Counted from the first letter of the stretch, positions 1 through 64,000 are shown. The stretch is DNA of 64,000 nucleotides from Kofleriaceae bacterium (GCA_036269175.1 DATASS010000840.1:1837-65836); one strand, 5' to 3'. A program made the numbers and translations. The notes: generated from the letters alone by a model not told the origin.

Positions 1-479
1 AGATCTGGTTCGTGTTCAACGTGGTCGCGCCGTTCTTCCTGGTCGCGATGGCCGGCACCTACCTCGGCATCGCAGCCGCCGCGCTGGCGGCCGCGCGCGA
101 TCACCTGCTCGAGCGCAGGCACGCGCACACCGGGCTGCGCCTCGCCGACCAGCCGATCGTGCAGCACCGGTTCGGGACGCTGTGGGCCGAGCTGCTGCGC
201 ACCCGCGCGCTGGTGTGGGACGCCGCGCGGATGGGCGATGACGGCGATCCCGACGCGCTGCCCGCGCTGTGCTCGGCCAAGGCCGAGGTCGCCATCACCG
301 CCGAGCACATCACCACGGAAGCCATGACGCTGCTCGGCGGCCGCGGCTACGGCAACGGGCACCCGCTGCAGCGCATGTATCGCGACGCGCGCGCGGCGCA
401 CGTGATGGCCCCGCCCACCGATCTGCTGCGGACCTGGACCGGCCGTGCGGTGCTCGGCTTGCCGATCCTCGGAGAGTGA
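1..479 (+). CDS. acyl-CoA dehydrogenase, C-terminal fragment (5' end outside window)
   Basis: The reading frame is open to the window edge. The C-terminal sequence is ACAD-like (GGRGYGNGHPLQRMYRDARAAHVMAPPTD). Stop TGA at 477-479. Confidence 0.8.
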   Translation, partial: IWFVFNVVAPFFLVAMAGTYLGIAAAALAAARDHLLERRHAHTGLRLADQPIVQHRFGTLWAELLRTRALVWDAARMGDDGDPDALPALCSAKAEVAITAEHITTEAMTLLGGRGYGNGHPLQRMYRDARAAHVMAPPTDLLRTWTGRAVLGLPILGE

Positions 480-2407
480 TGCGGCGCGCGGTCGCCATCG
501 ACCTCGACGCGGACACCCGCGCGGTGGTCGCGCAGCTCGCCGCCGACGAGGGGCTCGCGCTCGAGGTGTGGGACCCCGCGGTGACCTCGACCGTGCCCGA
601 GCGCACCGCCGACATCGATCTCGTGGTGCTGGGCGCGGTCGCGACGCCGACCCGCCAGATCCGGCGCTGCCAGCTCGCCCTGCCCCGCGTGCCGGTGATC
701 GTCGTGCAGCCGGAGGCCGCGTGCCGTGCGCTGGCCGAGGCGCTCCGGATCAGCCCGTTCGGCGCGCGCGACGTCGACTGCGTGCCGCTCGAGGCGAGCG
801 ACCTGCTGCGCGAGCGCGTGCACGCGGCCCTGGCGCGGCATCGTCGGCGGGCCAGCCTCGGCGACGCCCTCGACTCGCTCAATCGCCAGCTCGCGGCGGC
901 GCCCGCGGCGCAGCGCGGCGCCGCGGCGCTGCTCGGTCGCCTGCTCGCGATCGCGCCGATCGGGGTCGCGATCATCGACCGCGGCGGCATGGTTCGCGAG
1001 CTCAACCCGCGCGCCGCGCAGCTGCTCGGCGGGCCGGGCGCCGGGCCGATCGGCGCCGCGATCTGGCAGCGGTTTCGCGAGCCCGACGCGCAGCGGCTGC
1101 GGACGCTGCTCGCGCAGCTCGACGACGACGGCGACGTACGGCACGAGGTGTTCGCGCGCGAGCTCGACGGCCGGGTGTGCCACATCGAGATCAGCGGCGC
1201 GGCGCTGCCACCGGCAACCGGAACACCGGGCTGCCTGCTGGTCCTCGAGGACGCGACGCAGCGGCTCCAGCTGGTCGCCCGGCTCACCGCGGCCGACCGG
1301 GCCAAGGACGAGTTCCTCGCGATGCTCGGCCACGAGCTGCGCAATCCGCTCGCGCCGATCCTGACCGCCGTCGAGCTGCTGCGCATGCGCGACGACCCGT
1401 CGCTGGTCCAGTTCACCGAGCTGATCCAGCGCCACGTCGAGCACATGGTGCAGCTGGTCGACGACCTGCTCGACGTCGCGCGCATCGCGCAGGGCAAGCT
1501 CGAGCTGCGGCAGCGGCGGACCGAGCTGGTGCGCGTGATCGCGCAGGCGGTCGAGGCGGCGAGCGCGCAGCTCGAGCGCGAGGCCCAGCGGCTCGAGGTC
1601 GATGTGCCCGCCCACGGCCTGCCGGTGTTCGCCGACGAGGGCCGGCTCGCCCAGGTGTTCGTGAATCTGCTCACCAACGCGTCGAAGTACAGCGCGCGCG
1701 GCGCGACGATCGAGATCACGGCCCGCGTCGAGGCCGACCAGGTCGTCGCGCGGGTCTCCGATCACGGCCCGGGCATCGCGCCGGAGCTCCTGCCGCGGAT
1801 CTTCGAGCCGTTCGTGCAGGAGCGGCAGTCGATCGAGCGCGCGCGCGGCGGGCTCGGCCTCGGGCTCGCGATCGTCAAGAACCTCGTCACACTGCACGGC
1901 GGCAGCGTGGCCGCGATCAGCGAGCTCGGCCGTGGCAGCGAGTTCGTCATCCGGCTGCCGCTCACCGAGCCGGCGGACGATGCACCGGCGCCCGCCCCCG
2001 CCCGTCCGGCCCCCAGCCGGCTGGCCGGCCGGCGGGTGCTGATCGTGGACGACAACGTCGATGCGGCGACGCTGCTCGCGGACTACCTCGCGATGCTCGG
2101 CTGCCGGGTCGAGACCGCGCACGACGGCCCCGACGCGCTCCAGATCGGCCCGCCATTCCAGCCCCAGATCGTTCTGCTCGACATCGGTCTGCCCGTGCTC
2201 GACGGATACGAGGTCGCGCGGCGGCTGCGCGCGATCGACACCCTCGCGTCGGTGCCGTTCATCGCGATCAGCGGGTACGGCCACGGCGACGCCCACGAGC
2301 GGTCGAGACAGGCCGGGTTCTTCGCGCACCTGGTCAAGCCGGTGTCGCTCGAGGCGCTGCGCGATGCGCTGCTGCGCGCGATGTCCGCGGGAGACGCGCC
2401 TCGCTGA
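479..2407 (+). CDS. hybrid sensor histidine kinase / response regulator (REC-like, PAS, HisKA, HATPase, REC)
   Basis: ATG 479 overlaps the upstream stop (TGATG). H-box DEFLAMLGHELRNPL, N/G boxes NLLTNASKYS, DHGPGI and GGLGLGLAIV, and a C-terminal receiver (VLIVDDN...LLDIGLPVLDG...LVKP). Confidence 0.9.
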   Translation: MRRAVAIDLDADTRAVVAQLAADEGLALEVWDPAVTSTVPERTADIDLVVLGAVATPTRQIRRCQLALPRVPVIVVQPEAACRALAEALRISPFGARDVDCVPLEASDLLRERVHAALARHRRRASLGDALDSLNRQLAAAPAAQRGAAALLGRLLAIAPIGVAIIDRGGMVRELNPRAAQLLGGPGAGPIGAAIWQRFREPDAQRLRTLLAQLDDDGDVRHEVFARELDGRVCHIEISGAALPPATGTPGCLLVLEDATQRLQLVARLTAADRAKDEFLAMLGHELRNPLAPILTAVELLRMRDDPSLVQFTELIQRHVEHMVQLVDDLLDVARIAQGKLELRQRRTELVRVIAQAVEAASAQLEREAQRLEVDVPAHGLPVFADEGRLAQVFVNLLTNASKYSARGATIEITARVEADQVVARVSDHGPGIAPELLPRIFEPFVQERQSIERARGGLGLGLAIVKNLVTLHGGSVAAISELGRGSEFVIRLPLTEPADDAPAPAPARPAPSRLAGRRVLIVDDNVDAATLLADYLAMLGCRVETAHDGPDALQIGPPFQPQIVLLDIGLPVLDGYEVARRLRAIDTLASVPFIAISGYGHGDAHERSRQAGFFAHLVKPVSLEALRDALLRAMSAGDAPR

Positions 2408-2470
2408 GCCGTCACCGCGCCCGCCAGCGCCGGCGCCGCCCCTCGCGGCGAATCATGAAATGCTCTCGCG

Positions 2471-4000
2471 ATGAGCTTCCGGGCGACGTACTTCGGATGG
2501 CAGGGCTGGCTGTTCGAGACCGATCGCGCGGCGGTCGCGATCGATCCGCTGCTCATCGATCAGATCGGGCGCGGCCCGCGCCACACCCGGATCAACTTCA
2601 TGTTCCGCGAGTCGCGCGAGTTCACGCTCGGCCGGCTACCGCCGCTCGACGCCCTGGTGTTCAGCCACGAGCACGAGGACCACTTCAGCGTCGCGACGCT
2701 GGCCCGGCTCGATCGCCGGGTCCCGCTCTATGTGTCACGCCGGGTGTCGGCCGCCGCCCGCGACCTGCTCGCCGAGCTCGGGTTCACGACGCACTACGTC
2801 GATCACGGCGACACCCTGGTGTTCGGCGACCTCGAGGTCCGGCTGTTCGGCGCCGACCACCACGCCACGGTCGCCAGCTTCGACGAGTGGGACGCGCTGG
2901 CGTTCCTGGCCCGCCAGCGCAGCGGCGATGGTGGGATGTTCTCCAACGTCGACATCTCGATCAGCCACGAGATGGCCGATGTGATCCGCGACACCGCGGC
3001 GCGCGACCGCGGCCTGCTGATGTTCGTGCGCGGCGAGGTCTCGCTGTCCAGCGGCGTCGCGCCGACCGCGGCCGACGGCGAGCACCCGCGTGGCACCGCC
3101 GCCACACCGATCGACGAGGTGGCGCCGCGGTTGCGCGCCGGCCAGCGCGTCGTGGCGCGGCCCGGCACGATGTTCGAGCTGGTCGCCGGTGAGCGGGTCC
3201 GGGTCGCGGCCGAGACCGCGTTCCTGCGCACGATCCCGGGGCCGCCGCGGGTGCCGCCCCGGGCATTCGCGCTGCCCGCCGGCGTGATGCCGGAGCGGTC
3301 GCTGCTCGGCATCGCCGCCGGCGAGCGCGATCGGCCCGAGCTCGAGGCCGCGCTGCGTGAGCTGGCCGAGCACATGTACGGCCGGCACATCTATCGCTAC
3401 CTGATGACCCTGCCGCCGCGCTACACCGGCAAGCGCGTTCACAGCTTCGTGCTGGCGTTCCTCACCAGCCCCAGCGGCCCGGAGTGGTTCTACGAGTACG
3501 TGCCAGGCGCATGCGGGTTTCGCGTAGTCGACATCGACTTCGACACCGCCGTCGAACGCTACCTCGGGGTGGTCGTGCTGTGGGTCGGTGACTACCTCGC
3601 GGTGGTGCGCGGCGAGGTGGAGCCCCGCGCGATCCACTGCGCGACCCAGGAGGACTGGGCGATCGAGGACCCCGAGCTGCCCGGCCTGCGCCTCGTGCTG
3701 TGGTCATTTTACCATCCGCAGCGGTTCCCGGGCCGCGTGCTCGCCCAGTACCGGCGGGCGGTCGCCCTCGAGACCTCCGACGCCCCCGCCGCGGTGTGGC
3801 GCGCGGCGCGCCGGCGCCCGTCCCGGCGGTCCGCGGACCGGACAAGGCCCACCGCGCAGGCCGTGGCGAAGTCCAGACCGGCCCGCGCCGAGCCGCGGCG
3901 GCCACCCCGCTCGCCGCGCGTCCGGCATGCACGTGGCGCGCCGGCTGCCAAGCCACCGCGACGCGCCCAGCACGGCGGGCGGCATCGGTCTGCCAGCTGA
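2471..4000 (+). CDS. MBL-fold metallo-hydrolase with an uncharacterised C-terminal half
   Basis: HEHEDH (HxHxDH) motif in the N-terminal half. The ~250-aa C-terminal half has no motif I recognise. The last ~70 aa are Arg/Pro-rich and may not all be genuine coding sequence. Confidence 0.7.
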   Translation: MSFRATYFGWQGWLFETDRAAVAIDPLLIDQIGRGPRHTRINFMFRESREFTLGRLPPLDALVFSHEHEDHFSVATLARLDRRVPLYVSRRVSAAARDLLAELGFTTHYVDHGDTLVFGDLEVRLFGADHHATVASFDEWDALAFLARQRSGDGGMFSNVDISISHEMADVIRDTAARDRGLLMFVRGEVSLSSGVAPTAADGEHPRGTAATPIDEVAPRLRAGQRVVARPGTMFELVAGERVRVAAETAFLRTIPGPPRVPPRAFALPAGVMPERSLLGIAAGERDRPELEAALRELAEHMYGRHIYRYLMTLPPRYTGKRVHSFVLAFLTSPSGPEWFYEYVPGACGFRVVDIDFDTAVERYLGVVVLWVGDYLAVVRGEVEPRAIHCATQEDWAIEDPELPGLRLVLWSFYHPQRFPGRVLAQYRRAVALETSDAPAAVWRAARRRPSRRSADRTRPTAQAVAKSRPARAEPRRPPRSPRVRHARGAPAAKPPRRAQHGGRHRSAS

Positions 4001-4166
4001 CGCCGCGCCCGCGGGCAGTGACGCGGGCGCACCGAGATGGCGACCTGGTGGCGCCGCGCGCGAGCGCCGTGCACGCAGCGAGCGCCGACGACACCGAGCC
4101 GATCGTTCCCCGATCGTGCCGCACGATTTGTTCGACTCGCGCGCGCCGATCAGCGAAACTTGCATC

Positions 4167-5153
4167 GTGGCGCGTCTCGCCGTCGTCCGTCTCGGTGCAG
4201 TTGCCGTCGCGGTCGCAGCGCTGGTGCCTGCCGCGCGCGCCGACATCCGCACGCCCGGTCCCGCGGCTGCGTCGGAGCCGTCCGTGCTGCCGGAGCGATT
4301 GCCGGCGCTGGATCCGGCGCGTCCGGCCGGTGCCGACGTGGTCGCGCCCGCGGTCGCGCCGGCGCCGGGCGAGCTGCTCGACGAGCGCGTGCACGCCGGG
4401 CGGCACTGGCGGCTCGACACCGCGCGCGGCGCCGTCCACGTCTGGGCGCCGGCCGACTACGACGCCGAGACCGCCGCCGCGGTGGTGTTCGTCCACGGCT
4501 ACTGGGTCGGCGTCGACGAGGCGTGGGACAGCTACCGGCTCGCCGAGCAGTTCGCGCTGTCGGGGATCAACGCGCTGTTCATCGTGCCCGAGGCGCCGGC
4601 GGCCAAGTGGGAGTCGATCGCATGGCCCTCGCTCGCCGATCTGCTGCGCACCGTAGCCGAGCGCGTCGACGTCGCGATGCCGGCGCACCGGCTGGTCGCG
4701 GTCGGCCACTCCGGCGCGTACCGCACGCTCGGGCTGTGGCTGGCCAACCCCGCGCTCGACACCGTCGTGCTGCTCGACGCGCTGTACTGCGACTACGGCC
4801 TGCTCGGCTGGGTGCGCGCGTCCAAGCAGCGCCGGCTGGTCAACATCGTCTACGAGACCGGCCGCTACAGCGAGTACCTGCACCGCCGCCTGCCCAGCAC
4901 CCGCCGGGTCGACGGCCTGCCCGCCGACGGCCTGCCCGACGCGCGCATCGTCTATGTCCGGACCGGCGCGGGCCACTGGGAGCTGGTCACCGACGGCGTC
5001 GCGCTGCCGCTCGCGCTGCGGGCGATCGACGTGCCGCGGCTGGGCTCGGCGCCGGATCTGCCGCTCGGCCTGCCGCCGCGCGATCCGCCACCCGGCGCCG
5101 ACGATGCGATCCCGCTCCGGCTGCTCGAGCGCGGCCCCGAGTTCACGCCGTGA
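4167..5153 (+). CDS. secreted alpha/beta-hydrolase-like protein
   Basis: In-frame GTG at 4167 followed by a signal-like sequence (ARLAVVRLGAVAVAVAALVPAARA). GHSGA nucleophile-elbow-like motif and a VVFVHGYW strand. The start codon is inferred. Confidence 0.6.
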   Translation: MARLAVVRLGAVAVAVAALVPAARADIRTPGPAAASEPSVLPERLPALDPARPAGADVVAPAVAPAPGELLDERVHAGRHWRLDTARGAVHVWAPADYDAETAAAVVFVHGYWVGVDEAWDSYRLAEQFALSGINALFIVPEAPAAKWESIAWPSLADLLRTVAERVDVAMPAHRLVAVGHSGAYRTLGLWLANPALDTVVLLDALYCDYGLLGWVRASKQRRLVNIVYETGRYSEYLHRRLPSTRRVDGLPADGLPDARIVYVRTGAGHWELVTDGVALPLALRAIDVPRLGSAPDLPLGLPPRDPPPGADDAIPLRLLERGPEFTP

Positions 5154-5154
5154 C

Positions 5155-6468
5155 ATGACGGGCCACACCGGCCGGCTCCGGCGGATCCTGGGCGTCGGGT
5201 TCGGGCTGGGCGTGAGCGTCGGCGGTACGCTCGGCGTCGGCATCCTGCGCATGCCGGGCGAGATCGCCGCGCAGCTCCACGCGCCGTCGGTGATCGTCGC
5301 AGCCTGGCTCGCCGGCGGGCTGTACACGCTGCTGGTCGCGATCTGCCTGACCGAGCTCGGCACGATGGTGCCCCAGGACGGCGGCTACTGCGTCTACGCG
5401 CGCCGCGCGTTCGGCGACTGGATCGGCCTGGCGGTCGGCTGGACCGACTGGTCCACGTCGTGCGCCGCGCTCGGCTACCTGTCGATCGCGATGAGCGAGT
5501 TCCTCGCCGCGCTGATCCCCGGCCTGGCCGGCGCGATCCGGCCGACCGCGATCGCGATCCTGATCGGGTTCGTCGTGCTGCAGTGGGCGGGCGTGCGGAT
5601 CTCGAGCTGGTTCCAGGAGTGGACCACCGCGATCAAGTGCGCCGCGTTCCTCGCGCTCGTGGTCGCCGCGTTCGCGCTGTCCGGCCGCGCCGCCCCCGCC
5701 CCCACCGCGCCGGCTCCGCCCGTGACCCTGACCGGCGCGAGCGTCGCGCTGCAGCAGGTCGTGATGACCTACGCCGGGTGGCAGGGCGCGCTGTACTTCA
5801 CCGAGGAGGACCGCGATCCGGACCGCAACCTGCCGCGCGTGGTGATCGGCAGCGTGCTCGCCGTGCTCGCGATCTACCTGCTGGTCAACCTGGCGCTGCT
5901 CGCGATCCTGCCGATCGCCGAGCTGTCCGGCTCGACCCTGCCCGCCGCCGACGCCGCGCGCCACCTCGCCGGCGCCCGCGGCGCCCAGATCATCACCGTG
6001 CTGTCGCTGATCGCCGCGCCGCCGATCCTCAACTCGGTGATGATGGTCGGCACCCGGATCCTGTTCGCGCTCGGCCGCGATCGCCTGGTGTGGTCGCGCG
6101 CCGCCGACATCAACGCCGGTGGCACCCCGGGCATCGCGACGCTGATCACCACCGCCGTCGCGGTCGCGCTGATCGCCACCGGCACGTTCCAGCGCCTGGT
6201 CGCGATCGCCGCGCTCTACCTCGCGCTCAACTACGCGATCTGCTGCGTCGCGCTGGTCGTGCTGCGCCGCCGCGAGCCGGCCACGCCTCGCCCGTTCCGC
6301 GCCTGGGGCTACCCGTGGTCGGCCGCGATCGTCGTCGCCGGCGCGCTCGCGTTCCTGCCCGGCGCCGTGCTCGCCGACCCGGCCGCGGCCGGCCTCGCCG
6401 CCGCCCTGCTCGCGGCCGGCCTCGCCATTCACGCCGTGCGCCTCGCGATCGGGCGGCTCCGGCGCTAG
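5155..6468 (+). CDS. APC-family amino acid permease
   Basis: ATG lies 1 nt after the upstream stop. The protein is polytopic and hydrophobic, with an APC-like N-terminus (GVGFGLGVSVGGTLGVGILRMPGE) and YLALNYAICC. Confidence 0.85.
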   Translation: MTGHTGRLRRILGVGFGLGVSVGGTLGVGILRMPGEIAAQLHAPSVIVAAWLAGGLYTLLVAICLTELGTMVPQDGGYCVYARRAFGDWIGLAVGWTDWSTSCAALGYLSIAMSEFLAALIPGLAGAIRPTAIAILIGFVVLQWAGVRISSWFQEWTTAIKCAAFLALVVAAFALSGRAAPAPTAPAPPVTLTGASVALQQVVMTYAGWQGALYFTEEDRDPDRNLPRVVIGSVLAVLAIYLLVNLALLAILPIAELSGSTLPAADAARHLAGARGAQIITVLSLIAAPPILNSVMMVGTRILFALGRDRLVWSRAADINAGGTPGIATLITTAVAVALIATGTFQRLVAIAALYLALNYAICCVALVVLRRREPATPRPFRAWGYPWSAAIVVAGALAFLPGAVLADPAAAGLAAALLAAGLAIHAVRLAIGRLRR

Positions 6469-7109
6469 CCCTTCGGCTGGACGCCGCTACAGATCTTCGC
6501 CGGGTCGGCCCGGGTCAGATCGTTCATCCAGTTGACCTCCCAGGTCTTGCCGTCGAACGAGAACGCCTGCTCCCAGTGGGCGTGGTCCGGCCCGTGCTTG
6601 ATCCACAGGTAGCGCACCTTGACCGGGCGGCCGTCGTCCTCGTCCTCGCCGTAGAACTCGCCGCGATCGCCGTCGAACCCGCCGAACACCCCCGAGTCCA
6701 TCACGCCTTTCCGGCTGCTGACCCAGTGGATCGACCACTGGCGCTTCTCGAGGTCGAAGTTGCGGACCGTCACCCCGCCCCAGCCCAGGGTCGGGAACTT
6801 CAGCTCGTCGACGTTGACCGTGCTGCCCAGGTAGACCGCGCCGCAGTCCACCGCCGGGAACTCGTCCCACTGCCGGTCCTTGTCGGCGACCCAGCGCTTC
6901 TTGAGCCGGCGGTTCTGCAGCGTCCACGCCCCGGCGATGAAGTCGAAGTCGTGGAGGTTGCCGGTGTGCGCCATGGTGTAGGCGTAGGTGCCGGCCGGGC
7001 TGGCGTCCGCCTTGCCGGCGGGCGGCGGCCCGGCCTCGGCGGGCGCGCACGCGGTGGAGGTCAGCCAGGGCACGAGACAGGCGGTGAGCAGACCGAGATG
7101 GTTTCGCAT
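6465..7109 (-). CDS. hypothetical lipoprotein / secreted protein
   Basis: MRNHLGLLTACLVPWLTSTAC signal with lipobox-like Cys residues. The coding texture is clean and Trp-rich. I do not recognise the family. Its end overlaps the convergent permease stop by 4 nt. Confidence 0.65.
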   Translation of the reverse strand: MRNHLGLLTACLVPWLTSTACAPAEAGPPPAGKADASPAGTYAYTMAHTGNLHDFDFIAGAWTLQNRRLKKRWVADKDRQWDEFPAVDCGAVYLGSTVNVDELKFPTLGWGGVTVRNFDLEKRQWSIHWVSSRKGVMDSGVFGGFDGDRGEFYGEDEDDGRPVKVRYLWIKHGPDHAHWEQAFSFDGKTWEVNWMNDLTRADPAKICSGVQPKG

Positions 7110-7172
7110 GGGTCCAGCCTGTGCCGCCATGCTTGCCAGTGCGTGTCATGTATGATCCGCATCGTCGAATTC

Positions 7173-8219
7173 ATGCGCGCGAGCCGGCTGGTCTCGATTC
7201 TCCTGATGCTGCAGACCCGCGGCCGGGTCAGCGCGCGCGTGCTCGCCGAGCACCTCGAGGTCTCGATCCGCACCGTGTACCGCGACATCGACGAGCTCAG
7301 CGCGTCCGGCGTCCCGGTGGTGGTCGAGCGCGGCGCCACCGGCGGGTTCGAGCTGCTCGATGGCTGGCGGACCACGCTGACCGGCCTCACCCCCGACGAG
7401 TCGCAGACCCTGTTCCTGTCCGGCCTGCCCGGCCCCGCCGCCGAGCTCGGGCTCGGCGACACCATGGCGTCGGCCCACCTCAAGCTGCTCGCCGCCCTGC
7501 CCCGCGAGTGGCAGCGCGAGGCCGAGCGGGTCAGCTCGCGGTTCCACGTCGATCTCGCCGGCTGGTACCGCCGGATCGCCCCGGTCCGCCACCTGCGCGC
7601 GCTCGCCGACGCGGTGTGGGCGGATCGCTGGATCGCGATCCGCTACGAGAGCTGGGACGGCATGGTCGAGCGCGAGCTCGAGCCGCTCGGCCTGGTGATC
7701 AAGGCGGGCGAGTGGTACCTGGCGGCCCAGCCGCACGGCGGCCGCCGCGCGCCGACCCCGCGGACCTACCGGGTGTCCAACATCCGCGAGCTCACCGTGC
7801 AGGGCAGCTTCCCCCGCCCCGGCCGGTTCGATCTCGCCGCGTACTGGAGCGAGTCGACGCGGCGGTTCGAGCGCGAGATCTACCGCGGCACGGCCGACGT
7901 CCGGCTGTCGCCGCGCGGCCGCAAGCTCCTGTGCAGCGCCAGCGCCGCGGTCGAGGACGCGATCGGGGCGGCGATCGAGGCGGCGATCGCCCAGCCGCCC
8001 GGCGTCGGCGCCGACGGCTGGCTGCGCGTCACGATCCCGATCGAGTCGCTCGGCCACGCCACCGGCCAGCTGCTGTCGCTCGGCATCGACGCCGAGGTCG
8101 TCGGCCCGCCCGAGCTGCGCGCCCAGGTCCGCGACACCGCCCAGGCGGTCGCCGAGCGGTACCGCGGCGCAGCCTCGGCCCCCGCGGCCAGACGCCGCCG
8201 CGCGCGGAAGCTGGCATAG
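7173..8219 (+). CDS. YafY-family transcriptional regulator (HTH + WYL domain)
   Basis: N-terminal HTH (MRASRLVSILLMLQTRGRVSARVLAEHLEVSIRTVYRDIDEL) and a WYL core (RWIAIRYESWDG...GEWYLAAQ). Divergent from the 6465-7109 gene. Confidence 0.85.
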   Translation: MRASRLVSILLMLQTRGRVSARVLAEHLEVSIRTVYRDIDELSASGVPVVVERGATGGFELLDGWRTTLTGLTPDESQTLFLSGLPGPAAELGLGDTMASAHLKLLAALPREWQREAERVSSRFHVDLAGWYRRIAPVRHLRALADAVWADRWIAIRYESWDGMVERELEPLGLVIKAGEWYLAAQPHGGRRAPTPRTYRVSNIRELTVQGSFPRPGRFDLAAYWSESTRRFEREIYRGTADVRLSPRGRKLLCSASAAVEDAIGAAIEAAIAQPPGVGADGWLRVTIPIESLGHATGQLLSLGIDAEVVGPPELRAQVRDTAQAVAERYRGAASAPAARRRRARKLA

Positions 8220-8227
8220 TTGCCGCC

Positions 8228-9055
8228 ATGCCCGTGGACCCCGTGATCTCGGCGCGCGATGTCGCCGCGCTGACCGATGCCGTGATCGTCGACTGCCGCC
8301 CCGACCCCCGCGCCTATGCCGCGGGCCACCTGCCCGGCGCCCGCCACGCCCAGCTCGAGCGCGACCTCGCCGGCCCGGTCCCCGATCCGGCGCAGGGCGG
8401 TCGCCACCCGCTGCCGGCCATCCCGGACTTCACCGCCAGGCTCGGCCGCTGGGGCATCACCCCGCTCACGCCGGTGGTCGCCTACGATGATCAGAGCGGC
8501 GCCAACGCCGCGGCCCGCCTGTGGTGGCTGCTCAAGGCGCTCGGCCACCCCCACGTCCGCGTCGTCGACGGCGGGTTCGCGGCCCTGCGCGCCGCCGGCT
8601 ACCCGCTCACCACCGACGAGCCGCCGCCCGCGAGCGAGGATCGGTTCCCCGCCGTCGCGTGGATGCGCGACACCGCCGACATCGACGAGGTCGAGCGCGC
8701 CCGGACCGCAGCCGACCGCCGCGTGATCGACGTCCGCGCCGCGTTCCGGTTCCGCGGCGAGAGCGAGCCGATCGATCCGATCGCCGGCCACATCCCGGGC
8801 GCGCGCAACGCCCCCTACGCCGACAACCTGAACCCCGACGGCAGCTTCAAGTCCGCCGCCGAGCTGCACGCCCATCTCACCGCCGCGCTCGACGGCATCC
8901 CCCCCGAGCGCGCCATCCTCCATTGCGGCTCGGGCGTCACCGCCTGCCACACCTTGCTCGCCATGGAGCGCGCCGGCCTGCGCGGCGCCAAGCTCTACGT
9001 GGGCTCGTGGAGCGAGTGGTGCCGCCGCCCCGACCGCGAGCGCGAGCCGGCGTAG
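8228..9055 (+). CDS. sseA: 3-mercaptopyruvate/thiosulfate sulfurtransferase (tandem rhodanese)
   Basis: Active-site loop HCGSGVTACH, two rhodanese halves, C-terminus GSWSEWCRRPDREREPA*. Confidence 0.85.
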   Translation: MPVDPVISARDVAALTDAVIVDCRPDPRAYAAGHLPGARHAQLERDLAGPVPDPAQGGRHPLPAIPDFTARLGRWGITPLTPVVAYDDQSGANAAARLWWLLKALGHPHVRVVDGGFAALRAAGYPLTTDEPPPASEDRFPAVAWMRDTADIDEVERARTAADRRVIDVRAAFRFRGESEPIDPIAGHIPGARNAPYADNLNPDGSFKSAAELHAHLTAALDGIPPERAILHCGSGVTACHTLLAMERAGLRGAKLYVGSWSEWCRRPDREREPA

Positions 9056-9140
9056 TCAGGACCTGCGGCGCAGCATGGCGAGCTCGATCGCATCGCGGCG
9101 GCGTACCTCGGCGCGCGTGCGCATGGCATGGAAGGCGCCT
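9056..9140 (-). pseudogene. decayed relic of an M20-peptidase 3' end (copy 1)
   Basis: The minus-strand translation ...FHAMRTRAEVRRRDAIELAMLRRRS* resembles the intact peptidase C-terminus ...NMRIGHYVEGIRAMLAMLRRTY*. A 20-nt exact match links 9064-9083 to 10539-10558. The relic directly abuts the sseA stop. Confidence 0.45.
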
Positions 9141-9147
9141 CCGCGCG

Positions 9148-9186
9148 GCGAGTAGCTCGACGCTCCGCGAGCGCGAGCCGGCGTGA
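9148..9186 (+). repeat. degenerate copy of the sseA 3' end (copy 1)
   Basis: The 20-mer ccgcgagcgcgagccggcgt at 9165-9184 equals 9034-9053. It encodes the same REREPA* tail, with TGA instead of TAG. Confidence 0.55.
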
Positions 9187-9195
9187 TCCAGCGCG

Positions 9196-9414
9196 CTACT
9201 GCTGGTGGGTCGGGGGGAAGGTCTGCGAGATCTGCCCACCACAGCAGTCTTCGACCGTGAAGCTACCATTGGGGAGTACGTTCACCACGCACCGATTCGT
9301 GCAGGTAACGGTCTGGCCACCCACGTGCACGGTGTCCGTCGCCAGCGCCGTCGATGAGATCATGGTCACCGACATCACGACCATCACGCCCACGATCGAC
9401 TTCAATTTTTTCAT
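9196..9414 (-). CDS. small secreted Cys-containing peptide (72 aa precursor)
   Basis: Sec signal MKKLKSIVGVMVVMSVTMISSTALA, then a 47-aa mature part with 4 Cys (CTNRC...CC). GAGGAG lies 9 nt upstream of the ATG. G+C is visibly lower than in the flanks. Confidence 0.65.
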   Translation of the reverse strand: MKKLKSIVGVMVVMSVTMISSTALATDTVHVGGQTVTCTNRCVVNVLPNGSFTVEDCCGGQISQTFPPTHQQ

Positions 9415-9468
9415 GGGGCTTTTCTCCTCGCCAAAGTACGTATTGGCATTGGATCAGCATATAAGAAA

Positions 9469-9482
9469 TGACCTCATGGTCA
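9469..9482. promoter_or_regulatory. inverted repeat TGACC-N4-GGTCA upstream of the small peptide gene
   Basis: Perfect 5-bp arms, located 55-68 nt upstream of the ATG at 9414, within an AT-rich stretch. Confidence 0.3.
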
Positions 9483-9590
9483 TCGGCCTCGGGGTGCCGC
9501 AAATGACTGCACCGCCGGTATGCCACACGACAAAACGCCCGCCGCGGACCCCACGCAGCGAACGCGGCGCTCGTCAGGCCGGCGCGGCGT

Positions 9591-9792
9591 TCAGTACGTG
9601 CGGCGCAGCAGGGCGAGCATCGCGCGGACGCCCTCGACGTGGTGGCCGACCCGCAGCTTCTCGTCGAACGTGTGCTGGTTGTTGTCGCCGTTGATCAGCG
9701 GGAGGATGACGAACGGCGCGCCGAGCACATCGACCAGGCTGTCGGTCGGGACGCTGCCGCCCGTCATGCGGATCCGCACCGGCGCGCCGCGC
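9591..9792 (-). pseudogene. 3'-terminal fragment copy of the M20 peptidase gene (copy 2)
   Basis: By hand alignment to 10531-10730 there are 18 mismatches in 200 nt and no indels. It encodes ...GAPVRIRMTGGSVPTDSLVDVLGAPFVILPLINGDNNQHTFDEKLRVGHHVEGVRAMLALLRRTY*. There is no upstream coding continuation. Confidence 0.85.
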
Positions 9793-9794
9793 GG

Positions 9795-9834
9795 GTGGTG
9801 CCGCCGCCCCGACCGCGCGCGCGAGCCGGCGTAG
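9795..9834 (+). repeat. copy of the last 40 nt of sseA (copy 2)
   Basis: 39/40 identical to 9016-9055, including the TAG stop. It is fused directly to the M20 fragment copy. Confidence 0.85.
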
Positions 9835-9995
9835 CAGCGAGCGGACCAGGTCCCTGGGCGCCCTGGCCGCTCACCGCCGCCAGCGTCCACAGCTAGCAAA
9901 GTTCAACCCGCGGGCCATGAACGCTCGCGAGTTGCCCGGAACATCGGTACAGCTGGGCGCGAACTGGCTCGCAGACCGCCGTCGCGCAGCCGAGA

Positions 9996-10337
9996 TCACG
10001 AGTACGAGCGGTGGTTCCAGCCGGTGAACACGTGCTGACCGGGATAGATCAGGTTGGGATTGGCCTGGAACTGCGGATTGTGGTTGAGAATGTAGTTGAG
10101 CGAACGGCCGCTGTCCTTCGCGATGTTGGTCAGGTTGTCGCCGCGCTGCACGGTGTAGTACTGCGGCTGCCGGCCGTACTCGCCGTTGCCGTACCGACCG
10201 CCGGGGTTGCCGCCGGGGTTGCCGCCGGGGTAGTTGCCACCGGGGTAGTAGTAGCCGCCCGCCGCCTGGTCGAGCTGGTCGCCCGTGACGGTCTCGAAGT
10301 TGTCGCTCTCGGTGGTCGTGAATGAGTTCGTGGGCAT
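9996..10337 (-). CDS. small LysM-domain protein with a Gly/Pro/Tyr/Asn-rich linker
   Basis: LysM core YYTVQRGDNLTNIAKDSGRSLNYILNHNPQFQANPNLIYPGQ. AAGGAA lies 5 nt upstream of the ATG at 10337. There is no Sec signal. Confidence 0.8.
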   Translation of the reverse strand: MPTNSFTTTESDNFETVTGDQLDQAAGGYYYPGGNYPGGNPGGNPGGRYGNGEYGRQPQYYTVQRGDNLTNIAKDSGRSLNYILNHNPQFQANPNLIYPGQHVFTGWNHRSYS

Positions 10338-10530
10338 GGTGATTCCTTGGTTTGGGGCCACGGCCGTGGGCACGGCCTTCGGGAGCGGGTTTTTCAACTG
10401 TCGTGCCGCCGCGAGCACGACATGATCTCGCTCGCTTACAGGAAGCGCACGGTGCTGCGCGACTACCGCGGGAGACAGCCCCGGGGCCGAACCAGCCTCG
10501 CCAGCCCACCGCCGGGCCGTGGCCGGAGGA

Positions 10531-12072
10531 CTAGTAGGTGCGGCGCAGCATGGCGAGCATCGCGCGGATGCCCTCGACGTAGTGGCCGATCCGCATGTTC
10601 TCGTCGAACGTGTGCTGGTTGTTGTCCCCGTTGACCAGCGGGATGATGACGAACGGGGCGCCGAGCACGTCGACCAGACTGTCGGTCGGGACGCTGCCAC
10701 CCATCATGCGGATCCGCACAGGCGCGCCGCGCTGGCTGGCCTGCTGGAGCGCCGCGTACGCCCACGCGCCGATCGGCGCATCGAGCGGCGTTCGGACCGC
10801 GCGGCTCCCCTCGTCCATCGTCAGCGTGGCCAGCTTGTCGTAGCTCGCGCGGTCCTGGTCGGTCGGTGGGCCGGCGACCAGGTGGTAGCCCTGGGCCTCG
10901 ACGTGCTTCTGCAGCAGGCCGAACAGGTAGTCGGGCGGCGTCTCCGGCGTGGTCCGCAGGTCGATGTCGGCGACCGCCTGGTGCGGGATGATGTTGGACG
11001 CCTTGTCGCCCACCGACGCGGCGGCCATGCCGCGCACGTTGAGCGACGGGAACTGCAGCGCCTCCTGCAGGCTGGCGCCGACCCGCTCGGCGGAGCGGAT
11101 GCCGAGCCGGCGGCGGATCGCCGGCTCGTCGTCGCCGGTCGCGGCCAGCACCTGCTTCTCGGCGGCGGTCAGCTGGATCCGGTCGTAGTACCCGGCGACC
11201 GTGACCCGGCCGTCGTCGTCCTTCATCGACGCGATCAGCCGGGCGAGCCGCACGGCGGGGTTGGGGACATAATTGCCAAAGTGGCCGCTGTGCAGCGGCT
11301 GCTTCGGCCCGTACACCGTGAGCACGACATGCGCGGCGCCGCGGTTGCCGAACACCAGCGTCGGCCGCTCGCTCGCATGGCGCGGGCCATCCTGGATGAT
11401 CAACCCATCGCACCGCAGCAGCTCCTGGTTGGCCTGGACCACGGCGCGGATCGACGGCGAGCCCTTCTCCTCCTCGCTGTCGATCAGGACCTTGACGTGA
11501 TTGGCCGGGGCGACGCCGAGCTGGCGCAGGCCGTCGAACGCGGCGAGGAACATCATGATCGGCGCCTTGTCGTCGGACGCCGACCGCGCGAACACGCGCA
11601 GCTCGGGATCGAGCGCCGGGGCGAACAGCGCATCGCTCGACACGACCTCCCAGCCGCCGGTGCGGTTCTTCCGCTTGACCACCGGCTGCCACGGGCTGGG
11701 CTGCGACCACTCGCGGTCAACCACCGGCTGACCGTCGAGGTGCATGTAGTACAGGACGGTCTTCGCCCCGGCCTGCTTGCTGGGCCACTCGGCGTACACC
11801 AGCGGCCGCTCGCCGTTGTCGAGCCGGCGGACCGTGAAGCCGCGCTTGCGGAACGCGCCCTCGAGGAACTCGACGTTGCGCTGGATGTCGGCGCCGCGCG
11901 TCGCGTCGTTGGGGAGCGCCAGCAGGTCCAGGTACTCGCGGAGCGTGCCCTGCGCGAGCTTCTGGGCGACCTGGGGCGACACCACCGGCTCGGCGCGCAC
12001 GGTGCCCGGATCGACGAGCGCGATGAGACTGGCGAGCAACGCGAATCCGCACAACCGGGAGCGAGAAGTCAT
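10531..12072 (-). CDS. secreted M20/M25/M40-family metallopeptidase
   Basis: Signal MTSRSRLCGFALLASLIALVDPGTVRA. Motifs DSEEEKGSP, HSGHFGN and MMGGSVPTD. Confidence 0.85.
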   Translation of the reverse strand: MTSRSRLCGFALLASLIALVDPGTVRAEPVVSPQVAQKLAQGTLREYLDLLALPNDATRGADIQRNVEFLEGAFRKRGFTVRRLDNGERPLVYAEWPSKQAGAKTVLYYMHLDGQPVVDREWSQPSPWQPVVKRKNRTGGWEVVSSDALFAPALDPELRVFARSASDDKAPIMMFLAAFDGLRQLGVAPANHVKVLIDSEEEKGSPSIRAVVQANQELLRCDGLIIQDGPRHASERPTLVFGNRGAAHVVLTVYGPKQPLHSGHFGNYVPNPAVRLARLIASMKDDDGRVTVAGYYDRIQLTAAEKQVLAATGDDEPAIRRRLGIRSAERVGASLQEALQFPSLNVRGMAAASVGDKASNIIPHQAVADIDLRTTPETPPDYLFGLLQKHVEAQGYHLVAGPPTDQDRASYDKLATLTMDEGSRAVRTPLDAPIGAWAYAALQQASQRGAPVRIRMMGGSVPTDSLVDVLGAPFVIIPLVNGDNNQHTFDENMRIGHYVEGIRAMLAMLRRTY

Positions 12073-12205
12073 GGCGATCCTCGCCCTGGACGCTACGCCC
12101 GGCGCATTCCGCTGTCGAGCGAGCCGCAGCAAAGCCCAGGCCAGCGCGTCAGCGAGCGTGTAGGCGTTCTTCAACCACCTCCCTGCGAGCCGCGCATTGA
12201 ATCGG

Positions 12206-12230
12206 CACTATATTTCACGCACTATATTTC
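12206..12230. promoter_or_regulatory. 11-bp direct repeat CACTATATTTC x2 (14-bp period) in a divergent promoter region
   Basis: Exact copies at 12206-12216 and 12220-12230, between the divergent peptidase and esterase genes. A-T rich and -10-like. Confidence 0.35.
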
Positions 12231-12266
12231 GGTGTGTCTCGACGGCGCACCGTCGGAGCGCCGTGT

Positions 12267-12281
12267 GGAATCACTGATTCC
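12267..12281. promoter_or_regulatory. perfect palindrome GGAATC-ACT-GATTCC
   Basis: 6-3-6 inverted repeat, about 100 nt upstream of the esterase ATG at 12380. Confidence 0.3.
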
Positions 12282-12379
12282 AGAATCGATCTTGCCGCGC
12301 TCGCGCGGTGATTTCTAGAGTCGTCGTCGCCCTCTGCCCTCGGCCCCGGCCGATTGACCACTGACCAAGGAGTGGACCC

Positions 12380-14119
12380 ATGCAGCGACGAAGCGACGTC
12401 CTTCTTGTTCCTGCGCTCCTGTCCATTGCGGTGCTCGCGGTGCTCGTGCTCGTTCCTGCGCGAGCCTTCGCCGACGGTCGATCGCACCCGCCGGCGGCGG
12501 TCCGCTGCGGTGATCTGGCGACCGACCCGCGCCACGGCCTCGCCGGCAATCCGGTCATCAAGGCGGTGACCAGCCAGGTCATCGCGGCGAGCGGCGCGAA
12601 CGCGAGCTTCTGCCAGGTCGACATCCTGTTCGGCACCCGCCCGGCGCAGAACATCAACATCCGGGTCGGGCTGCCGCTCAGCGCCGCCGACGGCGGCACC
12701 GGCGGCGTGCAGGGCGCCTGGAACGGACGGACCCAGGGGCTGGGCGGCGGCGGCTGCGCCGGCACCCTGAACGTGGCGCCCGCGGTCAACACCGGCTACG
12801 TCGGCTCGGGCACCGACCTCGGACACGCCGGCGGCAACTGCGAGCCGGGCGTCAACGCCGACGGCACGTACAACACGCAGTTCATCGAGGACTTCATCCG
12901 CACCGCGATCAAGCAGCAGGTGCTGCTGTCCAAGCGGGTGGCGGACGCGTACTACGGCGTGAAGCCGGCGTTCAACTACTGGAACGGCTGCTCGACGGGC
13001 GGCCGCCAGGGCTACCTGCTCGCGCAGGAGCTGCCCGGCGAGCTCGACGGCATCCTGGCCAGCGCGCCGGCGATCTACTGGACGCGGTTCCAGACCGCGC
13101 AGATGTGGGGCCAGATCGCGATGAAGGACCTGGCCGGCGGGCCGATCTCGGCCGCCAAGCTCGACCAGACCACCGCGTCGGCGGTCGCGGCGTGCGACGC
13201 CGCGGACGGGGTGACCGACGGCGTGATCGACGATCCCAGGACCTGCACGTTCAGCGCGACGGCGAACATCTGCGGCGCGGCGACCGCGCCGGCGACCAGC
13301 TGCCTGACCGCCGCCGAGGCCGACGCGATCGACCGGATCTGGGACGGGCCGCGCAGCGCCGACGGCAACCGGATCTGGTTCGGCCTCGATCGCGGAACGG
13401 CGCTGACCGGGCTGAACGGCAGCGCGCCGTTCGCGCTCGGCGTCACCCAGTTCCACTGGGACGAGCACGACCTCGGGTTCGACTGGCAGACCGTCGGGCT
13501 CGACGGCTACCCGCAGGTCGCGCAGGACGGCTCGCGCAACATCGCCGACGTCACCGACACGTTCGGCAACCTCGACGCGTTCCGCCGCTCGGGTGGCAAG
13601 CTGCTGACGTTCGTCGGCGGCAACGATCAGCTGATCTTCCCGCGCGGCGTGATCAACTACTACCGTGTGATGGCGTCGCGCTATGCGCATCGTGACGGCG
13701 AGTTCGACGACGTCCAGCGGTTCTATCGCCTGTTCCGCGCACCCGGCGTCGGCCACTGCGGCGGCGGCGCCGGCCCGCAGCCCCAGGACCTGTTTGGCGC
13801 GCTGGTCAGCTGGGTCGAGCACGGCGCGGCGCCGCAGCAGATCCTCGCCACGATCACGACCAGCGGCGCGGTCACCCGCAGCCGCCCGCTGTGCCCGTAC
13901 CCGCAGACCGCGCTGTACAACGGCAGCGGCAGCACCGACGACGCCGCCAGCTTCCACTGCGGCGGCAACCTCGAGCGCCCCGCCGTGGTGTGCCGGGACG
14001 CGCTGGTGACGTTCAAGCGCGAGGTCCGCGGCCGGGTCGACTTCGCCGGCAGCGGCCTCGACCGCGAGGTCTGCCGGCGTGACCACCGCGACCACGACGG
14101 CGACGATCACCGCCGCTGA
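12380..14119 (+). CDS. secreted tannase/feruloyl-esterase-family alpha/beta hydrolase
   Basis: AAGGAG RBS, a signal peptide, the family-typical nucleophile motif NGCSTGGRQG, and many conserved Cys. Confidence 0.85.
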   Translation: MQRRSDVLLVPALLSIAVLAVLVLVPARAFADGRSHPPAAVRCGDLATDPRHGLAGNPVIKAVTSQVIAASGANASFCQVDILFGTRPAQNINIRVGLPLSAADGGTGGVQGAWNGRTQGLGGGGCAGTLNVAPAVNTGYVGSGTDLGHAGGNCEPGVNADGTYNTQFIEDFIRTAIKQQVLLSKRVADAYYGVKPAFNYWNGCSTGGRQGYLLAQELPGELDGILASAPAIYWTRFQTAQMWGQIAMKDLAGGPISAAKLDQTTASAVAACDAADGVTDGVIDDPRTCTFSATANICGAATAPATSCLTAAEADAIDRIWDGPRSADGNRIWFGLDRGTALTGLNGSAPFALGVTQFHWDEHDLGFDWQTVGLDGYPQVAQDGSRNIADVTDTFGNLDAFRRSGGKLLTFVGGNDQLIFPRGVINYYRVMASRYAHRDGEFDDVQRFYRLFRAPGVGHCGGGAGPQPQDLFGALVSWVEHGAAPQQILATITTSGAVTRSRPLCPYPQTALYNGSGSTDDAASFHCGGNLERPAVVCRDALVTFKREVRGRVDFAGSGLDREVCRRDHRDHDGDDHRR

Positions 14120-15417
14120 TCGGGCTCGCGGCACGCCGACCGCAGCCAGCGCTGGCCGGCGTACACCGCGAACCCGGCGGCGATGCCGATCGCCCCCGCG
14201 GTCGCCTGGGCGGCCGACAGGTCGCTGAGCAGCCACGCCGACAGCGCGACCGCGAGCAGCGGGATCAGCGGGCCGCCCGGCAGCACGAACGCGGCCGCCG
14301 CGGCGCCCTGCCGCCGGCGCAGGACCGGCACCGCCAGGCAGACTCCCGCGCTGAACAGCAGCCGGCACACCGCGCTCAGCGCCGCGAGCCGGGCGAAGTC
14401 GACGAACACCGCGACCGCCCAGACCAGCACCGAGAACACGATCACCGCGCGGTGCGGCGAGCGATGGCGCGGGTGGATCGTCGCGAGCGCCGCCGGCAGC
14501 TGGCCGTGGCGCGCGAACGCGTACAGCAGGCGGGGGCCGACCAGGATCACGGCGCTGATGCTGCCGAGCGTCGAGACGATCGCGCCCACGGTGAGCAGCC
14601 AGCCGCCCGGCGCGCCCAGCACCTCGCGCGCGGCCGAGGCGAGCGGCGTCGGGCTGTCGGCGAGGCCCGGCAGCACGCCCTGGGCGACCACCTGGATCAG
14701 CACGTAGATCACGGCGACCGCGGCGATCGTGGTGAGCAGCGCGATCGGCAGGTGCCGCCGCGGGTTCACCGCCTCCTCGGTCGGGACGTTGGCATTCTCG
14801 AACCCGCCGTAGGCGAACATCAAGAGCAGCGCGCCCTGGCGCAGCGAGCCAAGCGCCGGCGGCGCATGCAGCGCCACGCGCGCGGGATCGATCGCACCCA
14901 GCCCGGCGATGATCAGCACCGTGAGCGGGAGCAGCTTGGCGATGGTGAACACGTTGACGGTGCGCGACGCGCCGCGCACGCCGTACACGTTGACCGCCGC
15001 CAGCCCGCCCACCGCGACCGTGATCGCGGCGACCCGGCCGGCGCCGGTGGCCAGCGCCGGCTCGAAATAGCCGAGGTACGCCACGAACGCATTGGCGATC
15101 GCCCCGGTGGCGAGCAGCCGGGTCAGGAAGAACAGCCAGCCGATCAGGAACCCGACCAGCTCGCCGAACGCGTCGCGCGCGTACAGGTACGGCCCGCCGG
15201 TCTCCTCGGAGCGGCTGCCGGCCTCGGCGAAGCATGCGACCACCAGCGCCATCAGCACCGCGGCCACGACGTAGGCCAGCGGGCTCGCCGCGCCGGCGAG
15301 CCGGTACACCGTCGCCGGCAACACGAAGATCCCCGCGCCGACCACGCCGTTGAGCGCGATCGCGGTCAGCCCGGCGAGGCCGACCACACGCAGCAGGCGC
15401 GGCGGACTGGCCGTCAC
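14107..15417 (-). CDS. APC-family amino acid/organic acid permease
   Basis: GTG start overlaps the upstream stop (GTGA). GLTAIALNGVVGAGIFVLPA and GGPYLYARDAFG. Polytopic. Confidence 0.85.
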   Translation of the reverse strand: MTASPPRLLRVVGLAGLTAIALNGVVGAGIFVLPATVYRLAGAASPLAYVVAAVLMALVVACFAEAGSRSEETGGPYLYARDAFGELVGFLIGWLFFLTRLLATGAIANAFVAYLGYFEPALATGAGRVAAITVAVGGLAAVNVYGVRGASRTVNVFTIAKLLPLTVLIIAGLGAIDPARVALHAPPALGSLRQGALLLMFAYGGFENANVPTEEAVNPRRHLPIALLTTIAAVAVIYVLIQVVAQGVLPGLADSPTPLASAAREVLGAPGGWLLTVGAIVSTLGSISAVILVGPRLLYAFARHGQLPAALATIHPRHRSPHRAVIVFSVLVWAVAVFVDFARLAALSAVCRLLFSAGVCLAVPVLRRRQGAAAAAFVLPGGPLIPLLAVALSAWLLSDLSAAQATAGAIGIAAGFAVYAGQRWLRSACREPDQRR

Positions 15418-16397
15418 ACGTTGTTCAGGATGCGGAGCGCGGTGCCGCTGAAGATGGTCTGCTTCTCGTGCGCCGGGATGTCGAGGCCCTCGATCGAGGT
15501 CACCGCGCGGTCGATCGACCCCAGCATGTGGGGAAAGTCGCTGCCCATCACCATGTGATCGACGCCGACCAGGTCGCGCACCATGCGCAGCGCCGGGCCG
15601 CTGAAGCTCACCGTGTCGTAGTGCAGGCGCTTGAGATACGTGCTGGGCAGCGCGTCGATGTGGGCCCGGCACTCCGCAAAGTCGCGATAGCCATTGTCCA
15701 GGCGCTCCATCAGATATGGAATGGCACCTCCGAGGTGGCCGATCACCCAGCGGATGTCGGGGAAGTCGCGGAACATGCCGGCGAAGCACATCCGGGCCAC
15801 CGCGAGGCTGGTGTCGAACGGAAACCCGATCAGCGGACCGAGCACGTACTCGTTGAACACCTCCGACGCCACCGGGATCATCGGGTGCAGGAAGATGCAC
15901 AGCCGGCGGCGGTTGGCCTCCTCGAAGAATGGCCGGTAGCTCGGATCGGTGAGCGCGCGGCCCCGGATGTTGCTGAGCAGCACCACGCCGTTCATCTTGA
16001 GCTCGCCGATCGCGCGGTCGAGCTCGCGCAGCGCGGCGTCGGGCGCGTCCATCGGGATCGACGCGAAGCCCTTGAACCGCGTCGGATGGTGCGCGATCAG
16101 CTCGGCGTAGGCGTCGTTGACGATCCGGGCGACCTCGGCCTGCCCCGCCGGCTCGGCGAAGAACACGTTCGGGGTCGACAGCGACACCACCTCGACGTCG
16201 ATCCCGACCCGGTCCATCGCCTCCAGGCGCAGCGCCGGATCGGTCATCGGCGCGGTGACGCCGAAGAACCGCGCGCCGCGGTGGCGGATGATCGTCCGGC
16301 CGGTCGGGTCGGTGCCGAACGAGAACTCGCCCGGTGTGTTGCGGATCAGCTCGAAGAACGAGGCGGGATAGTAGTGGGTGTGCAGATCGTACCGCAT
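15414..16397 (-). CDS. amidohydrolase_2 (ACMSD/LigW-type metal-dependent decarboxylase/hydrolase)
   Basis: MRYDLHTHYYP at the N-terminus, ...HLGGAIPY..., and GSDFPH near the C-terminus. Confidence 0.85.
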   Translation of the reverse strand: MRYDLHTHYYPASFFELIRNTPGEFSFGTDPTGRTIIRHRGARFFGVTAPMTDPALRLEAMDRVGIDVEVVSLSTPNVFFAEPAGQAEVARIVNDAYAELIAHHPTRFKGFASIPMDAPDAALRELDRAIGELKMNGVVLLSNIRGRALTDPSYRPFFEEANRRRLCIFLHPMIPVASEVFNEYVLGPLIGFPFDTSLAVARMCFAGMFRDFPDIRWVIGHLGGAIPYLMERLDNGYRDFAECRAHIDALPSTYLKRLHYDTVSFSGPALRMVRDLVGVDHMVMGSDFPHMLGSIDRAVTSIEGLDIPAHEKQTIFSGTALRILNNV

Positions 16398-16504
16398 GCG
16401 GTCTCCTCGTCGCGGTGACGCGGCGGCAGCCTATCACGCGGCATCGCCGCTCCGGCCCTGCGTTTGGCGTCGACCTGCCAGCCGGTTCGGCGTAGCCTCG
16501 GCTC

Positions 16505-18778
16505 ATGCTCCGCCCGTGGCTGGTCGCGGCCGCCGCGGTGACGCTGGCCGCGCCGGCCGCGTTCGCCGACCGCGCCGTGACCGGGTCGGTGGTCGACGAC
16601 GCGACCGGCCTGCCGGTGGTCGGCGCGCTGGTGACGGTCGGCGGCGGCGAGGCCACGACCGACGACCAGGGCGGATTCCGGGTCGCCGACGTCGCGTTCG
16701 GCCGGGTCGACGTGGTGGTGATCGCCGACGGCTACCGCGCGTACTTCGGCGCGGCGCGGATCGGCGCGATGCTCGCGATCCGGCTCGAGGCCGCCGGCGC
16801 GTCGAGCGAGCTGATCCGGATCAGCGGCCGGCCGCCGGGCAGCGCCGCGCTCCAGCTCGACACTGCGGCGGTGCGGACCCAGCCCGGCGCCGGCAACGAC
16901 GTGCTGCGCGCGCTGCAGAGCCTGCCCGGCGTGGCGCGCACCCCCTACGGCCTCGGCGGCCTGGCGCTGCGCGGCACCGCGCCGCGCGACACCAAGGTCT
17001 ACCTCGACGACATCGAGGTCCCCCTGCTCTACCACTTCGGCGGCATCGCCTCGTTCCTGCCGACCGCCGCGGTCGACCAGGTGACGCTCGAGCCCGGCGG
17101 CGCCAGCGTGCGCTACGGCCGCGGGCTGGGCGGCGTCGCGGTCGTGACCTCGCGGACCGGCCGGGGCGACGACTGGCGGGTCGGCGGCGAGCTCAGCCTG
17201 ATCAGCGCGGGCGCGATCGCCGAGGGGCCGGGGCCGCTCAAGGGCAGCTGGCTGGTCGGCGTGCGGCGGTCGTACTTCGACGCGCTGATCCGCACCACCG
17301 GCGTCGACCTCGCGCTCCTGCCGCGCTACGGCGACGCGCAGCTGCGCTGGGAGTCCGGCGACGGGCGGTGGATGGCGATCCTGTTCGGCTCCGACGACCT
17401 CCTGTCGCTGGTCAACGATCCGGGCGCGGGCGACTCGCTCGGGTTCAACACCAGCAACGTCAAGTCGCTGACCTACACGTCGCGGTTCGCCCGGCTCGGC
17501 GTGCGCTACCGCGCGGTCAGCGGCGCGACGTCGTTCGAGGCGATGCCGTCGGTCGGCGTCGACGACATCAACGCGCGCGCCAACCAGAACGACGTCGACA
17601 AGGGCATGCACCGCACCACCGTGCCGGTGTCGCTGCGCGCCCACGTCGCGACCCCGGCGGCCGGCGGCACGCTGTCGGCCGGGCTCGACGGCGGCTGGCA
17701 GCGCTACAGCTACGACATCGTCGACACCCCGCCGCCGACCCCGCTCGATCCGGCGCCCGACATGGTGGTCCACCGCAACCTGACCCGGTGGGCGGCCGAC
17801 GCCGGCGCGTGGATCGAGCAGTCGTGGTTCACCGCCGGCGACCGGATCGAGATCCGGCCCGGGCTGCGCGGCGACCACTTCGGGCTGTCGCAGCAGTGGA
17901 CGCTGGATCCGCGGATCGCGGTCGACGAGAAGCTGTCGCGCGAGGTCACGCTCCGCGAGTCACTCGGCCGCTACCACGAGCCGCCGCTGGTCACCGATCT
18001 CGATCCGGTGTTCGGCAACCGCGTGATGCTGGGCTCGTCGGCGACCCAGGCGGCCGCCACGCTGAAGACGATCGTCGGCGACGACAAGGAGCTGTCGGCG
18101 ACGGTGTACTACCAGGACCTCCGGCAGCTGCCGGTCGACGCGGTGACCGGCGCGACGCCGCTGTCGGCCAACGGCGGCGAGGAATCGGGCGGGCTGCTCG
18201 GGGTCAGCCGCGAGCTGGTCGACAGCCAGTTCGGCTCGTACAGCTACCGCCAGCCGATCGGCACCGGGACCGCGTACGGCGTCGAGCTGATCGCGCGGCG
18301 CAACGTCGGCGCGTGGACCGGGTGGATCGCGTACACCTACGCGCGGTCGTACCGGACCAACCCGACGCGGGACGACGTGGCGCGGCCGTACGTGCTCGAC
18401 CAGCCGCACGCGCTCACCGTGGTCGGCACCACCGAGCTCGGCCGGTGGCGGCTGGGCGGGCGGTTTCGCTACGTGTCGGGCAATCCCTACACGCCGGTCG
18501 CCGGCGCCTACCAGAAGCCGAGCGGCGACTGGGTCTCGGTCGACGGGCCGATCCTGTCCCAGCGGCTGCCGGCGTTCGTCCAGCTCGACCTCCGGGTCGA
18601 TCGGGCCTGGACCCGCCCGTGGGGGACGTCGGGGCTGATGAACCTCTACCTCGACATCCAGAACATCGTGAACCGCCGCAACGCCGAGGGCGTGACCTAC
18701 AACAAGGACTACACCCACCTGAGCTACACCGCCGGACTGCCGATCTTCCCGTCGATCGGCGTGGAGTACATCCCATGA
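16505..18778 (+). CDS. TonB-dependent-receptor-like outer-membrane protein with carboxypeptidase-regulatory-like N-domain
   Basis: Signal peptide, TGSVVDDATGLPVVGALVTV, and a plug-like region (NDVLRALQSLPGVARTPYGLGGLALRGTAPRDTKVYLDDIEV). Confidence 0.8.
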   Translation: MLRPWLVAAAAVTLAAPAAFADRAVTGSVVDDATGLPVVGALVTVGGGEATTDDQGGFRVADVAFGRVDVVVIADGYRAYFGAARIGAMLAIRLEAAGASSELIRISGRPPGSAALQLDTAAVRTQPGAGNDVLRALQSLPGVARTPYGLGGLALRGTAPRDTKVYLDDIEVPLLYHFGGIASFLPTAAVDQVTLEPGGASVRYGRGLGGVAVVTSRTGRGDDWRVGGELSLISAGAIAEGPGPLKGSWLVGVRRSYFDALIRTTGVDLALLPRYGDAQLRWESGDGRWMAILFGSDDLLSLVNDPGAGDSLGFNTSNVKSLTYTSRFARLGVRYRAVSGATSFEAMPSVGVDDINARANQNDVDKGMHRTTVPVSLRAHVATPAAGGTLSAGLDGGWQRYSYDIVDTPPPTPLDPAPDMVVHRNLTRWAADAGAWIEQSWFTAGDRIEIRPGLRGDHFGLSQQWTLDPRIAVDEKLSREVTLRESLGRYHEPPLVTDLDPVFGNRVMLGSSATQAAATLKTIVGDDKELSATVYYQDLRQLPVDAVTGATPLSANGGEESGGLLGVSRELVDSQFGSYSYRQPIGTGTAYGVELIARRNVGAWTGWIAYTYARSYRTNPTRDDVARPYVLDQPHALTVVGTTELGRWRLGGRFRYVSGNPYTPVAGAYQKPSGDWVSVDGPILSQRLPAFVQLDLRVDRAWTRPWGTSGLMNLYLDIQNIVNRRNAEGVTYNKDYTHLSYTAGLPIFPSIGVEYIP

Positions 18779-20124
18779 CCGCGCGGATCGCGCTCGCGAT
18801 CGCCGCTGCCGCCGCGCTGGCCGGCTGCGGCGACGACCTCCACCCCGTCGAGGACGGCTCGTTCGCGGCGCGCAGCGGCGCGCGGCTCACGCTGCAGAAG
18901 TATCGCTACGACGACGGCACCGAGCTCGCGGTGTCCACCGAGTTCTACGACACCCAGCTCCACACCCGGTGCACGCCGCAGGCGTGGCCAGACGGCGCGG
19001 TGCGCTGCGCGCCGTCGGCCGACGACGCCGAGTACGCCGATCCGGCGTGCACGATGCGGATCGGCCTGGGCCGGACGATCGAGAAGCCGACGTTCTTCGT
19101 CGCGCCGGACACCGCCGCCGGTGGCGCGGTGGCGACCCGGGTGTTCCGGGCCGGCGCAGCGATCCCGCCGGTCGCGCAGTACTACACGCTCGCCGCGGGC
19201 GTGTGCACCGGGCCGATCGCGGTGCCGGCGACGCTGGACAGCTTCTTTGCGATCGGCGGCGAGCTCGCCGGCGCGGCGCTGGTCGCGTTTCACGACACCG
19301 AGATCGCCGCCGGCCGGCTCGGGCTGGTGGTCCGCGAGACCGACGACGGCCTGCGGGTCGCCACCGGCCTGCGCGATCGCCAGCTCGGCGCCGCGTGCGC
19401 GGCCACGTCCGAAGCCGATGGCAGCGTCGCCTGCGAGCCGGCCGGCGCCGCCGCGGCGATCTTCTTCGGCGATCCGGCGTGCGACCAGCCGGTGGTCGCG
19501 GCGGCCTCGGCCCCCGCGGTGGCCCGGCTGGTCGAGCCGTCGGGCTGCGCGAGCTATCACAGCGTCGGGCCCGAGCGGTCGCCGCCGGTGTACCGCCGGA
19601 CCGGCGACGCATGCAGCCCGGCCGACGCGCCCACCGGCCGGATGTTCGGGGTCGGCCCGCCGATCGCGCTGCCCGCGATCGGCCGCACGCTCGAGGACGC
19701 GCCGGGCCGCCGGCTGCGCCGCACCGTGCTCGATCTGGGCTCCGGCCTGCGCACGTTCGGCGATCGGCTGTTCGACACCGCGCTCGGCGCGGACTGCCAG
19801 CCGCGCACCCTGCGCAACCTGATCCGCTGCGTCCCGGTGGCGGTCACCCCGGCGACGGTGGTGTTCACCGCCGGCTGCACGTCGCCGGTGCTGGTCGCCG
19901 AGGTCCCGCAGCACGCGTGCGATCCGCCAGCCTTTGCGACCTCGAGCCGGCCGTTCCAGATCCGGCCGATCGGCGCGGTGGCGCCTGGCCCGCTGTTCCG
20001 GTTCGAGGCCGCAGCCTGCACGCCGTACGCCGGCGCCCCCGGCAACGAGCTACGCAGCCTCGGCGCGCCGATCGATCCGACGACGCTGGTCGGCGCGATC
20101 TACTACGGCGAGCGCTCGCTGTAG
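18775..20124 (+). CDS. Cys-rich lipoprotein with three internal repeats
   Basis: ATGA overlap with the receptor gene. Lipobox ALAGC. Three ~130-aa repeats, each with a C...DG.V.C.P...C pattern. Confidence 0.7.
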   Translation: MTARIALAIAAAAALAGCGDDLHPVEDGSFAARSGARLTLQKYRYDDGTELAVSTEFYDTQLHTRCTPQAWPDGAVRCAPSADDAEYADPACTMRIGLGRTIEKPTFFVAPDTAAGGAVATRVFRAGAAIPPVAQYYTLAAGVCTGPIAVPATLDSFFAIGGELAGAALVAFHDTEIAAGRLGLVVRETDDGLRVATGLRDRQLGAACAATSEADGSVACEPAGAAAAIFFGDPACDQPVVAAASAPAVARLVEPSGCASYHSVGPERSPPVYRRTGDACSPADAPTGRMFGVGPPIALPAIGRTLEDAPGRRLRRTVLDLGSGLRTFGDRLFDTALGADCQPRTLRNLIRCVPVAVTPATVVFTAGCTSPVLVAEVPQHACDPPAFATSSRPFQIRPIGAVAPGPLFRFEAAACTPYAGAPGNELRSLGAPIDPTTLVGAIYYGERSL

Positions 20125-20129
20125 CGGCG

Positions 20130-21626
20130 CTACCGACTCGCCGGCGGCCGCGAGTAGCGGTGCTTGACGCCGACCGGGAAGTACTCGGGGTGCCCGGTCG
20201 GCCACAGCGTGATCCGCGGCCGCTGGCGCGCGGCCGGCACGTAGTGCGCGAACTCGCTGTTGAGGCGCAGCAGGCTGGCGAGGATCGCCGCGGCGATCTG
20301 ATCACCGAGCGGCCCGGGCGCCGCCTGCGACCCGGCCGGCGACAGCTCGACCGCGATCCACAGCGCGCGGTTGCGGTCGTCGTCCTCGCGGACCTCGAGC
20401 ACGAACTTGCCGGTGACCCGCTCGCGGATCGCCGGCTGCTCGAGGCCGATGATCACGGTGTCGGGGAACACGTTGGCGCCGTAGTACGACACCGCGAACT
20501 GCGAGCGGCCGAACACGTGGACGAACGGCAGCGGCCGGATCCCGCGATCGCCGCCCCGCCGCGCCTCGGCCTCGGCGTCGAACCCGAGCTCGCCGAGCCG
20601 GGCGATCAGCTGCGCGTACGGCCAGATCCCGCCCTCGTCGGCGATGTGGTAGCGGACCAGCGGGATGCCGCCGTCGGCGGAGAACACCAGCGTGCCGTCG
20701 TGCTCCTCGAAGAACCGCTCGAACGGGTCGAACTGGACCAGCGTCGGCAGCCGGGCCTGGCCGAACACCGCGCGCGCGGCCGCCGGATCGCGGGCGAGGA
20801 ACCGGCGGATCGCGATCGACAGCGGGGTCTCGTTGCCGAGCACGCCGGCGTCGGCGGTGCCGTACAGCGACGCGGTGTCGCGCGCCACGTCGGTCATGCC
20901 GAGCCGCTCCGCCATCAGGTCGCGCCAGTCCTCGCTGATCACCTCGCCGGCGAGCACCAGGCGGATCGGCTGATCGCGCCACGCGAAGCCGTCCGCGATC
21001 CCGGCGTCGACCACGTCCTTGAGGAACGGCGGATAGCCGAGCAGCACGGTCTGATCGAACTGCCGGCCGAGCGCGCCGACCACGCGCAGGATCTCGGCGC
21101 GGTTGTTGCCCGGCGTGACGACCATGAGCCGGTGGCCCTTCGCCGCCACGTGGCGGCACGCCGCGGCGGTGAACATGCCGCCGACCCAGGTGCCGAGCGG
21201 GAAGCACACCACGGCGAGCGTGGTGCGCTGGTCGGCGCGGAAGCTGTCGCGGAACACCTGCTCGAACCGGGCCGCCACCGCGAGCTCGTCGCCGAGCGCG
21301 CGCGGCCACAGCGTCGGCTCGCCGGTCGACCCCGACGACACCGCCACCATGTCGCACGCCGCGAGATCGCCGCCGCGGCACAGCGCCGGCAGCGGGTGGC
21401 GGTGGAAGTAGTCAGGCTTGGTCATCAGCGGCAGCCGGCGCCAGCCGTCGGCGCCGCGCACCGACGCCGGGTCGATGCCGCGCTCGCGCAGGAACGCGGC
21501 GTACGCCGGGACGCCGGCGGCGGTGCGGCGGAACAGCTCCAGCATCGCCGGCAGCGGATCGCCGCCGGCGCGCTCGGTGAGCAGCCGATCGAGATCGGTG
21601 GCGACGAAGCGCTGCAGGGTGAGCAT
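20130..21626 (-). CDS. phenylacetate-CoA ligase / F390-synthetase-like adenylate-forming enzyme
   Basis: VSSGSTGEPT P-loop-like motif, YGTADAG, and PaaK-like length. Confidence 0.8.
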   Translation of the reverse strand: MLTLQRFVATDLDRLLTERAGGDPLPAMLELFRRTAAGVPAYAAFLRERGIDPASVRGADGWRRLPLMTKPDYFHRHPLPALCRGGDLAACDMVAVSSGSTGEPTLWPRALGDELAVAARFEQVFRDSFRADQRTTLAVVCFPLGTWVGGMFTAAACRHVAAKGHRLMVVTPGNNRAEILRVVGALGRQFDQTVLLGYPPFLKDVVDAGIADGFAWRDQPIRLVLAGEVISEDWRDLMAERLGMTDVARDTASLYGTADAGVLGNETPLSIAIRRFLARDPAAARAVFGQARLPTLVQFDPFERFFEEHDGTLVFSADGGIPLVRYHIADEGGIWPYAQLIARLGELGFDAEAEARRGGDRGIRPLPFVHVFGRSQFAVSYYGANVFPDTVIIGLEQPAIRERVTGKFVLEVREDDDRNRALWIAVELSPAGSQAAPGPLGDQIAAAILASLLRLNSEFAHYVPAARQRPRITLWPTGHPEYFPVGVKHRYSRPPASR

Positions 21627-21637
21627 CGCGCCGGAGT

Positions 21638-23740
<2,103 letters not shown>

Positions 23741-23849
23741 GCGTCCAGGGTGCCGGGCTGTGCGTTTTCGTCAACCCGCACAGAGCGTTCTCGCGCAGGG
23801 TATGCGGGTGGGACATCGGCGCCGGCATCGGATCCGGAGTGTCACTGCA

Positions 23850-23871
23850 AAGTGCTGCTGCGAAGTGCTGC
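23850..23871. promoter_or_regulatory. 9-bp direct repeat AAGTGCTGC x2 (13-bp period)
   Basis: Exact copies at 23850-23858 and 23863-23871, 20-40 nt upstream of the ATG at 23892. Confidence 0.3.
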
Positions 23872-23891
23872 GTATAGACTCCCCGGGTCGG

Positions 23892-24245
23892 ATGCGGACA
23901 TTGCCCCTGATCGCCTGGCTCGGATTGTCGGCGTGCAGCGCCAATGACGATGTCCCGGCGCCGGCGATCGGCGCGGTGCAGCCCGATCGCGCCGCGCCCG
24001 GCGTCAGCGTGACGGTGTCCGGCAGCTCGCTGTGCCAGGAGCCGCGCACCGATGGCAGCGACGGCGACCCGCTGGCGTGCGACCACGTCGGCACGGTGCT
24101 GTTCGACACCGCGCCCGGCGTCGCGACCTCGTACACGGACACCGCTGTGATCGTCGAGGTCCCGTCGCTCCCACCCGGCCCGGTCGATCTGTCGATCTCG
24201 GTCGCGGGCCGAAGCTCGAATCACCTCTCGTTCACCGTGGATTGA
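23892..24245 (+). CDS. small IPT/TIG-domain lipoprotein
   Basis: Lipobox GLSAC. TIG-like sequence (PDRAAPGVSVTVSGSSL...VLFDT...VIVEVP...GPVDLSISVAG). Confidence 0.65.
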   Translation: MRTLPLIAWLGLSACSANDDVPAPAIGAVQPDRAAPGVSVTVSGSSLCQEPRTDGSDGDPLACDHVGTVLFDTAPGVATSYTDTAVIVEVPSLPPGPVDLSISVAGRSSNHLSFTVD

Positions 24246-24270
24246 TCTCCGCCGCGCGCGCATGTAAGGC

Positions 24271-24295
24271 CCGCCACGAGCTGCCGGCGTGGCGG
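24271..24295 (+). terminator. GC-rich hairpin downstream of the TIG lipoprotein gene
   Basis: CCGCCACG / CGTGGCGG 8-bp stem with a 9-nt loop. There is no U-tract, so this is weak as an intrinsic terminator. Confidence 0.3.
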
Positions 24296-24374
24296 ATCGC
24301 CCCCTCAGATCGTCGACGTTGACGCCGACGCAGCCGCTCGATACGGATCGAGGCCCACGCAAGGAGGAACGCCC

Positions 24375-25877
24375 ATGGGCATGCTGTCCGACGAAGAGCT
24401 CGCCAGGCTGACCAGCGCCGAGTCGCTGTTCGCGTCCCCGATCCCGGTGCAATCGGTGTCCAGCGACGAGTTCATGCCCGCGCCGCAGACTCCGCGACAG
24501 CGCGAGTTCGAGTCGCGCGTCAAGCAGCTCGGCTCCACCATGGCCCGCAAGCTGGGCATCAGCCGCCGGCGGTTCTTCCAGACCGCGGCCGGAATGGCCG
24601 CCGCGTTCGTCGCGATGAACGACACCTACGGCCCGCTGTTCGGCGTGTCGCGCGCCGAGGCCGCGACGCCGGACCACGCCGACGCGCGCGCCAAGCAGCT
24701 CGCCGGCCAGTTCATCATGGACATGCACACCCACTTCCTGCGGCCGGGCACGCGGATCCAGACCTTCGTCCAGCAGCGCAAGGCGGTCGGCGCCGCGGGC
24801 TGGAACCCGGCGCTCGGCGGCAAGGAGCAGACGATCGATGATCTGATGTTCGCGAACTACCTCAAGGAGATCTATCTCGACAGCGACACCAAGGTGGCGT
24901 GCATCAGCGGCGCGCCGTCGGAGATCCCCGACGACTGGTTCCTGACCAACGAGATGAAGGCGCAGGCCCGCGCCGACGTCAACGGGCTGTCCGGCACGCG
25001 GCGCATGCTGTCGCACGCGATCTTCACACCCGGCTTCCCGGGCTGGATGGACGCGGTCGACCACGCGATCGAGGCGCTCAAGCCCGATTCGATGAAGGGC
25101 TACACGATCGGCGACAACACCAACAAGAACCTGTCCAAGCACCCGTGGCGGATGGACGACGAGAAGCTGGTCTATCCCGCCTACGACAAGTTCCTCAAGG
25201 CCGGGCTCAAGAACGTGTGCGTGCACAAGGGGCTGTTCCCGCCCGAGGTCGAGAAGCAGTTCCCGCACCTGCTCGCGTACTCCGACGTGCGCGACGTCGG
25301 CAAGGCGGCCAAGGACTGGCCGCAGCTCAACTTCATCATCTATCACGGCGGATATCGCTTCGCGGGCGGCGGCAAGGTCGAGGATGCGTGGGCGCAGTTC
25401 GAGCAGACCGGCCGGATCGACTGGGTCACCGACCTCGCCGAGATCCCGGCCAAGTTCGGGGTCAAGAACGTCTACGCCGACGTCGGCCAGCTGTTCGCGC
25501 AGAGCACGATCGCCGATCCGCGGGTGTCGGCCGTGATGATGGGCCAGATGATCAAGGGCCTGGGCGTCGATCACGTGTGCTGGGGTACCGACGCGATCTG
25601 GACCGGCTCGCCGCAGTGGCAGATCGAGGCGCTGCGCCGGCTGGAGATCCCCGAGCCGCTGCAGAAGAAGTACGGCCTGGCCCCGCTCGGCCCCGCCGAC
25701 GGGCCGGTCAAGACTGCGGTGTTCGGCGGCAACAATGCGCGGCTGTACAACTACAAGCCGCAGCACCACGCCGAGCTCGAGTACGACAAGATCAGCACGT
25801 ACAAGGCGCTGTACGCCGAGAACGGCGCCGGGCGCACCAACCTCGCGTACGGCTACGCGCTGCGGGCGCCGGCGTGA
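24375..25877 (+). CDS. amidohydrolase_2-family protein with an internal twin-arginine motif
   Basis: AAGGAGGA lies 6 nt upstream of the ATG. The Tat motif SRRRFFQTAAGMAAAFVAMN begins about 60 aa from the N-terminus. MDMHTHF and WGTDA metal-site motifs. Confidence 0.85.
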   Translation: MGMLSDEELARLTSAESLFASPIPVQSVSSDEFMPAPQTPRQREFESRVKQLGSTMARKLGISRRRFFQTAAGMAAAFVAMNDTYGPLFGVSRAEAATPDHADARAKQLAGQFIMDMHTHFLRPGTRIQTFVQQRKAVGAAGWNPALGGKEQTIDDLMFANYLKEIYLDSDTKVACISGAPSEIPDDWFLTNEMKAQARADVNGLSGTRRMLSHAIFTPGFPGWMDAVDHAIEALKPDSMKGYTIGDNTNKNLSKHPWRMDDEKLVYPAYDKFLKAGLKNVCVHKGLFPPEVEKQFPHLLAYSDVRDVGKAAKDWPQLNFIIYHGGYRFAGGGKVEDAWAQFEQTGRIDWVTDLAEIPAKFGVKNVYADVGQLFAQSTIADPRVSAVMMGQMIKGLGVDHVCWGTDAIWTGSPQWQIEALRRLEIPEPLQKKYGLAPLGPADGPVKTAVFGGNNARLYNYKPQHHAELEYDKISTYKALYAENGAGRTNLAYGYALRAPA

Positions 25878-27262
25878 CCCCGCCGCGCGCGCTGATCGCC
25901 GGCCTCGGCGTCGGCCTTGCGCTCGCGGCGGCCGCGCCGGCGCGCGCCCAGCCTGCTGCCGAGGCCAGGAACATGGAGCAGGTTGCCCAGCTCGACCTCG
26001 CCGGCAACGGCGACGGCGGCGAGGGCATGGCGCTGCAGCAGCGCCCCGACGGCAAGCGCATGCTCTACCTCGCGCACGAGGGCCAGAAGACCTGCCTCAG
26101 CGTCATCGACGTCACCAACCCCAGGGCGCCGGCGATGGTCGCCCAGCTGCCGTCGCCGGGGCCCGGCGTCACGCGCTGCAACTCGCTCGGGCTGTCGGGC
26201 AACGTGCTGGCGGTCGCCAACCAGACCCAGAAGGTCGGCCAGAAGCCCGCCGGCATGTGGCTGCTCGACGTGTCCGACCTCGAGCGGGTCCGCGCGGCCC
26301 ACGCGCTCGACGATCTCAAGCTCGCGTTCTTCGACACCTCGGGGCCGCAGTCGCGCGGCGTGCACTGGCTGTGGTTCGTCGACGGCGCGTTCGCCCACCT
26401 GGCGACCGGCACGGCCGACTTCAAGCCGACCCACCCCAGCGACGACCAGTTCTGGCAGATCGTCGATGTCCGCAACCCGCGCGCGCCGCGCGAGGTCGGC
26501 CGGTGGTGGCTGCCCGGCACGCGGACCGGCGACGCCTGCCTGCCCGGCTGCCTGCCGAAGCGCCAGAAGATCGACGACGGCTACCGCGCCCACAGCATCG
26601 AGATCTATCCCGACCGGCCGGATCGCGCGTACGTCGGCTACATCGACGGCGGGATGCTGATCTTCGACATCGCCAAGCTGGCCGACGTGCGCGCAGGCAA
26701 GGCCGCGCGGTTCTCGCCGCGCCTGATCAGCCGGCTCGACTACGGGCCGCCGTACCCGTCGTGGTGCCACACCGTGCAGCCGCTGCCCGGCCGCGGCCTG
26801 GCGGTGGTGTCCGACGAGGCGGTCCAGGATGGCTGCACCGACGCGCCCAAGCTGATCTGGCTGGTCGACATCCGCGAGGAGACCAGCCCGCTGATCATCG
26901 GCACCGCGCCGCTGCCCGACAACGTCGCGGCGCTGTGCACGCGCGGCGGCCGGTTCGGCGCCCACAACCTGCACCCGGCGTTCCCCGACGGCGTGTCGGC
27001 GCAGCTCAAGAACACGTTCGTCGGCACGTTCTTCAACGGCGGCGTGCGGATCTACCGGCTCGTCGATCCAGCGCTGCCCGGCGCGCCGCCGCAGATCGCC
27101 GAGATCGGCTCGTTCATCCCGGCGGCGCCGCGCGGCAACCCGGGCAAGACCGCGCAGATCAACCACGTGATCGTCGACGAGCACGGCCTGATCTACGCCG
27201 ACGACCGCGTGACCGGCGGGCTGTACATCCTGCGCTACACCGGCAAGCCGGCGCTGGATTGA
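25874..27262 (+). CDS. secreted LVIVD-repeat beta-propeller protein
   Basis: GTGA overlap with the upstream gene. Signal peptide. Repeated h-h-h-D-h-x-x-P units (CLSVIDVTNP, MWLLDVSDL, WQIVDVRNP, MLIFDIAKL, LIWLVDIREE). Confidence 0.75.
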   Translation: MTPPRALIAGLGVGLALAAAAPARAQPAAEARNMEQVAQLDLAGNGDGGEGMALQQRPDGKRMLYLAHEGQKTCLSVIDVTNPRAPAMVAQLPSPGPGVTRCNSLGLSGNVLAVANQTQKVGQKPAGMWLLDVSDLERVRAAHALDDLKLAFFDTSGPQSRGVHWLWFVDGAFAHLATGTADFKPTHPSDDQFWQIVDVRNPRAPREVGRWWLPGTRTGDACLPGCLPKRQKIDDGYRAHSIEIYPDRPDRAYVGYIDGGMLIFDIAKLADVRAGKAARFSPRLISRLDYGPPYPSWCHTVQPLPGRGLAVVSDEAVQDGCTDAPKLIWLVDIREETSPLIIGTAPLPDNVAALCTRGGRFGAHNLHPAFPDGVSAQLKNTFVGTFFNGGVRIYRLVDPALPGAPPQIAEIGSFIPAAPRGNPGKTAQINHVIVDEHGLIYADDRVTGGLYILRYTGKPALD

Positions 27263-27268
27263 GCGCGG

Positions 27269-29137
27269 CTACGGCGATCCGCGCCGGGCTCGCATCGCCT
27301 TGCCCCACGCGATCAGCTCGCTCAGCGAGGCGAAGCCGAGATCCTGGGCCAGCGTCTTGCGGTCCGCCTCGCGCAGATCCTTGAGCGCCGGCGAACCGAC
27401 GTCCTCGTCGTAGATCAGCTCGACGAAGCCGAACATCATCTCCTCGAACGTCTGCTGGCCCCAGCGCACCGCGCGGGTGGGATCCGGGTTGGTCGGATTC
27501 CCGGCGCTGTTGTCGAAGTGTGCCGTGCCGCGCAGCACCGTGCCCTTCGGCAAGGCGATCATCTCCCTGGGCACGTACACGAACTGCCAGTTGAAGTTGT
27601 ATCGCGGCACGAACAGCAGCGTCCGCACGCTGCCGTCGGGCAGGACCGCCTCGTAGCGGAAGTCCTTGCCGCGGTCGTGCATGTGCGGCGTGAACGACGC
27701 GATCCACCCGTCGGCCTTGAGCGTGTAGCTCGAGGTCACCTCGTGCGCCGGGGCCCCGGCCGGGATCTCGAAGTTGAGCGAGCCCAGCGGGATGCTGCGC
27801 GCCTCGTAGGTCGGGCGCGCGCGCCCAAACCGGATCGCGACCGTGCTGCGATCGTCGCGGGCCACGCCGTCCGGCGTGTAGTGCAGCTCCAGCGTCAGCT
27901 TGGCGCCGCTCGGCAGCCGCCGCGCCACGCCGGCAGGAAACGTCGTCGCCGGGCGACCGGGGGTGAAGGCAGCCCACCGCTCGCCGGCTCCGAGCGAGAC
28001 CGTGCCGAGCTCCGGGGACGCCATGAAGATATCCGCGTGGTGCACGACCGAGCGCGCGCTCGGCCGGATCTCGATCGCCTCGACCCAGCGCTCCTCGCCG
28101 GTGTACTCGAGCAGCGCGGTGTGCTGGTACTCGACCACTCCGGTCGCCGGTACGGTGAACGCCGCGGGCATCGACAGCACCAGATCGGGCTTGCCGATCG
28201 CCCACGGCGGTTCGGCGCTGGTGTAGGCAGCTACGGGCCGCTTGGCCCCCGCACCCGCGGGCGCGCCGGCGGCGACCCAGGCGGTGATCGTGCCGATCTC
28301 GGCCGCGCTCGGGCCGGGCTGCTCCACGAACGTGCCCCACCGCGGATCGGGCGGCGCCTGGCGCTCCGGCGGCATGCGGTGGTCGCGCAGCACCTCGGCG
28401 ATGGTCTCGCCCCACGACGACGCATCGTCGTAGCTCAGCAGCGACATCGGGCCGGCCTCGCCCGGGCGATGACATCCGACGCAGTAGCGATCGAGCAGCG
28501 GCGCGACATCCGCGTACGTGACCCTGGCCGAACGGTCGACCGGCCGGGAGCGCGAGATCACGCAGCCGGCGGCCTGGGTGCGCGCGAGCGGCACCGCGCG
28601 ATCGGCCAGCACGGCCTCGATGGCATCGGCCAGCTCGTGGGTGGTCGCCCTGGCCCGCCGGACCGCCGGCGACACCCGATCATCGATCCGGCCCTGGTAC
28701 GCGACCCGGCCGTCGGGCGCCAGCAGGGCGACCTCGCTGGTGCGCGTCGCATCCAGCGCCGCCGCGAGCCGGCTGCCGACGTCGCGGTAGATGGCGTAGG
28801 GCAGCCGGGCACTCGCGCGATGCCGGCTGATCGCGTCGCGCGTGTTCGACGCGGTGGCGCTCACGGCGACCACCGACACGCCGTGCGCCTCGAGGTCGGC
28901 GAACCTCGCCGCCAGGTCCTGCTCGTAGGCCAGCGCCACCGGGCACTCGTTGCTGGTGAAGAACACCAGGGTCGCCCTGGCGCCGGCGAGCGAGCGCAGC
29001 GAGCTGGCCCGGCCGGTCGTGACATCGACCAGATCGATCCGGGCCAGCTCGACGGTCCGGACCGCCGGCGCCCCCCATGCGACGGAGCAGGTCAGCGACG
29101 CAGCGACGAGCGCTCCAGACAACAGCGTTCGATGCAT
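27269..29137 (-). CDS. secreted redoxin / c-type-heme-motif / copper-monooxygenase-C-like fusion protein
   Basis: GGAG lies 2 nt upstream of the ATG at 29137, and there is a signal peptide. AhpC/TSA-like N-domain (FFTSNECPVA), CVGCH heme-binding motif with MPPE, and a C-terminal HMHDRGKDFRY region. An alternative ATG exists at 29155. Confidence 0.8.
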   Translation of the reverse strand: MHRTLLSGALVAASLTCSVAWGAPAVRTVELARIDLVDVTTGRASSLRSLAGARATLVFFTSNECPVALAYEQDLAARFADLEAHGVSVVAVSATASNTRDAISRHRASARLPYAIYRDVGSRLAAALDATRTSEVALLAPDGRVAYQGRIDDRVSPAVRRARATTHELADAIEAVLADRAVPLARTQAAGCVISRSRPVDRSARVTYADVAPLLDRYCVGCHRPGEAGPMSLLSYDDASSWGETIAEVLRDHRMPPERQAPPDPRWGTFVEQPGPSAAEIGTITAWVAAGAPAGAGAKRPVAAYTSAEPPWAIGKPDLVLSMPAAFTVPATGVVEYQHTALLEYTGEERWVEAIEIRPSARSVVHHADIFMASPELGTVSLGAGERWAAFTPGRPATTFPAGVARRLPSGAKLTLELHYTPDGVARDDRSTVAIRFGRARPTYEARSIPLGSLNFEIPAGAPAHEVTSSYTLKADGWIASFTPHMHDRGKDFRYEAVLPDGSVRTLLFVPRYNFNWQFVYVPREMIALPKGTVLRGTAHFDNSAGNPTNPDPTRAVRWGQQTFEEMMFGFVELIYDEDVGSPALKDLREADRKTLAQDLGFASLSELIAWGKAMRARRGSP

Positions 29138-29256
29138 CACTCCACGATATGGCATCTGTGGTCACTCCGATCTTCGAAAGCGATGCGAGGTTCCCCGAAC
29201 GCGCGGCGAACGCCACGCCACGCCACGCCGCGCCTTCGCCGACGTGGTCGCGGTCC

Positions 29257-29475
29257 TCAGCGGTCGCCCGAGCTCCGCCAGCCGCACACGGCACAGGAGT
29301 AGGTCTTGTACAGCTCGTTGATCTCGCTGACGTCCAGCGGCGAGCTGCAGCTTGGACACGTCGCGCGAGGGGACAGACTGGCGACGAACACCAGCGCGAT
29401 CAGGGCCACCACGGCGACGACGATCCGCACGAGAAGCCAGAACAGCCAGCCCAGCACGCCGGCATGGTAGCGCAT
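29257..29475 (-). CDS. small membrane protein with C-terminal zinc-ribbon-like CxxC...CxxC
   Basis: 72 aa. One TM segment (LGWLFWLLVRIVVAVVALIALVFVA), then CPSC...CAVC. Confidence 0.5.
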   Translation of the reverse strand: MRYHAGVLGWLFWLLVRIVVAVVALIALVFVASLSPRATCPSCSSPLDVSEINELYKTYSCAVCGWRSSGDR

Positions 29476-29504
29476 CGACCCGTCGCGTCCCACCGCGCGG
29501 GCGG

Positions 29505-30101
29505 TCAGGCCGGCCCGCCGCCGGCGGCGTCGAGCTCGGGCGTCAGGTGCTGGGTGCAGTTGACCAGCTGGGCCGCGAACGGCGGCGCGGGGTCGATCAC
29601 GGTCACGCTGGTGTTGGCGAACTGCTCGGGCACCGCGCCGGCGCGCACGTGGTTCGCCAGCAGCGCGCGGCACACCAGGCCGTGGGTGACGACCACCAGC
29701 GCGCCGGACAGCCCGCGCCGCCGCTCGGCGATCAGCGCGAACGCCTGGGCGACCCGGCGATGGAACATCTCGACGGTCTCGCCGTTGGGCGGCGCGAAGC
29801 CCGGCGCCCACGGGTCCTCGGTGAGCTGATCGTACGGCGTGCCGCGCAGGTCGCCGAAGTTGCGCTCCTGGAGCAGCGGCGAGTACTCGATCGCGTGGCC
29901 GCGCGCGGCCAGCGGCGCCGCGGTCATCTGCGCGCGCACCAGGTCGCTGCACAGCACGTGGACGAAGCCCAGCCCGAGCAGCCGCTCGGCGAGCTGCGCT
30001 GCCTGGCGGACACCGCGCGCGCTGAGCGGCTGTTCGGGCCGCTGCATGATCCGGGCGACGTTGGCGGCGGTCTCACCGTGGCGGATCAGCAGGATCGACA
30101 T
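29505..30101 (-). CDS. histidine phosphatase (phosphoglycerate-mutase-like) family protein
   Basis: MSILLIRHGET (RHG motif) and VVVTHG. Confidence 0.85.
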   Translation of the reverse strand: MSILLIRHGETAANVARIMQRPEQPLSARGVRQAAQLAERLLGLGFVHVLCSDLVRAQMTAAPLAARGHAIEYSPLLQERNFGDLRGTPYDQLTEDPWAPGFAPPNGETVEMFHRRVAQAFALIAERRRGLSGALVVVTHGLVCRALLANHVRAGAVPEQFANTSVTVIDPAPPFAAQLVNCTQHLTPELDAAGGGPA

Positions 30102-30203
30102 GACGCCGTTTGTACAGCGAAGCGGTAACGGCTGCGTGGCGGCTCGCGATCGATTCTGTGTGGCTGCGGGAATCCTGCGCGCGCCGTGCCGGTTGGAGCC
30201 GGC

Positions 30204-30824
30204 ATGACGCGCGGAACCCTGCTGTTCGCCCTGGCCGCCTGCGGGGCCCCGTCGGCTGCCCCGCAGGCCCCGGCACCCGCGGCGAGCGCGCCGGCCGCCG
30301 CGGCGCCGGCCAAGCACCAGTGGCACGATCCCGACGACACCCTCGTGGGCGTGATCGATCAGCCGGCGCCGCCGTGGCAGGTCGCGCAGTGGTTCAACTC
30401 CCCGCCGCTGTCGCTCGAGTCGCTGCGCGGCAAGGTGGTGTTCGTCCGCTGGTTCACCGACCCGTCGTGCCCGTTCTGCAGCGGCACCGCGCCGACCCTG
30501 CGCGCGCTGCACGAGCACTACGCGGACAAGGGCCTGGCGGTGATCGGCATGTACCACCACAAGGAGGACACGCCGCTCGATCCGGTCCAGGTCGAGGGCT
30601 GGGTCAAGCACTACGGCTACCAATTCCCGGTCGCGATCGACAAGGACTGGACCACGCTGAAGCGGTGGTGGCTGCGCGACCACGACCGTTCCTACACCAG
30701 CGTGAGCTTCCTGATCGACAAGGCCGGCGTGGTCCGCCGCGTCCACCTCGGCGGCCTGATCGCCCCCGAGGGCGAGGACATCACGGCGATCCGCGCCGAC
30801 GTCGAGCGCCTGCTCGCCGAGTGA
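30204..30824 (+). CDS. TlpA/redoxin-like thioredoxin-fold lipoprotein
   Basis: Lipobox ALAAC, CPFC active site, GKVVFVRWF. Confidence 0.85.
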   Translation: MTRGTLLFALAACGAPSAAPQAPAPAASAPAAAAPAKHQWHDPDDTLVGVIDQPAPPWQVAQWFNSPPLSLESLRGKVVFVRWFTDPSCPFCSGTAPTLRALHEHYADKGLAVIGMYHHKEDTPLDPVQVEGWVKHYGYQFPVAIDKDWTTLKRWWLRDHDRSYTSVSFLIDKAGVVRRVHLGGLIAPEGEDITAIRADVERLLAE

Positions 30825-32192
30825 TCACGGGATCGCGTAGAGCCTGGCGGCGTTGTCGTGCAGCACGCCGCGGGCGAGCGTCGCGGCCTGGTCGCGGCTG
30901 ATCTCGTGATCGTGCACCATGCCGGTGAGCGCCAGGCCGAGCGCCTGGCGGATGTTGCGGCTGGCGATCCAGCTCGCCTCCTCCCAGCCGAGCGAGTCGG
31001 TGAACGGATAGCCGTCGGTCGCGAACAGCACCTTGTCGGGGAAGATCTCGAGCCACTCGCGCAGCCAGCCGGCCAGCGTGCGCGGCGGGATCACCAGCGA
31101 CTGCTGCGACAGATCGAGATAGGCATTCGGTTTCTGGAGCAGCGCGCCGATCTCGTGGATGTACGGCCAGCCGCCGTGCAGCAGGACGAAGTGGGTCTTG
31201 CGCAGCCTGGGCGCGTTGAACACCGGCTCGAGCAGCAGCGGGTTGACCCCGGCGATGCTGAAGTACCCGCCGGCGCCGCTCATCGCGTGCAGGTGGACCG
31301 CCATGCCGAGCCGGCCGCACTCCGCAGCGATGTAGCGGAACAGGAAGTCCTGCAGCAGCTTGTACTCGGCGAGATCGGGGTGCGGGCGGCCGACCAGCCG
31401 CGCGTAGATCTTCGCGGCCTGGTCGCGGGGCACGTCGGTGAAGTCGAACCCGCGCAGGTACGCGATCTCGAACTTCTCGGCGACCGCGCCGTCGCCGTGC
31501 TGGCGCTCCAGCGTCGGGGTGACCACCTGGCTCAGGTAGCCATCGAGCGTCGGCGGCACCGCCTGCAGGTGGACCGCCTGCAGGTACTGGGCGCGCAGCT
31601 TGTCCTCGAGCGGGAAGAACAGCGCGCGGTCGGGCGAGCCGGCGGCCAGCCCGGCGTTGTCGAGCGGAAACACCAGCGCGTCGATGTACGGCACCCAGCG
31701 AAACCGCGGCGGCTGGGCGCCCGGCCCGAGCGCGACCCGGTTGGCCAGCATCGTGCCGATCCGCGCCTGGTCGAGCACCCACAGGTCGTAGCGCTCGCCC
31801 TGCTGGACGCGGACCTTGTCGCGCGCGTCGGCGAGCCGCTTGAGCGCGTCGGCGGACAGCGGCGGCGCCTCGGTGAAGTGCCACAGCGTCCGCCACGCCT
31901 CGACCAGCTGCGGGCTGTCCGGCCGCCACGCCACCGGATCGGTCTGCGGCTCCATGTTGTCGACCGGCAGCGCGTCGAACCCACGATCGGTGGCGAGGTT
32001 CGGCGGCGGCAGCACCGGGTGGGCGTGGTTGTCGATCGCGGGCGTCGTCGCCAGCACCCGGGCGATCGCCGGATCGATGTCGCCCGGCGCTGCGCCGAGG
32101 TTGATGCCCGGATCGTTGCTCGCGGGCTGCGCGCGGACGAGCAAGGGGACCGAGACAGCGGCCAGGACGGTCAGCCGGCGTGCAGTGCGCAT
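30825..32192 (-). CDS. secreted amidohydrolase_2-family protein
   Basis: Signal MRTARRLTVLAAVSVPLLVRAQP. Motifs IDNHAHP, HLHAMSG and FATDGYP. Its stop abuts the convergent stop at 30824. Confidence 0.8.
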   Translation of the reverse strand: MRTARRLTVLAAVSVPLLVRAQPASNDPGINLGAAPGDIDPAIARVLATTPAIDNHAHPVLPPPNLATDRGFDALPVDNMEPQTDPVAWRPDSPQLVEAWRTLWHFTEAPPLSADALKRLADARDKVRVQQGERYDLWVLDQARIGTMLANRVALGPGAQPPRFRWVPYIDALVFPLDNAGLAAGSPDRALFFPLEDKLRAQYLQAVHLQAVPPTLDGYLSQVVTPTLERQHGDGAVAEKFEIAYLRGFDFTDVPRDQAAKIYARLVGRPHPDLAEYKLLQDFLFRYIAAECGRLGMAVHLHAMSGAGGYFSIAGVNPLLLEPVFNAPRLRKTHFVLLHGGWPYIHEIGALLQKPNAYLDLSQQSLVIPPRTLAGWLREWLEIFPDKVLFATDGYPFTDSLGWEEASWIASRNIRQALGLALTGMVHDHEISRDQAATLARGVLHDNAARLYAIP

Positions 32193-32250
32193 GGCGCACG
32201 GTATCCCGATCCGGCCGGGAGCGCGCCCGCGGGAGCGGCCGGTCCGCCGG

Positions 32251-33765
32251 TCAGTCGTCGCCGCTCTGCAGCAGCGCCGCGAACCCGGCGGCGTCGGTGA
32301 CGAACGGCGGGCGCGCCATCGCCGCAACGCACGAGGTGTCGAGGCCGTCGGCGCTGCCGCGCTCGACGAACTGCGCGATCAGGCCGGTGTCGCAATCCTG
32401 GTGGGTCAGGCCGCCGCTGCCGTGGTGGGCCTCGGGGATGATGACCTGGAGCGCGTGCGGCAGCGTCGCGGCGACCTTGTCGGCGAACGGCGGCGGGGTC
32501 ACTGGATCGAACGGTCCGGACAGCATCAGCACCGGCCGGTCCGAGCGCACCGGCTCGTGGAACCCCGACGGGATGTCGCCGCGCGGCCAGTCGTGGCACG
32601 CCGCGAGCTGCATCTGCACGCGGTAGCCGCGCAGGTAGGTCCCGGCGATCGCGGGCTCGATCGACGCCGGCGCGATGAACGGGAGGTCCTCGGCGCAGGT
32701 GACCGACAGGTGCATGCCGTAGGCGAGCGCCCTGCGCAGCGACGGCTCCAGCGCCATCGTCATCTGCGCGAATGGCTCGAAGTCGCCCTGCGCCGCGCGG
32801 TGGAGGACGTACGGCGTCACCGAGGCGATCCCGGCGCCGTACAGCGAGAACCGGATCTGCTCGGCGAAGATGTCGCGCGGGATGGTCACCGCGACCCGGT
32901 GGTGGTCGACCGGGCTCTCGACGCTGGCGTGCCCGCGCTCGCGGTCGAGGCCGGCCAGCACCCGCTCGAGCTCGGCGGGCAGATCGGGGAACGCGGCCGC
33001 GCATGCCGGGGTGTGGGCGCAGGTGTCGAACAGCCGATCGAGCGCGCGCTGGCCGTCCCGGGCATGGAACAGCGGCAGGTACTGGTCCATCGCGACCACG
33101 CCGATCAGCACCGCGCTGCGCACGTGGTCGCCGTGGCGCCGCAGGTAGACCTGCGCCGCGCGGGTGCCGTACGACCCGCCGTGCAGGTCGAGCTGGTCGT
33201 AGCCGAGCCAGGCGCGGACCTCGTCGAGATCGTCGGCGGCGATCGACGTGGTGTACTGCGCGAGGTCGGCGTTCTGCTCGAGCTCGCCGCGGCAGCGGTG
33301 GACGTCGGCGGGCGGCAGCACCGGCTCGAAGAACCCCTGCACGTCGGCCGGATCGCGCGGCACCTTGCAGTCGAGGCGATGCGAGCCGCCGGTGCCGCGC
33401 TGATCGACCAGCAAGATGTCGCGGTGGGCGCGGATCTCGCGCCGCTGCGCCCAGCCGCGGACGGCGTCGGTGGCGGAGGCGCCCGGACCGCCGGCGAAGT
33501 CGACCAGCGGATCGGGCGCGACGTCCGCGCCCAGCGCCGGCAGGACGATGACGCGGAGGTCGATCTTGCGGCCCTGGCGGGTGGCGCGGTTCTCCCACAC
33601 CGCATAGCTGCCGCACAGTACCGGCCCGGTGACGCCGTCGAGCTGGCACGGCGCGAGCCGGTCCCGCGGGCCTGGCCGCGCGGTGGGACTGGCCGCGGAG
33701 GCGGCGGGCGGGGCGCCGGGCGAGCCGCAGGCCGCCAGGACGAGGAGCAAGATCGACCGCTTCAT
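32251..33765 (-). CDS. alpha/beta-hydrolase lipoprotein (S33 tripeptidyl-aminopeptidase-like)
   Basis: GGAGG RBS, lipobox VLAAC, GGSYG nucleophile motif, VDQRGTG. Confidence 0.8.
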   Translation of the reverse strand: MKRSILLLVLAACGSPGAPPAASAASPTARPGPRDRLAPCQLDGVTGPVLCGSYAVWENRATRQGRKIDLRVIVLPALGADVAPDPLVDFAGGPGASATDAVRGWAQRREIRAHRDILLVDQRGTGGSHRLDCKVPRDPADVQGFFEPVLPPADVHRCRGELEQNADLAQYTTSIAADDLDEVRAWLGYDQLDLHGGSYGTRAAQVYLRRHGDHVRSAVLIGVVAMDQYLPLFHARDGQRALDRLFDTCAHTPACAAAFPDLPAELERVLAGLDRERGHASVESPVDHHRVAVTIPRDIFAEQIRFSLYGAGIASVTPYVLHRAAQGDFEPFAQMTMALEPSLRRALAYGMHLSVTCAEDLPFIAPASIEPAIAGTYLRGYRVQMQLAACHDWPRGDIPSGFHEPVRSDRPVLMLSGPFDPVTPPPFADKVAATLPHALQVIIPEAHHGSGGLTHQDCDTGLIAQFVERGSADGLDTSCVAAMARPPFVTDAAGFAALLQSGDD

Positions 33766-33821
33766 CGAGGACCTCCGCAAGGTGAGGGGGTTCGCGCCGG
33801 GGCGTTGTGCATTGTCGCGTG

Positions 33822-33913
33822 ATCCAGGACACCCGGTGGTGGGCCGCGGATGACGCCGCGATCCCGGACACCCGGCGGTGGGCCGCGGATGACGCCGCGA
33901 TCCCGGATGCACC
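33822..33913. repeat. 39-bp tandem direct repeat, 2 full copies plus a partial third
   Basis: Copies at 33822-33860 and 33861-33899 differ at 2 positions. A third, partial copy with indels starts at 33900. The repeat sits in a divergent intergenic region. Confidence 0.9.
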
Positions 33914-33974
33914 GGGCGGCGCCGGATCGCCGAGGACCGCGGATCCGGAGTGCCGGCTCGCTCGTACGATCGGC

Positions 33975-35588
33975 GTGCATCGCCCGCCCCTCGCTGCCCT
34001 GCTCGCTGTGATGTGTGCATGTGCCCACCCTGTGGCTGCGCCGCCCGCCGCGGCCCGGCCCGCCGATCCTGTCGACATCGTCGCGGCCCGCGCGCGCGGC
34101 GGCACCCAGCAATTCCGCTGGGAGGCCTGGTCCTCCGATGCGTTCGCCCGCGCCGCCCGCGAGCACCGCTTCATCCTCGTCGACGGCGCGGCGGCATGGT
34201 GCCACTGGTGCCACGTGATGGACGAGACCACCTATCGCGATCCCGAGGTCGGCGCGGCGCTGCGCGATCGCTTCGTCGCGATCCGGGTCGACATCGACGA
34301 GCGGCCGGACCTCGCGGAGCGCTACGGCGACTGGGGCTGGCCGGCGACGATCCTGCTGTCGCCCGACGCCCAGGAGCTCGGCAAGTTCCGCGGCTACCTG
34401 CCGCCCGAGCAGCTGCGCACGATCCTCGCCGACACCCTCGCCGGCACCGCCGCGGCCGAGGCCAGCGCCCCGGCGATCACCGCGCCGCCGCGCCCCGAGG
34501 CGCTGCCGTGGATCGCCGCGCGCGCGATCCGCGATCTCGACCGCTACTACGACGACGACCACGGCGGCTGGGGATTCCGGACCAAGGCGCCGATCGGCGA
34601 CAACCTGGCGTTCGAGCTCCGCCGCGCCGCGCACGGCGACGCGCGGGCCGCGGCGCGCGCTGCCCAGACCCTCGACCGCCAGCGCGCGATCGTCGATCCG
34701 GTATGGGGCGGCATCTACCAGTACTCGGTCGGTGGCGACTGGACCGAGCCGCACTTCGAGAAGCTGATCACGTACCAGGCGCGCAACCTCGAGGCCTACG
34801 CGCGCGGCTACGCACAGCGCCACGATCCGGCGGCGCTCGCCGTCGCGCGCGGCATCGCCGGCTACCTCGACCGCTTCCTGTCTGCCCCCGACGGCGGCTT
34901 CTACACCAACCAGGACGCCGACGTCGGCGCGCACGGCGGCCGGTTCGTCGACGGCCACACCTACTACGCGCGCGACGACGCCGGCCGCCGGGCGCTCGGC
35001 CAGCCGTGGATCGACAGCCACGTCTACGCCCGCGAGAACGGCATGGCGATCAGCGCGCTGGTCGCACTCGCCCAGGCCACCGGCGACGCCGCGCCGCTCG
35101 CCCGCGCCCGCCGCGCCGCCGAGCGGATCGCGACGACCCACGTCGGCCCCGAGGGCGAAGTCTGGCACGACGCCGAGCGCCGCACCGGCCCGCTGTTCCT
35201 CGCCGACTGCGCCGAGATCGGCCTCGCCCTGGTCCGCCTCGGCCAGGCCACCGGCGACGCCGCGTGGCTGACGCGCGCCCACGCGATCGCCGCCACCATG
35301 GACCGCCAGTTGCTGGACCCCGCCACCGGCGCCTACTGGGCCCAGACCGTCGACCCCAACGCGGTCGGCGTGTTCGCTCACCGCCGCCAGCCGCTCGAGG
35401 GCAACCTCGCCGCGGCGCGCTTGCTCGCCGCGCTCGCCCGCGCCACCGGCCGGCCGGCGCTGCGTACGCAGGCCGAGCGCACCCTGACCGCGGTGCTCAC
35501 CCCCGAGGCGCTGGATCACGAGGGCGCCTGGCTGGGCGCCGTGCTGCTCGCACTCGACGACATCGGCGCCGTGCCCTGGCCCGAGTAG
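33975..35588 (+). CDS. DUF255 thioredoxin-domain protein (YyaL/SSP411-like)
   Basis: Hallmark AAWCHWCHVMDE and a C-terminal alpha-toroid-like region. The GTG start is inferred and uncertain. Confidence 0.8.
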   Translation: MHRPPLAALLAVMCACAHPVAAPPAAARPADPVDIVAARARGGTQQFRWEAWSSDAFARAAREHRFILVDGAAAWCHWCHVMDETTYRDPEVGAALRDRFVAIRVDIDERPDLAERYGDWGWPATILLSPDAQELGKFRGYLPPEQLRTILADTLAGTAAAEASAPAITAPPRPEALPWIAARAIRDLDRYYDDDHGGWGFRTKAPIGDNLAFELRRAAHGDARAAARAAQTLDRQRAIVDPVWGGIYQYSVGGDWTEPHFEKLITYQARNLEAYARGYAQRHDPAALAVARGIAGYLDRFLSAPDGGFYTNQDADVGAHGGRFVDGHTYYARDDAGRRALGQPWIDSHVYARENGMAISALVALAQATGDAAPLARARRAAERIATTHVGPEGEVWHDAERRTGPLFLADCAEIGLALVRLGQATGDAAWLTRAHAIAATMDRQLLDPATGAYWAQTVDPNAVGVFAHRRQPLEGNLAAARLLAALARATGRPALRTQAERTLTAVLTPEALDHEGAWLGAVLLALDDIGAVPWPE

Positions 35589-35633
35589 CCTGCGTGAGGG
35601 CCGCCAACTCGGCCGGCGACCGCCACGCCGCGA

Positions 35634-38600
35634 TCAGAATCTCGCCCGAACCCCGAGCTGAACCTGCAGGGGGTCACCGGCACCACTCTGGACCGTACCG
35701 TCGAAGTTGAAGACGAGGTTGGTGACCTCGGGGCGGCGAAGGTTCCTGGAGTTGAACAGGTTGAAGGCCTCCAGCACGGGTTCGACGATGAACTGGCCGG
35801 TGTGAAACTCTCGGGACAAGCGCACGTCCAGAGACGAGAACGCGTTGTCTTTTCGACCCAGGTTGCGTTGCGTGACGGAGCCGTCGGGATTGATCCGATC
35901 CTGAGGGGTCAACGCGTCGCAGCCCTTGGCGCACCCTGGACCGTTGAAGTCAATCGATTTCGGCTGGGGCGAACGATAAGAGTATCGGGCGTTGAGGTCA
36001 ACGCCGCCGGGTAGCTGGGCGAGCAACCAGCCATTCAAACGATGTGTCTGATCGCGATCCGACAGGCCCCACTCGGCGTTGAGATCGGTGATCTTGGCGT
36101 AACGAAACGAGAACGGATCTCTCTCGTTGTCGTCGTCGGAGCGATCCTTGGAGTACGTGTAGTTGAGCTCGAAGGCGAGGTGGTGCGATAACTCCTTGCG
36201 AAGACCTAGCGTGACACCCCAGTACTTGCTGCGTGCAGTCGATTCCACGACGGTCAGCGTGTTGATGCCGTTGGTGCCGTCCGCGCCCAGGCCCGTGCTC
36301 CAGGGCGAACCGAGGACTGGGTCGTTGCGGTTGGCGAACCGCGTGAGGAAGTCGGTTTTTGCATAGTTGAAGGTGATGGAGGTACTGAGGCCTGCTTCGA
36401 GCACCCGCTCGACGGCCAGGCTGAACGCCGCGGTGCGCGGGTTGCGGAAGTGCTTGTCGAAGGCGGTCACGTCCGGCCGGACAGGATCGCCCGTCTCCGA
36501 CTGGGGAATGAGCTTGCCATAAGCTGGAACCGGTCCGAGGACATTCATGAGCGCCGAGCTGCGAGACAACGTCTGACCGATACTGCCATTGTTGGTTCGA
36601 CTCGAAGCGAGAACCAGCCCGGGGACTCGCGAGTAGTAGATTCCCCCGGTTCCGCGAATGACCGTGGTGCTGTCTCCGAGCGCGTCGACGGCGACGGCCA
36701 GGCGAGGCTGCACCATGCCGTAGTCCGAGGGAATGGTCCCGTCCGAGGGAAACTCCTGGCCGTTTCTCGTCTGACCGATGAAGTTGGCGTAGAACACCTT
36801 GTCCGGCGGTGTGATCGGGTCGGGCTGGATCTGGGCTTCCCATCGAAGACCGTAATCGAGCCTCACGCGCGGGTGCACCTGCCACGTGTCCTGGATGAAG
36901 GCTGCGGTCTCATGTACCGTCATCGATTGCGTTCCCGCTTCTTCGGCGGTCCGCCCACCCACTCCTGCAGCCTGCAGATAAGTGAGCACTGGGCCGACGA
37001 TGTCAGTTCCGGCAGGACACGTCCCCGACTCCGAAGAGCTACCGTCTGAACACTCGACGTAGCTGGGATTACGGACGAAGTTCAGGAAGCCGTCGGTAGA
37101 GCTGAAGATGTAGCGACCGTTGGCAAAGCCGCGGAAGATCTGTGAGATGTTCGTCCGATTGTATTCCACGCCCGCCTTGACCAGATGCCTGCCGCGCACC
37201 ACCGAGATGTTGTCGTTGAGCTGAATTCGCGTGTCGTCGTAGTCGACGGGAATGAAGAACGGCATCCCGAAGCGGTAGCTGCGCTCGAAATCGAATGCGG
37301 TGTCGGGGAGCGGACGGTCCTCACCGTTGAGCGACGGGCCGTCGTACGACCGCGGGCGATCCTCGCGGGCCAGCTGGAAACGGAACTCATTGTACCAGCT
37401 CGGCGCCAGCGTCGAGAGCAGCGTACCGGTGAGGGCGTGGGAGGAATCCTTCTCCACCGCGTTGGCGCTGCGGCCCCAGGAATCGACGTCGAACGTGCCG
37501 TTCTTCTGCTCGGACCAGGTGTAATTGTAGCGCAGCGTGAGCAAGTTGTCGCCATTGACATGCCAGTCGACCTTGGCGAGGTAGACGCGGGCATCATCGG
37601 TGCGGGTGATGGATCCGTTTTCATCCGGGCTGCCAAGCGCGGCCAGAGCGTCGACCACGCGCTGCTCGATGCGAGACGGGTCGGTCTGCTTGGTGGAGCG
37701 GCCGCGTTGAACGTCGAGGGACGTGAAGAAGAACGCCTTGTCCTTCACGATCGGACCGCCCAAGGTGAAACCGACCTGCTCTTGGTCGAAGGCGAAGTTG
37801 GGATCGGTCGAGCCGTCCGCTTTCTGGCCGCGCGCCGAGAGCGCGTCGTCCTTGCCAAAGAGATGTGCGGTGCCGGCGAAGTCGTTGGTGCCAGACTTCG
37901 TCAGGACCGTGACGAAGCCCGAGCTGGACCGTCCAAACTCGGCGTTGGCGCCGTTGGCCACGACGACCACCTGCTCGACGGCATCGAGGTTGAAGGTGAA
38001 GGCGGGCCGCTGGCCGCCCCGCTGCTCGCCGAAGAATGGATTGTTGAAGTCGGCGCCATCGACCATCACGTTGTTGTGAATGCCGCGTTGGCCGTTGACC
38101 GAGATCTCGTCGCCATCGGGGCCCTGTACGATGGTCACACCGGGTGTCAGCGTCATGAGACCGAGGAAATTGCGTCCATTGTTCGGAAGCCCTGCCACGG
38201 CGTCCGAGTCGAAACTCGTCGAGACCCCGGCGCGCCGGTCGAGGGCCGATGCCTTGCCGGACACTTCGATGACTTCGCCGGTGGGCCACATGACGATGCT
38301 CACGATGACGCTGGCCCCCACCGAGACCCTGATGGCACGGGTTTCGGGGACGTAGCCGGTCAGCTCCGCAGCGATCTCGTAGTCTCCAGTCGGCAATAGC
38401 GGCGCCAGGAACCGGCCCTCGTCGTCGGCCACGTAGCTTCGTTTCAGGTTCGTCCCGACGTTGCGCAGCAAGACCGTGGCACCGGCAAGGCTCTTCCCGT
38501 CTCCGTCCACGACGGCGCCTTCGACGACGCCAGTCGTGGCCTGCGACTGACCCAGCACACTCGTCGGGATCAGCCAGAGAATCGCAACCGCAGCGATCCA

Positions 38601-38717
38601 TCCGGCTCTACCGCGAGGATTCCGCGTGCCCCTCCCTGTCACGCCATCGCGTGAGGCGAATAGGAATGGAAAGAGGCACCGAGCGACGCGACGAACAGCG
38701 ATGGTTTCTGTGCGCAT
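35634..38717 (-). CDS. Oar-like TonB-dependent transporter (carboxypeptidase-regulatory-like domain + barrel)
   Basis: TGVVEGAVVDGDGKSLAGATVLL, plug region (NGRNFLGLMTLTPGV...VNGQRGIHNNVMVDGADFNNPFFG), and C-terminal ...GVRARF. G+C is visibly lower than in neighbouring genes. The true start may be an internal GTG near 38642. Confidence 0.85.
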   Translation of the reverse strand: MRTETIAVRRVARCLFPFLFASRDGVTGRGTRNPRGRAGWIAAVAILWLIPTSVLGQSQATTGVVEGAVVDGDGKSLAGATVLLRNVGTNLKRSYVADDEGRFLAPLLPTGDYEIAAELTGYVPETRAIRVSVGASVIVSIVMWPTGEVIEVSGKASALDRRAGVSTSFDSDAVAGLPNNGRNFLGLMTLTPGVTIVQGPDGDEISVNGQRGIHNNVMVDGADFNNPFFGEQRGGQRPAFTFNLDAVEQVVVVANGANAEFGRSSSGFVTVLTKSGTNDFAGTAHLFGKDDALSARGQKADGSTDPNFAFDQEQVGFTLGGPIVKDKAFFFTSLDVQRGRSTKQTDPSRIEQRVVDALAALGSPDENGSITRTDDARVYLAKVDWHVNGDNLLTLRYNYTWSEQKNGTFDVDSWGRSANAVEKDSSHALTGTLLSTLAPSWYNEFRFQLAREDRPRSYDGPSLNGEDRPLPDTAFDFERSYRFGMPFFIPVDYDDTRIQLNDNISVVRGRHLVKAGVEYNRTNISQIFRGFANGRYIFSSTDGFLNFVRNPSYVECSDGSSSESGTCPAGTDIVGPVLTYLQAAGVGGRTAEEAGTQSMTVHETAAFIQDTWQVHPRVRLDYGLRWEAQIQPDPITPPDKVFYANFIGQTRNGQEFPSDGTIPSDYGMVQPRLAVAVDALGDSTTVIRGTGGIYYSRVPGLVLASSRTNNGSIGQTLSRSSALMNVLGPVPAYGKLIPQSETGDPVRPDVTAFDKHFRNPRTAAFSLAVERVLEAGLSTSITFNYAKTDFLTRFANRNDPVLGSPWSTGLGADGTNGINTLTVVESTARSKYWGVTLGLRKELSHHLAFELNYTYSKDRSDDDNERDPFSFRYAKITDLNAEWGLSDRDQTHRLNGWLLAQLPGGVDLNARYSYRSPQPKSIDFNGPGCAKGCDALTPQDRINPDGSVTQRNLGRKDNAFSSLDVRLSREFHTGQFIVEPVLEAFNLFNSRNLRRPEVTNLVFNFDGTVQSGAGDPLQVQLGVRARF

Positions 38718-39120
38718 GAGTAAATGAAACCGGCGTTTCGGAGAATGGCGCGAGAATAGGTAAGCTCGGGATAGCAGGCAAGCGTTTGGCGGCGCCTTTG
38801 GATGGATCCATTCGAGGCGCCGGTGTGGATCCAGGTGGGCGGCGGCGGCGGCGGCGTGGAGCGGTCAGCGGGCAGCGGCGCCGGTCGAGGGATGACCGGA
38901 CGATGCGCTGGATGGTCGCGGGGTCGTGGTACTCGAAGTCATCCTGGATGACCAGAAGGCGCGGCGGCGGCACGATCGGCGTCGGTGGCAATGCCAGGAG
39001 TGGCAAGGACACTCCAGCGGGGTTTCGGACGCTCCACGGGATGCCTCGATGTGCCGCGAGGTGGGATTGGCAGCCATCCAGGCAGCGCAAACCCCAGGCA
39101 GTCGGGCGCGACGGAGACGA

Positions 39121-39288
39121 ACACTCTCGGCTACTTTTGGCAGCGGGATCCTCGACTCGGTCTACCATCTCAGCTTTACATTCCCGCACTCGGTGTCGGA
39201 CCTGGCGCTGACGTTCTCGGGAATCGGACTGGAAAGTCTGGGCAACGAGGGTTGGGGACTCGACAATGTCTCGGTGACTGTTCACGAG
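39121..39288 (+). other. possible relic of a protein C-terminal domain (no intact ORF context)
   Basis: The frame translates to protein-like TLSATFGSGILDSVYHLSFTFPHSVSDLALTFSGIGLESLGNEGWGLDNVSVTVHE. There is no credible N-terminus, and the frame then runs antisense into the next gene. Confidence 0.3.
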
Positions 39289-39323
39289 CGATTTCGGCGC
39301 CCCTCGAGCCGCAGCCTGCGCGG

Positions 39324-40712
39324 TCACGCCGCGAACGACGCGAGGACCGCGACCGCGCGGGCGATGTCGCGGCGGCTGGTGGCCAGGCCGAGCGACAGCC
39401 GCACGGCACCGACGGGACGGCCCAGGCATCCCGCGATGCGGAGCGGCGAGACGTCGTCGCCACTGGCCGCCAGGCAGGCCGCAAGGGCGGCTGGATCGAG
39501 TCCGAATGCCGCCTCGGCCGCGCCCGGGTTGCAGAAGCAGCCGCCGCGCACGGCGACGCCGGCCTCGCGGGCGCGGCCCTCGACCACCCGGTACGGCACG
39601 ACGTCGCCGCGCGGATCGCGGACGTTGAGCGCCACGGTGCCGCCGCGGCCGGCGGAGCCGGGCGGGCCGTACAGCTGGACGACCGGAGCGCCGCACGCGT
39701 GGCGCAGCGCCACGAGGTCGTCGAGCAGCGCACGGGTGAGCCGGGCGACGTGGGCGGACAGCCGGGGCATCCCGACCTCGGTGAGCAGCGCGAAGCCGGC
39801 CGGCAGCGCGGCGAGGCCGAGGAAGTCGGGCGTGCCGTCCTCGAAGCCGGCGTGACCGGGGTGCAGGCGGTGCATATCGGCGCCCACCGAGGCGTAGGCG
39901 ACCGTGCCGCCCGCGAACCACGGCCGGGCCAGCCGGGCGAGCGCGTCGCGCCGGGCGATCAGCGCGCCGGCACCCGTCGGGTAGCCAAACAGCTTGTGGA
40001 ACGACACCACCGCGAAATCGGCCGGGCATGCGCGCAGGCTGAGCGGGTGGCTGGGCGCGAACGCCGCGGCGTCGAGCAGGACGTCGAACCCGAGCGCGCG
40101 GGCGCGCGCGACCAGCGCCAGCGGATGGCACACGCCGGAGAAGTTGGACTGCGCGGGCAACGCGACCAGCCCACCGCCGCGCGCGGCGCACTCGGCCAGC
40201 CGCGGCTCCGGGTCGGCGAGCCGGAGCTCGGCGTCGAGCGGCAGGATGGTCACCGCGGCGCCGGCCCGGCGCGCGTACTCGCGCAGGCCGTTGACCGAGT
40301 TGTGGTTGTCGGCGGACAGCACGAGCTGGGCGCGCGGGCCGAACCGGTAGCTCTCGGCGACCAGCTTGATCGCCGCCGACGCGTTGGCGGTGAAGCACAC
40401 GTCGTGGGTCGCGTCGTCGGCGTCGAACCAGGCCAGCACCTGGCGCCGGGCGCGCTCGATCGCGGCCGCGGCGTCGCGCGATGGCGCCGACTCGGAGTGC
40501 GGGTTGCCGAGCACGCCGCCGGCGAGCAGCGCGTGGTGGGCGCGTACCTGCGAGGCCCCGTACAGCGCGGTGGCCGCGTAGTCGAGGTAGGCCAGGCCGC
40601 GGGCGTCGAGCCGGGCGAACTCGCGGGCGCGCAGCGCAGCAAAGTCGAGCGCGGTGTCGAGCGCAACGTCGAGATCCGCGTCGAGCTCGATGTCGACCGG
40701 CGCGCTCAGCAT
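39324..40712 (-). CDS. class V aminotransferase / MOCOS-N-terminal-like cysteine-desulfurase-family PLP enzyme
   Basis: PLP-lysine motif VVSFHKLFGYPTGAGALI, GNPHS, and C-terminal CFCNPGAAE. Its start overlaps the upstream stop (ATGCTGA). Confidence 0.85.
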   Translation of the reverse strand: MLSAPVDIELDADLDVALDTALDFAALRAREFARLDARGLAYLDYAATALYGASQVRAHHALLAGGVLGNPHSESAPSRDAAAAIERARRQVLAWFDADDATHDVCFTANASAAIKLVAESYRFGPRAQLVLSADNHNSVNGLREYARRAGAAVTILPLDAELRLADPEPRLAECAARGGGLVALPAQSNFSGVCHPLALVARARALGFDVLLDAAAFAPSHPLSLRACPADFAVVSFHKLFGYPTGAGALIARRDALARLARPWFAGGTVAYASVGADMHRLHPGHAGFEDGTPDFLGLAALPAGFALLTEVGMPRLSAHVARLTRALLDDLVALRHACGAPVVQLYGPPGSAGRGGTVALNVRDPRGDVVPYRVVEGRAREAGVAVRGGCFCNPGAAEAAFGLDPAALAACLAASGDDVSPLRIAGCLGRPVGAVRLSLGLATSRRDIARAVAVLASFAA

Positions 40713-41350
40713 CCCCGCCCCCGGGCCAGCCGCACGTCGAGCTCGCCGGCCTGCACGGTGCGATCGATCCGGCGCGGCGTGCCGCCGAACCACCGGCTGA
40801 GCTCGGCGACGTCGGCGAACGCGGCCAGCGCCTCCCGCGGCGCGTCGGCGGCGATCGCCGGGCTCATCACGTCGTCGAGCCACTCGCGCAGGCCGCCGCG
40901 CAGGAACAACACGCGGCGATGGCCGAGCGCACGCAGGAACACCCAGGCCTGGGCGCCATGGATGCCGGCCTCGGAGTACAGCACCACGGTCTCGTCGCGC
41001 CCGAATCGCGTCGCGGCCAGGGCCTCGAGCGCGACGTGCTCGGCGCCGGGGACATGGAAGATCCGGAACTCGGGCGCGGTCCGCAGGTCGATCACGCGCA
41101 GCCCCGGCCGCCGCGCGCGGATCCAGCGCGCCAGCTCGACGGCGGACACATGGTCCTCCTGGTCGGCGACGATCCGCGCCAGCTCGGCGACGTCGATCGA
41201 ACCCGATGCCGAGCCCGACGCCGCGCCGACGCCTGCCGCCGGGCGCCCCGTGCCAGTCCCTGCCCGGCCATACGGGCTACCGGCCAGCGGCGCAAGCGCG
41301 CCGGCCAGCGCCGCGACTCCGGCGAGCCAGCGCCGCCATACACGGGTCAC
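40706..41350 (-). CDS. rhodanese-homology-domain protein lacking the catalytic Cys
   Basis: GTGA overlap with the upstream gene and a signal/anchor-like N-terminus. The rhodanese fold is recognisable (VIDLRTAPEFRIFHVPGAEHV), but the active-site position reads LYSEAGIHGAQA (Ser, not Cys). The protein ends ...GRGC*. Confidence 0.75.
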   Translation of the reverse strand: MTRVWRRWLAGVAALAGALAPLAGSPYGRAGTGTGRPAAGVGAASGSASGSIDVAELARIVADQEDHVSAVELARWIRARRPGLRVIDLRTAPEFRIFHVPGAEHVALEALAATRFGRDETVVLYSEAGIHGAQAWVFLRALGHRRVLFLRGGLREWLDDVMSPAIAADAPREALAAFADVAELSRWFGGTPRRIDRTVQAGELDVRLARGRGC

Positions 41351-42000
41351 GGCGCGCCTCCGGGCGACACCGCGATCGCGCCATCGCTCCTCGCCCTGCC
41401 CATCGCGGCCGATGCCTCGCTCGCCGCCGCCGCCCGCGCGCCGAGCCGCTCGACCGCGGCGAACCCAACGAGCGCGATCGCGACCACCGCCAGGACGACC
41501 ACGCCGTACGGCACGCCGAGCCACGCCGGCACGGTCAGCGCGCCGCGCGGCGTGGCCTCGTACAACCCGCGCAGCGGGGAGAACAGTGCGCCGGTCGCGA
41601 GCACGCCGGCGACCATGCCGAGCACCACGGCGAGCCCGTCGCCCCGCCCGCTCGCCGCGGCGACGCACGAGGTGCCCGGGCACAGCCCGCCGAGCGCGAG
41701 GCCGGCGCCGAACACGACCCCACCGACGGCCTGGGGGACAAGCCACGTCTCGGGCACGTAGATCCGCGACAGATCGAGCACGCCGAGCCAGCCGAGCCAG
41801 AACACGCCGAGCATCGCGACGACGATCGCGGTGAACATGACCTTGAACACGGTGAAGTCCGAGCCGTGGAACTGGCCGACCAGCTTCCGGGCGCTGCCCA
41901 GGCCGGCGCGCTCCAGCGCGGCGCCGAACGCGAGGCCGCAGCCCGCCGCGGTCGCCAGCGCGGCGCCGCCGGTGTCGCCGTCGATCCACGGCGCGGTCAT
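41347..42000 (-). CDS. YeeE/YedE-family sulfur-compound transporter, half-size subunit
   Basis: ATGA overlap with the upstream gene. Polytopic. GGLCPGTS motif. Confidence 0.8.
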   Translation of the reverse strand: MTAPWIDGDTGGAALATAAGCGLAFGAALERAGLGSARKLVGQFHGSDFTVFKVMFTAIVVAMLGVFWLGWLGVLDLSRIYVPETWLVPQAVGGVVFGAGLALGGLCPGTSCVAAASGRGDGLAVVLGMVAGVLATGALFSPLRGLYEATPRGALTVPAWLGVPYGVVVLAVVAIALVGFAAVERLGARAAAASEASAAMGRARSDGAIAVSPGGAP

Positions 42001-42506
42001 CGCCACACCCGCCCCAGCAGCGGCGTCACGAGGTACGCCCCCGCGAACGCGGCGATCATGAACAGCCACGCGCTCGCGGCGAGCACGGCGCCGCCGGTCA
42101 GCGCGAGGCCGCTGGTGCAGCCGCGGGCGAGCACCGCGCCGGCGCCCATGATCGCGCCCCCGGCGAAGCCCAGCGCCAGCCGAGCCTGCCGCCCGGTGCG
42201 CGGGCCGCGCTCGACCGCGCCGCGCAGCCGCCCGGCCAGCCACGCCGACCCCAGCCCGCCGACCGCGACCCCGACGAGCTCGACCAGCAGCCAGTCGCGC
42301 CACGGGCCGTCGCCGGCGAGGTAGCGCGCGAAGTACGGGTTGGCCTCGGTGCCGGCGGGCGCGATCGCGTGGGCGAGCCCGGCGGCCGTGGTCGCGAACG
42401 CGCCGGACGCGCCCAGGCCGCGGCCGGTGATCACGAACGCGGCGAGCAGCACCAGGCCCAGCGCCGCGCCGGCGGCGTAGGGATCGCTGTACGGGCGGCG
42501 CGTCAC
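41997..42506 (-). CDS. YeeE/YedE-family sulfur-compound transporter, half-size subunit
   Basis: GTGA overlap with the upstream gene. Polytopic. ARGCTSGLALTG motif. Confidence 0.8.
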   Translation of the reverse strand: MTRRPYSDPYAAGAALGLVLLAAFVITGRGLGASGAFATTAAGLAHAIAPAGTEANPYFARYLAGDGPWRDWLLVELVGVAVGGLGSAWLAGRLRGAVERGPRTGRQARLALGFAGGAIMGAGAVLARGCTSGLALTGGAVLAASAWLFMIAAFAGAYLVTPLLGRVWR

Positions 42507-43465
42507 GGTGCCTGCTCGCTCCTGGGCGCCGCGCCGGCCGAGGTCTCGACCGGGTACGCGGGATGGTTGAGCGACCAGTCCTCGAACGAGCCGTCGTAGA
42601 GCATCACGCGGTAGCCGGCCCGGCGCGCCGCGAACAGCATCGCGGTGGCCTGCTGGCCGATGTGGCAGTAGCCGATCACGGTGTCGCCCGGCTTGACCCC
42701 GGCCTTCGTGAACCGGGCGCGCAGGTCGTCGGCCGGGCGCAGCACGCCCTGCTCGTCGAACACGCTGTCGAACGGCACGCTGAGCGCGCCGGCGATGTGG
42801 CCGGTCCGGTGCTTCCGATCGTGGCTCTGGCCGGTCTGCGTGCCGTCGTAGTACGCGCGATCGCGCGCGTCGATCACGGCGAACCCCGGCTTGCCGAGGC
42901 GGGACAGCACCGTGTTGGCGTCGACGACGATCGGCCGCATCGCCAGCGGCGCGAGCTTGCCGGTCCGGGCCGGCGGCGCGGCCGCGGTGACCGCGCGGTG
43001 ATCGCGCAGCCACGCGGGCAGACCGCCGTCGAGCAGCGCGGTGCGGTCGCCCAGGCCGGCGGCGTAGAGCGTGAACACCACGCGGGTGGCCGACGCCAGC
43101 TCGTCGGCGGGGCAGACCACGATCCGCGAGCCGGTCGAGATCCCGAGGGCCTCCAGGCGGCGGCGCAGATCGTCGGGCGGCGGCAGCTCGAGGTGCAACC
43201 CGTCCTTGCCCTGCATCGAGACCGAGATGTCGGACAGATCGACCCTGCGCGCCCCGGCGATGTGGGTGGCGTAACTCGCCGGCTCGCCGACGTGCAGCAC
43301 CACCACGCCCGGATCGGCGAGGTGGGCGGCGAGCCACGCCGGCGACACCACGAGCGGCATCGCGTCGGCGGGTGCGGCCGGTGCAGGAGACGGTGGGCGC
43401 GGCTCGGCGGCGGCGGTCGCCGCCAGGCCGAGCAGGAACATCAGGACGGTGGTGGATCGATTCAT
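42503..43465 (-). CDS. secreted tandem-rhodanese sulfurtransferase
   Basis: Signal MNRSTTVLMFLLGLAATAAA, two rhodanese halves, and active-site loop YCHIGQQAT. Confidence 0.85.
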   Translation of the reverse strand: MNRSTTVLMFLLGLAATAAAEPRPPSPAPAAPADAMPLVVSPAWLAAHLADPGVVVLHVGEPASYATHIAGARRVDLSDISVSMQGKDGLHLELPPPDDLRRRLEALGISTGSRIVVCPADELASATRVVFTLYAAGLGDRTALLDGGLPAWLRDHRAVTAAAPPARTGKLAPLAMRPIVVDANTVLSRLGKPGFAVIDARDRAYYDGTQTGQSHDRKHRTGHIAGALSVPFDSVFDEQGVLRPADDLRARFTKAGVKPGDTVIGYCHIGQQATAMLFAARRAGYRVMLYDGSFEDWSLNHPAYPVETSAGAAPRSEQAP

Positions 43466-43507
43466 GGCTTCGTGCTGCAGGCTGGCCCAGGCGCGCCGCG
43501 GCCGCAG

Positions 43508-43540
43508 CCGGGATGCAGCGAACCGGACCGCCGCGGCGGC
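43508..43540. repeat. direct repeat copy A (21-bp perfect core CCGGGATGCAGCGAACCGGAC)
   Basis: Identical 21-mer at 45478-45498. The similarity extends to 33 nt with 3 mismatches. It lies 43 nt upstream of the ATG at 43465. Confidence 0.9.
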
Positions 43541-43568
43541 GAGCCGGATCGGGCGGCGGCGAGCCGGC

Positions 43569-44348
43569 TCAGCGCGGCGTGCCGAACAGCCGCTCGAACT
43601 CGGCCCGCCGGGTGCGGCTCAGCTTGACCTGCGTGCCGTCGGCGAGCACCAGCGTGCAGTCGCCACGGAACAGCGGGTGGATCTCGCGGATCCGGTCGAG
43701 GTTGACGATCGCGCCCCGGTGGACCCGCACGAACCGCCGGGGATCGAGCCGGGTCTCGAGCTCGGCCATGGTCTGGCGCATCAGGTGGGTCGTCCCGCCG
43801 ACGTGCAGGGTCGCGTAGTAGTCGGTGGCCTCGATCCAGTCGATGTCCTCGCAGCGCACCGCGACGATCTTGCCCCGGGTGCGGACCAGGAACCGCGACA
43901 GCGCGCCCGGGGCGCGATCGGCCTGGTTGAGCAGCGCCAGCAGCGGATCGCCGGCTCCGGCGTCGGGGCGCTCCGGGGCGCCGCGCGCCAGGCGCTGCTT
44001 GGCGCGAGCCAGCGCGGTCAGCACCCGCGCGTCGTCGAACGGCTTGAGCACGTAGTCGACCGCGTGGACGTCGAACGCGCGCACCGCGTGGGCGTCGTAG
44101 GCGGTGACGAACACCACCGCGGGCAGCGCCTCCGGGCGCAGCGCGTCCAGCACGCCGAACCCGTCGAGCTCCGGCATCTGGACGTCGAGGAACACCAGCC
44201 GGGCCTGCGCGCGCTCGATCAGCGCCGGCGCGTCGACGCCGATGCAGTCGCCGACCACCTCCACCTCCGGGTCGGCCGCCAGCACCACGCGCAGCGCGGC
44301 GCGCGCGAGCGGCTCGTCGTCGATGATCGCGACGCGGATCGGCGTCAC
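43569..44348 (-). CDS. LytR/AlgR-family response regulator (REC + LytTR)
   Basis: GTGA overlap with the kinase gene. VAIIDDEP...[11 protein letters not shown]...LKP, then a LytTR domain ([15 protein letters not shown]...[10 protein letters not shown]). Confidence 0.9.
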
Positions 44349-45439
44349 GAGGCGCCGCCGGCCGGCTCGCTCCACGGCAGGCGGACCGCCGCGACCACGC
44401 CGCCGTCGCCGGCGCGCAGCTCGAACCGCTGGTCGGCGCGGTACAGGTGGCGCAGCCGGTCCAGCGTGTTGCGCAGCCCGACCCCGGCGCGGTGGCCCGC
44501 CGCGAGCGTGCCGGTGTTGAACACCTCGATGCACAGCGCCGCGCCATCGCGCCGGGCGCGGATCTCGACCCGCCCGGCGCCCGCCGATCGCGCGATGCCG
44601 TGGCGGATCGCGTTCTCGACCAGCGGCTGGAGCAGCAGGGTCGGCACCGCGGCGCGGCGGATCTCGGCGGGCGCGTCGATCTCGAACGCCATCCGGTCGG
44701 GGAACCGCAGCCGCTCGATCTCCAGGTAGCGCTCGATGATCGCGAGCTCGGTGGCGAGCGACACCCGCTGCTCGCCGGCGTGATCGAGCGAGTAGCGCAA
44801 CAGGTCCGACAGCCCGGCGATCATCGTCACCGCCTCGCGCTGGCGCGCGGTCCGCACCAGCGCGCTGATCGAGTTCAGCGTGTTGAACAGGAAGTGGGGC
44901 TGGAGCTGGAGCTCCAGCGCATGGAGCCGGGCCTCGGCGAGCGACGCCTCCAGCCGCGCGGCGAGCCGCTCGCGCTCGCGGTACTTGCGGTAGTACAGCG
45001 CGGCGTGGTGCGCGATCAGCACCACGCCGTACAGCGAGACCTGCTGGACCAGCCCCGACAGCGCGACGCCGCGGAACGCCACCGCGAACTCGCGAGTGCC
45101 CATGGCGTCGTACGGCCGCACCACGATCAGCAGCATCGCCCACCACACCGAGTGGATCGGCGCGATCGCCAGCGCGGCGACCGCGTGCACCGCGATCGCG
45201 CGCGCCGTCGGCGGCACCAGCGGGAACCGGCGCGCCAGCCAGCCGATCAGCGGGGTCAGCGCGAACCACGCGTTCCAGATCAGCACCTGGTAGGCGACCA
45301 GCCGCACCAGCGAGTGGTGGTGGTCGAGCATGCCGATCCAGATCTGCAGCCCGCACGCCGAGCCGAGCGCGGTCCAGAACGACAGCGCCAGGATCCAGGT
45401 CAGGTGCCGGCGGGGACCCACGACCCCAGTGTGCCGCAT
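44345..45439 (-). CDS. LytS/YehU-type sensor histidine kinase
   Basis: Multi-TM N-terminus. His_kinase signature [35 protein letters not shown]. Confidence 0.85.
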
Positions 45440-45477
45440 GGCGCCGCCGGACGGGGCGCCGGTGCAGCCAACCGCGC

Positions 45478-45510
45478 CCGGGATGCAGCGAACCGGACGT
45501 CCGCGGGGGC
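45478..45510. repeat. direct repeat copy B (21-bp perfect core)
   Basis: Identical to 43508-43528. It lies 39 nt upstream of the kinase ATG at 45439. Confidence 0.9.
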
Positions 45511-45787
45511 TTCCGTCGGGTCCCGGCACCCAGCAGACGACAGCCGCGCATCGCGCACCCGGCATCGCGGGCATCGATTGCCATCGAAGCGCGAAGTTCT
45601 CGGATCCCCGCGAGGGGACCGCGACATGTCTCCTGCTGTGACACCGGCGGAGACACGCGCTGCCATGCACCGGGAATCTCGATTCTCCAGATCGAGTGTG
45701 GTGTCACACCGATTTTCGAGGGATCTCCGGATATGGAATGTCGTATCATCCGGCGATGTCGTCGTCGTCGCGTGCAGGGAGGTGGAG

Positions 45788-47449
<1,662 letters not shown>

Positions 47450-47450
47450 C

Positions 47451-48593
47451 TCAGTACCCGCTCAGCTCGGCGAACCGGCCGCGGTGATACGCCGCGTCGC
47501 CGAACGTCATCTCCGAGGCCCGCGCGCGCTTGAGGAAGAACCCGATGTCGTGCTCGTCGGTCATGCCGATGCCGCCGTGGAGCTGGACCGCCTCGTTGGT
47601 GGCCAGGCAGTACGCGTCGGACAGCCTGGCCTTGGCCAGCGACACCAGCTGCGGGGCGTCGGCGCTTCCGGCATCGACCGCGCGCGCCGCCGCCATCACC
47701 GCCGAGCGCGACAGCTCGAGCTCGATGTAGAGCCGCGCGGCGCGGTGCTTGAGCCCCTGGAAGCTGCCGATCGCGACGCCGAACTGGCGGCGCTCGCGCA
47801 GGTACGCCAGCGTGCGCTCGAGCGCCTCGGCCATCCCACCGAGCATCTCGCCGGTGAGCGCCACGGTCGCCTCGTCGATCACGCGCGACAGGAGGCCGAA
47901 GCCGTCGCCCGCGGCGGCGAGCTCGGTATCGCCGCCGACCGTCACGCCGTCGAGCGCGAGCTGCGCGACGTTGAGCGAGTCGACCCGGTGCTGGCGGGTG
48001 GCGATCAGCCCCGGCGTCCCGGCCGGGATCAGGAACAGCGCGAGGCCGCTGCGATCGCCGTCGTCACCGGCGGTGCGCGCCGCGATCACATAGGCGTCGG
48101 CGAGGTGGCCGCCCCAGACCTGGGTGGCCTCGCCGGTCAGCTGGAACCCGCCGTCGGTCGGCGTCGCGCGCACCGGCGCCCGCGTGAGGTCGAACCGCCC
48201 GCCGCGCCGGGCGTGGGCGAGCGCCAGGACCTTCGTGCCGGCGATCGCCGGGGCCAGCCAGTCCGCTTTTTGCTGCGCGCTGCCGCCCAGTGCGACCGCG
48301 CGCCCCGCGAGGACGATCGAAGGAATGTACGGCTCCGGAGCGAGCCCGCGGCCCATCGCCTCGGTGACCAGCACGAGCTCCGCAAGCCCCATGCCGAGGC
48401 CGCCGTCGGCGTCGGCGAACGGGATGCCGGTCCAGCCGAGCTCGGCCATCCTTGCCAGCCGGTCGAGCGCATAACCGCGCTCGTCGCGGCGGTCGCGGAG
48501 CTTTCGCAGCCGCGCGATCGGCTCGCCGCTGGTGACGAACTCGTTCGCGGTGCGCGCCAGGAGGGCCTGGTCTTCGGTGAGTGCGAGCTGCAT
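47451..48593 (-). CDS. acyl-CoA dehydrogenase family protein
   Basis: MQLALTEDQ..., ...GFQGLKHRAARLYIELE..., LHGGIGMTDEHDIGFFLKRA. Confidence 0.85.
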   Translation of the reverse strand: MQLALTEDQALLARTANEFVTSGEPIARLRKLRDRRDERGYALDRLARMAELGWTGIPFADADGGLGMGLAELVLVTEAMGRGLAPEPYIPSIVLAGRAVALGGSAQQKADWLAPAIAGTKVLALAHARRGGRFDLTRAPVRATPTDGGFQLTGEATQVWGGHLADAYVIAARTAGDDGDRSGLALFLIPAGTPGLIATRQHRVDSLNVAQLALDGVTVGGDTELAAAGDGFGLLSRVIDEATVALTGEMLGGMAEALERTLAYLRERRQFGVAIGSFQGLKHRAARLYIELELSRSAVMAAARAVDAGSADAPQLVSLAKARLSDAYCLATNEAVQLHGGIGMTDEHDIGFFLKRARASEMTFGDAAYHRGRFAELSGY

Positions 48594-48622
48594 GGCGTCC
48601 TCGTCGTCTTCGTCGCCGCGGG

Positions 48623-49825
48623 TCAGTCCGGCAGGGCGAGCACGTGCTTGGCGATGATGTTGAGCTGGATCTCGCTGGTGCCACCCTCGATGGTGTTGCC
48701 GCGCGAGCGCAGCCAGTCGCGAGTCTGGGCCAGCTCGCCGGGCTCGAAGCCCTCGCCTTCCCAGCCCAGGCCTTGCGGGCCGCGCAGCGCGAGGATCAGC
48801 TCCTGGCGGCGCTGGTTGAGCTCGGTGCCGTAGATCTTGAAGATCGACGACTCCGGCCCCGGCTTGTGGCCGGCCTTGGCCGCGTCGGCGCTGCGCTGCA
48901 TGGTCAGCGCGAAGCAGCGCTCCTCCATGGTGAACTGGGTGACCCGGTCGCGCAGCACCGGATCGGCGATCCGGCCGCCGTGCTCGCCGAGATAGCCGCG
49001 CGCCAGCTCGACCAGCGGGTTGCCGGTGGTGGCCGCGCGGCCACGGCCGCCGGCGCCGAACACGTCGCCGATCATGGTGCGCTCGTGGCCGAGCAGCGCC
49101 TTGGCCACCGTCCAGCCGTTGCCGACGCCGTGGATGATGTCGCGCGTGAGCGCGTGCGCGTCGGTGAAGAACGTCTCGCAGAACGGCGATGCGCCGCTGA
49201 TCAGCTTGATCGGCCGGACCTCGACGCCCGGCTGCGCCAGGTCGAGCAAGAGGAACGTGATGCCCTCCTGCTTCTTGCCGCCGGTGTCGGTGCGGAAGAT
49301 CCCGAACATCCAGTCCGCCTTGTCGGCGTAGCTGGTCCAGATCTTCTGGCCGTTGATGACGATGTCGTCGCCGGAGATCCGCGCCGACGCGGCGAGCGAC
49401 GCGAGATCGCTGCCCGCGTTGGGCTCGGAGTAGCCCTGGGCCCAGCGGATCTCGCCGCGCACGATCTTCGGCAGGTGCTCGCGCTTCTGCTCGTCGGTGC
49501 CGAACTGGAGCAGCGTCGGGCCGATCATCGACATCCCGAACCCGATCAGCGGCAGCGGCAGCCCGAGCCGGCGCAGCTCGGCGACCAGGATCTTCGCGCG
49601 CTCCTTGTCGAGCCCGCCGCCGCCGTACTCCTGGGGCCAGGTCGGCGCGGTCCAGCCGCGCTCGGCCATCGCATCGCAGTAGCGCTTCGACTGGGGGTGC
49701 GGGAGCTCCGGGTGCCGGCCGCCCCAGTAGTCGGCGCTGGCCGGCGGCAGCTCGCCGAGCTCGCTCGGCAGCTCGCGCTCGAGGAACTCCAGCAGCTCGG
49801 CACGAAAGCTCTCGACATCAGTCAT
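48623..49825 (-). CDS. acyl-CoA dehydrogenase family protein
   Basis: WAQGYSEPNAGSDLASL, INGQKIWTS, and C-terminal TIEGGTSEIQLNIIAK. Confidence 0.85.
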   Translation of the reverse strand: MTDVESFRAELLEFLERELPSELGELPPASADYWGGRHPELPHPQSKRYCDAMAERGWTAPTWPQEYGGGGLDKERAKILVAELRRLGLPLPLIGFGMSMIGPTLLQFGTDEQKREHLPKIVRGEIRWAQGYSEPNAGSDLASLAASARISGDDIVINGQKIWTSYADKADWMFGIFRTDTGGKKQEGITFLLLDLAQPGVEVRPIKLISGASPFCETFFTDAHALTRDIIHGVGNGWTVAKALLGHERTMIGDVFGAGGRGRAATTGNPLVELARGYLGEHGGRIADPVLRDRVTQFTMEERCFALTMQRSADAAKAGHKPGPESSIFKIYGTELNQRRQELILALRGPQGLGWEGEGFEPGELAQTRDWLRSRGNTIEGGTSEIQLNIIAKHVLALPD

Positions 49826-49948
49826 GGTCTCTCCCTGTGCGGCCGCGCGCGGTGCGTCAGACCTCCCGCTCATCGCATATCCCCGGCGGGTTTGCCAGCG
49901 CCCCGCCCTGCGCGCGACGTGGCACGAAACTTGGAGATTCATCAAGGC

Positions 49949-50701
49949 ATGAGCGAGGCTCAAGCACGCGCCCGATCGATGCCGGTCGACCGCGATCGGA
50001 TCGAGGAACGGACCGAGGATGCTCTCCGCCGCGCGGTCGCCGCGCGCGATGAGGCGCTGGCGATCGTCTCGCACGACCTGCGCAACCCGCTGAGCGCGGT
50101 GCAGCTCAGTACGCGCCTGCTCGGCGAGCTCGGGCTCGACGAGCGAGCCCGCAAGCACGTCGAGATGATCCAGCGCGCGGCCCGCAGCATGAGCCGGCTG
50201 ATCGAGGACCTGCTCGACACCGTGGCGATCGAGGCCGGCCGGCTCGCGCTCGACGTCCGGCCCGAGCTGGTGACCGCGCTGCTCGGCGCGGTCAGCGAGC
50301 GCAACGAGCCGGCGGCCCGCGATCGCGGCGTGGCGCTGCGCGCGACCTGCGACGTGCCCGACGTCGCGATCCGCGCCGATCGCGCGCGCGTGATCCAGGT
50401 GTTCGGCAACCTGATCGGCACGCTGCTCACGTTCTGCCGCGCCGGCGACGCGGTGACGATCTCATGCCAGGTCGACGGCGACGCGGTCGAGTTCGCGATC
50501 AGCGACACCGGCCCCGGCATCGATCCGGGGCTGGTCCCGCACCTGTTCGAGCCGTACTGGACGGCGCCACCCAACGTCCGGCGCCGGCTCGGCCTGGGGC
50601 TCTACATCGCCCGCGGCATCGTCGATCACCACGGCGGGCGGATCCGGGTCGAGGCCCGGCCGGGCGCCGCGTTCGTGTTCACGCTCCCGCGCGCCCGCTG
50701 A
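49949..50701 (+). CDS. soluble histidine kinase without a recognisable sensor domain
   Basis: H-box IVSHDLRNPL, DTGPGIDP, LGLGLYIARGIV. Only about 35 aa precede the H-box. Confidence 0.8.
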   Translation: MSEAQARARSMPVDRDRIEERTEDALRRAVAARDEALAIVSHDLRNPLSAVQLSTRLLGELGLDERARKHVEMIQRAARSMSRLIEDLLDTVAIEAGRLALDVRPELVTALLGAVSERNEPAARDRGVALRATCDVPDVAIRADRARVIQVFGNLIGTLLTFCRAGDAVTISCQVDGDAVEFAISDTGPGIDPGLVPHLFEPYWTAPPNVRRRLGLGLYIARGIVDHHGGRIRVEARPGAAFVFTLPRAR

Positions 50702-52127
50702 GCGCGCGGATCGCCCGGTAGCGCGCCATCGCCGCCACCGCGCGCGCGCAGCTCTGCATGCGGGTGAACAGCGGATAGCCGGCCTGGCTGACGATCCGCA
50801 CCGTGTCGGGGCTGGGCAGCGTGTACGACCACAACAGGATCGGCTTGTCGCTGACCCGCGCGACCTCGGCCAGCTGTTCGCGCTCGCGCTCGAAGCTCGC
50901 GGTCATCCGCGCCGAGACGATCATGATCACCGCGTCGATCGCGTCGGACGCGGCGATCCGCCGCGCGAGCTCGGCGTAGCCGGCCTGGACGATCGCCTGC
51001 GCGGTGGCGTCGACCGGGTTCTGCGAGCTGCCATAGCTCGGGATCATCCGGTCGAGCTCGGCGCGGGTCGCGGCGTCGAGGATCGGCACGGTGAGGCCGG
51101 CCGCGCCGCACGCGTCGGCGAGCCAGCCGCCGCCGCCGCCCGACGCGCTGCCGATGCCGACCCGGGTGCCGGCGGGCAGCCGGCCGGCGTGCAGCGAGAG
51201 CGCCGCCGCGAGGTCGACCATCTCGTCGAGGTCATCGACCTCGAGGATGCCGTGGCGCCCGGCCAGCGCCTGCCAGTCGGAATACGCGCCGGCGATCGCC
51301 CCGGTGTGCGCCCGCGCCGCGCGGACCCCGGCGGCGGTCTTGCCGATCTTGACCGCGACGATCGGCTTGCCGGCGGCGAGCGCCCGCGCCGCGACCCGCT
51401 CGAACCGCGCCACGTCGCGGACGGTCTCGACGTAGAGCAGGAACACGTCGGTCCGGCCCTCGTCGAGCAAGTGGTCGACGACCTCGAACGTGTCCAGGCA
51501 CGCCTCGTTGCCGGTGGTGATCACGTAGCTGAACGGCAGCTCGCGCGCCCGGCCGCGATCGTACATCGCGAACCCCATGCCGCCGCTCTGCGCGACCACC
51601 GCGACGTGACCGCGGGTGCGCCACGGCGGGACCAGCGGCACCGCCATGTGGTCGACCGCGGGCGAGAACGTCGGGCACAGCGCCGCGGCGGTGTTGGCGT
51701 AGCCCTCGGCGTTGGGGCCGCACACGATCATGCCGTGGCGCTCGGCGATCGCGACCACCCGCGCCTGCAGCGCCTCGCCGGCCGCCGTGCCGGCCTCGGC
51801 GAACCCCGAGGCCAGGATCATCGCGGCCCGCACGCCGGCGGCGGCGCAGCGCTCGAGCTCGTCGGGGACGAACTCGGCGGGGATGATCAGCACCGCGAGG
51901 TCGACCGGCTCGGGGATCGCGGCGACCGACGGGTACGCCGGCAGCCCCTGGATCTCGGCGTGGCTGCGGCTGACCGGGTAGATCCGGCCGGCGTAGGGGT
52001 GGCCGAGCATCACGCCGAGCGTGCGGCCGCGGAAGATGTGGCGATCGGGCGAGGCACCGATCACCGCGACCGAGCGCGGCGACAGCAGCGGATCGAGGCG
52101 AAGCGGCGTCGTGCGGAGTTCTGTCAT
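50679..52127 (-). CDS. ADP-forming acyl-CoA synthetase-like protein (CoA-binding + ligase-CoA domains, no ATP-grasp)
   Basis: SVAVIGAS, GPNAEG, VAVVAQSGGMG, and a phosphohistidine-loop-like AHTGAIAG. ATGA overlap with the upstream ACAD gene. Confidence 0.8.
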   Translation of the reverse strand: MTELRTTPLRLDPLLSPRSVAVIGASPDRHIFRGRTLGVMLGHPYAGRIYPVSRSHAEIQGLPAYPSVAAIPEPVDLAVLIIPAEFVPDELERCAAAGVRAAMILASGFAEAGTAAGEALQARVVAIAERHGMIVCGPNAEGYANTAAALCPTFSPAVDHMAVPLVPPWRTRGHVAVVAQSGGMGFAMYDRGRARELPFSYVITTGNEACLDTFEVVDHLLDEGRTDVFLLYVETVRDVARFERVAARALAAGKPIVAVKIGKTAAGVRAARAHTGAIAGAYSDWQALAGRHGILEVDDLDEMVDLAAALSLHAGRLPAGTRVGIGSASGGGGGWLADACGAAGLTVPILDAATRAELDRMIPSYGSSQNPVDATAQAIVQAGYAELARRIAASDAIDAVIMIVSARMTASFEREREQLAEVARVSDKPILLWSYTLPSPDTVRIVSQAGYPLFTRMQSCARAVAAMARYRAIRALSGRAGA

Positions 52128-53374
52128 CGGAGCCCCAGCCCGCGGGCGATGATGCCGCGCAGGATCTCGGTGGTGCCGCCCTGGATCGTCAGCTTGGGGG
52201 CGGCGAGCGTGGCGTGGTCGAGCAGCGCGTCGAACACCTCGCGCGCCTCCGTGTCGATCCCACGGGGGGCGCTGCCCCCCGCCCCGCCGGCAGAGCCGTC
52301 GGGGTCCCCACCCCCCGCCTCGCTGCGCTCGGGCAAGAACGCGGTCAGATCGCGGGCGCGCGGCGCCAGGGTCTGCTGCCAGGTCGTGCCCAGGTCCTTG
52401 ACGATCGAGCCCTCGAGCGTCGGCTCCTGGCCGGCCTCGAGCATCCCCGCGACCGATACCGACATCCGGCGCAGCGTGTGGAGCTGGGCGACCAGCCGGC
52501 CGAGGCCCTCGGCGCCGCGCACGTCGGGCTGGGGGCCGAGCACGCGGACCAGCTCGAACAGGAGGTACGAGGTCTCGAGGAACCGCTCGGGGCCGCTGCG
52601 CTCGTAGGCCAGCTCGCTGGTCGCCTGCTGCCACGCCCCGTCGATCTCGCCGAGCACGTGGTCCTCGGGCACGAACGCGTCGTCGAACACCACCTCGTCG
52701 AACTCGCGGCGGCCGCTCATGTCGGAGATCGGGCTGATCGCGATGCCGGGCCCGCGCAGATCGACCAGGAACTGGGTCAGGCCGTGGCGGCGATCCTGGG
52801 CGGTGCGCGGCGAGGTCCGGAACAGGCCGATCATGTAGTCGGCGCGGTGGGCCGCGGTGGTCCAGACCTTGGTGCCGGTCACCCGCCAGCCGCCGTCGCA
52901 GCGGGTCGCGCGAGTCTGGGCCGCGAACAGATCGGAGCCGGAGCCCGGCTCGCTCATGCCGATGCAGAAGCAGCATTCGCCACGCGTGATCCGGGGCAGG
53001 ATGTCGGCCTTGATCCGCTCACTGGCGTGGCGGAGCAGGATCGGCCCGCTCTGGCGATCGGCGGTGAAGTGCAGGCCGACCGGCGCGTTGGCGACCCGGA
53101 ACTCCTCGGTGACCACGTAGCGCTCGAGGAAGCTGCGCTCGCCCCCGCCGTAGCGCCTGGGCCAGGTCATGCCGATCCAGCCCCGCGCGCCGACCTTGCG
53201 GCTGAACCCGGGGTGGTAGGCGCCGAGCGTCGCAGCGCGCCGCGGATCGAACGTGCCCGCGGCGCTCTCGTCGGCGAGGAACGCGCGGACCTCGCGGCGC
53301 AGCGCCTGCGCCGGCTCGGGCAGCCGGACCTGGTCGAAGTGGATCGCCTGGGGGCTGGCTTCCGGCATGGTCAT
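52124..53374 (-). CDS. acyl-CoA dehydrogenase family protein with a Gly-rich insertion
   Basis: IGMSEPGSGSDL, VTGTKVWTT, TIQGGTTEILRGIIA. Low-complexity insert EAGGGDPDGSAGGAGGSAP. Confidence 0.85.
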   Translation of the reverse strand: MTMPEASPQAIHFDQVRLPEPAQALRREVRAFLADESAAGTFDPRRAATLGAYHPGFSRKVGARGWIGMTWPRRYGGGERSFLERYVVTEEFRVANAPVGLHFTADRQSGPILLRHASERIKADILPRITRGECCFCIGMSEPGSGSDLFAAQTRATRCDGGWRVTGTKVWTTAAHRADYMIGLFRTSPRTAQDRRHGLTQFLVDLRGPGIAISPISDMSGRREFDEVVFDDAFVPEDHVLGEIDGAWQQATSELAYERSGPERFLETSYLLFELVRVLGPQPDVRGAEGLGRLVAQLHTLRRMSVSVAGMLEAGQEPTLEGSIVKDLGTTWQQTLAPRARDLTAFLPERSEAGGGDPDGSAGGAGGSAPRGIDTEAREVFDALLDHATLAAPKLTIQGGTTEILRGIIARGLGLR

Positions 53375-54456
53375 CGCGCCGCCAGCATGGGCCACAGCGC
53401 ATCGGCGCCGCGCGCCGCGACGTGGGCGCCGAGCCGGGCCGCCCATTCGGTCTCGCTGCCGTAGTCGTCGCGCCACGCCCACAGCCGGCGGGTGAAGCGG
53501 TGCAGCGGGTGCTCGGTCGAGAACCCGATCGCGCCGTGGACCTGGTGCGCGATCGCGGCGCCGGCCGCCGCGGCCTCGCCGACCCGGATCTTGGCGCTGG
53601 CGACCTCGAGCAGGATGGCGTCGAGGTCATCGCCGGCGGCCGGTCTCGCCGGTGCGACGCGCTCCGCCGCGGTGGCCAGCGCATCGGCGGCCGAGCCGGA
53701 CGCCGCCAGCGCCGCCGCGGTCTCGCCGGCCAGCCGCGCCAGCGCGTGCTGGATCGCCTGGAACTTGCCGATCGGCCGGTCGAACGCGACCCGCTCGCCG
53801 GCGTACGCCACCGAGCGGGCGAGGATCGCCTGCAGCGCCCCGGCCATCTGGCACGCGCGCGCCACCGCGCCCATCGTGTGCAGCCAGTCCGCCACGTCGA
53901 GCGGCGCGGCGGCGACCGCGACCGGCGCGACGCCGTCGCACACCACGGTATCGCGCGGCTCGCCGGCGAGGTTGTCGCGCGGCTCGATGCGGCACGCCGC
54001 GGCGTCGACCAGCGCGACGTAGCCGGCGCCGGCGCGCGACGCGCAGACCACGAAGTGGCCGGCCTCGCGCGCAAACGCCACGCGGGTCGCCCGGTTGCGC
54101 AGCTGGCCCTCGACCAGCGCCAGGGCTCCGGGCCCGGCGATCGGCACCAGCACACCGGCGGGGAGCTCGATCCCGACCGCCGCGAGCATCCAGCCCGCGA
54201 GCAGGGTCTCGGCCAGCGGCACGTCGAGCGCGACCTCGCCCGCCAGGGTCAGGATCGCGAAGCCATCGACCAGTCCGCCGCCGGCGCCCCCCGCGGCCTC
54301 GGCGATCCACGCCCGGGTCAGCCCGCCGTCTTCCACGGCCTGCCACACCGCGCGGCGCGCGGCGGCCTCGTCACCGGCACGCCGGCCCTGCGGATCGGCC
54401 ACGGTGCGGAGCAGCCGCCGGGCGGTGTCGAGCAGCAGCGGATCGGGGCGCGCCAT
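53371..54456 (-). CDS. acyl-CoA dehydrogenase family protein (partner subunit-like)
   Basis: ATGA overlap with the downstream ACAD gene. GKFQAIQHALARLAGE and VHGAIGFSTEHPLHRFTRRL. Confidence 0.8.
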   Translation of the reverse strand: MARPDPLLLDTARRLLRTVADPQGRRAGDEAAARRAVWQAVEDGGLTRAWIAEAAGGAGGGLVDGFAILTLAGEVALDVPLAETLLAGWMLAAVGIELPAGVLVPIAGPGALALVEGQLRNRATRVAFAREAGHFVVCASRAGAGYVALVDAAACRIEPRDNLAGEPRDTVVCDGVAPVAVAAAPLDVADWLHTMGAVARACQMAGALQAILARSVAYAGERVAFDRPIGKFQAIQHALARLAGETAAALAASGSAADALATAAERVAPARPAAGDDLDAILLEVASAKIRVGEAAAAGAAIAHQVHGAIGFSTEHPLHRFTRRLWAWRDDYGSETEWAARLGAHVAARGADALWPMLAAR

Positions 54457-54621
54457 GCAGCGCGCGCATCCTAACCAACGCGCCGGCCGAATGTCGCGCA
54501 CGACGCGAGGATCGCTGTGACAGGACCGTCAGGACCGTGCCAGATCGCCGGCAGATGGTGCCGGTGCTGGTGCTGGAACGCTGACCGCCATCACGAGCGG
54601 CCGGCCGGGCGACGCGGCCGG

Positions 54622-54945
54622 CTAGCTCCGCGCGTCGTGGCCGTCGGTGCCGCGGCCCGCTTCCGTCGGGCCGCTGCGATCTCCGGGGCTGCCCGGCCGC
54701 GCGGCATCCCGCCGGTCGCGACGGGCCGGGCGTGGGCGGTTGCCGATCAGCACCGCCAGCCGCTCCTGGTACTCCTCCTCGTCGATCTCGCCGGCTGCGT
54801 AGCGCGTGCGTAGCGCGTCGAGCGCCGGATCGCGAACGCTGATCCGCGATCTCGGCCAGCCGGTGGCCACGAGCAGCACCACGATGCTGAGCCAGAACAA
54901 CCACCAGAACAGGTGCATTCCCCAGTAGTGATAGCCCCAGTACAT
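54622..54945 (-). CDS. SHOCT-domain small membrane protein
   Basis: AAGGAG RBS. Trp/Tyr-rich TM N-terminus (MYWGYHYWGMHLFWWLFWL) and SHOCT motif LRTRYAAGEIDEEEYQERLAVL. Confidence 0.7.
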   Translation of the reverse strand: MYWGYHYWGMHLFWWLFWLSIVVLLVATGWPRSRISVRDPALDALRTRYAAGEIDEEEYQERLAVLIGNRPRPARRDRRDAARPGSPGDRSGPTEAGRGTDGHDARS

Positions 54946-55183
54946 GACAGCTCCTTGTCGTCGGGAAGTGATGCAAGCGTCGCACCGCGCGGCGCGGCGG
55001 CCGCGATCGATGGACCACGGGCGCGGCCGGCGCCGTCGTGGCTCCAGCGCGCTGTGCGCGGCGCCGGATGTGTCGACGGATCGATCGTCCGACCGGCGCC
55101 CGGCGCGCCGGCGCGGGATGCGCGCCGCCGACCCGACGTTCTCGCAGCCGGGCCGTGGCGTCGTTCCTGCAATCGATCCGCAC

Positions 55184-55882
55184 ATGCAGGTGTTTCGGGA
55201 TCGCCGCCAGGCCGGGCGGCTGCTGGCGCAGCGCTTCGATCGTTTCGTCGGTGATCCAGGTGTCATCGTGCTTGCGCTGCCGCGCGGCGGCGTGCCGGTC
55301 GGCTACGAGATCGCCGTGCGGATCGGCGCACCGCTCGACGTGCTGGTCGTCCGCAAGCTGGGGGTCCCGGGCTACGCCGAGCTCGCGATGGGCGCGATCG
55401 CCTCCGACGGCATCCTGGTCGCCGATCGCCGCGTGATCGACATGGTCGGCGTGCCGCGCGAGGCGTTCGACGCGGTGGTCGCCCGCGAGCGCGCCGAGCT
55501 CGACCGCCGCGAGCGCGCGTTCCGCGCCGGACGGTCGCGGCTCGAGCTCGCCGGCAAGACCGTGATCCTGGTCGACGACGGGCTCGCCACCGGCGCGTCG
55601 ATGGCAGCGGCGATCGACGCGGTGCGCACCCGCCAGCCGGCGCGCGTGATCGGCGCCGCCCCGGTCGCGCCGCCCGACATCTGCGACGCGCTCGGCGAGC
55701 GCGCGGACGAGATGATCTGCCTGTTGACCCCGCCGCGGCTGCGCGCGGTCGGCGTCTGGTACCAGGACTTCACGCAGACCAGCGACGACGAGGTCCGCGC
55801 CCTGCTCGACGCCGCGGCGCGCGAGCAGCGCGCGCATGCCGAGGCCGCGCGCGGCGCCGAGCCGGTTAGCCCGGCGCGGTGA
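55184..55882 (+). CDS. phosphoribosyltransferase family protein
   Basis: PRPP-binding motif TVILVDDGLATGASM and ALPRGGVPVG. Confidence 0.8.
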   Translation: MQVFRDRRQAGRLLAQRFDRFVGDPGVIVLALPRGGVPVGYEIAVRIGAPLDVLVVRKLGVPGYAELAMGAIASDGILVADRRVIDMVGVPREAFDAVVARERAELDRRERAFRAGRSRLELAGKTVILVDDGLATGASMAAAIDAVRTRQPARVIGAAPVAPPDICDALGERADEMICLLTPPRLRAVGVWYQDFTQTSDDEVRALLDAAAREQRAHAEAARGAEPVSPAR

Positions 55883-55891
55883 GCCCGCGGA

Positions 55892-56326
55892 TCACTTGAC
55901 CATCGCGGCGAGCGGCTTGCCCTTCTCGACGATGTAGGTCGAGATCACCACGGTGGGCGCGTTGCTGAGGTTCTTGGCGGCGTGCACCGTGCCCGCCGGG
56001 ATGAAGAACACGTCGCCGGCCTTGAGGGTCTGGGTCGGCTTGCCCGCGACGTCGACGGTCAGCTCGCCCTGCACGATGAAGCCGACCTCCTCGCCGGGGT
56101 GGGTGTGCTTGGGGACCACCGCGCCGGGCTCGAAGTCGCCGCGCGCCTGCACGGTCTCGTGGTTGGCCTGGCTGAGGTCATGGCGCTGCAGCTCGGTGCG
56201 CTTGAACCCGGTCGGCGCGCCGGCCGCGGCCGCGGGCTTGGGCTGCGCGCTGGCCTGCGCGCCCCACATCCCGGCCAGCAGGGCGATCGCGACGATCAGG
56301 TGCGTGGTCAATCTACGGTTCGTCAT
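55892..56326 (-). CDS. secreted cupin-domain protein
   Basis: Signal peptide, HTHPGEEVGFIVQGE, IPAGTVHA. Confidence 0.8.
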   Translation of the reverse strand: MTNRRLTTHLIVAIALLAGMWGAQASAQPKPAAAAGAPTGFKRTELQRHDLSQANHETVQARGDFEPGAVVPKHTHPGEEVGFIVQGELTVDVAGKPTQTLKAGDVFFIPAGTVHAAKNLSNAPTVVISTYIVEKGKPLAAMVK

Positions 56327-56465
56327 GTGCTTCCTCGCTCGTGAAAAAGGGTACGCGGATAGGAACGCCAAGCGCCGCACCGGTCAAGCGCGGAAACACC
56401 CCGCTGCGCGACGCAACGCGACGATTGTCGGCCACCGCGAAACGTGCCAGGTTCGCCGGAGGAGG

Positions 56466-56939
56466 ATGACCATGGCGCCCAAGGCCACCGACTGGCGCAC
56501 CGACGGCGTCCGCGTCATCAAGGCCGGCACGCTCGACACCAACACCCCGCAGACCCCGGGCATGGACCGCGCCGCGGCGATCACCCACGCGCGGGTCGGC
56601 GCCGAGAAGCTGTGGGCCGGCACGGTGACGATCCATCCCAGCGCCAAGACCGGCGCCCATCACCACGGCGATCTCGAGTCGGTGATCTACGTCGTCAAGG
56701 GCAAGGCGCGGATGCGGTGGGGCGAGCACCTGGAGTTCCTCGCCGAGGCCGGCCCGGGCGACTTCATCTATGTGCCGCCGTACGTCCCGCACCAGGAGAT
56801 CAACGCGGCCGACGAGCCGCTCGAGTGCGTGCTGGTTCGCAGCGGCAAGGACGCGGTGGCGGTCAACCTCGACATCGCGCCGGTCGAGGCGCCCGAGGAG
56901 GTCCACTGGGTGGACGACGTGCACCCCGCGCCGAAATGA
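56466..56939 (+). CDS. cupin-domain protein
   Basis: HHHGDLESVIYVVKG and YVPPYVPHQE. GGAGGAGG sits immediately upstream, so the second ATG at 56472 may be the real start. Confidence 0.8.
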   Translation: MTMAPKATDWRTDGVRVIKAGTLDTNTPQTPGMDRAAAITHARVGAEKLWAGTVTIHPSAKTGAHHHGDLESVIYVVKGKARMRWGEHLEFLAEAGPGDFIYVPPYVPHQEINAADEPLECVLVRSGKDAVAVNLDIAPVEAPEEVHWVDDVHPAPK

Positions 56940-56970
56940 ACCGCGCGGGGCGGTTCAGATCCTCGCCGCG

Positions 56971-57573
56971 CTGTTCCACCTCGACGGCGAGGGCTTCACG
57001 CCCCCGGCCGACAACGCGGCGCTCCAGGCGCTGCTCGCAAAGCACCCCGCGCTGAGCTTCCTCGAGGCGTGCGGGGTCGGCGACACCGCCGAGATGACCC
57101 GCCAGCTCCGGCGCGATCCGAAGCTGGCCGCGACCTGGACCGAGTTCGGCTGGAGCGCGCTCCACCTCGCCGCGTTCTCCGGCGTCCCCGGCGCGGTCCA
57201 GCTGCTGCTCGATCGCGGCGCCGACCTCCACGCCCGCGCGCGCAGCAAGTTCAAGAACACCCCGCTGCAGGCCGCGCTGCTCGCCGGCCAGCTGGCGACC
57301 GCGAAGCTCCTGCTCGAGCGCGGCGCCGATCCGCTGGTCCGCCAGGCCAGGGGCTTCACACCGCTGCACGAGGTGGCGCTGCTCGGCCGCCGCGATCTGG
57401 TCGACCTGCTGCTCGGCGCCGGCGCGGAGATCAACTCGCGCAGCGACGATGGCCGCACGCCGGTGACCGAGGCGCTGCGCGGCAAGCACGCCGAGCTCGC
57501 CGACTACCTGCGCAGCAAGGGCGGCCGCGGCGCGGACATCACCGCGAACCTCGAGGCCGCGCCGGTGGACTGA
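56971..57573 (+). CDS. ankyrin-repeat protein (start codon unresolved)
   Basis: ANK repeats (GWSALHLAAFSG..LLLDRGADL, TPLQAALLAG..LLLERGADP, GFTPLHEVALLGRRDLVDLLLGAGAEIN). Coding-like sequence begins right after the cupin stop, but no in-frame ATG or GTG is there. The listed start is a CTG placeholder. Confidence 0.65.
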   Translation: MFHLDGEGFTPPADNAALQALLAKHPALSFLEACGVGDTAEMTRQLRRDPKLAATWTEFGWSALHLAAFSGVPGAVQLLLDRGADLHARARSKFKNTPLQAALLAGQLATAKLLLERGADPLVRQARGFTPLHEVALLGRRDLVDLLLGAGAEINSRSDDGRTPVTEALRGKHAELADYLRSKGGRGADITANLEAAPVD

Positions 57574-57967
57574 TCACGGCATTTGTTCCCTATCCGAAAT
57601 ATGCGGCTGGCCACGCGCGATCGCTCGGCGGCCATGCGCGCACCGCCAACCTGCCGATCCCGGACGGCTCTCGCCTGGATGAGCAATCCTCACTTCGTAG
57701 CTCCGGTTACTGAAGTATCTACATAAGACGATATCGCGCAGGAGGAACGCCACACGCCCGACCCATCTTCGAGTCGTGAATCTACGTATGATTATGATTC
57801 TACTGAACTAAGTAGCGATTTGTATCACACGATACGGCAACGAATCTCTTAGATGAGACTTCACCGTGGGAAGCATCTTCCGCCATGGAGGCACCTGGAG
57901 TCACGCATGTAAGGTCACCTACGAAATTCCTTGCGTTTACTCCTGACCACCCCGGGGGGTGCCGACA

Positions 57968-60900
57968 ATGACTGCTCGCACATGGAAGAGAGCAATCTTC
58001 GCAGGGGGGCTGGCGACCGCTGGTATCGCGACGACCTGGGTCGCGGCGCACGCGGTCAACTCGCCATCCGTCCAGCAGCAATTGCAGACCCAGCGCAACG
58101 TGATCGTCACGGCGCTGGAGGATGCGATCGCGCGCGGCGATGACGGCATCGCCCCGCTGTCGATCAACTACATCGAGGACACCGACGACACGCAGCAGGA
58201 CGATGCGCTGGTCCGCTCGCTGTGGCTGCGGCTGACCAACGGCCCGTCGTCGCAGGCCAGCGTCGCGAACTTGATGAGCGAGACCGCGGTGCAGAGGAGC
58301 CGCGAGGCGTCCTACGCGAAGTCCGCGCGCCGGCTCGCCGACGTCGGCAGCGCGGCGCCGACCCAGCCGACGCCGCTACAGTGGCTGCGGCTCGGGCCGC
58401 AGAGCGCGATCTCGGAGTGGAACGGCAGCTACTACGACGGCCTCGACTCGGGCCGCGTCGCCACCATCCGCACCGATCCGAGCAACCCGGCCACCGTGTA
58501 CATCGGCGCGATCGGCGGCGGGATCTGGAAGACCCCCGACATCACGCTGGCGCAGCCGGTGTGGACGCCGCTGACCGACTCGCTGGGCACGATGTTCATC
58601 GGCTCGTTCGACATCGATCCCACCAACTCCAACGTCATCCACGCCGGCCTCGGCGACTTCTGGGAGGGCAACCCCGGCGGCGTGATGGTGTCCACCGGCG
58701 ACGGCGGCGCGACGTGGAGCGCGCCGTTCTCGCTCAACACCACGCTCAACGGCGCCACGATCCACGCCGACAACACCCGTACCGTCCGGGTCGATCCGAA
58801 CAACCACAGCAACATTCTGGTCGCCAGCGACGTCGGGCTGTTCCGCTCGACCGACGGCGGCCGGACCTACCAGCCGATCGACCTGCCGAACACCGCGCCG
58901 TACGGCCTCGATCTCGAGGGCACGTTCAGCATCGTCTACACCGGCGTGTCGCCGTCGGGCCAGTCGACGTTCCTGGTCAGCGGCAACTACGCTTGCCCCG
59001 GCACCTACCCGCCGTCGTTCAACCAGCCGACCACCGGATTCTTTGTCGCGAGCTGCCCGCCGCTGACGACCGGCAACCTGGGTGACATCTGGAAGAGCAC
59101 CGACGGCGGCGCGACCTGGACCTCGGCGCGGGTCGCCGGCGCGCTGCCGCTGCCGCCCAACGGCGAGATGGGCCGGATCAACCTGACCGCGATCCCCGGC
59201 GTGCCGAGCTCGAACAACGCAGTGGTCTACGCGCTCGCCGCCAACCAGACCGGCGGGGCGACCGTCGCGGTGCTCAAGAGCCTCAACGGCGGCACGTCGT
59301 GGACCATGGTGGCGCAGGGCAGCCTGACCACGCCGACCAATCCGACCCCGGGCGCCACCGGCACCGACTGCCTGACGCTCGACATCGGCCACGGCCAGAG
59401 CCAGTACGACCTCGCCATCGCGGTCGACCCCAACAACTCGAACAGCGTGTTGATCGGCGGCAACCTGTGCGGCGCCCGCACCGTCGACGGCGGCGCGACC
59501 TGGCAGATCGTGTCGGACTGGCTGGCGTTCGGCGGCTCCGAGGGCACGCTGCCGTACGTCCACGCCGACTGGCACAACGCGCTGGTCACCCGGATCAACG
59601 GCCAGCCGGTGTCGCTGGCCAGCAGCGACGGCGGCATCTTCGTGTCGTTCGACCTGTTCGCCGCCGCCCGCGGCGCCGACGTCCACTGGTTCGACGGCAA
59701 CGTCGGCCTCGACACCCTCCTGCCCTACTCGGTCGGCTCGGGCGACCCCGTGTTCGGCACCGCGAAGTACGTGCTGACCGGCCTGCAGGACAACGGCACC
59801 CGGATCCGGGTCAGCCAGAGCGAGTTCTACCTCCAGGACCTGCCCAAGGCGTGGAACCAGATCCAGGGCGGCGACGGGTTCGGCGCCGCGGTGTCCAACG
59901 ACGCCACCGGCGGCAACGTCGCGACCTGGGGCGTGGCCAACGGCGGCCGCGTGATGTGCCGCGCCGGCGCCGGCATCGAGTGCACCCGCGCGACCCACGT
60001 GGTCAACGACTCCGAGATCCGGTCGTACATCCGGGTCACGCCGACGCTGCCGCCCGGCGACGCCAACGGCGGGTTCGCGGTCCGCTACGCCCCGCTGTAC
60101 GACGCCGCGGGCAGCGTGGTCTCGAACTCGAACTTCAACCTGTTCAAGATGACGCCCGGCGCGGGCGACACGGTGGCGATCACGCGGCTGGTCACCAGCC
60201 CGCCGCCGCCCAACCCGGGTGGCTATGTCGGATGCGGAGCAACCACCGTGCGCTCGATCCGCGCCGGCGGGCCGCAGCCGTCGCCGTTCACCTACATGGT
60301 CAACGGCGTGGCGTCGCGGGTCTACGGTCTGCCGCTGAGCGGCGGCTGCTACGCGGTGGTGGTCGACAGCGGCCGTTCCGACGGCGTGGTCTCGGTCGTC
60401 ACCGCCAACACCATCCCGCAGATCGGCGCCGAGCAGGTCCAGAACACCGCGTCGATCACGTTCCCCAAGGACCCGACGCACCTCGGCGGCACCGACATCA
60501 CCAGGACCTACGTGGTGTCGAGCGTCGGCGACTTCGACACCCTGCCGGTGACCAGCCCGTCGACGCCGATCTCGGCGGCGGCCGGCCACGTGTTCCTCAC
60601 CATCGACGGCGGCACGACCTGGACCCCGCTGCACGGCAACGGCACCGGGTTCGACCTGCCCAACGTCCGCGTCTACGTGATCCGGTTCGATCCCTCGGAT
60701 CCGACCGATCAGACGATGTGGGCCGGCACCGATCTCGGCCTGTACCGCTCGACCGACATGGGGCAGACCTGGGTGCGCTACGGCAGCAACCTGCCGATGG
60801 TGCGGGTCCAGGACCTGTTCCTGTCGCTCAATGGCTCGCTGATCCGCGCCGCGATGTACGGCCGCGGCGTCTGGGAGATCTACCCGCGGTCCGACGGGGC

Positions 60901-61114
60901 CAGCGGTCGCATCGGGTTCGGTGACTTCGACAAGAACGGCGTCATCGACTTCCGCGATCTCGGCAACCTGACCAACCGGCTCACCGCCACGCCGGCCGGC
61001 ACCGAGGTCCCGCTCTACGACTCCGAGATGAACCTCAGCGAGGCCGGAGCCGCGACCACCCTGGATGACAGCGACCTGAACGCGTTGCTCGCGAAGTTTG
61101 GAGGTGCGCCATGA
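57968..61114 (+). CDS. secreted BNR/Asp-box beta-propeller protein with a C-terminal dockerin-like module
   Basis: Signal peptide. About 8 Asp-boxes (STGDGGATW, STDGGRTY, STDGGATW, SLNGGTSW, TVDGGATW, TIDGGTTW, STDMGQTW). C-terminal GDFDKNGVIDFRDLGNLTNRL ... LDDSDLNALLAKFG at 60908-61111. Confidence 0.85.
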   Translation: MTARTWKRAIFAGGLATAGIATTWVAAHAVNSPSVQQQLQTQRNVIVTALEDAIARGDDGIAPLSINYIEDTDDTQQDDALVRSLWLRLTNGPSSQASVANLMSETAVQRSREASYAKSARRLADVGSAAPTQPTPLQWLRLGPQSAISEWNGSYYDGLDSGRVATIRTDPSNPATVYIGAIGGGIWKTPDITLAQPVWTPLTDSLGTMFIGSFDIDPTNSNVIHAGLGDFWEGNPGGVMVSTGDGGATWSAPFSLNTTLNGATIHADNTRTVRVDPNNHSNILVASDVGLFRSTDGGRTYQPIDLPNTAPYGLDLEGTFSIVYTGVSPSGQSTFLVSGNYACPGTYPPSFNQPTTGFFVASCPPLTTGNLGDIWKSTDGGATWTSARVAGALPLPPNGEMGRINLTAIPGVPSSNNAVVYALAANQTGGATVAVLKSLNGGTSWTMVAQGSLTTPTNPTPGATGTDCLTLDIGHGQSQYDLAIAVDPNNSNSVLIGGNLCGARTVDGGATWQIVSDWLAFGGSEGTLPYVHADWHNALVTRINGQPVSLASSDGGIFVSFDLFAAARGADVHWFDGNVGLDTLLPYSVGSGDPVFGTAKYVLTGLQDNGTRIRVSQSEFYLQDLPKAWNQIQGGDGFGAAVSNDATGGNVATWGVANGGRVMCRAGAGIECTRATHVVNDSEIRSYIRVTPTLPPGDANGGFAVRYAPLYDAAGSVVSNSNFNLFKMTPGAGDTVAITRLVTSPPPPNPGGYVGCGATTVRSIRAGGPQPSPFTYMVNGVASRVYGLPLSGGCYAVVVDSGRSDGVVSVVTANTIPQIGAEQVQNTASITFPKDPTHLGGTDITRTYVVSSVGDFDTLPVTSPSTPISAAAGHVFLTIDGGTTWTPLHGNGTGFDLPNVRVYVIRFDPSDPTDQTMWAGTDLGLYRSTDMGQTWVRYGSNLPMVRVQDLFLSLNGSLIRAAMYGRGVWEIYPRSDGASGRIGFGDFDKNGVIDFRDLGNLTNRLTATPAGTEVPLYDSEMNLSEAGAATTLDDSDLNALLAKFGGAP

Positions 61115-63471
61115 GCCGGATGCTTCGTCTGCTCACTGCCTGCGTCGTGTGCTCGGCGGCCGCCTGCGGCTCCGAGCCGGCCAACCAGGCCCCCCCGTCG
61201 GGCGGCGCGCTCCAGATCGTCGCGTTCAGCGCCGAGTCCGACGCGCTCGAGACCGCCACCCAGTCGACCATGCTGCACTTCACGGTCCAGCCGTCGGATG
61301 CGGCGATCACGATCGACGGCCTCGGCGACCTGACCGGCCGCACCAGCGCCCAGGTCACGCCCGGCGTCACCACGGACTATCACCTCACCGCGACCGCGGA
61401 CGGCATCACGGTCAGCGCCGACATCCTCATCACCGTCGGGCCGGCGAGCGCCACGTCGATCCAGGTCCAGCCCGCGACCACCACCCCGACCGCGGGTGAG
61501 CCGCTCGCGGTCACGCTCCGCGTGCTGGGTCCCGAGGGCGAGGCCGCGGAGAGCTTCCGCGGCACCGTGCACGTCGCGAGCACCGATCCCAAGGCGGTGC
61601 TGCCCGCCGACGTGACGTTCACCGCGGGCGATCGCGGCGTCAAGCAGGTCGCGGTGACGCTCAAGGCCGCCGGCCCGATCACGCTGACCGCGACCGACCG
61701 GTCCGTGAAGGCCGGCGTGACCGGCGCGGCGTTCCTCGACGTGGTATCCGCCCCGGCGACGGCGTTCCAGCTGTCCGCGCTGCCGGTGGCGGCGTCGGCC
61801 GGCGACTCGCTGGTGCTGACCATCACCGCGCGCGATCCGTTCGGCAACGTCGCCACCGGGTTCACCGGCCTGGTCCGCGTGGCGTCGGCCGATCCGACCG
61901 ACATCCTGCCGCCGACCGGCGGGTTCACCGCCGGCGTCCGCACCGTGGTCGTCGCGTTCACCAAGGTCGGTAACCACACCGCGACGGTCCAGGACATCGC
62001 CGCGCAGCTCCCGTCGGCCACCACCACGAGCGTCGGGATCGGGCCCGGCGCGCCGTTCCGGATCGCGCTCGCACCGGCCAACCAGACCGCCACCGCGGGT
62101 GGGCCGGAGTTGTTCACCGCGACGCTGGTCGACTTCTTCAACAACACCGCGACCAATTACCTGGGCACGCTGCACTTCGTGGCGCTCGGCGATCCGGCGG
62201 CCAGCGTGCCGGCGGACTTCACGTTCGGCACCGCCGAGGCCGGCAGCCACACGTTCAGCGTGACGTTCAAGACCGCGGGCAGCGCCAGCCTGGCGGTCAG
62301 CGACACCGCGCGCAACGCGGTATCTGGCACGGTGACCTGGACCATCGGCGCCGCCGGCGCCGCGACCTGCGTCGCCGGCCAGGCGCCGTCGAGCGCGGTC
62401 GCCGGCTCGGTGGTCGGCCTGATCGTCGTCGTGCGCGACGGGTTCAACAACGTCGCCCGGGGCTACACCGGCACGCTGCAGCTGACCGCCAGCGACGTGC
62501 GGGCCAGCCTGCCGCCGCCGGTGACGTTCACGGCGGACGACGCGGGCAGCCATCCGTTCTCGGTCGCGCTGCTCACCACCGGCGGCCAGACCGTGACGGC
62601 GACCGACGTCGCGAACCCGGCGATCCAGTGCAGCGTCGGCGTCGCGGTCACCCCGGCGGCGCCCAGGCTGGTGCTCAGCGTGCCGGCCAACGCCAACGCC
62701 GGCTTCCCGGTCACCGTCGGGGTCACGGTGCACGACCTGTTCGACAACGCGATCCCGGCGTACGCCGGCACCGTGAGCTTCACCAGCACGGACACCGGGA
62801 CGGGCGCAGCGGCTCCGGGGCCGATCACGTTCACCGGCCGCGAGGGCGGCATCGCCATGACCACGGCGACGTTCGTCACCCTCGGCCCCCAGACCCTGTC
62901 GGCGACCGACACCGGCAGCCCGCAGGCCGCCGGCAGCGCGACCGCCGCGATCCACGGCCTGGTCTACACCGCGCCGGCGACCGGCCGGGTCCGCCTGGTC
63001 GCCAGCTCGGCGTCGAACGCGCAGGTGGTGCAGCTCGATCTGGTCGCCAGCGAGCGGCTCGAGGTGTCGTCGTTCTTCGGCGGGCCGGGCTCGTTCTCCG
63101 CCGGCATGAACCTGCCGATCGACACCACGCGGGTCGGCGCCGGCAACCCGCTGTTCACCCGCGGCGCGGCGCTGCCGGTGGGCACCGGCACGTCGGCGGC
63201 GGTCGGCGTGATCGGTCCCGATCACGTGCTGTACACCGCGGTGTCGCGCAAGCGGGTCACCGGGACCGCGGTCGCGACCCAGGACACCGACGTCGCCGCC
63301 GGCCAGGTGTTCTACTCGGTGCGGCTCCAGCTGCAGTCGACCAGCACGGTCGGCCCGGTGTTCGACGGCGCGCAGCCGATGGCGACCTACCGCGCCGCCG
63401 TGCGCGATCAGTTCGGCGACGACTTCGTCGGCCAGAGCGACATCGGCGTCGGCAAGCTCGAGGTTCGCTAG
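61111..63471 (+). CDS. lipoprotein with five tandem Ig-like repeats and a cohesin-like C-terminal domain
   Basis: GGAGG RBS and ATGA overlap with the upstream gene. Lipobox SAAAC. Five ~100-aa repeats (AG..L.VTV.D.FGN....Y.GTV.F.S.D...LP..VTFT..D.G.H.F.V) at aa 111-616. A distinct C-terminal ~170 aa. Confidence 0.8.
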   Translation: MSRMLRLLTACVVCSAAACGSEPANQAPPSGGALQIVAFSAESDALETATQSTMLHFTVQPSDAAITIDGLGDLTGRTSAQVTPGVTTDYHLTATADGITVSADILITVGPASATSIQVQPATTTPTAGEPLAVTLRVLGPEGEAAESFRGTVHVASTDPKAVLPADVTFTAGDRGVKQVAVTLKAAGPITLTATDRSVKAGVTGAAFLDVVSAPATAFQLSALPVAASAGDSLVLTITARDPFGNVATGFTGLVRVASADPTDILPPTGGFTAGVRTVVVAFTKVGNHTATVQDIAAQLPSATTTSVGIGPGAPFRIALAPANQTATAGGPELFTATLVDFFNNTATNYLGTLHFVALGDPAASVPADFTFGTAEAGSHTFSVTFKTAGSASLAVSDTARNAVSGTVTWTIGAAGAATCVAGQAPSSAVAGSVVGLIVVVRDGFNNVARGYTGTLQLTASDVRASLPPPVTFTADDAGSHPFSVALLTTGGQTVTATDVANPAIQCSVGVAVTPAAPRLVLSVPANANAGFPVTVGVTVHDLFDNAIPAYAGTVSFTSTDTGTGAAAPGPITFTGREGGIAMTTATFVTLGPQTLSATDTGSPQAAGSATAAIHGLVYTAPATGRVRLVASSASNAQVVQLDLVASERLEVSSFFGGPGSFSAGMNLPIDTTRVGAGNPLFTRGAALPVGTGTSAAVGVIGPDHVLYTAVSRKRVTGTAVATQDTDVAAGQVFYSVRLQLQSTSTVGPVFDGAQPMATYRAAVRDQFGDDFVGQSDIGVGKLEVR

Positions 63472-63747
63472 CCGATCGGCCCGCGGCTGGCCGAGCCGTA
63501 CCGACCGGCCGGCCGCGGTGCCCCGCGATTCGCTTCTGTGCGCTCTCTCGCAGATCGCAGCGCAGGAGTGGCGCCACCGCCCCGTCATGCGTGTCTGACG
63601 GTGATTGGGGGGCGTTGCGGATGTCGAACGGGAGTTGCACATCGTGGCGATCCCGGTCCGGATTGGCAATCATCATGAAAACAATGCTTGAACCGCTGGA
63701 GTGAGCGGCCTAGCGTGCCGATCGAAAAATCCACTTCGGAGGTTGCA

Positions 63748-64000
63748 ATGCGGATTTTCAGTCAGGTTTTCAGACACCGCACCATCCTCGCGGCAACGGT
63801 GCTGGCCGGCTTCGGGCTCGGCGCGGGCACGACCACCGCGGATTCGACCGCGCGGCACGGTGATCCGATGCTGCGCGGCATCGACCTCGAGCGCACGACG
63901 ATTCCCCAGCTCCAGGACGCGATGGACCACGGCCGGATCTCGTCGCTCTTGCTCACGGCGTTCTACCTGGGCCGGATCCAGGACCTCAACCCCGAGCTGC
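63748..64000 (+). CDS. amidase-signature-family amidase, N-terminal fragment (runs off window)
   Basis: GGAGG lies 5 nt upstream of the ATG. Signal-like N-terminus, then TIPQLQDAMDHGRISSLLLTAFYLGRIQDLNPEL, which is typical of amidase N-termini. Confidence 0.75.
   Translation, partial: MRIFSQVFRHRTILAATVLAGFGLGAGTTTADSTARHGDPMLRGIDLERTTIPQLQDAMDHGRISSLLLTAFYLGRIQDLNPEL

Follow-up and report, generated by a model that had tools for sequence, protein, structure and literature searches.

A recombination scar with duplicated gene ends at a hypervariable intergenic slot in a Kofleriaceae genome

We analyzed the tail-to-tail junction of sseA and an M20 peptidase gene within a 64-kb stretch of a Kofleriaceae genome (hereafter the window) and read the region as the scar of recombination in a hypervariable slot between genes, not a machine or a new mobile system; the locus is a fresh instance of known processes. 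We favor a history in which a single illegitimate joint brought two alleles of one variable islet into tandem, either through additive integration of an allelic fragment or through tandem duplication and later cassette turnover. The plus-strand order given in the original prediction was borne out: sseA, M20 tail, sseA tail, 72-aa gene, M20 tail, sseA tail, LysM gene and M20 gene. No further repeats of the M20-tail/sseA-tail type were found in the 64-kb window.

Repeated gene ends and their joint

Both flanking genes are intact. On the plus strand, sseA (8228–9055) encodes a rhodanese-type sulfurtransferase of 275 aa (Pfam Rhodanese, E 1.7e-27), equal in length to those of relatives; the resident M20 gene (10531–12072, minus strand) encodes 513 aa with the Pfam domains Peptidase_M20 and M20_dimer. 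Between them lies T2 (9591–9795, minus strand), a 205-nt pseudo-copy of the M20 3′ end comprising 68 codons and a stop. Positions 9593–9795 match 10533–10735 at 91.6% over 203 nt without gaps (E 2e-78) and, aligned from the stop codon, it agrees with the resident tail at 185 of 204 positions; the predicted repeat of the M20 tail from 9591 thus holds for the last 205 nt, at ~91% identity and with no indels. It is followed on the plus strand by sseAt″ (9796–9834), which repeats the final 39 nt of sseA with 38 of 39 positions identical. The surrounding alignment of 9791–9834 with 9012–9055 reaches 95.5% over 44 nt (E 1e-12), in agreement with the sseA repeat that had been placed at 9795–9834.

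A three-way alignment places the illegitimate joint of the two copies at 9791–9796, where the M20 reading frame breaks off at codon ~446 and meets sseA at codon ~263. The breakpoint in M20, X, lies at ~10735 and adjoins the palindrome GGCGCGCC; the breakpoint inside sseA, Y, lies at ~9016. The microhomology at 9795/9796 is 1–5 nt long and imperfect (GCGGG vs GCTGG and GCGAG). As originally argued, such a joint matches the expected product of a duplicated abutting convergent junction.

The two M20 tails have diverged in different ways. T2 carries seven specific nonsynonymous substitutions, at residues invariant in all relatives, and zero to two synonymous ones, while the changes specific to the resident tail are mostly synonymous: four third-position codon changes, a TGA-to-TAG stop and one I/V replacement. 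This pattern marks T2 as a genuine relic free of constraint, rather than a tail that was co-assembled from another strain; it is a decaying, nonfunctional pseudo-tail. The same substitution pattern answers the objection, raised with the original prediction, that the copies could belong to functional genes: they are not parts of such genes. The two tails share the derived states LVDVLG and RRTY against all relatives. A terminator-like hairpin with a T-run (9535–9565, minus strand) is located 25 nt downstream of the T2 stop codon and agrees with T2 being the former end of a transcribed M20 gene. We also considered the resident M20 tail as an import; this was without support, as the window-specific substitutions are spread evenly along the gene, with no sign of an imported segment.

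The left unit is far more fragmentary. Directly abutting the sseA stop codon is T1 (9056–9083, minus strand), a 28-nt relic of the M20 3′ end whose stop codon is a TGA of the ancestral type. A run of 20 nt within T1 matches 10539–10558 exactly, and its score was reached by none of 300 shuffles. The relic had been predicted to extend over 9056–9140, and the claim stands for these 28 nt; from 9084 onward it fails, the similarity of 9084–9147 to the M20 tail being no higher than that of shuffled sequence. Similarly, of a proposed sseA relic at 9148–9186 only sseAt′ (9165–9186, plus strand) rises above chance, with 20–22 nt: 9165–9184 match 9034–9053 exactly and are followed by TGA. The filler between the fragments (9084–9164, 81 nt) had no match in any fetched locus and was no closer to the M20 tail than shuffled sequence was; the predicted fold of 9040–9195 is no more stable than those of shuffles. 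The left unit consists of two short, exactly matching pieces separated by the unrelated 81-nt filler and is not a uniformly decayed copy. Serial duplication with the older copies to the left is not supported by the codons: the left sseA fragment has the derived GAG of the resident sseA, and sseAt″ to the right has the GCG that is ancestral by comparison with relatives L001 and L008. A third sseA-tail relic at 9547–9590, hinted at by a BLAST extension to L008, was rejected for its weak, gapped similarity.

Variable content of the slot

The slot holds two small genes on the minus strand. The product of the first (9196–9414) is an orphan of 72 aa, with four Cys and a signal peptide of the Sec type; a database search matched it to itself alone, and Pfam gave no match. 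The second (9996–10337) encodes a 113-aa LysM protein (Pfam LysM), for which 20 homologues were found, with a conserved double-glycine-type leader in which GG is invariant at residues 27–28; exact look-ups of the LysM and M20 proteins returned no record. The description of both products as small secreted proteins suits the 72-aa peptide, with its predicted classical N-terminal signal peptide, and not the LysM protein, which lacks one and may instead be exported through the route suggested by its leader. Both genes are lower in GC than the window, as had been stated (0.589 and 0.643 vs 0.72).

Upstream of the LysM gene, a conserved region (10338–10507, minus strand) travels with it at 75–88% nucleotide identity through six different genomic contexts and contains a sigma54-like motif, GGCACG-N4-TTGA, at 10393–10407. 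A structured RNA leader was considered for this region and dropped; the region is conserved, but there is no covariation support. The 161-nt spacer on the other side of the gene (9835–9995) is missing in the closest relative.

The unit interiors, 9187–9590 and 9835–10530, show no similarity above shuffled controls, and the units have the look of two distinct slot alleles; the cassettes are unrelated, as claimed. The inserts are 0.4–0.7 kb in length, with one small gene each and neither a tyrosine nor a serine recombinase. We found no att-like repeats bounding the cassettes, no motif common to their boundaries apart from the gene tails and no attC-like site, and an Rfam scan of 8800–10800 returned no genuine family, only a spurious miRNA-like hairpin. 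The reported lack of an integrase or transposase was upheld across ~30 genes of the window, checked with Pfam on 20 large open reading frames (ORFs) and the locus proteins and with JGI calls for the left flank.

Among relatives, the contents of the sseA/M20 junction vary, with five other states seen after sseA, which bears out the hotspot originally proposed. The slot is empty in L008, where sseA and the M20 gene converge stop-to-stop; after sseA, L001 has a 127-aa ORF, L141 a DUF1801 gene, and L142 and L144 other genes. In the closest relative (L140; 92.8% nucleotide identity over the WYL regulator gene and sseA), sseA is directly followed by the LysM cassette as the sole cassette, with no trace of duplication. 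Tail copies in the post-sseA slot were found in none of the relatives and are confined to the source genome. A metagenome scan with sseA gave best matches of 74% identity, none of them in the convergent sseA/M20 arrangement.

Origin of the arrangement

From the observed repeats, joint, decay pattern and locus polymorphism, we infer a donor, an order of events and a route (incoming DNA or a sister chromosome). Our leading explanation, which we hold with about even confidence, is that a second version of the locus was added beside the resident one through one homologous and one illegitimate crossover. The ancestral state would be sseA and the M20 gene converging stop-to-stop, as still seen in L008, with the slot between them acquiring different small genes in different lineages. 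A second version (sseA end, 72-aa gene, M20 end) would then have been placed next to the resident one (sseA end, LysM cassette, M20) without replacing it. One crossover would have been homologous, within a flanking gene, and the other the illegitimate joint at 9795/9796, linking M20 codon ~446 and sseA codon ~263 across an imperfect microhomology no longer than 5 nt, a process resembling homology-facilitated illegitimate recombination; single-crossover integration of a circularized fragment would give the same product. Such an event would leave both flanking genes intact, together with a surplus M20 tail and a surplus sseA tail, both nonfunctional, and T2 would have drifted after the addition. 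The 28-nt and 20-nt fragments around the filler by the sseA stop may stem from another event, broadly similar but smaller. An added allele explains neither the 81-nt filler nor why both units used about the same portion of the sseA tail.

In support of an added allele, single-slot alleles exist in relatives (empty, 127-aa ORF, DUF1801 and LysM only), and the 205- and 39-nt repeats that an added allele would bring should persist far better than a newly formed tandem duplication of 940 bp, which is prone to RecA-dependent loss. Against it, the donor allele, with the 72-aa gene between sseA and M20, was not found, natural transformation or another route of DNA uptake is not known in Kofleriaceae, and the even spread of window-specific substitutions along M20 gives no sign of imported sequence in the resident gene. 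The sister relationship of T2 and the resident tail within the lineage also counts against it, fitting equally well an in situ, microhomology-mediated tandem duplication of ~0.9 kb (sseA codon ~263 to M20 codon ~446) between sister chromosomes with a later cassette swap. We regard this alternative as possible, though clearly less probable. Tandem duplication is the commonest rearrangement in bacteria, and the joint has its exact join-point geometry and short microhomology. One cassette would then have been replaced by homologous recombination with another allele, with sseA and T2 as the arms, and the left fragments would come from a second small duplication or a deletion. Because the cassettes have no common sequence, however, plain duplication does not suffice without extra replacement events: at least one complete and precise cassette replacement is needed, the unstable 940-bp direct repeat must last until then, and the closest relative lacks any sign of such a duplication.

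More doubtful is site-specific or structure-directed integration at the GC palindrome of M20, CGGCGCGCCG, by a small element without an integrase that carries a replacement M20 tail, the agent being either a recombinase whose gene lies elsewhere or breaks induced at the palindrome. This alternative, which we consider improbable, draws on L004, from a different Kofleriaceae lineage, in which this M20 site recurs just after the M20 stop, once directly and exactly over 24 nt and once inverted over 18 nt, with a boundary within ~3 nt of X, and on M20-tail relics in L006 and L048. The latter relics begin ~45 and ~85 nt upstream of X, however; a start of the L006 relic at X itself was rejected, as the alignment extends ~45 nt further. 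We roughly estimate a probability of ~5–8% that one of four relics would coincide in this way by chance. Moreover, no recombinase gene was found, the cassettes have no shared bounding motif or inverted repeat, the repeats being simply gene tails, and LysM homologues in five other contexts are not flanked by gene-tail copies. We give little credence to CGGCGCGCCG as a recurrent, possibly enzyme-recognized breakpoint in the conserved 3′ part of M20 at which genes for exported proteins are stacked in tandem. Under that reading, self-promoted small genes could each arrive with replacement ends for both flanking genes and, if true, convergent gene junctions in Myxococcota would host a system that accumulates cassettes either without an integrase or with remotely encoded functions. 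No new mechanism is implied unless the breakpoint shared with L004 exceeds coincidence.

Least probable, in our judgment, is an assembly chimera in which two coexisting strain alleles were concatenated by the assembler. The window does come from a metagenome-assembled genome, and the JGI contig Ga0376688_0006150 ends inside the region, shortly past the joint. That contig was assembled separately, however, and matches window positions 3196–9890, the joint included, at 99.97% identity. The sequence common to X and Y is no longer than 5 nt, probably too short for bridging in a k-mer graph without real reads, and the nonsynonymous changes of T2 at invariant residues are not expected of a coexisting strain's functional allele.

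The locus is a clean natural example of an intergenic slot gaining a second cassette with neither neighboring gene damaged, one illegitimate joint at a few matching bases having duplicated both gene ends. Such scars can last for a span comparable to the divergence of related species in a large GC-rich genome, and the locus provides a dated, polarized case for models of gene gain in Myxococcota.

Comparison with known systems

An integron-like cassette array would have an adjacent integrase and attC-like boundary sites; neither was present at the locus, with ~30 genes checked for the former. The attL/attR-type integrative elements that target gene 3′ ends do not disrupt the target gene and displace a copy of its 3′ end to the far side of the insert, as here, and repeated events would stack such copies. 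Unlike those elements, the locus lacks both an integrase and a defined att core, and its insert is <1 kb. Across lineages, the breakpoint is shared with L004 to within ~3 nt and differs in L006 and L048. The insert brings along the tail of the other flanking gene as well, so it comes from the same locus and not from an independent element. Microhomology-mediated tandem duplication, described in bacteria (bioRxiv 10.64898/2026.02.28.708716; PMC8639346), shares the head-to-tail repeat, the novel join point and the short microhomology. Its units are initially identical, whereas here relatedness is confined to the unit ends, the interiors hold unrelated genes, and the units do not match along their full length.

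[quoted passage not shown] 2007), as outlined in PMC3787668, resemble the locus in having different whole-gene cassettes in one slot between the same conserved flanks of close relatives, without mobility genes or terminal repeats and with cassette GC below that of the genome. In that outline, they belong to naturally competent Neisseria and are replaced by homologous recombination in both flanks, whereas here, in a soil myxococcote, the alleles are stacked and both gene ends duplicated. [quoted passage not shown] 2002; Meier and Wackernagel 2003), as summarized in PMC6382021, likewise combines a homologous anchor with an illegitimate joint at a few GC-rich bases and adds DNA with no dedicated recombinase. 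According to that summary, it has been shown experimentally in natural transformation, usually with loss of recipient DNA, whereas at this locus the process is read from its products. The joint fits its 3–10 nt of GC-rich microhomology, and the M20 changes, being evenly spread, point to no site for the anchor crossover. In contrast to the summarized cases, the joint here lies upstream of the end of the anchor gene, so that recipient sequence was duplicated.

Repeated gene ends between sseA and the M20 peptidase gene

In the window, which has a GC content of 72%, a WYL/WCX transcription regulator gene (7212-8219, plus strand) is followed by sseA, encoding a rhodanese-type sulfurtransferase (8228-9055, plus), a 72-aa ORF without a family match (9196-9414, minus), a gene for a 113-aa LysM protein (9996-10337, minus) and an M20 peptidase gene (10531-12072, minus). 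The tail of the M20 gene (10533-10735) is copied without gaps at 9593-9795 (91.6% identity, E 2e-78) and that of sseA (9012-9055) at 9791-9834 (95.5% identity, E 1e-12), confirming the repeats of the original prediction; no further repeats of this gene-tail type were found in the 64-kb window. The GC contents of the two cassettes are 0.589 and 0.643, against approximately 0.71-0.76 in the flanking genes. We detected no similarity between the unit interiors (9187-9590 and 9835-10530), found no bounding motif common to the cassettes except the gene tails and obtained no family matches in an Rfam scan of the locus.

The copied tails meet at 9795/9796, where the sequence (9791-9796) reads GCGGG|T, compared with GCTGG in the M20 gene and GCGAG in sseA. 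The microhomology is imperfect, 1-5 nt, the signature of illegitimate recombination; an M20 allele with CCG at the joint codon, as in the genome of locus L002, would carry the M20 homology to 9795. Over 3196-9890, the window shares 99.97% identity with a JGI contig (Ga0376688_0006150, sample 3300036818), which therefore contains the joint and the neighboring parts, from sseA, the left fragments and the 72-aa gene to the M20-tail copy and the second sseA tail. Its last 20 nt match the window up to approximately 9932, which also supports continuity into the spacer past the second sseA tail. In that spacer, the contig end differs from the window (9885-9932) by two short deletions of 17 and 15 nt, which reflect either indels between strains or an artifact at the end of the contig.

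The slot in relatives and its cassettes

The interval between sseA and the M20 gene is a true hotspot, as had been proposed. In a more distant deltaproteobacterial genome (L008), the two genes converge with approximately 15 nt between their stops, an empty site. A Kofleriaceae locus (L001, M20 90% identical in amino acids) has approximately 400 nt with a 127-aa ORF on the opposite strand, and in L141 (sseA 84% in amino acids) a DUF1801 gene separates sseA from M20. The closest relative (L140, 92.8% nucleotide identity over WYL and sseA) carries the LysM cassette directly after sseA and then an SDR-like gene, with no M20, 72-aa gene or tail copies after sseA; in L142 and L144-147 (sseA 82% in amino acids), sseA is followed by other genes. 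Among the relatives compared, duplicated tails at this locus were seen only in the window. Upstream of its WYL-sseA block, L142 has a 204-nt tandem repeat (359-561 and 579-778, 90% identity) that spans two called ORFs (51 and 49 aa).

Four cysteines and a Sec-type signal peptide (MKKLKSIVGVMVVMSVTMISSTALA|TD) are present in the 72-aa product, for which a search of 5.8 billion proteins returned no homologue but itself. The LysM protein belongs to a family of approximately 20 clusters, 48-78% identical to it and originating from Kofleriaceae-like genomes. Its members lie in differing genomic contexts, five of the six examined being convergent junctions, and in the contexts examined none is flanked by tail copies. 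In all members compared (P0001-P0020 and L140 2091-2459), residues 27-28 are an invariant Gly-Gly that follows the motif F-E-T-[VLI]..[DE].L..A. By sequence, this region fits a double-glycine export leader, with putative cleavage ahead of a segment rich in Tyr, Gly and Pro and of the LysM domain, and the proteins may act outside the cell as bacteriocin-like or cell-wall-binding peptides. The gene carries approximately 150-170 nt of conserved upstream DNA (window 10338-10507, minus; L140 2418-2585; L056 1533-1674; L059 2925-3081; L054 4850-4947; L051 4846-4944), 75-88% identical across six unrelated genomic contexts and containing an invariant sigma54-like GGCACG-N4-TTGA motif (window 10393-10407). 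As this region has no Rfam match and covariation does not support an RNA, it is more likely promoter or regulatory DNA.

Histories of the copied tails

We polarized the differences between the M20-tail copy (9591-9795, minus) and the resident tail with six relatives. The changes specific to the resident tail are mostly synonymous: four at third positions, a TGA-to-TAG stop change and one I/V replacement. Those specific to the copy comprise seven nonsynonymous (M>T in RMMGG, V>I, N>K and M>L in DENM, Y>H in GHY, I>V and M>L) and zero to two synonymous changes, and the copy is therefore an unconstrained pseudo-tail; five of the replacements (M>T, V>I, N>K, M>L in DENM and Y>H) affect residues invariant in the six outgroup relatives. 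Both tails have the derived Asp in LVDVLG and RRTY, against all relatives, and are sister sequences within the lineage of the window. All seven resident-specific changes are absent from the copy, so their split is old, on a par with the 7% divergence in nucleotides from L140. A terminator-like hairpin 25 nt past the stop of the copy is consistent with its formerly ending a transcribed M20 gene.

Next to sseA, a decayed relic of the same tails had been predicted. Two short matches stand, 9056-9083 being identical to the M20 end over 20 nt and 9165-9184 to the sseA end, also over 20 nt and with a TGA after it, but the extent is far below that claimed: the M20-tail similarity of 9084-9147 does not exceed that of shuffled sequence, and the stretch between the fragments shows no unusual folding. 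The proposal that the left copies are older found no support, because the right sseA-tail copy retains the ancestral GCG codon of L008 (synonymous with the GCC of L001), and the left 20-mer shares the derived GAG with the resident sseA. The left fragments, with 81 nt of filler between them, are the record of a second, smaller event.

Origin of the arrangement and known systems

Each unit resembles a complete slot allele consisting of an sseA end, a cassette and an M20 end; the interiors are unrelated, and relatives do carry alleles of this kind. The most economical explanation, to which we give about an even chance, is that an allelic or closely paralogous copy of the locus was integrated additively: a homologous crossover within one flanking gene would be completed by one illegitimate joint or, equivalently, a circularized fragment would integrate by a single crossover. 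Only 205 and 39 nt would then be repeated, stable enough to persist. Microhomology-mediated tandem duplication in situ, with one cassette then replaced completely, is the main rival and gives the right join-point geometry, but it requires extra events and a fragile 940-bp repeat surviving meanwhile; we consider it possible though doubtful. An assembly chimera is very unlikely, given the joint in the JGI contig, breakpoints sharing at most 5 nt, which a k-mer graph presumably could not bridge without real reads, and substitutions in the M20-tail copy unlike those of a functional allele from a co-assembled strain.

M20-tail relics were also found elsewhere. A betaproteobacterial single-cell genome (L006; 8332-8491 and 10917-11157) has a 753-aa gene between the M20 stop and a frameshifted relic of approximately 250 nt (95.6% identity over 160 nt); here, independently of the window, an inserted gene is also flanked by a duplicated M20 tail. 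In L048, a frameshifted tail of approximately 290 nt (~6985-7271) immediately precedes a nitroreductase-like ORF, and there is no M20 body within 7 kb. Just past the M20 stop of L004, the "RGAPVRIRM" site is copied exactly, as 24-nt direct and 18-nt inverted copies adjoining a 154-190-aa orphan gene (site and copies at 3863-3893, 4070-4087 and 4097-4120); the L004 boundary is within approximately 3 nt of the window's M20 breakpoint (~10735), at the palindrome CGGCGCGCCG. The relics of L006 and L048 start further upstream, by approximately 45 and 85 nt. The single coincidence with L004 is the basis for proposing a site-specific or palindrome-directed process, which is highly improbable. Across Myxococcota, Acidobacteriota, Beta- and Gammaproteobacteria, the M20 peptidase shows 60-74% identity in protein sequence, and the last 200 nt of its gene are at least ~80% identical in nucleotides between classes (M20 genes of L001-L047), suggesting horizontal spread or very strong constraint.

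The predicted lack of an integrase or transposase held for the locus proteins and 20 large ORFs across the window (Pfam) and for the JGI calls of the left flank; the genes scanned are metabolic, transport and signaling genes. Elsewhere, the window contains direct repeats at 35054-35120/35225-35294 (80%, 70 nt) and 43502-43540/45472-45510 (87%, 39 nt), an inverted match of approximately 1.1 kb (1292-2367/21667-22744, 69%) with the latter arm within a PAS/GAF histidine-kinase gene, and a lower-GC block (35500-39000, 62-65% vs. 72-78%) coinciding with a TonB-dependent-receptor-like outer-membrane gene (35634-38864, minus).

The locus lacks the features that define integrons and integrase-borne 3'-end integrative elements and shares two of three features with microhomology-mediated tandem duplication. 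The route of additive integration resembles homology-facilitated illegitimate recombination (PMC6382021). Like minimal mobile elements (PMC3787668), the locus has variable cassettes between conserved flanking genes without mobility genes, although its alleles are stacked and have not replaced each other; the arrangement is a new case of known processes.
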